Source of the DNA: Chara braunii
Taxonomy: Eukaryota > Plantae > Charophyceae
Assembly: GCA_003427395.1 (NCBI GenBank)
Contig: BFEA01000024.1
Coordinates: 500,044 to 564,043, forward strand
DNA length: 64,000 nucleotides
Direction: 5' to 3'
The position numbers and the translations under genes were made by a program. The notes under the pieces are model-generated. The model searched no databases. It saw only the letters and a list, made by a program, of their open reading frames with translations, and was not told the DNA's origin. Positions 1 to 64,000 of the stretch are shown piece by piece; the first letter of the stretch is position 1, and each line of letters starts with the position of its first letter.

Positions 1-12546: not shown

Positions 12547-13592
12547 CTAAGAAAAACCTTCGTAAGCTATCCTAGTTCGACAGCGTGCGATATCGTCGAC
12601 TGCTTGGTCTTTGACAATATAATCAATCCCCTCCCGGTCACAAATTTTCTTCAAGTCAGGCGCCTTGAGATCGCTGAGTGCCCTGGCTTGAGTAAGGGCA
12701 TAGTCCACCACACCTTCACATGAGCATTCTGCTGAGCAAACCTTCGCAGGAGTCTCCAGTGCATCTGGACCGTCGCCTCCGGCTGCTGGTCTGACCTTTC
12801 TTGGAGTCCTAGAAATCCGACTTCCTGTCGCCCGGAGAACAACTGCATTCTTTTTTCCTTTCCTCCTATTTTCAAGCGCCTCGATTAGCTTCTCAGCTTC
12901 CTCCTTCACTTCATCTCTATCATCGTCAGATTCAACAATATAACTCCGAATGTCTCTCAACACTCGGGCTTCTTAATCTCGAAGGTCGATTGTAGAACTG
13001 GAGATGGAAGAGGCGAGAGGTGAGAGGGAGGAGGATGCGGAGGAGGAATGTGTGGAGCTATCAACGCCGTCTCTGTCCTTTGTGTCAGGATCCGTACGAT
13101 AGTCGCCTCTAGTCGAGCTTCCCGTGCTTCAGCATCACGTAACTTCTCACTTTCCCTCCTCTGCTCTTCTTTCCTCTTCTTTGATTCTTTCCTCTTCTTT
13201 GATTCCTCAACCTCACAAAGTTTCTTCTCTTCCTCTTCTTTCTCTCGCTTAGCGATGTGTCGAAGGAGATCTTTCATCTCAGGATCTTCATCAGTTCATT
13301 GCCGATTTGCCGTCTGCCAATAATTCCTCGAGTAGTGACCGGTCTTACCACAAATGAAGCAGGTGACCATCCCAAAAGATGCGGTCGGTACCCCACCTAA
13401 AGCAGTTACACCAGGTCCTCCAATGCCGCCGATCGGAGGCATACCACCACCCATATTCGTTGTGCCAAACCCTACACCACCTACGTTTGAAGCTCCGACC
13501 CCCATACTCCCAACACCCACTATATTCATCTTCGACTTCAAAGGGAGCGGTGCAAAACTCGAATCGCCTGGCGGATTACTGTGTAGATTCAA
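12547..13592 (-). pseudogene. PLE-1 ORF1: Gly-rich segment, Gag-like Zn knuckle, coiled coil, SAP/HeH-like C-terminus
   Basis: CFICGKTGHYSRNY (CX2CX4HX4C with the last C degenerate), E/K/R-rich helix, and LSDLKAPDLKKICDREGIDY. Split over three ORFs. Confidence 0.75.
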
Positions 13593-14110
13593 TCGAAATC
13601 TCGAAAAACGATGTTCATAACTGGCACGACATTCTTTTTATACAAGATTGAAGCCAGCCTAGTATACCTGGCCATTGGTGCTAAGATAACCCAATAAAGA
13701 GTCATGAGCAACCGCTCACTTCTCTTGATATAATCCATGATGTTCGCCCTTGCCCTCCTCGTACACCTGTCAGGAACTGTCAGCGTAAGATTATACTCTC
13801 GACCATTTGCTGCAGAACATGACGAAACATTCTTAGCCCCCACAAATCGTGGGAAGTACATCTGCATAACCTCAACGTCTGCGACCCACCCATCTTGCAT
13901 TTACCATTGTCGATGCCCACTCCTCGTACTCAACCCACCCTACTATCCCCACCAAATTACGTGACCACTTTATCGGCTCAAGCCGCTGGTTGTCACGTCT
14001 ACCCAAAATTCAGGGTAAAAGAACAACTCGCAAAACACTGCTCACACGGAGGACCAAAGCAAGTACAATTATACTTAACCCTCGTCGAACACCGCAATTT
14101 GTACGCAATC

Positions 14111-14155
14111 CCTCGACGCGTTTCGACCAGCACGTACACAGGTCTCATCAGGAGG
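14111..14155 (-). ncRNA. Minimal type I hammerhead ribozyme (PLE-1)
   Basis: Minus strand: CCUC CUGAUGA GACC-UGUGUACGUGCU-GGUC GAAA C GC GUC^GAGG. All core nucleotides are intact, and stem III is the palindrome ACGCGU. Confidence 0.92.
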
Positions 14156-14954
14156 CCCAACCATCCACCATCCAGATCAGAGGGAGCACTCCCTCCATGC
14201 GTTGTAGCACTAGATTGCCCAAAAAATTTATCCCTTCCCACACTTCCCTCCGTCCATTGTACCTTCCACACATCCCGCCCAGCACGATCCGTCATATCCA
14301 CGACAAACACTGCAGATCATTCCTCTCATAGCATATGGTTCCACAACCGCCATTGTCAGACAACAAAAGATCGCGCCTCAAAGAATCATCGGTGCTCGCG
14401 TGATACACCACGGTTGAAAAGGGCTTACAGTGATGGCGCAGGCCGATATATGCACGCTTGTTGCCGTGCTCTAGAATCCGCATATTTTTGAGTATTTTTC
14501 AAGGTGCCTAAAACATTCTTCCCGCCTAACAGAGCACTGACCCTGATCAGAGGGCCCAAAAAACATATACGATAAGTTCGGGTCCCTGTCCCGGAATAGT
14601 GCCCAAATACAAAAACGGTCCGCTAGCAGACCCGGCCAAACTGCAAACGGTCACACAGCTTATAGCTACAAATCAACAACACCTACCAAAAATTGTGGCA
14701 AAAAGGGTAATAAAATAAGAAAAGGTAAAAAATGGTAATAGCCTGAAACCGAGGTACAATGCATATCAACTCTCGGTACTGGAAAAGGGGAAGGGGAGGA
14801 GGGGGTAGTTCGGGTCCGTGAACAAGAGGGGTCAAGGAGGGGGCCGAGATCACGAGACTGAGATCCTTCTCTTATCATAATGGTGGGTGTACGTTTCAGG
14901 GATCAAAGACCCCCCAAAACCACCCATCACCTTGGCAAACCTTGCCAAGGATCC

Positions 14955-14985
14955 GAAGAAGAAGAAGAAGAAGAAGAAGAAGAAG
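14955..14985. repeat. (GAA)n microsatellite at the PLE-1 5' junction
   Basis: Direct reading of the sequence. Confidence 0.9.
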
Positions 14986-15057
14986 GACGGTCGAAGTTGG
15001 AGGAGGAAAAGGAACCTACCAGCGGAAGCCATATCTTCCTCTTCTCTTCTTCTCCTC

Positions 15058-15167
15058 AAATCTGAATGTCGCAAAATCCGAATGTCCCAAAATTCGAATG
15101 CCGCAAAATCCGAATGCCGCAAAATCCGAATGCCGCAAAATATCATGTCGTAATATCCCAATGTCGC

Positions 15168-15170
<3 letters not shown>
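15058..15170. repeat. ~16-bp tandem repeat (aatccgaatgYcgcaa) followed by (TC)n
   Basis: About 5-6 degenerate units are visible. Confidence 0.75.
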
Positions 15171-15221
<51 letters not shown>

Positions 15222-15222
15222 N

Positions 15223-15291
<69 letters not shown>

Positions 15292-15398
15292 GTCTGCTCG
15301 CTGAGGTTGCTCAAGCTCAAGCGCCTCAACATGAAACCTCCCCGCTCGTGCACAGTATAAATGGCGAAGAGGGAGTAACGGACCTAGGACGCGCGAGT

Positions 15399-15435
<37 letters not shown>

Positions 15436-15503
15436 TGAGAAAGAGAGAGAGACCACCTCTTGCACATGCATCGAGGCACCATCTTTGCGCATGTTAGTAT
15501 CTG

Positions 15504-15576
<73 letters not shown>

Positions 15577-16944
15577 GAGAGAGAAAGATGGAAAAAAACG
15601 AAAAAAGAGGATGAAGCCACAAGCAAGCTTCCTCCTTTTTTTTCCATTTTTTTCCCTTTTTTTTTCCCTTTTTTTTCCTTTTTTTTTTTTTTCAAAACAT
15701 GCGCGCCATAGCTACATGGTGCACCCTTGTCTCGGCTCGTGCCACTAGCGATGGCAGAGTCTTGACCACACTCTCCCTCTGCCATACACCCACGCGCACA
15801 CACACACAGACTCTTGCCCGCACACTCTCTGTCACACCCACGCACGTGCACACTCACACAATCTCTTGCTCGCTCTCTCTCTCTCTCTGACACACATGCA
15901 CACACAGACAGACATCCAAACGTCGTCCCATTTGTGTGTTTGTGTGTGTGTGTGTGTGTGTCTCTGTGTGAGAGAGAGAGAGCGAGAGAGAGAGCGAGCA
16001 AGAGTCTGTGGTGTGGCGATGAGAGAGAAAGAGCGACAGATAGACACCCAAATGAGAATGAACTTCCCGCTAGAACATGGCCAGATGCGTCCGACAGTGG
16101 TGTGGCGATGCCCACTGACCGTCCGCACGGCGGACCGAGCGCCAAACACTGGTGTGCCCGCATCTGACCGTGTTCTAGCGGAAAGTTCGTTTCGATCCAA
16201 AACGATTGCAAAATTAAATTGTCTTTTTTGTCTTTTGTTTTTTCTTTTCTTTTTTTGTTCATTTTTTTTCGGACCGACGCAAAAAGAAAGACAGCAAAAA
16301 AAAAAAAAAAAAAATCAAATTCACAGAAGAAAAAAACAGAAAGTCTTTTTTTTGTTTCGAAAACAAAACGAAAACAAAAGGCAAAAAAAAAAGCAAACAA
16401 AACAACATGCCAGAATGAAAAAATAAATAAAAATAAATAAATAAATAATCAAATAATCAAATAAGTAAAAAACAACAATACGAAACAAAACGACAAATTC
16501 TTTTTCTTTTTTAGAATACGAAACACAAAAACAAAAAATAAAAAAAGGGGGCCGGACATAAATCGACACGGAAATGCTATCCGACGGCGGGCACGTCGAG
16601 ATATTCATCCGCATCGACGCCCGCCGTGTACCCGGCCCCGTTGGCGAGGTCTCTCGTTTAGTGGCGCGCTGTGAACAATTCGGTACGCACGCCACTCTTC
16701 ATCCCCACCCGCCCTCGATCCCCTTCATCCGCCGGCCTGCATCAAAACTTCAACCTGATTCCGGCGCGCAGTGGAACACCGGCCTCCCCCCGCGGCCAAT
16801 GATGATTAAGGGTTAGGACAAAAAAAAANAAAAAAAAAAAAAAAAGTTTGGGCTCGGTTTATTTTGGGCCACGTTCAAGCTCGGTACTGAGCGTTCGGGT
16901 TCGGTCACGGAGCCCGAACGCGATGCTACGGAGGTTTGCTGGTA

Positions 16945-17125
16945 TATATCATCAAACAGAGCTGCTTTGTAAACCGTAGGTAGAGAGAGAGAGAGGAGGA
17001 CAACAGACAAGGGGTTGTGACAAACTGTTTCGTCGAAGTTTCAATGATTCATCAGGAAGCTGCACCCTCAATAGTCTACAAAATCCCCTAACTGATCAGT
17101 GATTATAATGTAAGTGATAATCCTA
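16945..17125 (-). ncRNA. Longest copy of the type III hammerhead repeat (HHR at 17021-17078, stem II mutated)
   Basis: Minus strand: tagactat t gagg gtgcag cttc CTGATGA atcat tgaaact tcgac GAAA cagtttg, followed by the family 3' end ending ...tttgatgatatata. Confidence 0.8.
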
Positions 17126-17850
17126 CCCCTTCAGCAGCATTGGTCGTGGGGCGTAAGATCGTGGTACAATGCACGACGAAATAGGGCGTGCAAATAGAAG
17201 GAGGCGGTGTCGGGGCAAAAACCCTGACAAGGGTATCTGCCCAATGGGACAGGACCTTTAAAGACCCAAATCTGTTGTCGTCAACACATCTCTTTGTCGT
17301 GCTGAATTTGGAGGGACACACGGTTAGTAAGGACATTCCTTTAAAGGGGATCTTGACTGATCTTACTTCATGTTCTCACATTCTGCCCCGCGTCTGGCTC
17401 GACAACCGTCTGCACCTCTCGAAATCTCCATTGTTGCAGTTAGTTTTCTTCGGCTGACTTATTGTGGTACATGTTCCTTGTCAGATTAGACAAGAGGGGA
17501 TCTCCAGCTAATCTGATCGGGCCCGTTCGTTAAGTTAGTCCTCTCTTCTGTTTGTTTCTATTTATTTATTTATCTTTATTCTGCTGTGTGAATGCCATTC
17601 TCTAAGTCCAAATGAATCGCCGCTCCGGCTAGGAGTTCTACCTTCTGCTCTTTGTGATTTATCTATTTTTCTTTTATTTGAACTACCTACGTCCAACATT
17701 GAGACGTGTGCACAGAAAGTGGAACGAGGGAGAAGGGAGAGTGGAGGTATTCTCTTTGAGAGTGTGAGGAGGGGTAAGAGGAGTGTTCGTCCAAACGTAA
17801 GCAAAGTGTGGACCCGTCTTGAGAGATTTATTGACACCCTATCCTCCAAC

Positions 17851-19314
17851 ATGACAGACATCACATCCGAGCAATGAAAGGCTATGTTGGACGCAGCGGC
17901 CGAAAGCGAGAAACCTTTCTTTCATAAACTTTACGGGGACACAATGCACAGAGAGAGGGAGGCAGAGGCAGCAGCCAAAGCCACAAGTATTGCTACACAA
18001 GTGACCCTCCTCGAGGTTCCGGAATCTAGTGATGACCGGTTCCGAGAGAAGCTAGCTGCAGCCGTAGCAGCCTTGGTTCAACTGCGAACTTTGGAAGATC
18101 TTGAGTCCCACGTGACAACTCTAGAGCAGCGGATCCAAGAGTTGCGGGTTGAGATAGTTAGCCTCAAACAGTCCCAACTGTCTGCCCCCCGTTTTCCTAA
18201 TCCTCGACCTGCTGCAGTCCCAGTCTCTCACCCTAACATAGTCCTCATGTCGAGAGCAAGTGGAACTGTGACAAGCACAGGAACCAGTGTCAGCTCCTCA
18301 AGCGGCAGCGTCGGCAGTTTTGCACTGGTCCTACTCCCAAATGCAAGAACATCAGCCCAAAATGCCGCACTTCTTACTGGCGTAGTGGACAACGGCCACA
18401 CTGCCGTCCAAGTACGATGGGAAGGGGGACATCACCTCTTGGATCAACTCCATGCACTCATACCATGGACACAAATACTGAGCCCGCCGTACGGAGTTTC
18501 ATAGAACTCCAAGCTATTACTGGGTTATGAGAGGATTGACCTGACTGAGCGGCTGAAAGTACATACCCTTGAGGACCTCCTCATCGCGCAGTATCAAGAT
18601 AAGCACGTTGCGCTCAAGGCAAGGCTAGAGCTTGAGGCCCTCAAGGGCCAAAAGTGGAGGACTTCCATGCAGGCTTTGGGACAACACTTGACTGGTATGT
18701 TCACCAATCCAAACCTGGGATGGACTGACGTGTCTTGCATGAATGTAGTAATGGGAGTGACCCCTGAAGACTATGTCTCCCAGCTAGGACTTAAGAACCA
18801 TACGACCTGGCGTGAACTACTGACGAATCTAGTCAATCTAGAAGCCAAGGACCTCGCCAGGCGTGCGAAGACACCCGTTGAGGGTAGAACCTCACGATGC
18901 AAGCGGTACGGAAGCAGCAACCAGCTTGCCCTGCATGAACATCGGGAGGCTGAGGATCAGTCCTATACGGATGATCTGTCTCTAGATGACAATCTAGAGA
19001 CGGACTCTAACGTGGGTTGTTCTACATCAACCCTTGAGTCTGACATAAATACCAAAGAGAAATACAACGCCTTTAAAAAGACTGCTTCAAGCAAGGGGCC
19101 TAACCGTGGTTCAGGTAGGGAAACTATAACACACCTCCCCAAGAATGCAAAGATCACTGAGAAGCTGAAGGATGCTTCCACTAAGCCTTGGGAAGCCCTC
19201 CGCATTAGTCAAAACGATTGGGAGAGAAGATCCAAACTGCGCGTGTGCTTGCATTGTCAAAAGCACGCTGTGCAGGAATGTTATCATATGCAGGGAAACA
19301 AGCAAAGGGCGTAG
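17851..19314 (+). pseudogene. Ty3/Gypsy-A gag (interrupted)
   Basis: ATG at 17851, coiled coil, and a degenerate Zn knuckle CLHCQKHAVQEC just before a GGGAAAC slippery site. Lies directly upstream of pol. Confidence 0.75.
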
Positions 19315-22300
19315 AAGAGTTATCAGCACTCTCTACAACAAGGGAAATTGATCAGTCAGCTGCAGGCCGCTCCAAGGAGCCTGAATCTAATCAACAGCCT
19401 ACTCTTGAAGCCGGAACTGACGCTAAAACCAAGGTTGCTGCAATCCAAGTCCTTTACACTGAACCTTGGGAGGAGACTAAGGAAGTCAACTTCCACTCTC
19501 ACCTGGAACAATGGCTGCAGCTCAAGCAGCAACGCCGTGTCCAAGGGAGTGTGGAACTGATCTTCTTTAAGTTGCTCATTAACCGCCGATACATCCGTGT
19601 GGTGATTGATAATGGCTCAACAACTAACATTTTTTCTCCTAACGGGATTCGTAAGGCGGGCCTGGGAATGAAGCAAGTGAAATTGCAGAACCGTTGTTAG
19701 ACCTAGGTAGGCAACCAAGAGGTTGTCACCTCAACACATGCTGTCAAAGGTGTGCGAATCACTTTTGACAAGGATCGCACTGTCACACATGAGCTGAACT
19801 TTTATGTCCTGGACAAGTGTCCTTTCGACGCGGTCATTGGCTTGGGCTAGTTAAAGGCTCATTGTCTAAGGAAAGATGGGCGGATACTCAGTTCGTGGTG
19901 CGTGATGCAAAGGGGAACGAGCGTACCGTTCTGTTGGACGAGACGCGTGAGTTCCCAGTGACTCTTTTGAGTGCAAACAAATTCTGCAAATCAGTGCGCA
20001 GGCGCAAGGAAGTTGAGCATGTGCATGTAGCTCTTGTAAAGCCTCTCCATGTGCCTTCTACTTTTGCTGAATTTTCTACCTCGAAAAATAATTCTACTTC
20101 TACTACCTCTACTTCTACTCCATCTACTTCTACTGTAAAGAACCAGTCTACTTCTGATCCAAGTACTTCGAATTTGGTTGTAATTGCTGTAAATTCTCAA
20201 TCCGATTTTCTCTCTTCTGATGAGGATGATCCTCCACGGGAAGTCCCAACAAACATTCGCCGTCTGTTAGATCAATTTCCTTAAGTTCTCGTTGAAGCTC
20301 GTGAAGTTCCCGAGCGTCCGGTCAAACACAAGATCGAGATAATGGAAGGGAGTGTTCCTCCAAAGGGTTGCGTCTACCGTATGGGACAAGGCGAGTTGGA
20401 GGAGTTGAGGAGACAACTTGACGATATGATTGATCGTGGATGGATTAGGCCTAGTCAGTCTGAGTTCGGTGCACGTGTCCTGTTTGTGTCGAAGAAAGGA
20501 GGCAAACTCCAGATGTGTATTGACTATCGTGGCCTAAACCGTATCACCCCAAAGAACGCTTATCCCTTGTCTCACATAGATGATCTGCTAGATGTTGCAG
20601 GTGAGTGCAAGGTCTTCTCCAATATCGACCTCAAGTCTGGCTACCACCAGATTGAAGTTGATCCTAGCGACCAGCACAAAACTGCATTCAAAACACGCGA
20701 TGGGCTATACGAATTCATCCTTATGCCCTTCGGTATTACGAATGCACCAACCACATTTCAACATCTCATGGACAAGGTTCTTCGCCATCAACTCAACAGG
20801 TTTGGGGTTGTTTACCTTGACGACATCCTGATTTTCAGCAAGTCCATGGAAGAGCACGTCAAACACCTTGAGGAGGTTTTGCAAGTCCTTAAGGAGGCAC
20901 AACTGGGACATCGTCATCTATCTTGGGCACCGGTTGTCTGCAAACGGCCTTGAGCCGGAGGCAACCAGGAGGTCATACGAAAGTGGCCTCAAGCGGCAAA
21001 CGTACGTGAGTTGCGTTCTTTCTTTTGTTTGGCTTCGTATTACCGGAAGTTTGTGCCCAAAGTTTCTGTCATTGCTCACCCTCTCTCGAGACTAACAAGC
21101 AAAAATGTTGCCTATGCGTAGTGTGAGAAGTGCGAGACTGCGTTCCAAGCCTTGAAAGAGGCTTTGGTAAGTCATCCTATGCTTCGCATTGCGGATCCCA
21201 ACCTCATGTTTGTGGTCACTACGGACGCGAGCCAGTATGGGATTGGTGCAATGCTGCAACAAGATGATGGTGAGGGTCTGTGTCCGCTCGAATATTACAG
21301 CAAACGCATACCCAACCACAAGGTAGCTACCTCCACATATATAAGTGAGCTCTATGCCTTGCGAGAAGCGCTCACACATTGGAAGCACTACCTCTTGGGT
21401 CGTCACTTCAAGGTCTACTCAGATCATCAGACCTTGCAGTGGATTAAAACGCAAAATGATCCCTCTCCGACCCTGACCCGCTGGCTGCATGACATTGATA
21501 ATTACAATTTTGAACTGAAGCATAAAAAAGGTTGTTATAATCGTGTTGCTGATTCTTTGTCGCGTCATCCTAAGTTTTTGACTTGCCTTGTGAGCTCGTT
21601 TGACCTCCAAAGGAAACTGAACGAGGGTCTGGTGGAACACACTGCCAAGGATCCGGACCTTAGTCCCATCCTTTAGCAGCTCAAGGCTATCCCTAGCAGT
21701 CAGCCTGACTTTCATGAATGTGAGGGTCTTTTATTCTGCTGGTATGGGAAGTTTGATCGTTTGTGTGTACCCAACCATGCGCCTCTCCGGACTCATTTAT
21801 TGGATTTGGCACATGGTTGGAGTGGACACTTCGGCTTTGAGAAGACTTATGGAAGTCTTTTGTAGCAGTTTGATTGGTCGGAAATGAAGGGATCTGCTCA
21901 GAAATTTATTGTTGAATGTCAAGTCTGTCAAAGAACCAAGGTCCATAGGCATGAGCCTTATGGTCTGTTGAAACCCCTTCCCATTCCTGATGGACCCGGT
22001 GAGTCGGTCTCTATCGATTTCACGGACATGGGGAAGGTGAGCGAGGAAGGACATTCACAAGTCATGGTCATCGTGGATCGTTTTTCCAAATTTTTGAATT
22101 TGATTCCTCTACCTCCTCATGCACAAAAAGAGCTTGTGATCGAAGATTTTCACCAGCAGTACATTCTGCATTATGGACCCCCGAAAACTCTTGGGAGTGA
22201 TCAGGAGACCAGGTTCATTAGTGTTGATTGGAAGGACTTCACTTCGTAAATCTACGACATTAAACTCAACAAGACTTTTGGTCGACACCCCGAAGCCAAT

Positions 22301-23110
22301 GGATTGGCTAAGGAAGGCAACCAAACTGTCATCCAATTACTTTGCACGTTAATAGTTTCAAATCAGAACACGTGGGACAAGAAGCTACACAAAGTGAAGG
22401 GGTTGTACAACAACTTCATTCACTCTGCAACTGGCGTGACACCAAATCAGTTGCAATATGGTTGGCAGCTGCGCAATCCTCTCCCCTATCTGTTACCCGA
22501 ACGGTCCCCTCGTCTGACACCTGACATGCATCGCTAAAATGCCAAGTATGCACGCTTGCTCAAAGCTGCTATCGCAGCAATGAACAAGCATCACCATGCC
22601 ATGATCAAACATGCTAACAAGTCACGCAAAGAAGGGAACTTCGAAGTAGGAAGTTTTGTCTAGGTCAAAATGTCTGAGTTTTCTGACGAAGAGAACTTAT
22701 CACGAAAGCTTCTTGCACTCTACTACGGCCCTTGGCAGGTTCTAAAGGTGGTCGGGGATGATATTTGTCCTTCGTATGTGATTGACGTGCCTCCTCATCT
22801 GCGCACATATCCGGTCTTTCACGCGTCCTAATTGTTTTCACACATCGATGATGAGACTTTTCCCTTCCGAGATCCTATGATACCTCGTCCTATCGACGAC
22901 GGCCATGAGATAGACAAAATTGTTTCCCATGAAGGAAGAGGGAGGAACAGACAGTGCAAGGTTTACTTCCTCTTTCACCTTTTGAACTAGTTCTTCTGGA
23001 TCGACCAAAAAGAGCTGCCAAAGAATGCTCCCTGTGTTGTTAACGCTTATGAACGACAGATCGTTGATGGACAAACTGATAAGTTTTCTACAAAACTCAC
23101 TCCTCACGGT
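19293..23110 (+). pseudogene. Ty3/Gypsy-A pol (PR-RT-RNaseH-IN-chromodomain), decayed chromovirus
   Basis: VIDNGST protease; [27 protein letters not shown] and YLDD in RT; TTDASQYGIGA RNase H; CQVCQ and SIDF..VIVDRFSK integrase; HEIDKIVSH..FWI chromodomain near 22900-23050. Confidence 0.93.
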
Positions 23111-23211
23111 CTTACTAAATCTCTCTTTTTGATCTACGCCCACGACACATTTTGTGCCGACTCTGAATGAGTTAATCGCTCGAAGGGACCTCACTCTTAA
23201 GAGGGGGGTAG

Positions 23212-24895
23212 TGTAATGACCCGCCAAAACACAAACTGAGAGCACTGCTGGTTTCTGGGATTTGCCGCTGGAATGAATGCCTTGCTGAGATTCCCGCATT
23301 CTGTTGTGGTTTCCAAGTCTGTGTGTGTGTGCGTGCCTGCTGGTTTGCATGCCTGTCTGAGTGCTTGTCGACTGAGTGTGTGTGTGACCCGCAAGGGTAC
23401 TTGTTGGTTGAAGGGCCTCGCAGGGCCGGTACTTACCTGTGGCCGTGACTTTGAGGGTTGCAGCGGGGAAAACACTCAAGTAGCGGGGGCAGGCTCACGA
23501 CACTTAGAGCAGCGGGGAAAAACACTCACGTAGCAGGTAGGCCGGCACCACTCAAGTAGTGGTAGGAGTGTCGGGTACTGGAGGCCGAGCAGAAGAAGAC
23601 AAAAAGTTGGCAATTTTTAGAAGCTCAATAGTGGTAGGTTAGAGGTAAGTCGGTACCAGTCCAAGTAGCCTGTTTTTAGGGCCTTGTCCGGACGATAGTA
23701 GAGCCTGCAATGATGTTTCCCTCCGAAAGGGAGGAGGTACCGGTTGCTGGGAGACCGCTCGGCCTAGGAAGTCACCGCCCAAGAGGCCAGCAGGCCGCTA
23801 TATCTTCCTGAGGAGCAAGCAACTCCTCCTCATTTGCGGTATGTAAGGATTGGCGACATGTTGTTGAGCCAAGCGTTGGACTTGTGCAGCGCTGCCTGGA
23901 GGTGAAGAGCAGCTGGGCGCTCAGCCTGGCTATGGTGAGCAGCCCAGCTTGAGGAGGAGGAAGAAGGGGGAAAAGGAGGAGAGTGGCAAGGTACCTACCT
24001 GGCTATGGTAGACACCATCTTCATCACCTTGTTGGGCGCTGCATCCGGAAGGCCCCATTTGGGATAGTGCTGCACCAAGGAAGCTCAAGGCAGAGACAGG
24101 CATGGCGGCCTAGTCAGCAGCTGCATAGCTGCTTTGGGTTGTCCTTTGGACAGGAGTGCAGAGACATAGCTGTTTTATGTTGTCCTTTGCACAAGAGGGC
24201 AGAACCCTCAGTTGTTCGCCATAGCCTAGGCTTGTGAGAGGTGGAAGAAGGGGGGAAGCCATAGCTATGGTGGACCTATGATGATGTCAGCAGTAAGAGG
24301 GAACTTCGGATATTGATTCTGGTCCATCCACTCATTGTTATTGTTATTATTATTGGAAGAAGAATAAGATTGACGAAGGAAAGGAGGAGGAGGAAGGTGG
24401 AGAGAGAAGGGGGATTCGTCATTGGTCTTGCTGGTGTACATCTTCCTCTTCTTCTTCTTCTTCTTCTTCTGTTTTTTTTTTTTTCTTCTTCTTCTTATTC
24501 TTCTTCTTCTTTTTCTTTTTCTTCTTCTTCCTCTTCTTCTTCTTTTTCTTTTTCTTCTTCTTTCTCTCTTCTTTGGTCTCTATCTCTTTGCAAGTGCTTT
24601 CATTTCTTTCGGGATTGGGTGACATTGTCTTTCATTGTGAATTTGCACTTTGGGAATGACCAGCATTGTAACAGGCTAGGATTGGGCTCATACTAGCAAG
24701 CTATTCTCTCTATTTGTGGTTGGATATGTCTTGTTGGTTTTGTTTATTACACACGGCCTAATTCTTTATCATGCTTTAGAGCATGGGTTGTACAGGTGGC
24801 GGATTGGTGTATTCTTGAATCTTCTGTCTTAGGTAAGTTGTTTCTTATCTTCTTCCTCCTCTTTGGCAGTGACGAGGGCATGGAGGGTAGAGTAA
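23212..24895 (+). repeat. Gypsy-A 3' LTR (right end truncated or uncertain)
   Basis: PPT aagaggggggtag (23199-23211) followed by TG start. Runs into an RT fragment near 24896. Confidence 0.7.
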
Positions 24896-26362
24896 TCCTA
24901 GTGAGTCTGAATTTGGTGCATCTGTTTTGTTGTTCCCAAGAAAGGAGGCAAACTCCGGATGTGTATTGACTACCACGGACTTAAGTGAATCATAAGAAAG
25001 AATGTTTATCCTTTACCACACATTGATGACTTGATTGATGCTGCAGTTGGGTGCAAGATCTTGGGTCTTGCTACCACCAGATTGAAGTCTATCCTGCAGA
25101 CCAGCACACACAAAACCGCATTCAAGACACACAACGGGCTGTACGAATTTATCGTTATGCCATTCGGTCTTACGAATGCGCTGACCACCTTCCAATGCCA
25201 CATGAACAAGATACTTTATAAACAGATTGGATGGTTTGTTGTTGTGTATCTGGATGATATCTTGATCTTCAGCAAGTCAATGGAAGAACACATAGAACAG
25301 ATTGAGGAAGTGTTCACCATCCACAAGAAAACGCAGCTCCATCTTAACTTAGGGAAATATGAGTTTGGGAGGGACAACGTCATCTATGTTGGGCATCACT
25401 TGTCTGTTGCAGGCCTTGAGCCCGAGGCAACTAAGGTTGAGGTCATTCGCAAGTGGCCCCAACCCTTGAATGTTTGTGAGCTGCGTTCTTTTTTTGGCCT
25501 TATGTCGTATTACCCGAAGTTTGTCCCTCGATTCTTTTGCATCACACACTCATGGTCGGGACTTACTAGCAAGAATGTATAGTACACGTGAGAGGACGCA
25601 TGTGAGACTGCCTGCCAAGCCTTGAAGGAGGCCTTGGTGAGCCATCCAATGCTCCGCATTGCAGATTCCAAACTTACATTCATAGTCACTACAGATTCGA
25701 GCCAATATGGGATTGGCGCAGTGCTGCAACAAGATGACGGGGATGACTCGTGCCCACTCAAGTACTACAACAAATGCATACCCTGCGAAAAGGTAGCCAC
25801 TTCCACTTATGTGTGNNAGATGTATGCTTTNCGTAACGCACTCAATGATTGGAAGCANTATCTTTTGGGACGCCACTTNAAAGTGTACTCAAATCACGAG
25901 ACTTTGATGTNGATNAAGNAACAAACCCTTATCNACTACCTTGACCTNCTGNTTNCATGAGATTGATATTTTTTATTTTGAATTGAAGCACAAAAAGGGT
26001 TGTTACAATCGAGGTGTTAATGCAGTGTCTCACCAACTGAAGTACATGACTTGCCTTGTGAGCTCTTACGACCTTCGGAAGAAACTGAAAGAGGAACTAG
26101 TTGAATAAACTGCCAAGGATCTGGAGCTTAGCGTCATCCTTGAGAAGCTCAAGGATGACTATTCGGTTGACCCCAACAGTCAGCTTGATTTCCACGAATG
26201 TGAGGATTTGCTGTATCAACGTTACGAGAAGCGTGGTCGTTTGTATGTAACCGACCATAAGCCTCTCCGTACTCAGTTCTTGGATCTGGCTCACGACCTG
26301 AGTGGACTCTTGGCTTAGAGAAAACATTGTTGGAACCTTTGGTTCTCGAATCGAGTCCCGAC
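24896..26362 (+). pseudogene. Second Gypsy-A-family RT/RNaseH fragment
   Basis: MPFGLTNA, VVVYLDDILIFS, TTDSSQYGIGAVL. Diverged paralog of 20450-21850. Confidence 0.88.
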
Positions 26363-27654
26363 TGTTGCATACTTGTGAAACACAGTCATAAGCATGGCGC
26401 AGATTCCCAAAACCGACCAGATAATAAAGAGTTAATACAAATGCAAGCGGAAGACTTGAGATACCTAGGACTGACTCGGACCTGACTCGGACTGCAATCG
26501 AACACTCTCAAACATTTATCAGCGGTGTGAAAGCCCTGGCCTTAGGCATAGACGAAAGGCCAGGGTCTGAGATCATCCACAGACGGATGGGAGGAGGAGA
26601 GAGATGAAGGCAGGAGGAGAGGGACGATGACGTCAACTCAATGTCTCCAAAGATAGTATCTTGAAATGTCGAAAGTGACGAAAATCTGAGATGTCGTGAC
26701 TACAATGTCTCAAAATGTCTCAGATATCGATCTCACAATGTCAAGTACATCCTCAGGAGGAAGATGAAATCAGATCCCCAAGTAGTCCTCAAATCGTAGT
26801 CCCAATGTCGTTGTTCCCAATGTTAGGAGAACCCAGAATTAGACTCATAATTTGTAACCATCCTTCATACTGTAGTAGTTCCGTAGGAGAACCCAGAATT
26901 AGACNNNNNNNNNNNNNNNNNNNNNNNNNNNNNNNNNNNNNNNNNNNNNNNNNNNNNNNNNNNNNNNNNNNNNNNNNNNNNNNNNNNNNNNNNNNNNNNN
27001 NNNNNNNNNNNNNNNNNNNNNNNNNNNNNNNNNNNNNNNNNNNNNNNNNNNNNNNNNNNNNNNNNNNNNNNNNNNNNNNNNNNNNNNNNNNNNNNNNNGG
27101 AGGAGATGAGGGAGAGAAGGCGAAGCCTTCCTCCCTGGTACCTGGCACAGTAGCTATGGCGCTGCAAGGGGGGGCTGGGTCGGTAACTGGTGCTGCGCCC
27201 AATGTTGCGCTAATCCACTCGCCGCTGAACTCTTGCTCTCTCGCTGCTCCTCGCTGCGTTAATTGAGCTAACGCTGAACCGATGCGCTAATCCTGAGGAC
27301 TAACCTCTAGTCCATACTAACCTCCCGCTGAGGTTGGTACCCAGACTTTTGTAGTGCTGGGCCGGCCTCTTACCTGCTGGTACCTACCGGCCTGGACCGT
27401 TGATCTGAATCGACGGTCCAGATTCAAACTGGACTTGGCGCCTAAATGTGGCAGCCTCTGCAGCGCAGCCGGTAGGTCCTATGCTGGACCGGTACCGGCC
27501 TTGTGGCCGTTTGGCCTCGGCCTCTACCCTAGGCTTGCATGAACCGTCATGGTCCAGGCCCATTTGGGCCTCATCTGAGTCGTCGTCCCTTAGGCCTACC
27601 CTGCCTGTCTGGAACCAGGCCCTAACTGGGGCCCGTGTGGCTCAGAATGCCACA
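26363..27654 (-). repeat. Gypsy-B 3' LTR (contains N gap 26905-27098)
   Basis: tgttgcatac...atgccaca. Aligns with 34448-35644. Confidence 0.9.
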
Positions 27655-27675
27655 CACTCCCCCCTTGAAGACCGA

Positions 27676-30600
27676 GCTTACTGCGAGGGCGAAGCCGTCT
27701 ATCCGATGTCTGTACGGAGCGGGCAGGTTGGGCACCTTCCTTAGCAAGTCGTTGTTTTTCGTAATGCGAGTAGATGAGGGGTGTTGTCGCCTTCAGGTCA
27801 GCTCTTGAAATCCAGCGTGTGTCGTCCGGATCGCATTGCTTAAATGTAACTTTGTACTGCATAGGCTTGTTGCCAAGTTTGCGATGCGGGAGAACGCGGT
27901 CGACCTCCTGATGACCATCCATTGAAGGAGGGTCCTGTGACCGTCTACCCGGGAAATCCGTTGCGGAGGTTGGAGTGTAGACTGCCAGCTTTGAAGCGTG
28001 AAAGATCGGGTGGACCGTCAAATGTGGGGGGATCTCAATGATGAAAGATGGACCCGCGGGGTCGTCGCCAGTTGCTGAAGTGACCATCCATGGTCCAAAC
28101 CACTTAGGGAGGAGCTTGCACCAGACGTGCTGCTCGAGCGTGAATTCCTCGAAGGTGACCCAAACTAGGTCGCCAACGTGTATTGGACATGGGATGTGAC
28201 GCCGGTTCGCTTGCTGCTGCATACGGACCTAAGCCTTTTGCATGTTTGCACGGGCTTTGGCCAGCAGTTCCCTGTACTTCCGTGTAGAAGCGGGGGAGCA
28301 AGCGGCGTCGATATCGGCAGCCCGCGGAAGCAAAATGTCTGCGAAGATACGTCCTTTCCGTCCACCATGATGCAACTCGAATGGAGTCACGCCAATCGTC
28401 GGGTGCACCGACGTGTTATAGGCGAACTCGATGTCAGGAAGGCGGTCAAGCCAGTACTTCTGATCCGGGCGGATGAGTGTGCGGAGCATCATCTGCGCAG
28501 TCTGGTGCGCACGTTCTGTTTGCCCATCCGTTTGAGGATGCCGTGCGTAACTCGGTTTCATGCTGGTGTCGGATTCCACCATGAGTGTCGTCCAAAAGGC
28601 TGACATGAAACGAGTGTCGTGGTCGCTGGCGATGTCTTCCGGAACGCAGTGGCTGCAAAACCAGTTGGTATGCAAGAGTCGTGTGATCTCGGGAGCCGTC
28701 GCGATACGTGCATGGAAGAAATCGAGCGTACTTGCTCAAACGGTCAATGACCATGAGAATATCGTCGTGGCCAAGGCGATCGCGAGGGAAAGGCCGGTCA
28801 CATCCATAGCAATGGAGAGACCCGGTTCCCGAGGAATCGGCAATGGTTTTAGTTTGTCGTACGGGAGCTGATGGTGCCCTTTGTTCCGGTGGCAAACTGC
28901 ACATGACTGATATACCGGTTGACATCGCAGGTGATGTCCGGCCAGTGAAAACGCTGGCGGAGTCGTGCTAGTGTGCGTGCGACGCCAAGGTGTCCCGCCA
29001 GCCGTGAATCGTGGTATTCGCCAAGGAGGCGAGTGCACAAGATGCGGTCTTGGGGAACACACAACAAGTCCTTGCCTCGTGTATGGAGAAGCAAGTAGCC
29101 GTCGACAATGCGATAGTTGCTTGCCGGCGGGTGATCCGATGATAAGTCCGCATAGAGTGTGGAGAATCCCGGATCTGAATTGTATCCGTTTACAAAGTGT
29201 TATTGCAGGTTCTCATCGAGGCCGAATGTGGAGTGCACCAAGGCGCAAAGAACAGGTCTTCGCGAGAGAGCATCCGCTGCCTTGTTCGAGGAGCCGGGAA
29301 TGTGCTTGGAGGTGAAGTCGAACAGGTCAATGAAGTACATCCATCGACTAATCGTGCTGCTCACCGTGTCTTGCGTCTTGTAATACGTCAACGGATTGTT
29401 GTCCGTTGCCCACGTGAATCACCGACGCCTGAGGAGAAAGTGTCGCCAACGCTTACGTACGGTGACAAAAGCTAGCAGTTCCTTCTTCCTCGTATCATCA
29501 AGAGTGTTGATGGGTGGCACCTTTTGGCTGAAGTACTCAGCCGGATGCCAGTCTGTGTCATGCTGTTCCAAAACCACGCCAATGCCATAACCGGAAGCAT
29601 CCGTAGTCACTTTGGTGGGCAAGGTCGGGTCATTGATGCTTAAGACGGGAGCTTGGAGCAAGGCCGTCTTCAGTGTGTGAAACGCATGCCGGGCTTCGTC
29701 GCTGAACTCGAAGGGCACCAAAGGGGACTGAAGTCGCGACAATGTTGCAGCGATGCGTTGAAATCCTGACGAAGCGCATGTAGTATGATGCCAAGCTGAG
29801 AAAGGAGCGGACGTCGGTAGTACACTTGAGGTCCGACCAATCTTGAATGGCTTTCGCACTTGTCGCGGTTTGCCTTGTACTTGGCGATACGGAGCCGCTC
29901 CAAGACGGCGCGAAGGTGCTCGAGGTGCTCGTCCAGCATCCAACTATAAACCAGGATATCATCGAGGTAAATGAGTACGGTGCGGTCGAGAAAGTCGCGG
30001 AATTCCATCGTCATGGCCGCTTGGAAAGTAGTCGGGGCATTGGTGAGACCGAAAGGCATGACGATCCACTCAAAGTGCCCATATCGCGTCGTGAACGCGG
30101 TTTTGTACCGGCCTCTTGGCTGGATCTTGATCTGGTGGTATCCGGACTTGAGGTCAAGCTTCGAGAAGTACTTGGCGCCGCCTAGTCGCTCGAGAAGATC
30201 ATCGATCCGAGGGAGAGGGTCGGCGTTCTTGATCGTTTGTGCGTTAAGTTTCCGATAGTCGATGCACAAACGAAGATCCTTGTTCTTCTTCCGGACGAAG
30301 AGAACGGGAGCACTGTATGGCGAACAGCTAGGGCGAATCCAGCCCTTGGCTAAGAGGTCGTCTAGTTGTGCCCGAAGCACTTGAAGTTCCTCTTCGCTCA
30401 TGCGGTAGATACATCCGCGTGGAGGTACGACGTCGTCCTCGAGACCGTGGCATATGGGCCGATCCGGTATGACTCCGACGGGAGCTTGGAAGACATCCTC
30501 ATAGTTGTCCAACAGCTCAATGATGTGTGGGTCCGACGTATCCGTCTTAGGCTGATCACCGGGTGGGAGGGCGTGAAGAAAACATATGCCCATCTCCTCG

Positions 30601-31560
30601 ATGTCGTTCCACCGGATGGATTGGCGAATGCTCACCGCGGATACCACGTGACAACCAATTGAAGGATGAGGAAGCAGCACCATACACATGACTAGTTCGC
30701 CACGCCGATCACGAACGTGAACGGTGCGTCGATAGAAGTTCACCGGATGGTCTTCGCTTTGCAGCCACGATATGCCACGGTGCGTCGAACTTGGTGTCCA
30801 ATATGTCAAACGACACGGCCTCGCTTGCTAGCAGGGCAAAGTACACCGGCACCGAGTCAACGCATCAGTCGATTGACTTTTGCGTGTGACCATCGGCCAA
30901 CGTGACATGAGTGGGCCGACTTTTCCTTCGAATGCGCGGGCCAAGGCCGGCGCGTGCCATGAAGTCTTGGTTGATGTAGTTGCGAGTCGCTTCACAATCG
31001 ATCAAGGCACTGCAGGTCGCCTTTTCGATCTGAATGCGGATGTAGAGGAGCATCGCGTCGATCTGGACGTACTGTTGCGTTGCGTACTCGCGGTCGATCT
31101 TCGCAAGATAGTTACGAAGGTCAACAACCGCTACTCCGCCGTCCGTCGACGGAGGTGGTACTGCAGCGTGCAAGTATTCGCGCAGATGCGCCATTAAGGC
31201 ATTGCAATGCGGTGTTGGCAAAGAACCGGTGGAGGGAAGAGGCAACCATTGGAAGTCCTCAACCGTCAACGGGTCGAGTTCCTCAAGACTCGCCCAAGTT
31301 GACGGATCCTCCGATAGAAGGGCTGGTGAAGCAACTGGTTCGTTGTCCGGTGGCGGAACTACCGCGCATGCGCTTGAATCTTGCACGTGGAGAGGCTGGT
31401 TCAACGGTGGGACCAGCTCGACAGCATAGTTCTCATACTCAATGCGAGAACTTGCAACTACCGCGTCATCCTCGGATGTGAGAGAGACTGCTAGCAAGGT
31501 TGCCGACTCCGGCGGATTGGTAAGTGATGTCGCTGCACTTCCCGCAGTGCTCAGTTTCCC
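27676..31560 (-). pseudogene. Gypsy-B pol (PR-RT-RH-IN-chromodomain)
   Basis: ALIDCEAT protease, LCIDYRKLN..YLDD RT, TTDASGYGIG RNase [11 protein letters not shown] integrase, and QEVDRVL..YKVTFKQCDPDDTRWI chromodomain. Confidence 0.93.
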
Positions 31561-33292
31561 GAGCTTGAACGTTTGACATTCTCCTTGTCCTTGTCAAGGC
31601 ATTCGCTGGTGATGTGTTTGGTGCTGTTGCACCACAAACAGCATGACCATTTCTGTCGCAACTTGAACATGTCTTTGGTAATGCCAAACTTCGTCCATGG
31701 TGTCTGTCGTGCTTCATCCGCCGACGCTGTTTTCGCCTTTTGTTTTCCCCCTCGGGGTCTTGAGCGTTGCGGTGGTATCGCTGCCGCCACATCTCCGTCA
31801 CTTGATGTAGATGCAGCTGCGGGGTCCTCACTTGGTCCTTGCTGGACCGCTGCTACTTGCGGCGTACGTTGACCTTTTCCTTTCTCCACTTAACCAGGTT
31901 GTTGGCGGGTCTCATTGGCCGCACACCGGTTACCTTGTACGAGTTCTCTTGCCTTTGAGATCAGATCATCAAAGGTCTCATACTGGAATTCAGTGCCCAG
32001 CGCAGCTGTCAAGGCGTCGCATGACCGAGCAAAAAATTCGGCCCGGATTGCGTCGAATGGTATGTTCAACTCCGGGGTGGCGACGAGTCTTTGCCACTCC
32101 GTCAGCCATTCCCGTGACGTTTGCTGGCCTTGGTATATGAGAAAGATTTGTTCATGGCGTGTCGTTTGTCATTGTTGACCATGAACTGGGTCTTCCATTT
32201 CTTCTCGAATTCCTTCCACGTAATCTTAGTGTGGAGGTTGGCGATGGTGCATTCCAACGTGACGGCCATGTGTGTCATGAAAGTTTGCGCCCCTCCGATG
32301 AGTTGGAGGTAGAGTGCGTCAAGCCGCCAATGTGCGGGGGTGTGATGTACATCCGCCTCTGCGTTGAAAGCCATCCACCATTGCAGCGGATCGGTCTTGT
32401 GATAGTCATCGAACTTCTTGATCTTGAAGTTCGGCATCTTTCCTTCCTTGGCGGCAGCGGCTGGTCGTTGCTCAACGCGGTTGCTGAGCGTCTGCAGCTG
32501 ATTGCTGACTGTCGGCGCTCCAGCAAACTTGTTGATGTCGCCGAGGGATGCGACCACGTGGTTGATCCGCTCTTCGAGTTGCTTGGCCTGCGCGGCCAAG
32601 GCTGAGCTGCAGTCTACCACTGCACTGCCTGTTGACGCAGCTGCCGATAGTTGTGCCAACCCCATGCTGACATCGGTCTGCAACTGGTCATTGTGTGTCT
32701 GCTGCTGGCTGCTGGCGGCGTGTAGTGTGTTGATCTCGGCCTGAAGGGTAGCGATCTTCTTGTCCAATGCCTTGAATGTTGTTTCATGGCGGATGAAGAT
32801 CTGTCGCATGACCAGCAGTTCACGTTGCTGCCAATTGCACGTGTACAACAGGTTCTCCACCAGTACTGCTATACCTTCCTTGTTAGTTTCTTCCTCGGTC
32901 GGCTCTTCTCGTTCTTCGGTTTCTTGGAAATGTTGTCATCGAAGTAGCCTGCCATACGTGGCTTTGTCGCGTGCAAGGTCCATCATGGCTTGGTAACAAG
33001 CTTGGTGTTGACTTGCCTCGACCTGCAGCTGTTGCAACCATGCGGCTGCTGCAGCTTCTGCTGCGGCCTGCTGTCGTGCTGCCTCTGCCTCTACCAGCTG
33101 GCATTGAATTTCCTGCTGGCGGGCGACTTCCTCCTCTTCCCACTTGCTGAGTTCAACTGCCGTGGTCTTCGAGTAGAGCTGGAGTCGTTTAAGAAACGCT
33201 AGAAGCGGTTCATCGGCCTGCTGTACTGGGATAGGAGGGGTGACCGGCCTCTTGGGGCTGGCTTGTGCATTGTCGTCAGCGGTAGCAGCCAT
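31551..33292 (-). pseudogene. Gypsy-B gag
   Basis: Coiled-coil segments, KMPNFKIKKFDDY..W capsid-like region, and Zn knuckle CLWCNSTKHITSEC. Ends GGA AAC TGA. Confidence 0.85.
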
Positions 33293-34447
33293 TGTCGTAC
33301 GTGGCCTGCGCGGAACCCGAGGGGTCCTAGGTCCTTGTTGAGGCTTGGCTCCTGCGGATCCGCGCTCGGCCAGTCGTTGGCTGCGGTGCATCAAGTACTC
33401 TGGTCTTCGTCTGTTGCTGATGTTTCACCGCTAAGGTGGCACCTGCTGATGTGGCACTCCTGAGGTGGCCGCTGCTGGGTGGCACTCGGATGCCGTGGCA
33501 CGCTGGGGTGACACGTGGCTGAGCTGGCACTCTGCCCTCTTGGCCTGCTGCTGATGTGGCACAATGCTGACGTGGTCGGAGACTAACGTCCGTGGTACCG
33601 AGAGGAGGAGAGAGAAGGTAGGGTGGGGAGGAGGGGCAGAGAGGCAAACAATGCACAGACAGTCCCTTTCTCCCTGACCTCGAAGTTTGACACTAATCAA
33701 CAGAAAAAAATTCCCCCCCTGAAAATTTTGAATTTTGAGAAATTAAAGAAATTTTAATCGAAAAATACGAATAAATAAAATTTAATTTTGGCAAAAGATT
33801 TAAATATTTAATTAAAGAATATTTAAATTTGCAATAATTAATTTCGCAAAAATTAAATATTTTAATTAAAGAATATTTAAATTTGCACAAATAATTTTTT
33901 TTTAAGCAGGTTTAAACGTTTAAACATAATAATTTCACGAAATTTTCATAGGGAGAATTTAGCATCATCACGAGGTCACTCATTAAGTAGTAGATGAATG
34001 GTAGCAAGAAGATACACAATTTGCTGGAAAGATTCAACCTTTCAAACGCAAAAAAAAAATGCAGTTTGAAAAAAGTGAAAGTTCCGTAAAGTTGCAGTTT
34101 GAATATGGCCATGCTCAGGCCCAATCTGCCTTACTTGGCGTGGTGCCTGGCTGGCACTTACTTCGCATAGACTTGATAGGTCGTTAGGTTAGGTTAGGAC
34201 TAACCCTAATTAGCGTTAATTAGGTTAATCGTAATTAGCGATTCCTAATTTGCGCAGATATAGAGAAAATAGCGAAACCTAAAATTATAATTCAAACGAC
34301 CTAATTGCTATGTAAGTTCGAGAAAAGAAAAACAAATTGCAACTTGCGATTTAATGATAACAGAGTGCAGGTGTAGATAATCAATCCATCAATCAATCAA
34401 TCAATTAATGGCGAGTCATCCAATGCTGGTCTGCTCCGATACCAAAC

Positions 34448-34984
34448 CGTTGCATACTCGTGAAACACAGTCATAAGTATAGCGCAGATTCCCAAAACCG
34501 ACCAGATCATACAGAGTTAATACAAATGCAAGCGGAAGACTTGAGATACCTTGGACTGACTCGGACCTGACTCGGACTGCAATCGAACACTCTCAAACAT
34601 TCATCAGGGGTGTGAAAGCCCTGGCCTTAAGCATAGACGAAAGGTCAGGGTCTAAGATCATCCACAGACGAATAGGAGGAGAGAGACGAAGGGAGGAGGA
34701 GAGGGAAGATGACGTCAACTCAATGTCTCCAAAGATAGTATCTTGAAATGTCGGAAGTGACGAAAATCCGAAATGTCGCGAATACAATGTCTCACAATGT
34801 CTCAGATATCAATCTCACAATGTCAAGTACATCCTCAGGAGGAAGATGAAATCAGATCCCCAAGTAGTCCTCAACTCGTAGTCCCAATGTCGCTGTTCTC
34901 AATGTTATCAGAATTCGTAACCATCCTTCATACTGTTGTAGTCCCATAGGAGATCCCAGAATTAGAATGAGACTGAGAAGGTAG

Positions 34985-35067
<83 letters not shown>

Positions 35068-35644
35068 GAGCGGTGGAGGAGATGAGGGAGAGAAGGCGAA
35101 ACCTTCCTCCCTGGTACCTGGCACAGTAGCTATGGCGCTGCAAGGGGGGGCTGGGTCGGTAACTGGCGCTGCGCCCAACGCTACGCTAATCCGCTCGCCG
35201 CTGAACTCTTGCTCTCTCGCTGCTCCTCGCTGTGCTGCAGCGCTGCGCTAATTGAGCTAATGCTGAACCGATGCGCTAATCCTGAGGACTAACCTCTAGT
35301 CCATAATAACCTACCATTGAGGCTGGTACCCAGCCTTTTGTAGTGTTGGGCCGACCTCCTATCTGCTGGTACCTACCGGTCTGGACTGTTGATCTGAATA
35401 GACGATCCAGATTCAAACTAGACTTGGGGCCTAAATGTGGCAGCCTCTGCAGCGCCGCCGGTAGGTCCTATGCTGGACCGGTACCGGCCTTGTGGCCGCT
35501 TGGCCTGGGCCTCTACCCTAGGTCTGCATGAGCCGTCATGGTCCAGGCCCATCTAGGCTTGATCTGAACCGTCGTCCCTTAGGCCTACCCTGCCTGTCTG
35601 GAACCGGGCCCTAACTGGAGCCCGTGTGGCTCAGAATGCCACAC
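34448..35644 (-). repeat. Gypsy-B 5' LTR, shared with an upstream tandem copy
   Basis: PBS on one side; PPT plus integrase/chromodomain end on the other side. Confidence 0.9.
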
Positions 35645-36652
35645 ACTCCCCCCCTTGAAGACCGAGCTAACTGCGAGGGCGAAGCTGTCTGTCCGATGTC
35701 CGTACGAAGCGGGCAGGTTGGGCAGCTTCCTTAGCAAGGTGTTGTTTTTCGTAATGCGAGTAGATGAGGGGTGTTGTCGCCTTGAGGTCGGCTCTTGAAA
35801 TCCAGCGTGTGTCGTCCGGATCGCATTGCTTAAATGTAATTTTGTACTGCATAGGCTTGTTGCCATGTTTGCGATGCGTGAGAACGCGGTCGACCACCTG
35901 ATGATCATCCATTGAAGGAGGGTCCTATGACCGTCTGCCCGAGAAATCCGTTGCGGAGGCTGGAGTGTAGACCGCTTGCTTCGAAGCGCGAAAGATCGGG
36001 TGGACCGTCAAATGCGGGGGGATCTCAATGATGAAAGATGGACCCGCGGGGTCATCGCCAGCTGCTGAAGTGACCATCCATGGTCCAAACCACTTAGGGA
36101 GGAGTTTGCGCGAGACATGCTGCTCGAGCGCAAATTCCTCGGAGGTGACCCAAACTAGGTCGCCAGCGCGTATTGGACATGGGATGTGACGCCGGCTCGC
36201 TTGCTGCTGCATACGGACCTGAGCCTTTTGCATGTTTGCGCGGGCTTTGGCCAGCAGTTCCCTGTACTTCCCTGTAGAAGCGGGGGAGCAAGCGGCATCG
36301 ATATCGGCAGCCCGTGGAAGCAAAATGTCTGCGAAGATACGTCATTTCCGTCCACCGTGATGCAACTCGAATGGAGTCACGCCAATCGTCGGGTGCACCA
36401 AAGTGTTGTAGGCGAACTCGATGTCGGGAAGGCGGTCAACCCAGTCCTTCTAATCTGGGCGGATGAGTGTGCGGAGCATCATCTGCGCAATCTGGTGCGC
36501 ACATTCCGTTTGCCCATCCGTTTGAGGATGCCGTGCGGAACTCGGTTTCATGCTGGTGTCGGATTCCCCCATGAGTGTCGTCCAAAAGGCCGACATGAAA
36601 CGAGTGTCGCGGTCACGGACGATGTCTTCCGGAACGCCGTGGCTGCAAAACC
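35645..36652 (-). pseudogene. 3' end (integrase C-terminus, chromodomain, PPT) of a second Gypsy-B copy
   Basis: Aligns with 27655-28662 with scattered substitutions. Confidence 0.9.
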
Positions 36653-39600
36653 ATATCACCCCAAAGAACGCTTATCCCTTGCCTCGCATAGATGATCTGC
36701 TAGATGTTGCAGGTGAGTGCAAGGTCTTCTCCAAGATTGACCTTAAGTCTGGCTACCACCAGATTGAAGTTGATCCCAGCCACCAGCACAAAACTGCATT
36801 CAAAACACGCTATGGGTTATACGAATTCATCCTTATGCCCTTAGGTCTTACAAATGCACCAGCCACATTTCAGCGTCTCATGGACAAGGTTCTCCCAACT
36901 TCTCCGCCATCAACTCAACAGGTTTGTGGTTGTCTACCTTGACAACATCCTAGTTTTCAGCAAGTCAATGGAGGAGCACGTCAAGCACCTTGAGGAGGTT
37001 TTGTAAGTCCTCAAGGAGGCACAACTGCACCTCAACTTAGAGAAATCTGAGTTTGGAAGGGACAGCGTCATCTATCTTGGCCATCGGTTGTCTGCAAACG
37101 GCCTTGAGCCAGAGGCAACCAAGAGGTCATACGAAAGTGGCCTCAAGCGGCAAACGTACGTGAGCTGCGTTCTTTCCTTTGTTTGGCTTCGTATTACCGG
37201 AAGTTAGTGCCCAAATTTTCTGTCATTGCTCACCCTCTTTCGAGACTAACAAGCAAAAATGTTGCCTCTGCGTAGTGTGAGAAGTGCGAGACTGCGTTCC
37301 AAGCCTTGAAAGAGGCTTTGGTAAGTCATCCTATGCTCCGCATTGCAGATCCAAACCTCACGTTCGTGGTCACTACGGACGCGAGTCAGTATGGGATTGG
37401 TGCAGTGCTGCAACAAGATGATGGTGATGGTCTGCGCCCCCTCGAATATTACAGCAAACGCATACCCAACCACAAGGTAGCTACCTCCACATATATGAGT
37501 GAGCTCTATGCCTTGCGAGAAGCGCTCACACATTGGAAGCACTACCTCTTGGGTCGTCACTTCAAGGTCTACTCAGATCATCAGACCTTGCAGTGGATTA
37601 AAACGCAAAATGATCTCTCTCCGACCCTGACCCGCTGGCTGCATGACATTGATAATTACAATTTTGAACTGAAGCATAAAAAAGGTTGTTATAATCGTGT
37701 TGCTGATTCTTTGTCGCGTCATCCTAAGTTTTTGACTTGCCTTGTGAGCTCGTTTGACCTCCAAAGGAAACTGAACGAGGGTCTGGTGGAACACACTGCC
37801 AAGGATCCGGACCTTAGTCCCATCCTTTAGCAGCTCAAGGCTATCCCTAGCAGTCAGCCTGACTTTCATGAATGTGAGGGTCTTTTATTCTGCTGGTATG
37901 GGAAGTTTGATCGTTTGTGTGTACCCAACCATGCGCCTCTCCGGACTCATTTATTGGATTTGGCACATGGTTGGAGTGGACACTTCGGCTTTGAGAAGAC
38001 TTATGGAAGTCTTTTGTAGCAGTTTGATTGGTCGGAAATGAAGGGATCTGCTCAGAAATTTATTGTTGAATGTCAAGTCTGTCAAAGAACCAAGGTCCAT
38101 AGGCATGAGCCTTATGGTCTGTTGAAACCCCTTCCCATTCCTGATGGACCCGGTGAGTCGGTCTCTATCGATTTCACGGACATGGGGAAGGTGAGCGAGG
38201 AAGGACATTCACAAGTCATGGTCATCGTGGATCGTTTTTCCAAATTTTTGAATTTGATTCCTCTACCTCCTCATGCACAAAAAGAGCTTGTGATCGAAGA
38301 TTTTCACCAGCAGTACATTCTGCATTATGGACCCCCGAAAACTCTTGGGAGTGATCAGGAGACCAGGTTCATTAGTGTTGATTGGAAGGACTTCACTTCG
38401 TAAATCTACGACATTAAACTCAACAAGACTTTTGGTCGACACCCCGAAGCCAATGGATTGGCTAAGGAAGGCAACCAAACTGTCATCCAATTACTTTGCA
38501 CGTTAATAGTTTCAAATCAGAACACGTGGGACAAGAAGCTACACAAAGTGAAGGGGTTGTACAACAACTTCATTCACTCTGCAACTGGCGTGACACCAAA
38601 TCAGTTGCAATATGGTTGGCAGCTGCGCAATCCTCTCCCCTATCTGTTACCCGAACGGTCCCCTCGTCTGACACCTGACATGCATCGCTAAAATGCCAAG
38701 TATGCACGCTTGCTCAAAGCTGCTATCGCAGCAATGAACAAGCATCACCATGCCATGATCAAACATGCTAACAAGTCACGCAAAGAAGGGAACTTCGAAG
38801 TAGGAAGTTTTGTCTAGGTCAAAATGTCTGAGTTTTCTGACGAAGAGAACTTATCACGAAAGCTTCTTGCACTCTACTACGGCCCTTGGCAGGTTCTAAA
38901 GGTGGTCGGGGATGATATTTGTCCTTCGTATGTGATTGACGTGCCTCCTCATCTGCGCACATATCCGGTCTTTCACGCGTCCTAATTGTTTTCACACATC
39001 GATGATGAGACTTTTCCCTTCCGAGATCCTATGATACCTCGTCCTATCGACGACGGCCATGAGATAGACAAAATTGTTTCCCATGAAGGAAGAGGGAGGA
39101 ACAGACAGTGCAAGGTTTACTTCCTCTTTCACCTTTTGAACTAGTTCTTCTGGATCGACCAAAAAGAGCTGCCAAAGAATGCTCCCTGTGTTGTTAACGC
39201 TTATGAACGACAGATCGTTGATGGACAAACTGATAAGTTTTCTACAAAACTCACTCCTCACGGTCTTACTAAATCTCTCTTTTTGATCTACGCCCACGAC
39301 ACATTTTGTGCCGACTCTGAATGAGTTAATCGCTCGAAGGGACCTCACTCTTAAGAGGGGGGTAGTGTAATGACCCGCCAAAACACAAACTGAGAGCACT
39401 GCTGGTTTCTGGGATTTGCCGCTGGAATGAATGCCTTGCTGAGATTCCCGCATTCTGTTGTGGTTTCCAAGTCTGTGTGTGTGTGCGTGCCTGCTGGTTT
39501 GCATGCCTGTCTGAGTGCTTGTCGACTGAGTGTGTGTGTGACCCGCAAGGGTACTTGTTGGTTGAAGGGCCTCGCAGGGCCGGTACTTACCTGTGGCCGT

Positions 39601-42510
39601 GACTTTGAGGGTTGCAGCGGGGAAAACACTCAAGTAGCGGGGGCAGGCTCACGACACTTAGAGCAGCGGGGAAAAACACTCACGTAGCAGGTAGGCCGGC
39701 ACCACTCAAGTAGTGGTAGGAGTGTCGGGTACTGGAGGCCGAGCAGAAGAAGACAAAAAGTTGGCAATTTTTAGAAGCTCAATAGTGGTAGGTTAGAGGT
39801 AAGTCGGTACCAGTCCAAGTAGCCTGTTTTTAGGGCCTTGTCCGGACGATAGTAGAGCCTGCAATGATGTTTCCCTCCGAAAGGGAGGAGGTACCGGTTG
39901 CTGGGAGACCGCTCGGCCTAGGAAGTCACCGCCCAAGAGGCCAGCAGGCCGCTATATCTTCCTGAGGAGCAAGCAACTCCTCCTCATTTGCGGTATGTAA
40001 GGATTGGCGACATGTTGTTGAGCCAAGCGTTGGACTTGTGCAGCGCTGCCTGGAGGTGAAGAGCAGCTGGGCGCTCAGCCTGGCTATGGTGAGCAGCCCA
40101 GCTTGAGGAGGAGGAAGAAGGGGGAAAAGGAGGAGAGTGGCAAGGTACCTACCTGGCTATGGTAGACACCATCTTCATCACCTTGTTGGGCGCTGCATCC
40201 GGAAGGCCCCATTTGGGATAGTGCTGCACCAAGGAAGCTCAAGGCAGAGACAGGCATGGCGGCCTAGTCAGCAGCTGCATAGCTGCTTTGGGTTGTCCTT
40301 TGGACAGGAGTGCAGAGACATAGCTGTTTTATGTTGTCCTTTGCACAAGAGGGCAGAACCCTCAGTTGTTCGCCATAGCCTAGGCTTGTGAGAGGTGGAA
40401 GAAGGGGGGAAGCCATAGCTATGGTGGACCTATGATGATGTCAGCAGTAAGAGGGAACTTCGGATATTGATTCTGGTCCATCCACTCATTGTTATTGTTA
40501 TTATTATTGGAAGAAGAATAAGATTGACGAAGGAAAGGAGGAGGAGGAAGGTGGAGAGAGAAGGGGGATTCGTCATTGGTCTTGCTGGTGTACATCTTCC
40601 TCTTCTTCTTCTTCTTCTTCTTCTGTTTTTTTTTTTTTCTTCTTCTTCTTATTCTTCTTCTTCTTTTTCTTTTTCTTCTTCTTCCTCTTCTTCTTCTTTT
40701 TCTTTTTCTTCTTCTTTCTCTCTTCTTTGGTCTCTATCTCTTTGCAAGTGCTTTCATTTCTTTCGGGATTGGGTGACATTGTCTTTCATTGTGAATTTGC
40801 ACTTTGGGAATGACCAGCATTGTAACAGGCTAGGATTGGGCTCATACTAGCAAGCTATTCTCTCTATTTGTGGTTGGATATGTCTTGTTGGTTTTGTTTA
40901 TTACACACGGCCTAATTCTTTATCATGCTTTAGAGCATGGGTTGTACAGGTGGCGGATTGGTGTATTCTTGAATCTTCTGTCTTAGGTAAGTTGTTTCTT
41001 ATCTTCTTCCTCCTCTTTGGCAGTGACGAGGGCATGGAGGGTAGAGTAATCCTAGTGAGTCTGAATTTGGTGCATCTGTTTTGTTGTTCCCAAGAAAGGA
41101 GGCAAACTCCGGATGTGTATTGACTACCACGGACTTAAGTGAATCATAAGAAAGAATGTTTATCCTTTACCACACATTGATGACTTGATTGATGCTGCAG
41201 TTGGGTGCAAGATCTTGGGTCTTGCTACCACCAGATTGAAGTCTATCCTGCAGACCAGCACACACAAAACCGCATTCAAGACACACAACGGGCTGTACGA
41301 ATTTATCGTTATGCCATTCGGTCTTACGAATGCGCTGACCACCTTCCAATGCCACATGAACAAGATACTTTATAAACAGATTGGATGGTTTGTTGTTGTG
41401 TATCTGGATGATATCTTGATCTTCAGCAAGTCAATGGAAGAACACATAGAACAGATTGAGGAAGTGTTCACCATCCACAAGAAAACGCAGCTCCATCTTA
41501 ACTTAGGGAAATATGAGTTTGGGAGGGACAACGTCATCTATGTTGGGCATCACTTGTCTGTTGCAGGCCTTGAGCCCGAGGCAACTAAGGTTGAGGTCAT
41601 TCGCAAGTGGCCCCAACCCTTGAATGTTTGTGAGCTGCGTTCTTTTTTTGGCCTTATGTCGTATTACCCGAAGTTTGTCCCTCGATTCTTTTGCATCACA
41701 CACTCATGGTCGGGACTTACTAGCAAGAATGTATAGTACACGTGAGAGGACGCATGTGAGACTGCCTGCCAAGCCTTGAAGGAGGCCTTGGTGAGCCATC
41801 CAATGCTCCGCATTGCAGATTCCAAACTTACATTCATAGTCACTACAGATTCGAGCCAATATGGGATTGGCGCAGTGCTGCAACAAGATGACGGGGATGA
41901 CTCGTGCCCACTCAAGTACTACAACAAATGCATACCCTGCGAAAAGGTAGCCACTTCCACTTATGTGTGNNAGATGTATGCTTTNCGTAACGCACTCAAT
42001 GATTGGAAGCANTATCTTTTGGGACGCCACTTNAAAGTGTACTCAAATCACGAGACTTTGATGTNGATNAAGNAACAAACCCTTATCNACTACCTTGACC
42101 TNCTGNTTNCATGAGATTGATATTTTTTATTTTGAATTGAAGCACAAAAAGGGTTGTTACAATCGAGGTGTTAATGCAGTGTCTCACCAACTGAAGTACA
42201 TGACTTGCCTTGTGAGCTCTTACGACCTTCGGAAGAAACTGAATGAGGAACTAGTTGAATAAACTGCCAAGGATTTGGACCTTAGCGTCATCCTTGAGAA
42301 GCTCAAGGATGATTGTTCGGCTGACCCCAACAGTCAGCCTGATTTCCACAAATGTGAGGATTTGTTGTATCGACATTACGAGAAGCGTGGTCGTTTGTGT
42401 GTAACCGACCATAAGCCTCTCACTTCTTGGATCTGGCTCACGACCGGAGTGGACACTTGGCTTAGAGAAAACATTGTCGGAAGCTTTGGTTCTTGAATCG
42501 AGTCCCGACC
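36653..42510 (+). repeat. Duplicate of the Gypsy-A region ~20542-26362 (RT-RH-IN-chromo, LTR, RT fragment)
   Basis: ORF translations are identical at offset 16154 over most of the length, including ambiguous N positions. The ends are diverged. Confidence 0.93.
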
Positions 42511-45500
42511 CTTGAGACGGGATACATGACAAGGATGTGCACAACAGAGGAATCCAGAAGAAGGGGACAAAAGAGAATAAAAAAAACAGATGGCGGACAA
42601 AGACGGGACTGCCGGCGACAAGAGTCCCAAAATGGGATTTGGGACCGTCAAGACCAAGAGTCCCAAGATGGGGCTCAGGACCAGTAGGACACAGACATTG
42701 AGGAAGAGAGGACCGCAAGGGCAAAAGGACCTGGATTAGACTAAGAAAGAAAGCCAATAACAGATTTAAGGATAGTTTGAGAAGGTTTTCTTCCCTGTTT
42801 TTCCTGCAAGTCAGAAGAGACGAGGAAAAGGTGGGCAAACATATGCGGAATGACTCCGCTCCAAGGCAGGAACGTACAGAGGGGCACCCACCTACGACAA
42901 ATTAAAAATGTCAAGCCAATAACAAATTTGGAGGTAGTTTGAGGAGGTTCCGGGAAAAACCGGGAAAGACATGTTTTCCCGCACGTCACAAGGGAAGAGG
43001 AAAGAGTGAGCAAACGTGTGCGGAACGACTCCGCTCCAAGGCAGGAACGTCCGGAGGAGCGTCACCTACGAAAAATTGAAAATGCCGTCTGTTGCTCAAG
43101 GAATTATTTTTTGAAGCAAGCGGACATAATAGAGGGAGAAGGGTCCGAGAAAAACCAAGGCAAAACGGTATTTCCCGTAATCACAGAGAACAAGGAAAGG
43201 ATGGGCAAACGAAGACGGAACGACACCATTACAAACCAAGAACGTTCGGGATGACATCAGATATAATATATTAAAATACAGACATCACAAAGGACAGATG
43301 ATCAAAAGATTAAGTTTTGAACTAAGCGGCTATCGTCAAGGGCGTGCGAACGTGGCAAGCGGCAAGGATGTCGTCGACAGTCGCACGACACATGGAAAAT
43401 ACCCTGTAGGAATGTGATTACCAAAGTGCCGCCGAAAAATAATAAAGGTGACCATACTCCTTGAGGAAGGAGGACCGTCGGGAAAAATAGCACAACAACG
43501 CTGGTACTACAAGCGGATGAGATCAGTGGCATCAAGGAAAATAGTACCTTGGTGCAACCACATACGACCCTAGCATGTGACCTAGAGGGTCACCCAAGCG
43601 CGGCTTGACAAGAGCCTAAGGGTAGTGGAACTAGGGGAGGGGGTGCAAGCGGACTGCTTAGCATCAACTAGACAAGTGCCCAAGCACAAAAAACCTGAGA
43701 AATGGTGGCTCATTGAGTAGCCGAATGGTAAGGGCTAAAAAAGAAGTGAGAAAGTCCAAATTTTGTGGCTTTTAGGCCTTGAAACTCAGAAGGGACTCAA
43801 CAAGGATGCAAAAGATCACAAGGGCCTTAGTTTGAGATTGCCCGGGTACACCGAATTTGAAAAATGAGGTTTTACTATGGTCCGGGATAAAACGACCAGC
43901 AAAGGTAAGGAGAAAAAAAACTAGAGGGAGAATGGGAGAAGTGGGAGAGTGTGGGAGTGAAAAAGGGGCAAGCCACCACATCATGGTCAACTTATCCTTT
44001 TCCAAGGAAGGGCTAGGTACAAAATACAAACTTGCATCAAGTCTAGATGCAGTTGGGACTGAAACGGTAAAAAATAGATAATTGGAGGTCAAGGAAAACA
44101 CATGTTTTAAGTACATCTTGTGACCTAATTCACCCAAGGATGAATCGGGCACAGAGGGTGGGGAAAAAGAGAGTTCAGATACAATGAACTCAGAACTAAA
44201 GCTCCTAGAAGCTACCAGCTCACAAACGGACAAAAATGGACACCTATGAGAAAATAAAACACATGTTTAAGGTACATTTTGTGACTAGATTCATCCTAGG
44301 TTGAAACAGTCGCAAAATATCTTAGTTTTCTTCATTTTCTATCAGAAAAAAAATAAAGTAAGAGGGAAGTAGGTTGTGATACAACGGACCACAAAAAGTA
44401 AAGCAAACATATGTTTCAAGTACATTCGGAACCAATATTGAGTCCAGATGCACTTGGAAATGTGCCACCCCATTTTGTTTTAGTATGGGGCAAGTTTGAG
44501 GGCAATGGGGCTAGGAAAATGACCACCATTGCACTCCGAAAATTAACGGGTTGCAAGGGAGTGCTAAGTCCAAGGGAAAATGAGCCTTGACATCCTCAAG
44601 ATATTAGAAAACGATGTCTCAAGCATTGTAGCAAATAGTAACAGCAAATGGTAACTGCGGGATGAAGATCTAGCGAGCGAGAATATTCGACACACTCGAG
44701 ATACATGGGAAGAAGAAAATTCGGATTGATGGGGACTAGGGAGTCCCAAATAAAAATGAGACAGCATGGAAAATAATGTCGGGAACTAGAGGGACACAAG
44801 TAAAAATAATCACGAATTGGGAATCGATGAGACCGCCAGTAGGACTAGGATATGGAAGTAATGTGAGATGAGTGACAGGGACTTGAGTTGTTCCAAGAAA
44901 ATTAGGAGACAATATGAAGAATGGATCATCAAAGCAATACGCACCGTCAAGTCCAACATTTAGTGGTTGAAAATATTAACACTATTAGTTTCTGGAGACG
45001 AAGGAAGAAAAAAATGAAGAAGGGAGGCCTACATTGCAGTCCGAGATATCTCCGACCGGCCAAGCAAGAGAAAAATGGAGCCTTGAGTGACACTAGGCAT
45101 TAAATAGGCTGCAAAGAAAAAAATGAATTAAGGAGAGTTCCAAACTGAGACTAACGGTGGCAAAATGAAGCCCTCATGAGTATGTGGGTGTTATTATTGT
45201 GACCCGAGAAATAACGGACAACAACTTGATCTAGATCTAGATCAAGATCTATGGCATAGAAAAAAAGTCAAATACTCTTTGACACTTATAAAATTAGAAA
45301 TGAAAGAAAAGAAAAGACAAAGGAGAGAAAATGGGGGGAGAACGAGACAAAGGGGGAGAAAAAGGTGGAGGAAAGATGCAAGGCTAGTTAGAACTGGCAA
45401 GTCCTTTCTGTGACATCATCACTCTGGATTTAGTGGAGGGACGTCCAGAGTGAAGAGATAAGGCCCCAATGGCCTTATCTCGGCAAAATCTAAATTAAAA

Positions 45501-45631
45501 AGAGAAAAACAAAATTATGGGACCGGTTGTCTTTTGGACAAAATGCAAATCTTTGGGAGAGACAATATGACCATTTTTGGTGATGCCAACTCAAACAGCC
45601 AACTCCAAAATGAATTGGCAGCCCAAAATGG

Positions 45632-45662
<31 letters not shown>

Positions 45663-45829
45663 CAAAAAATAGTGTATTTGGTAAAAAACACGAGGCCAAA
45701 TACACTAGAAATTTAAAACCAGAGCCATCGGGCTCAAATTTGAAGCAAGGACCGCTTGGGGTTAGCTCGGATTAGATCTTGCATTGGATCTTGACCCGAT
45801 TTGTGGTGGAAAATGAACCGAGGTACAAG

Positions 45830-46800
45830 GGATGACAAACTTAAAGAAAAAGTCAAAAAGGCCTTTTATTTTCAACCAAGGCTGTCCCTTGACTATTCAG
45901 ACCCAAGGGGCAACATATGAAGGTGAAAGTAAAGCATGGGGAGACCCTAAAGGCAGTCCGAGTTGGTACCAACCACCCAGACTGCATGTACTTGACCAAA
46001 ATAATGCCCGGGTGCGTCTGGAGAGACCCACTAGTGAAGGTTTTCCTTGGGGGTACCTCGGCTCACGTTGGGCACTTGGGAGAGGCCCAAGGGTTGGCCG
46101 GAGTGCTGTGGACAACCTATTTAAGCTGGGAATGCATTCCGCTTCCACACATTGGCATGAGTCAAGTAGATGCTGACCACATGAGGCCAAGAGAGCACTA
46201 GGCTCAGTCAGAGTGCGCAGAGGAGAATTGCTGCCAGTGTGGGAGCTTGAGGTAGACTCTAGGCTGGTGGAAGTGGCTACAGAGGCTGGTGGAAGTGGTG
46301 CTGGCCTAAGGGGGTGCTCCGCCATAGCCCTCGGGCTGTGAGGAAGAAGGAAAGGCTAGAGTGAGTCCACTTAGCCCACCTAGAGGGGAGGACTTTATAG
46401 CCTTAGTGTTAGGAGATTGCCATAGCCAAAGAGGGGCTGAGAAGGGAGTGATGAGGAAGGCTTGAAGAAGAAGGAAGTCATAGCCGGAGGGCAAGTGTGC
46501 AAGGGAAGAAAAAACTTCATTAGGATTGACATCACAAGACCAAGACGCTATAGGAGGTGAGTGGGAAACGAGAAGGTGCTCCCTTTGTTCATCACCTTCT
46601 TCTTCTTCTTCTTCTTTTGCTTTTTTTTTCTTTTTCTTTTTTTTTCTTTTTTTTTTCTTCTTCTCCTCCTCCTTCCTCTATTTCCTCTCTTCACTTCATG
46701 TCTCTATCTCCTCTCCTCTTCCCTCCTTTTTCTCTATAACTAACATTTCAGACTTGGGGGAAGTAGTTAGTAGCTCCCACAGTAGAGGTTATCTCTGTTA
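45830..46800. repeat. LTR-like fragment related to the Gypsy-A LTR
   Basis: Patchy similarity (cgccatagcc..ggc.tgtgag..gaagaagg, CT-rich tract) to 24200-24600. Boundaries unclear. Confidence 0.35.
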
Positions 46801-47041
46801 TGTCTACTCTCCTCATCTTCCTTGTGAATCACTACTTTGATCTTCGTCTTCCTAAGCTTTGGGAGTGAGTTTCTCTCACTCTCTCTCCATGTTTTGTCCA
46901 TCTCTTCACTTCCTTGCAAATCGCTACTTCACTTTTTACTTCAACTAGTTCTGTGAGTTTCTTTTCTCCATGTATTGTCTATTTTCTCACTTCCTTGTGA
47001 ATCGTCACTTTGATCTTTGTCTTTCGAAGCTTTGGGAGTGA

Positions 47042-47121
<80 letters not shown>

Positions 47122-47331
47122 ACTTATTACTTGGATTTTCCTTTCACCACGAGGGTGGTCTCATGCACACAGATCACATACATTGATAGGAAGAAGAAGA
47201 AGAAGCGAGCGATTGCGACATGAAAAATCCAATAAGCTCAGTACAACAACCCATTCCTCTCTCCATCCTCAATGCATGCAAGCTCATACATGGCACATTA
47301 GTGTCAGTCTCCACCTACACACCTGCGGCTT

Positions 47332-47381
47332 CCCCCTACGCCGCGTTTCGATCAGTTGCCAGCTGATCATCATCAGGGGGG
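47332..47381 (-). ncRNA. Type I hammerhead ribozyme, PLE-2 3' pseudo-LTR
   Basis: Minus strand: CCCCC CUGAUGA U GAUCAG-CUGGCAA-CUGAUC GAAA CGCGGC GUA^GGGGG. Core intact, with an extra U after A9. Confidence 0.88.
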
Positions 47382-47673
47382 TCCCTCGATCCTCACACCA
47401 AAAGACTGGCTACTTCGGAGCTGTTAGTTAAATACGTAGCCGCGTGCCAACACCCGCGGCTGGGCTGTAGCCGTTCCTAGTTTCCAATTATTCCTACTTT
47501 TTAACTTTGTACATCTACCCACCGTGACATCCTACAAAGATTCCTCATCTGACATCCTTATCCGCCGGCGTTGCGCTCTCTGAGACGTCCAGTCCGACCA
47601 AATCTATGCCTGATTCCCCGTTTCCTACATTCAGGTCGGATTCACCCGGTAGTCCTTATCGGTCGGACGTTTT

Positions 47674-50610
47674 TCAAACGGTATCTCGCACAAGCCACGT
47701 GTCGGATCTCTCAGTCTGGCCCTTCCCAGGTCCCATCCCCGCGAGCGGGCGCGTGTTCGAGTCCCACTGATGCCCCGTCCTCACCTTCTCTCTCTCTCTC
47801 CTCTCTCTCTCTCTTTCTCTCTCTCTCTTGTCCTCCTCTACCTCCATCCTAGTAGGATGGAGGTGTCGAAGGTCAATATGCTGTCTTTCTGCAAAGATCC
47901 GGATCATCTGTGTAATCACTGTCTCCGGATATGATTTCATGGGCAGTTCCTCCTTGAGGCACAAGATCGGCAGATCCCTCGTCGTTGTGTCGGTCGAGCA
48001 TCTCATGATACGGTGCAGGTAGCTCAGGATCATGGCTGACTTGGTCTGCTTATCGCTGTAGGATCTGTAGTCCTGGATCTCTTGGTACACCAGGGCTCTG
48101 CCTTGGGTCACGCAGTCATGATTCTTCATCACGAGCATGGAGGAGATTTTTGGTCCTTCCTTGTCCACGAGGATTTTGCATCCCAGGAACAACAGCGTGC
48201 CATCCCCCTCGTCCGTGCGTTGGATTACTAGATCCGACGGGTAGCATGACAGCAGTTTGTGCATGATGTCCCGTGCTGTACATGCTGCATCGATCTTGTT
48301 TCTCACATATCGGATGAAGATCGCCACATCATCCATCAGCCGCAACCCAAGGAGTCTCTTACGATCTGTCTTCAGGCTCTGGATGAACATCGCCTCACTT
48401 TTGGCGCATAGGATGCACGCAAGGGCCGGGCTCGTGTGTCCCCCCATGGGGATACCTCTAATCTGTTGTATCAGTTCTCCTTCAGCCAGGCTATAGGAGT
48501 GATCCAGCTCATATCTCACCCAGCTGCGTACGGCCGCAAACTTCACCGATTGGTGTCCTTCCCTCGCTTTACGGCCCATCGCCGGCTTCTTTCCTCTGCA
48601 GTTCACGTTCACCCTGTCGTATCCCTTCACTTGCATCATCATTGTCAGCCAATCCAACGCCTCTCGTATCTCCTTGTGTGAAAGCTCTGCGAACATATTC
48701 TTTATGTCGAAGCTCGCGGTCATGACTCCGTGCTTGGATTCCAGTCCCGACGACCATGATACCAGTCGCTTGATGGCGTCTTCTGATGATGTCGTGTTAA
48801 AGTGGAGCTTCCTCGCCAGACAGCCCAGCATGCAGTACAGTGCTTTAGCTACCTTCTTTGCTCCTTCCTTCATAGGTGCGTTCCATGACGGGGCTATAGG
48901 CCTCCACCTCGTAGGGTCTTTCTGCTTCGGTATCACGTATGCATCGCCATACCTCCCTTTCTTCCTCCAGGATCCGAGTGACTTCAGCCCCGCTTCTTCA
49001 TAGTCTCTACTCCCTCGTACTAATGCATCTTCCTCCTTCAGGTCACTCATGATGAAACTATCCCCATGCCAAAACGTATCACGCAGGGCTCACGCATATA
49101 CCACCGGGCATACTATGTATGTTGCGCCTGGATTTCGGTCCATCGACATACGTACGAGCCCGCGTAATTTCTTCCTCCATTTTAGCGTCTCATGATACCA
49201 GTCGTCCCGAGGTGTGTCCCTGCTGCTGACACATTCCTCCACGTCATTAATGCTAACGGTGAGGTTCTTCCCTGTGTAGCTAAACAGTCCTCCGAGGTCA
49301 TCCAGCAAGGCCGTGATGATCCCGCGCCTCACCTGCTTCGTCCTTTGCATCGGAATATTCCTGGCGTTCAGGAGGAAGTCCGGGGCACCGAGATCCGACA
49401 GACTGCATCGCACATGTCCTTCCACAATAGGGAAGGGGCTCTCTGCGCATTTGCAGATGCTACCAGACGAGCGTGCATAGTCTCGCTGGTTGTGAAGTAG
49501 GTCGCCAATCGTTTGTTTTTTCATCCAGACGATGCGAACATGCCTTCGTACGATAACAGTGTTGATCTCGCTCAAGCCTAGTTCCCCGATCTTCAGCCTC
49601 GCAACGTCGCCCACCTTCTTTCTATCCACTCGATCGTCATATGAAATTTTCACTGTATGTTTCTTTCTAAGATTGATCCCCACCTTCTCATTTACTACTT
49701 TCGATATGATTGTCCTAATTCTCTGCCTACTCCTCTTGTCTAGACCCCTAGTAGCTTGGTACATATAGGTGAGCTCGTGGTGTTCTTTCTTCCATAGCAA
49801 CTTCCTACGCCATGGTTGGGTCAGAAGAAGGAGAAGTTCTCGCCGGACCCTGGCTGGGTAGGTGACAGTCTCTGTTGATTCTCTGATCGTCAGCATTCCT
49901 CCGCGTTCGATCAACGCCTTCCCTTCCCTAAGTAGGCACAATGTCCCGCTCATCTCCATCTTCGACATGCCAAACCTCCGTTTGATGACCTTCCAGTCCT
50001 CGCACCATATTTCTCCTCTACATTTAATGAGTACATTCTTCCTGCCTTCCTTTATTGCCCGCTCTAGGTACTCGGTCATCCTGGTAGTCGCCAATCCCCC
50101 CGTGCCTATAAATCTAAGGATTTGTCCCTTCTTCCCCCGCGCATTCCTTCTCCTTTTCCTTTCCCGTTTGCCTTTCCTTTTCTTTCGCCTTTTCGGTTGC
50201 CTCGGGTTCTTATCTTGTAGATTAAGTGCCAGAGACCATCTCCTGATGAGGCAGCTCTCGATCTGCCTACGATCTATCCCGTCTGCTTCTGCCGTCGTTA
50301 GTGGTATCGCGATATAGTCATCCGTACCTACCTTTCGCAGCCATCTGTACAGAGGTTGGCATTTATATTCTTTCCCGGTGCTGCAGGCTACATGCTTCGT
50401 CCATCTATGTGAGAGATCCCTACTGGTATGACCTATATAGATCTTCCTACACTTCGTCGAGATCAGTGTGTACACGCAGCGAGTAGGCTTCTCCCACTCT
50501 ATCTTCTCATCCTCCCATAGATCGCGGAACTTTTCAGCCCATGGTACCGCTCCCTGTAACATCAGAATCACCAGGATATATCTAAGCGCAGTGTCGATCT
50601 GGTCCCGCAC
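47674..50610 (-). CDS. PLE-2 ORF2: GIY-YIG endonuclease, CxC linker, RT (~980 aa, one in-frame TGA at 49090-49092)
   Basis: CVYTLISTKCRKIYIGHTSRDLSHRW..IE..LI..LN; CKC..GHV; DRNPG; YVIPKQKDPTRWRPI; SFDIKNMFAEL; QIRGIPMGGHTSP; RLMDD. The 506-aa and 458-aa ORFs are in the same frame. Confidence 0.9.
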
Positions 50611-50685
50611 AGTCCTATCTCTAATGCATTTCCTTTAAATTACCATCAGATCCCACATCGCCCAGACTCGGTCGAGGTTCACATG

Positions 50686-51880
50686 TCAGGCGTCCATTAG
50701 ATCCAGATCTCTCTCCGGTGTTGCTTCGTCTTCATCGTTATTATGCGTGTTGCTTGTGCGTAGGATGGCCTCCTGCATCCGACTGCTGACCAGTCCCTTG
50801 ATAGTCTTCTCCCTGGTCTCGTATTCAATCTGTTCTTCATCACAAAGGCATTGTAGTTCAGCCATTGTCCTCGTACGGAGGAAGCTCTTCATACTCATGC
50901 AGTAGTCCACCACGTTCATCTTTGATCCCTCCGTTGTGATTTCTCTCCATCCCATCAACGAAGCCTCATTGTCCACCACCAGGTTTCTTCTGGTCTGCGA
51001 TCGTGTCCTTGGCGTCCGCGGTGTGGTAGGCTCCTCGATCCAGATCCCCAGATTCGGTTGTCTGACCCGCTTCTGAGATTTCGGTGGCCGCAGTGGTGTA
51101 CCCGGGGTTACTTCCCTCTGCCTCATTGCTGGTCGCGCAGAAGATGAAGGGGCGAATCGATCTTCTTCCAGGTCCTTTTCCCTGCGCGTCTGCTCCATCT
51201 CCCATTCTATCTCCTGCTCCATCACCTTTCTCTTTGCGCGTGCTTGTTCTTTCTCCTCCTTCAGTCTCCTTAGTTGCGCCAACTTATGCCGTAATTCTTC
51301 TCTCTCTTTCTTCGGGCTCTCCTCCCTAGCCAGCTCTTTCTCTAGATCCACCACTTCCCTTCTCAGTTTTCCAATGGCCTCACGTTGATGGTCTCTGGTC
51401 TGCATCTTCGATCTCATGTCTTCCATCTGGCCTAGCAACTTATCGTGCAGGGTCTTCAGTTGAGTGGTCATCCCTGTCATGAGTCTAGCATCGCGTAGCC
51501 CTCCTTGCCTATCTATCTCGCTCTTGTGTTGCCGATGCATTTCTTCTTCCCTTCTCTGCCTCTCCTCTTCCAGTTTTTGCCTTTCCTCGTCCTTCTGCCG
51601 ATCTTTCTTTCCTTCTTTCCCTTGCTAACTCTGAGCATAGTTCTCTCATCCAACTAATGTCCTCCATGTCCTTTTTCTGTTGCCACGTCAGGCCACTATA
51701 TCTGTAGTAACTACCTCCGCTATTCTCATTCTGGCTATTACTCGCCGTCGCGCCTGCACGTTGCGGGCAGTCCCGCGCAAAGTGGCCGTCCTTCCCGCAC
51801 GTATAGCACACCATTTTCGTACGTCCCTTCTCCGTCGTACTACCTCCCTCCGTCCACTGTTGATTCTCCCCGTCTCCCAC
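50686..51880 (-). CDS. PLE-2 ORF1: Gag-like CCHC knuckle, coiled coil, SAP/HeH-like tail (one frameshift near 51510-51600)
   Basis: CYTCGKDGHFARDC, long E/K/R helix, and MAELQCLCDEEQIEY, which resembles the PLE-1 ORF1 tail. Confidence 0.8.
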
Positions 51881-52185
51881 TACCTCCCAATTGCTATCGT
51901 TTATTCCCGTCCTCGCTCATTGCACGTCTAGCGACCACCGTTCTAGGTGTCCTTCCCAGTCAGTTATCGCCCCACTCCTCTTACTTGGAGTTTCCTTTCA
52001 CCACGAGTGTGGTCTCATGTACACAGATCACATACATTTATAGGAAGAAGAAGAAGAAGCGAGCGATTGCGACATGAAAAATCCAATAAGCTCAGTACAA
52101 CAACCCATTCCTCTCTCCATCCTCAACGCATGCAAGCTCATACATGGCACATTAGTGCCAGTCTCCTTCTACACACCTGCGGCTT

Positions 52186-52235
52186 CCCCCTACGCCGCGT
52201 TTTGATCAGTTGCCAGCTGATCATCATCAGGGGGG
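52186..52235 (-). ncRNA. Hammerhead in the PLE-2 5' pseudo-LTR, G12A variant (probably inactive)
   Basis: Same as 47332-47381 except plus-strand C>T at 52203, which turns GAAA into AAAA. Confidence 0.85.
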
Positions 52236-53004
52236 TCCCTCGAACCTCATATTAAAAACTGGCTACTTCGGAGTTGTTAGTTAAATACGTAGCCGCGTGC
52301 CAACACCCGCGGCTGGGCTGTAGCCGTTCCTAGTTTCCAATTATTCCTACTTTTTAACTTTGTACATCTACCCACCGTGACGTCCTACAAAGATTCCTCA
52401 TCTGACATCCTTATCCGTCGGCGTTGCGCTCTCTAAGATGTCCAGTCCGGCCAAATCTATGCCTGATTCCCCGTTTCCTACATTCGGGTCGGATTCACCC
52501 GGTAGTCCTTATCAGTCGGACGTTTTTCAAACGGTATCTTGCACAAGCCGCGTGTTGGATCTCTCAGTCTGGCCCTTCCCAAGTCCCATCCCCGCGAGCG
52601 GGCGCGTGTTCGAGTCCCACTGATGCCCCGTCCTCACCTTCTCTCTCTCTCTCCTCTCTCTCTCTCTCTTTCTCTCTTTTTCTCTCTCTCTCTCTCTCCA
52701 TGTTTTGCCCATCTTTTTACTAGGGTGCAAATCGCTACTTCACTTCTTGCTTCAACTAGTGTTATGAGCTTATTTCCACCATGTATTGTCTATTTCCTCA
52801 CTTCCTTGTGAAATGTCACTTCGATCTTTGTCTTTCAAAGCTTTGGGAGTGATTTTCTCTCACTCTCTCTCCATGTTTTGTCAATTTTTTTACTTTGTTG
52901 CAAATTGCTACTTCAATTTTTGCTTCAACTTGTGTTGTGAGCTTTTTTCCTTCATGTATTGTTTATTTCCTCACTTCCTTGTGAATCGTTACTTTGATTC
53001 TATG

Positions 53005-54199
53005 TCCTCGTAGGGTGCTTTGGCCTTTTTGTAGTTCCTCGCGCCTTTGAAATTGTGCCTGGCTGCGTGTGTTTAGAGTTTTTTTCCCACAAAGGAGTGA
53101 AGTCATTACCATTCCATTTTTTCCGAAACTAAAAGGAATTGCTATGATTTTACATAATCGAGGCAACCGTCAGGCTGTTATATAATGAAGTTTAACAACA
53201 AATTTTAACGTAACATATTTTCATAATGAAAACGGAGTCTATTTTGCATGTTTGAAAAACTCAAGCGTTTCGACTGGGATCTAATTTATACTTTGTGCCT
53301 CCAGGCGTAGGCTTATTGCAATTTGATGAAAAAAAAATTGGGATAAATAAAATGCGCATATCAAAATTTAAAACTTGTCGACAAATCTTGGAACATGTTG
53401 GACAAACAAAAAAACTTGCTTGGTTTGATTAACTGTAATGATAAGTAGATTATATGAGCATTTGATTCTTGATACAAACTAATTTTTTCTAGAAAATTGA
53501 TATTCAAGTAGGGTTGCCGGCGTTTGGGATGGGCCGAACGCCCGAACCNNNNNNNNNNNNNNNNNNNNNNNNNNNNNNNNNNNNNAGAATGAAATTATTG
53601 AGTGGGAGAGAACGTTTTGGACACCGCCATCTTCGGTGATTTTTCATTTTGTTTTGGCTATAACAAATGCCATGAAAATTTATATATGCGTATCTTACAT
53701 AATAGAGAATATACAAGTAAAGTTTGAAAAAATAATAATTTTTTTCATGTACGAAATAAAGGAAAAACAAAAAGTGAAAAGAGAGAAAAAACAAATTAGT
53801 GAGAGGTCAAGCAAGTTTTGACACCACCATCTTTGCCGATTTTTCATTTTTTTTTGGCTGAACAGAATGGCTTCAAAATTAAGAGGGAGATACCTTACAT
53901 CACAAAGAACTCACAAAAAATTGTTCAGAAACAAAAAATAATATTTAGGTGCCAAAATAAGTTTTTGCGGGTTCCGAACCCCTTCAGGTTCGGGCCCCGT
54001 ACGGGGACTCGAACGCCCGAACGCTCGAGGGTCAGCTTAACGGCCTCCGTACGTTCGGCCTGGAAATTCTGTATTCAAGAATATTTTTTCGTTTTTGTTC
54101 CTAATGATCGATTCACTAATACCCCAAGTTCCCTGAATTACAATGCACTATGCAAATACGCTCGGAAAAAAACAAACAAGGCCGAAGAATTTTCACAAA
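53005..54199. mobile_element. Candidate decayed DNA-transposon insertion in the satellite (hosts the hAT element)
   Basis: Non-satellite AT-rich block with weak inverted ends (gtgctttggcctttttgt versus acaaacaaggccgaagaat). Confidence 0.35.
53509..54071. mobile_element. hAT-type non-autonomous element
   Basis: Perfect 8-bp TSD tattcaag at 53501-53508 and 54072-54079. Left end tagggttgcc, degenerate right end ggaaattctg, subterminal cccgaac motifs. Contains an N gap. Confidence 0.8.
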
Positions 54200-54628
54200 T
54201 GTCTTTCCAGGCTTTGAGAGTGATTTTCTCTCACTCTCTCTTCATGTTTTGTCAATCTCTTTACTTGGTTGTAAATCGTTCCTTCACTTAAGCTTCCTTC
54301 CTCCATGTACTGTCTATTTCCTTACTTCCTTGTGAATCACTACTTTGATCATTGTTTTTCCATGCCTTGGAAGTGAGTTTTTCGCACTCTCTCTCCATGT
54401 TTTGTCTATCTCTTCACTTGGAGGTAAATTGCTACGTCACTTTTTACTTCAATTAGTATTGTGAGCTTCTTTCCACCATGTATTGTCTATTTCCTCACTT
54501 CTTTGTGAATCGCCACTTTGATCTTTGTCTTTTAAGGCTTTGGGAGTGATTTTCTCTCACTCTTTCTCCATGTTTTGTCCATCTTTTCACTTGGTTGCAA
54601 ATCACTACTTTACTTCTTGCTTCAACTA

Positions 54629-54827
54629 CCTTCTTCCCCTGAACATAACGCATATGTGTTATAAACAAATACAACGCACAAAGTGCATTTTATTCGAATA
54701 CAACGCATATGCGTTCAATTCGAATAGCCCTAAATTTCGAATACTACGCACATGCGTTCTTTCATTTTTTTTTTCAAATTCGAAAACTCAAATACAACGC
54801 ATATGCATTATGTTCGGGGGAAAAACG
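54629..54827. mobile_element. Tc1/mariner-type MITE (199 bp)
   Basis: ~35-bp TIRs (ccttcttcccctgaacataacgcatatg / catatgcattatgttcgggggaaaaacg) and TA duplication at the satellite site caac-TA-gtgtt. Confidence 0.85.
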
Positions 54828-55178
54828 TAGTGTTGTGAGTTCCTTTCCTCCATGTATTGTTTATGTCCTCGCTTCCTTGTGAATCGCCACTTTCATCTTT
54901 GTCTTTCCAAGGTTTGGGAGTGAGTTTCTCTCACTCTCTCTCCATGTTTTGTCCATCACTCCACTTGGCTGCAAATCGCTACTTCGATTTTTGCCTCTAA
55001 TAGCCTTGTGTGTGTGTTTTGTCATCCTTCTCTCCATGTTTTGTTCAATCTTCCACTTGGGTGTAATTCACTACTTGTGTTCTTGCTTCAACTAGTGTTG
55101 TAAGCTTCATTTCCTCATGCCTTGTTTAGTTTTTCGCTTCCATGTGAATTGCTACTTCGATTCTCGCCTCCACTAGCC

Positions 55179-58100
55179 TTTTTTTTTTTTTTTTTTTTTT
55201 TTGAACAAAACAGAACCTCTCGGTTCTGGCTCCTGCCATTCTTGGGAGCAACAATCTGGTTCCTATTCCCCCGGCAAGTCAAGGATGAATACAAAGTTTA
55301 CCACGCACACTCTTCCCCATTATGGTTGGGAGGCCCAAGTGGACGACATTGATTACTTCCTTTAGGGAAGGATGTACCACCCCTTACCCGTGCCTAAGTT
55401 AGCCTGCATGACTTAGTTTTTGTCTATTGTGGGTAAACTTACTTCTGTTAAGTTTGATTGAAGCGATTGGCTTGTATACCGAGGCTCGACTAGCTTACTC
55501 CTCTCAGCTATTCGGTTGCCTTATCAGAATTAAGTTCTTGAGACGCTAGCCCGCCTGGTTTGCAAACTAGGTGTGACTGTCTACTTTGTTTGTCTCTGTA
55601 GGTAGCTTTTGACGTCTATTCATAAAACCCTAAACCCTATGCTCTATCCTTCACTGCCTCTCTGTCAATTTTCTAGATTTGGAGCTGATTTGTGCTATTA
55701 TCTGTTTGAGGCGTCTCTACTGAGTTGGCCTGATCTATTTTGGAGTAGTCTATATTACTCGGGGTAATGGGTTCCCTATAGAGGTTGGTTGTGTCCTTAT
55801 TTACCTTTATTACTTGCCTGCTATAAGTCTGAATTCTAGCATGGTTAGTAAAGGAGCTTTACTTTACATTTGGCACTACGTTGTTAGTAGGAAGGGATAA
55901 TAGAAGTTGTTGGATGTGTTACGACTTATCTAAATGGGGATTGTCACAGGAGTCCTTGATCTGAGGATGCGTTGGCCGATTGTGCCGAGAGGGGGTTGGA
56001 GGTGTTGTGATTTAGTTGGTCTAGGTTTTGGCTTCTCCAAACTAGGGAGAATTCATGTGGATAATGAAGGAGTCTGGTATGCTGTTGAAGGATTCTGTGT
56101 CTGGTTGGAAGGCCTGGGGGGCGCCTTCCCAGAGTGTAAAGATTAGACTTTGACTCTTGATGTGAGCTATCTTACCCTTTGCTAAGAAGTTCTCTTCGAA
56201 GTTTTGTTTTTGTTCCTTTGCGGTGGGTTCGTTTGTTTCCATTCCTCTTCTTACTTTACAACATATACCCAATATTCAGTTTATCCCTGTCATTGTATCA
56301 GGCGCCATACTTCGTTTAAGTGCATTGGTTGCTTGCTTAATGTTTCTTAGCATCTTTTTCTCCCGATGGCCCAAAGTGTTTCTTTTCTAAGGATCTGGAA
56401 GAAGTTATTTTGTTGTTTGGTCCAGTCGTCAGGTGTTGTGAAACCCAACAGTAGTAGGGTATGGTTTGCTGTGAAGGCCGTGGATATAACTGAGTTACTA
56501 ATCTTCACTACTTCAGCCCAAATCGGTTTTATCTTGGGGCAAAGTATAAAGCAGTGAAAAAGATCCTCTATCTGACCCTCCTGGCTGTTAGCACACCATT
56601 CTTTCAAGGGGCTCCTGTCCTCTTTTCTCCTTCTAGCATTCAACTATTGATTCAGAAGGATGGCTAGGTACAATGTTAGCCATTGCAGACTCCTGAATTT
56701 GGGAGGGTGTAGAGATGTGATTTGGTTCCACGGGATCTGGGCTAGTTTTTCGGGGTCTACTTCTAAATGTTTCCACCATCGTTCAACTATGATTGGTTCC
56801 GGGGCTACTAATCTACGTCTTAGTATGTATCCTAATCTAGTTGTGTATTGCAAAATGTTGAATTTGAGGTTCATACCTGATGGGCTCTGTTTGAGGTTCC
56901 CTGCCCATTCAACCGGGTTTATTTCTAAGTCCTCTTTGTGGGTGATATGAAGTGCGTTCCTCATTTTCTATTACTTTGATTTTCCTAAGTTGATCCTCTC
57001 TGACCGAGATCCATGTTGTCGAGTCTTTGTTGACTTTGCTGATCTCCATGCCTGACTCTTCCAACTTGTGCATGGTGAAGTTGTACCAATTGTTTCTTCC
57101 TTCTATCCTTCCTGAAAAAGCTAGAGCATGTTCTCGGGGGATGATTTGTGGAATTATTGCCCAGTCTCCAATTGCCCATTGCCTGTTTTTTTGAAGGACA
57201 AGGCCCCATTCTTTTGGTATGGCTTCTATCATTTGTTGGAGATTTTGGGCTAAGTTGTGGTTTCCTTTGAGTTTGCTGCGGAGTTGTCTGAAGTTCACCC
57301 AATCTTTCCTATCTTCGTCCCATATATGTTTGATTTGCCAAATTCCCTTTTCTAGCCAAGTACCCCATTTCGAGTCCTTTGCGGTAAGGGTGAATGGCGT
57401 TTCGGTGTTGGATAGTATCAATGGGTTGCAGAAGAGGGGTTGTCTGAGTATTTCTTCCTTGGTGCGTGGGTGTTTGACCCTGGCAGGGAAATTTTATCTC
57501 CATACATTGAGTATTGTTCTCCAGAACCTTAGTCTTGGTTGGTTTCGTGTCTGATCTTGGCTTAAAGCTTTTACTTGTTCACTATCCAAAAGGTGCCTTC
57601 CATGTTTCCTGGTGTGTTGTTGACCGAAAGTTGTTGTAGGCCCTCTAAGGCCAACGGTCGCCACGAGAGTTTAGGACTATTTATTAGCTTTAGGATCCAT
57701 TTTGTTTGGAGCAATTTTATTTGAGTGGCTGGATCCAGTACTCCCAATCCCCCTTGGCTTTTTTTCCTAGTCACATATTGACATGCTACCTTTGTAATGA
57801 AATGTTGTTTGGAGGCATCCCTGTCCAGAGATAGACCGAGGCCTTCCTTTGTATATCCTTTATTGCTTTCTAGTTCGGGGACTAGAAGGCTGCCACATAC
57901 CACATCATTGAAAATATAGATAAGTTTAACACTAAGGCTCGATGTGTGTATCTTCCCCCAGGTACTTAGTTTGCTGATCATTTTTGTCAGTAGAGTGGGT
58001 GCCATTTCTGTCGCTGGACCCATCTCTGTCATTTGTATTCCTAGGAGTCTGATGGGATCATTGGGGTCAGTCCATGTCATTCCCTCGGGGGTTTCTGATG

Positions 58101-61100
58101 GCACTTTCAAGTTGTCTACTGTTAGCCACCAACCTATTGTTTTCTGCCAGTTGATACGCATTTCGGAAGCTAGTTGGAATGCGCTCATAGCTCTGGTCAG
58201 GGACTGAAAGGATGAGGAGGAGGCTCTTATTAGTATTGTCGGATCATCTGCAAATAGGATTGTAGGAGGGATGTGATAGCTATGTGAGTTTTCTTCTGGT
58301 TGATCGGTGAGCCTATGGATGGAGGGATCTTTTCTTAGGAGTGATGCTATGACCTCCATTATGAAAAGGAAGATGGGTGCAGCCAAAGGGTCCCCCTGTC
58401 TGACGGAGCGGGACATCTTGTATGTGTTGGATATATGGTCATTCACTTGTACGGCTCCTAGGGCATCATTATATAGCACACGCACCTATTTTCTAAAATT
58501 GGGGCCTACTCCCATTGTTTTCATGCATTGTTGAAGGAAGTCCCAATTGACTTGGTCATAGGCTTTTTCGAAGTCGAAGAAGAGGATAGTTGCGTTCATT
58601 CTTTTGTCTTTGATGTATCTTACAGGCTAGAGTCATTACATTGTGTAGGATAAATCTACCCGGGATGAAGCCCGTTTGGTCAATGTGAAAACAGTTTTTG
58701 GTGATCTTCCTTATTCTATTTGCTAGCAATTTGGCTAGGATTTTGTACGCAATTGTTAATGGGTGATAGGTCCGTAGTTTTTTATGTCGGTGGGGTCTCC
58801 CTTCTTATAAAGTAGCGTGACTATACATGTATTTAAGAATGGTCCCAAACCTTCCTTATCCCATGCTGTCTTGATAAAGTTTCTGAATTATTCCCCTAGA
58901 AGGGGCCAATATGATGGGGGGGTTGTCTAGTTCAGGTGTTTGCATAATTTTTCCCTGGCTTGCAGGACTAACTTGGGAGTGGGACTTCCACTCTTGGACT
59001 AGTAGAGTGCTTTGTAGAAGGATTCTGCTATTTTGGTTGGGTTTGACGAGAGTCCTTTCTCATCTCTTAGTTGTTGTATGGCTGAGTTTCTTTCTCTATA
59101 TTTGATTTTCTGAAGAAGAACTGGGTTATTTTTTCGCCTTCTTCCCATTCTTTAATTCTTGCTCTCAGTCTCAGTCCGTTCGCTCTCCATGCATTCCAGT
59201 TAGCCAACTTTGATCTGGCTCTAGACAATAGCTCCTCATAAGTAGAGACTCCCGGGTTGATCATGAGATTTGTTTGCGCGAGGTTAACCGTTGCTTCTAG
59301 TTCTCTTATGCCTTGATTTGTTCTGGCTGCTAGTTTTCTAGACACTGCTAATGTTGTTTTTGACAAGTTGCTTACTAAGGTTGGGAAATCTGGTTCTTCC
59401 TTCTCTGAGTCTATGCATGCCTATACTATTTCTTCTTTCAATTCTTTTCTATTTAGTATGGAGTTATTAATCTTGAAGAAGCCCGACCCTTTTTGTACCC
59501 CTGGGTCAAAAAGAAAATCTATAAATATTGGGTTGTGATCTAAGCCGCTATGATAGGGTAGTTTTCCTATTCCTGTATTGAGGACCGTTTCTTTGAGAGA
59601 GTCTGATATTAGGAAATAGTCTATAGCTGAGCTTAAGATGTGTTGGGTTCTATTTCTTTTTCTGTGTGTTATTCTATAAGACACCGGGTGTAGTGTTCTG
59701 AGTGGTTCTGTTAATTTTCTTTCTACCATTAAGGCTTGTATTGTCTGGGCTTCTGTTTGGAGTGAGTAGTCACAGTCTCCTTGTGAGCACGAGATTTTGT
59801 CCCTAGCTGGGTCTAGAGTATTGTTCTAGTTGCCTGCTAGCACTATGTGTTGTTGTCCTCGCATATAACTGTTATGTTTTGAATAAAATCACGTCTATGA
59901 GGGAGGTCGTTAGGGGCATAGACATTTATTAATTGGAATGATTCTTCCTTGTAATTAAAATGTGATTCTATCCATATTCCGTTGACTTGGTCTAGTCTGC
60001 TCCCTACCATCTCAATTAGGTTGGTTGCTCTTGAGTTTTGATGCCATAGGATTGTTGTTCCTGCTGAACCTGCTCTCGAAGAGGGGGCCCAGAGACCTAA
60101 GCGTACATGCTTTAGTCTGGCTGAAATTTAGTTAATTATGGCTTTATTTTCCGAAGAGTCTGATAGGTGTGTTTCTTGAAGGCAAACTATGTCGGGTGGG
60201 TTCCTTGTAAACCAGTTCATGTAGCTAACCATATTGTCCCATTTTTTTGTGTTCGTTAATATTGTTGCTAGCCCATTAACGTTCCATGACAGCATTGACA
60301 ATTCAGGCTCTTTGTGTTTGACGGAGTAATGCTTGAACTGACCCTCCCCTTGGAAACCCCCTGGCCGGGGTTGTGTTGTCATGGGATGCTAAGTGGGCAG
60401 ACATGCCTTTGCTTGATACTATAGAGGTTTAGTTGAAAAGGGACTCGTTGTAGTGAGCGAGGTGGACCTTGACCTATTGGGCCTTTGCATCCAGAATTTG
60501 GTTGAGATGGTCCTCCCTACCGCCAAACATTGTAGGCCTTCAACTATTGATGTTGAGACTGCAACTCTTTCTGCGGGAATTTCCCCTCCCATGAGACCAT
60601 AGGGGATTGCATGCAGCACCGTCCATGGTTTCCAGACAGTGTGGTCCATGAGTTGGGCTTCCATTGAGTAGCGCACCATGTAGGGTCTCAAGTCACTAAG
60701 CAAGATGTCACCTGCTTCGTCCAACCATTCCTCCCTCCAGTCTTCCTTTGATCCTAGAATGTGTGCTGCTACCGGTGCGTCCTTGAATATGTTGGCAGCT
60801 AAAACCTTGTTGGATGGGCTGGCCAAGGCTATGAGGGACCATCATTCGACCACAACGATCTCCCAATCAGCGTGCTCCTCATTCCATCGGTAGGGTAGTA
60901 CTACTCTTTTCCTGCACCCTCCCGTGGCTTCCGACTTGGCTGCTGTGAGGATCTCTGTGTTCTGTCCTAGAGCTAGCCCTTGCTGATTAATAGTGTCGTC
61001 AGCTGTTCCTCTGTTCTGATCTCTGAGGACCGTGGTCTGAGCATGTAAAATTTCCTTTTGTCTATCCAGATCTTCTCTTGTGGTGAGGTGGATGTCTTCG

Positions 61101-62345
61101 TTCGCTGTCCCTTCCACCTGGGTCAAACCGGTTGGATTCTTTTGTTCTCTCCCTTCAGCTCTCTTTGCTTTCTTGCTTGGGTGGATGTTGTCCAATTTTG
61201 TGTACACCTTTGGACATTGAATGAATTATGTGTGGTTGCCAACTGTCTCCCTGCTTGGTATAGTCTGTGTTTCTGCAAAGAATTCGGACAATTCCTTTTC
61301 CTTTTCCAGTATTTCATACTGGTTTTGGGTTGGGATTTGGCTGATGGGGTCGGCTTGATTGAAGATAAAGTTTTGCAGATTGAGGAGGTGCCTTTCGTGT
61401 GCCATTCGCACTTCAAATTCGACTTCCCTTTCTCTTTCGAGCCTCTTGACATAGTCTTTGAGCCATTGAAGTGAGTTTTATTTTCCTCCCTCTTCCTGCT
61501 CGCCTGGTTCCTCGTCTTGTAGATCTGTGTTTTCCCACTTTGAGTCTTGGGACATCTTGTCTTCCTCCTCTTCACCTACCAGCTCGTTAGTTTTGTCTAA
61601 CTGTCCCCCCGCAATGCCTTCCTTCCCCTTTTCTCCTTCCTTTGCAACCATCGAGTCTTTGTTGTCTTCCTCATTCTCCCCTTGTGTCTTCTTGGTCTCC
61701 TTCCTTTCTGCCCGCCTCCATTTGGTCTGTTGTGGAGGTTGTCTCATTGGTTTTGCTTACTTTATTGGTAGTCAAGTTGTTTGCTGATTGGGTTGGGGTG
61801 GTTTGATCATCCTTTCGTTTGAGTGGTTTGGTTGTGTTCTTTGCGGAATGATTCCCCTTTGTGCAAGCGTCTTTCTGTTCCTCCTTTTGAGTATCGTCTC
61901 TTTGTGCTTTTTCTGCACCCAACACTTTTCCTCTTGCTTGTAAGTTCTCAATGAATGCCTTTTCTGCTGAGATCCCTGTTCCAACGAGTTCCTGCCAAAT
62001 GTCTTTCCTTTGTTTGTCTTCCATGATCCCTTGTGGGTCCAAGCATTGTTTTCTTAGGAAGCCGCCGTTCTTGTCTTCAATTCGCTTTGACCCTTTCTTT
62101 TGCCACTAACTTCCGAAGGCTGGGTAGATGTCCGGTTGGTTGATCGGTTCTTGCTCCAACGTCCATATCCATTTGCGTTCCACTGGTGTGTCGTCGAACA
62201 CCCATCCTCTGTAGGCTGGATTGTTGACGAACCACAGGCCTGCCTTGGAGTCACATTCAACCAGGTGGGCCTGAATTTGGCCTGGTTTGGCTCCTCTTTC
62301 CCTATTGAGGTGGTAGTTTTTGTGTTTGTGTTTTGTCATATTTAT
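55179..62345 (-). mobile_element. L1-like LINE, 5'-truncated, decayed, with poly(A) tail
   Basis: T24 at 55179-55202. ORF2 fragments: APE (SWNVNGL, IVCLQETHL, IDYFLIS..LDHNPI), RT (DFEKAYD near 58555-58575, VRQGDPLA, LFADD) and C-terminal EDLFHCFILCP. ORF1 fragments at 60419-62339. Satellite on both flanks. Confidence 0.93.
56042..60382 (-). pseudogene. LINE ORF2 (APE-RT-Zn finger)
   Basis: Motifs as above, spread over many broken ORFs. Confidence 0.9.
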
Positions 62346-62491
62346 GTTTAATTCTCCACTTAGGTGTAATTCGCTCTTTGTGCTCTTACTTCAACTAGTG
62401 TTGTGAGCTTCATTTCCTCATGCTTTGTCTAGTTCTCCACTTCCATGTAAATCGCTACTTTGATTCTTGCCTCCACTAATCATATGGAGAT

Positions 62492-63118
62492 GCCTTGTCA
62501 AGTTTCTCTCATGATTTTCATCAATCTTTCACTTGGTAGTATTTCGCTTTACCCTTGAGTGCTTCTTCTAGTCATGTGCATGTGCCTTATCAAGTTTTTC
62601 TCATGGTTTCCATCAATCTTTCATTTGGTAGTATTCTGCTTCACTCTTGAGTGTTTCGGCTAGTCATGTGCATGTGCTTTGTCAAGTTTCTCTCATGGTT
62701 TTCCATCAATCTTCCACTTGGTAATATTTCGCTTCACTCTTGAGTGCTTCTTCTAGTCATATGCATATGCCTTTTCAAGTTTCTCTCATGATTTCCATCA
62801 ATCTTTCACTTGTTAGTATTTCGCTTCACCCTTGAGTGCTTCTTCTAGTCATGTGCATGTGCCTTGTCAAGTTTTCTCTTAGTTTCTGTCAATCTTCCAC
62901 TTCGTAGTATTCCGCTTCACTCTTGAGTGCTTCGTCTAGTCATGTGCATGTGCTTTGTCAAGTTTCTCTCATGGTTTCCATCAATCTTCCACTTGTTAAT
63001 ATTTTGCTTCACTCTCGAGTGCTTCTTCTAATCATCTGCATGCGTTTTGTCAAGTTTCTCTCGTGGTATCCATCAATCTTCCACTTGGTAATATTTCGCT
63101 TCACACTTGAGTGCTTCA
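62492..63118. repeat. ~92-bp tandem repeat, about 6.8 copies
   Basis: Unit starts at 62492, 62584, 62676, 62769, 62861, 62952 and 63044. Confidence 0.93.
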
Positions 63119-64000
63119 CCCCTCGCGCTAGGCAGGTAGTCTCGCTGATCCTTGACAAGCGTCCGTTCTCGATACTTTCTTGTGTTTGCAGGAAATTGCT
63201 CCTTCCAATACTCAAGCAGTCCAAGGGATTCGTTGAGAATTAATCTTCCTTCATGCGTAGGCCAAGCGTCCTCCTTGGGCCACGCATCCATTTCCTAGAT
63301 GTGGAGTCTAGCGGCATCGATGAGACAAAGAACTCACCCCTCGACTTAGGCCTGTTGACTAACTCACGTGGCCCTTATTGCTTCACTAGGGCACCCTTGG
63401 TTCTCGGCCTCTTGCCGATCTGAGTGCTTACATCCTACACACTTCGCACTTAGTCAGCCATCCGCATTTTTGTTCCAACACTTCTCTAAACGCCCCTAAG
63501 TCTTTTCAGGGCCCCGTCCACACACTCACGTGGCTTAGTGGTCCATTCGTCCATCCAACACTTTTGCCAACATCCAATCATTCGTACCCCATTTTCTTTC
63601 ATAGGGGAACATCATACGACAAAAGTTCATCCATGGGCGAGGAATACGTTCACAACCCATTTTTGCTTCTTTCCTTTCGCCACCTGGTCTCACCAGGCGC
63701 CGTCCTTCTCAGGGCACCTTAGAGAGCTACTCACCTGCACACTCAATGCAGTATACAAACAAGCACAACCCCCATTTGAGGTCAACACATTATCCTTCCC
63801 GCATGTCTATTTTCTTTATCCTTTGGTTCTTTCTCTGTCCTTTCCTTTCCTTCTCCATGCAATTGTCTTCTCATCCTCATGGATTCATGGTGTTGGTCGA
63901 GTCCACTGACCTTATCTCAACCAACAAGTCTTTTCAACCCTCAGGGCCCCTTCAATCCTCAAGTTCCCCCGATTCTCAAGTCCTTTGAACCCTCAGTCCT

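Follow-up and report, generated by a model that had tools for sequence, protein, structure and literature searches.

A type I hammerhead motif beside a decayed Chlamys-type Penelope-like element of Chara braunii

Does a short stretch of the Chara braunii genome with the look of a self-cleaving RNA represent a genuine hammerhead, and if so, which element carries it and what would it do there? The question arises at positions 14155 to 14111, on the minus strand of the window, by which we mean the whole 64,000-nucleotide stretch of DNA that was analyzed. A sequence-only reading had proposed a minimal type I hammerhead in a second, highly divergent Penelope-like element (PLE) family. We examined the motif using our own parse, a descriptor scan, simulations, an Rfam search of a slice around it and a covariance model. 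Our reading, to which we give a probability of roughly 0.8, is that the motif is a slightly damaged copy of the terminal-repeat (pseudo-LTR) type I hammerhead of C. braunii Chlamys-2-like PLEs, lying in the 3' part of a 5'-truncated upstream copy; because the repeat is such a 3' part, the ribozyme comes to stand upstream of ORF1 of the main copy.

The motif and its host element

The catalytic core is complete at this site (C3 U4 G5 A6 N7 G8 A9, G12 A13 A14, A15.1-U16.1, H17), and both the G10.1-C11.1 pair and the GUC triplet are present. On this point our parse and the descriptor scan agree with the earlier claim of a type I hammerhead with all catalytic nucleotides, a GUC triplet and an ACGCGU palindrome, and the parse also gives the same predicted cut, at 14114/14115 on the minus strand. 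Helix I is open, helix III is short, and the full-length Rfam match is to the type I model. Across both strands of the window, the descriptor scan returned this full hammerhead match alone. In 1000 first-order Markov simulations of the window, which served as our control for chance, a motif whose helices I and II both reached 4 bp or more appeared 0.047 times per window, and none of the 1000 simulations yielded one that had a self-complementary helix III as well.

Rfam found no hammerhead in the whole window at the gathering threshold, nor in a 1.1-kb stretch at E values up to 10. With a 78-nt slice, Hammerhead_1 (RF00163) matched 14109-14157 (minus) over the full model with 25.2 bits (E 1.1e-4), short of the gathering score of 34, as the model calls for a helix III closed into a hairpin. 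We consider the motif confirmed as a real type I hammerhead motif, with cleavage predicted from its sequence. Two other assignments were tried and rejected: a type III reading, since no upstream sequence pairs with the tract after GAAA, and a non-LTR retrozyme, since the motif is single-copy in the window (a search allowing up to 3 mismatches found no second copy) and forms no tandem unit. The features of the locus are collected in Table 1.

Table 1. Features of the hammerhead locus, its host element and the second Penelope-like element, in window coordinates.
Feature	Position	Strand	Details
Type I hammerhead	14111-14155	minus	own parse, descriptor scan, simulation, Rfam slice, covariance model
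Helix I	14155-14152 with 14114-14111	minus	4 bp, CCUC/GAGG
CUGAUGA box	14151-14145	minus	
Helix II	14144-14141 with 14128-14125	minus	4 bp, GACC/GGUC, 12-nt loop between
GAAA box	14124-14121	minus	
Helix III	14121-14116	minus	palindrome ACGCGU, including U16.1
C17	14115	minus	predicted cut 14115/14114
3' tail complementary to loop 2 (14138-14131)	14100-14107	minus	8 bp: 6 Watson-Crick and 2 G-U
5'-truncated upstream copy (pseudo-LTR)	13950-14985	minus	RT C-terminal tail, 3' UTR, hammerhead, 3' end
RT-tail repeat	14906-14962	minus	88% identical to 8287-8336 over 57 nt; encodes FFGSLARFAK
Simple repeats at 5' boundary	14955-15289		(CTT)n, 16-nt tandem repeat, (GA)n
Gag-like ORF1	12547-13592	minus	three pieces, two frames
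ORF1 zinc knuckle	13296-13592	minus	PF00098, E 9e-5
ORF1 coiled coil	12957-13277	minus	
ORF1 SAP-like tail	12547-12963	minus	
ORF2 N-terminal part, GIY-YIG nuclease	11377-12294	minus	intact 305-aa ORF
Foreign repeat, microsatellites and assembly gap	10343-11500		interrupts ORF2; N 11113-11173 (61 N)
CxC linker and reverse transcriptase (RT)	8287-10330	minus	several frames, in-frame stops; ends at RT tail
Hammerheads of the other PLE (47.1-52.7 kb)	about 52185-52235 and 47331-47381	minus	in both repeats

The host is, judging from its coding remains, a decayed Chlamys-type PLE. Its domain order, an N-terminal GIY-YIG nuclease followed by a CxC linker and a PLE-type RT, matches that of the other element in the window and of C. 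braunii proteins. In tblastn with the four ORFs of that other element the whole series aligned, ending at the RT tail near 8305, and this full-length homology at just 25-39% protein identity bears out the description of a second, highly divergent PLE. At the CxC site, VCTC aligns with ICKC in the same comparison. The Pfam match of the GIY-YIG nuclease is weak (PF01541, E 0.0074, below the cut-off); its ORF shares 32% identity with the other element and has 71 relatives by phmmer, the best of them at about 40% identity. A word-based protein search with this ORF, whose length filter excluded longer gene models, returned nothing at E ≤0.001, and a protein search with a spurious ORF spanning the ribozyme returned no candidate copies. 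The two parts of the foreign repeat (10343-10617 and 11262-11500) are 78% identical to 14183-14450 and 15775-16020 of another C. braunii locus, L002, in opposite orientation, and (TTGA)n, (CA)n and the assembly gap accompany this repeat where it interrupts ORF2.

The peptide encoded by the RT-tail repeat aligns with the RT tail of the window's other element. Because the RT tail recurs there, the hammerhead sits in a 5'-truncated upstream copy that starts within the RT tail, and its proposed placement between an RT-tail-derived repeat and ORF1 holds. Similarity between the main and the upstream copy stops after 57 nt, at the RT tail. By analogy with relatives, whose repeats end 140-210 nt past the cut, the 3' end of the upstream copy would lie near 13.9-14.0 kb. 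The 3' repeat of the main copy, in which a second hammerhead would be expected, is absent after the RT tail, and a tandem layout therefore cannot be shown at this locus. Helitron-like ORFs (6681-8030, minus; PF14214, E 1e-42 for the ORF at 6681-7406) lie about 250 nt past the RT tail, at the place expected for the 3' repeat. Chlamys elements target microsatellites (PMC8557442), and the simple repeats at the 5' boundary are in keeping with this.

Relatives, covariation and copy number

The best protein matches of the element were hypothetical proteins of C. braunii. We compared 11 related loci of the C. braunii assembly GCA_003427395.1, with protein identities of 25-57%. Every one of these diverged loci carries a matching motif on the gene strand, as anticipated by the claim that its position is conserved across divergent families. 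Closest by whole-element tblastn are P0025 (43-57%), P0012 and P0013, and in their loci a type I hammerhead lies 1.0-1.15 kb upstream of each gene model; the closest relative, L005, aligns to the locus at both the RT tail and the hammerhead. A covariance model trained on 12 copies and used to search 320 kb returned 19 motifs at E 5e-4 or better, all on the gene strand and 7 of them outside the training set.

Motif pairs occur in L011 (9563 and 15065), L008 (8909 and 14516) and L004 (7033 and 11985), within direct repeats that are 92-97% identical and, where readable, end 140-170 nt past the cut; in these three loci and in the window's other element the paired motifs are 4.85-5.6 kb apart. L002 also has two motifs, 9.4 kb apart. 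Active relatives hold the motif in both repeats, one unit (4.9-5.6 kb) apart. The two hammerheads of the window's other element sit in repeats that are 95-96% identical, the repeat ending 210 nt past the cut. Its 3' hammerhead, in which an extra U separates positions 9 and 10.1, is intact, and its 5' hammerhead should be inactive because G12 has changed to A (CAAAA for CGAAA). The stems at 14155-14111 had been called wholly unlike those of this other element; they do differ, but helix I does so at one pair and helix III shares ACGCG. In relatives in L001-L003, one helix II pair has changed from A-U to G-C.

Among the 19 copies the core is constant by our parse, obvious dead copies excepted. 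Helix I occurs as CCUC, CCCUC, GCCUC or CCCCC, always opposite a strand that matches it; helix II keeps 5-8 bp although no two subfamilies share its sequence; and helix III is self-complementary throughout (ACGCGU, ACCGGU, ACGUGU with G-U pairs, or ACGCGGCGU). As for the inner pair of the palindrome, 12 copies have GC, 4 have CG and 2 have GU. The exact helix II sequence of the window copy had no match in the first four loci examined. Covariation across family copies was the check that the sequence-only reading had named, and its outcome is positive: helix II is rewritten yet paired, and helix III stays self-complementary.

Pairing in helices I and III reaches 94.7%, and it falls to 37-56% when the 3' partner is slid by 1-3 columns. 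Their covariation score is 0.318 against 0.148 in shuffled alignments, with 0 of 500 shuffles as high, a significance that the shuffle overstates since the copies share descent. Because copies of one repeat family are related in this way, part of the pairing statistics reflects shared ancestry. Stronger arguments than the shuffle control come from the slid partner and from a helix II that is rewritten throughout. Helix II pairing was read from our own parse, program alignments being out of register for several subfamilies; the value of 50% paired in the program alignment is accordingly an understatement, with stems of different length placed out of register. Comparison across these loci shows that a diverse Chlamys-2-like group has a conserved, covarying predicted type I hammerhead in each of its two terminal repeats.

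Individual copies have decayed in different ways. In the 5' copy of L002 (8147-8198), C3 has become U, and the two ends of helix III read TG and CA where the 3' partner has CG, changes that fit CpG decay with the palindrome still kept. In L008 both copies (8909-8958 and 14516-14565) lack G10.1, with U-U at the base of helix II, and the 5' copy additionally has C3 changed to A; both keep a loop 2, GUGUACGCG, that is almost identical to the majority form of the window motif.

Copy number was estimated from the contigs of one whole-genome run placed at 85% likeness. Contigs cover ORF1 and the 3' UTR flanks at a depth of 8-10 and about 14088-14167 at a depth of 170-311, a roughly 30-fold excess of motif copies over the flanks, and several contigs depart from the locus at the motif borders into flanks unlike the element. 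At 14129, 290 of 311 contigs have T for the plus-strand A (minus U to A), which extends helix II to 6 bp; at 14132, 225 of 311 have G for A (minus U to C), which turns a pseudoknot G-U into G-C. No core position varies at 5% of depth or more. The RT-tail stretch at 14878-14950 forms a second island kept in many copies (depth 356, against 8-10 nearby), and the 650 nt between RT tail and hammerhead are single-copy at 85% likeness. That the motif (at least 85% identity, about 65-80 nt, about 30 copy-equivalents) heads an undescribed non-coding, retrozyme-like Chlamys offshoot in this streptophyte alga is, in our estimate, a long shot; if true, its ribozyme would be of type I, pseudoknot-locked and of the dimer type, and would be in use beside type III short elements.

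A family of such short elements with type III hammerheads is present in the window at 16943-17123, and copies were seen at 17019-17055 (minus) of the window, in L006 (17501 and 22165) and in L009 (19495). The copies in L006 and L009 share a 13-nt string, GCCUCCUGAUGAG, with the Chlamys-2-like type I motifs, which hints at a common origin of the type III and type I motifs.

The copy at 14155-14111 is itself probably silent, because its element is broken (frame changes, in-frame stops, an insertion and no 3' repeat), its helix II contains a U-U mismatch absent from most family copies, and no RNA was seen from the locus. In three oligo-dT runs sampled at 6-13%, 1-2 reads each covered the motif, all of them less than 90% identical to the locus. 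The RNA reads covering 14129 show the majority letter, and these runs, at that coverage, gave no pile of read ends at 14114.

Pseudoknot, predicted action and rival explanations

Loop 2 of the motif is complementary to a tail, 14107-14100, that begins 8 nt after the predicted cut. In the relatives each subfamily has a loop 2 complement of its own, 7-10 nt past the cut (CACGC with GCGUG, UGCACAC with GUGUGCG, and GCGG with CCGC are examples). With position constrained, cognate loop/tail pairing among 10 representatives scored 5.05, against 3.99 ± 0.32 for permuted combinations, and 25 of 20000 permutations reached or exceeded the observed value; when position was left free, the search for complements to loop 2 gave no separation between cognate and non-cognate flanks. 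About 40% of hammerheads, across all three types, are reported to have pseudoknots in which 4-8 bp join the loop of stem II to sequence past stem I, and the stem I/II contacts so formed are required for fast cleavage and make many hammerheads fast as monomers (PMC3088659). The functional unit of the ribozyme would then span about 14157-14100, the predicted pseudoknot included. Because loop 2 pairs with the tail, the motif is not minimal, contrary to what had been claimed; nor is it so in the sense of Cervera and de la Pena 2014, its helix III being a 6-nt palindrome with no extra nucleotide.

When flanks are included, the minimum-free-energy fold favors a hairpin at about 14118-14083 (minus). 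This predicted hairpin lies directly past the cut, with CGUCGAG paired with UUCGACG and with an inner stem, and it would lock away the cut site together with helix I's 3' strand and some of the pseudoknot tail. It may serve as an off-switch or be a product of chance.

We propose that a read-through transcript of a partial tandem would fold two ribozymes, in each of which the pseudoknot between loop 2 and the 3' tail would hold helices I and II parallel. Because helix III is just a short palindrome, two copies could pair through it, within the same transcript or between two transcripts; a short palindromic helix III has been read as a sign of dimer action (Forster et al.; Cervera and de la Pena, PMC4209133). 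Each copy would cut after GUC (GUA in some subfamilies) and free a unit-length RNA; compared with the DNA unit, this RNA would be permuted by the 140-210 nt that separate the cut from the 3' end. Such processing of tandem transcripts, which had also been suggested from the sequence, is the standard hypothesis for the role of these motifs, and other roles would not exclude it.

How far do the data favor this account over others? A chance match to the hammerhead consensus would agree with a loose descriptor (helices of at least 3 bp), which finds 0.36 chance matches per window in the Markov simulations, and with the Rfam score below threshold. It is refuted by homologous covarying motifs in the same place in all 11 related loci, the roughly 30-fold excess in copy number also speaks against it, and we give it next to no weight. 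The pile of contigs just over about 14088-14167, several of them continuing into unlike flanks, would suit a separate and abundant non-coding hammerhead element (retrozyme-like or SINE-like) that lies upstream of the PLE and is no part of the terminal repeat, as would the presence of the type III short-element family in the same window. What makes this very unlikely is that the repeats holding the motif in the relatives stand on either side of the coding unit, with the motif always in sense and at similar distances, and that L005 aligns to the locus at the RT tail and the hammerhead; moreover, the abundant short elements in the fetched loci carry a different, type III motif. The terminal-repeat hammerhead of a Chlamys-2-like PLE is the reading that we retain for the origin of the motif.

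Its mode of action and its role can be disputed separately. Stabilized by the pseudoknot, the ribozyme might act as a monomer, in which case the palindromic helix III would be no dimer interface but a side effect of a CpG-rich tetraloop. This would accord with the fast monomeric cleavage that pseudoknot contacts give in many hammerheads (PMC3088659) and with the CpG-decay pattern at the helix III ends of the 5' copy of L002. However, ACGCGU cannot close a stable hairpin (one or two pairs with a 2-4-nt loop), and the inner pair switches from GC to CG yet leaves the helix self-complementary, which matters only if the halves pair; we hold purely monomeric action to be improbable. A main role other than unit-length cutting strikes us as unlikely, though by no means far-fetched: cleavage might give the RNA an uncapped 5' end, so that ORF1 can be translated without a cap, or ends whose ligation yields a circular RNA template. 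Every element examined has the motif a few hundred nt upstream of ORF1, self-cleavage in 5' UTRs drives cap-independent translation in RNA viruses and in plant cells (PMC13725137), and circular intermediates have been proposed for Penelope-like elements (PMC4209133). Against a role in translation, the motif is found equally in the 3' repeat, where translation makes no sense, an objection tempered by the repeat structure, which entails that location anyway.

Comparison with known systems

Three Chlamys types were described in C. braunii by Craig et al. 2021, among them Chlamys-2_cBra, which combines a canonical hammerhead with a zinc-knuckle ORF1; Naiad and Chlamys elements lack canonical hammerheads apart from two subclades, one of them from C. 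braunii (PMC8557442). This kind of hammerhead-bearing element was thus published in 2021, and the locus is a decayed further member. As a discovery it matters little, since the Chlamys subclade of C. braunii is already published with its hammerheads and the locus is a dead copy. Because the majority of Naiad and Chlamys elements do well with no hammerhead (Craig et al. 2021, PMC8557442), the ribozyme may be dispensable or parasitic in these elements. Of more use is the series of relatives: at least eight diverged subfamilies within one genome have kept the core, a self-complementary helix III and the pseudoknot between loop 2 and the tail, with helix II rewritten each time, and they form a natural mutant series for the dimer action of PLE hammerheads and for the contribution of the pseudoknot.

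The element shares with Chlamys-2_cBra and the hammerhead-bearing C. braunii subclade (PMC8557442) the species and an ORF2 composed of an N-terminal GIY-YIG nuclease, a CxC linker and an RT, and with Chlamys-2_cBra also an upstream gag-like zf-CCHC ORF1, a canonical hammerhead in the 3' region or pseudo-LTR, and an insertion next to a microsatellite. It differs in being decayed and without a 3' repeat, a comparison made with the published description, and its best protein relatives are just 40-57% identical. With the type I hammerheads of canonical PLEs and of metazoan satellites and retrozymes (PMC4209133) the motif has in common the topology, a short palindromic helix III, a place in both flanking repeats, and extremely variable helices around a constant core. 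It does not match the min-HHR of metazoan PLEs and fits what the same paper describes as canonical type I (Cervera and de la Pena 2014, PMC4209133). Unlike those hammerheads, helices I and II here appear to be linked by a base-paired pseudoknot and not by loop-loop contacts, and the host is a streptophyte alga whose element has a permuted EN-RT domain order. A Watson-Crick contact between the stem II loop and sequence past stem I is also common to the pseudoknot-stabilized hammerheads of Perreault et al. 2011 (PMC3088659); those examples are mostly bacterial and some mammalian, whereas here the contact is predicted within a retrotransposon repeat and together with a dimer-type helix III.
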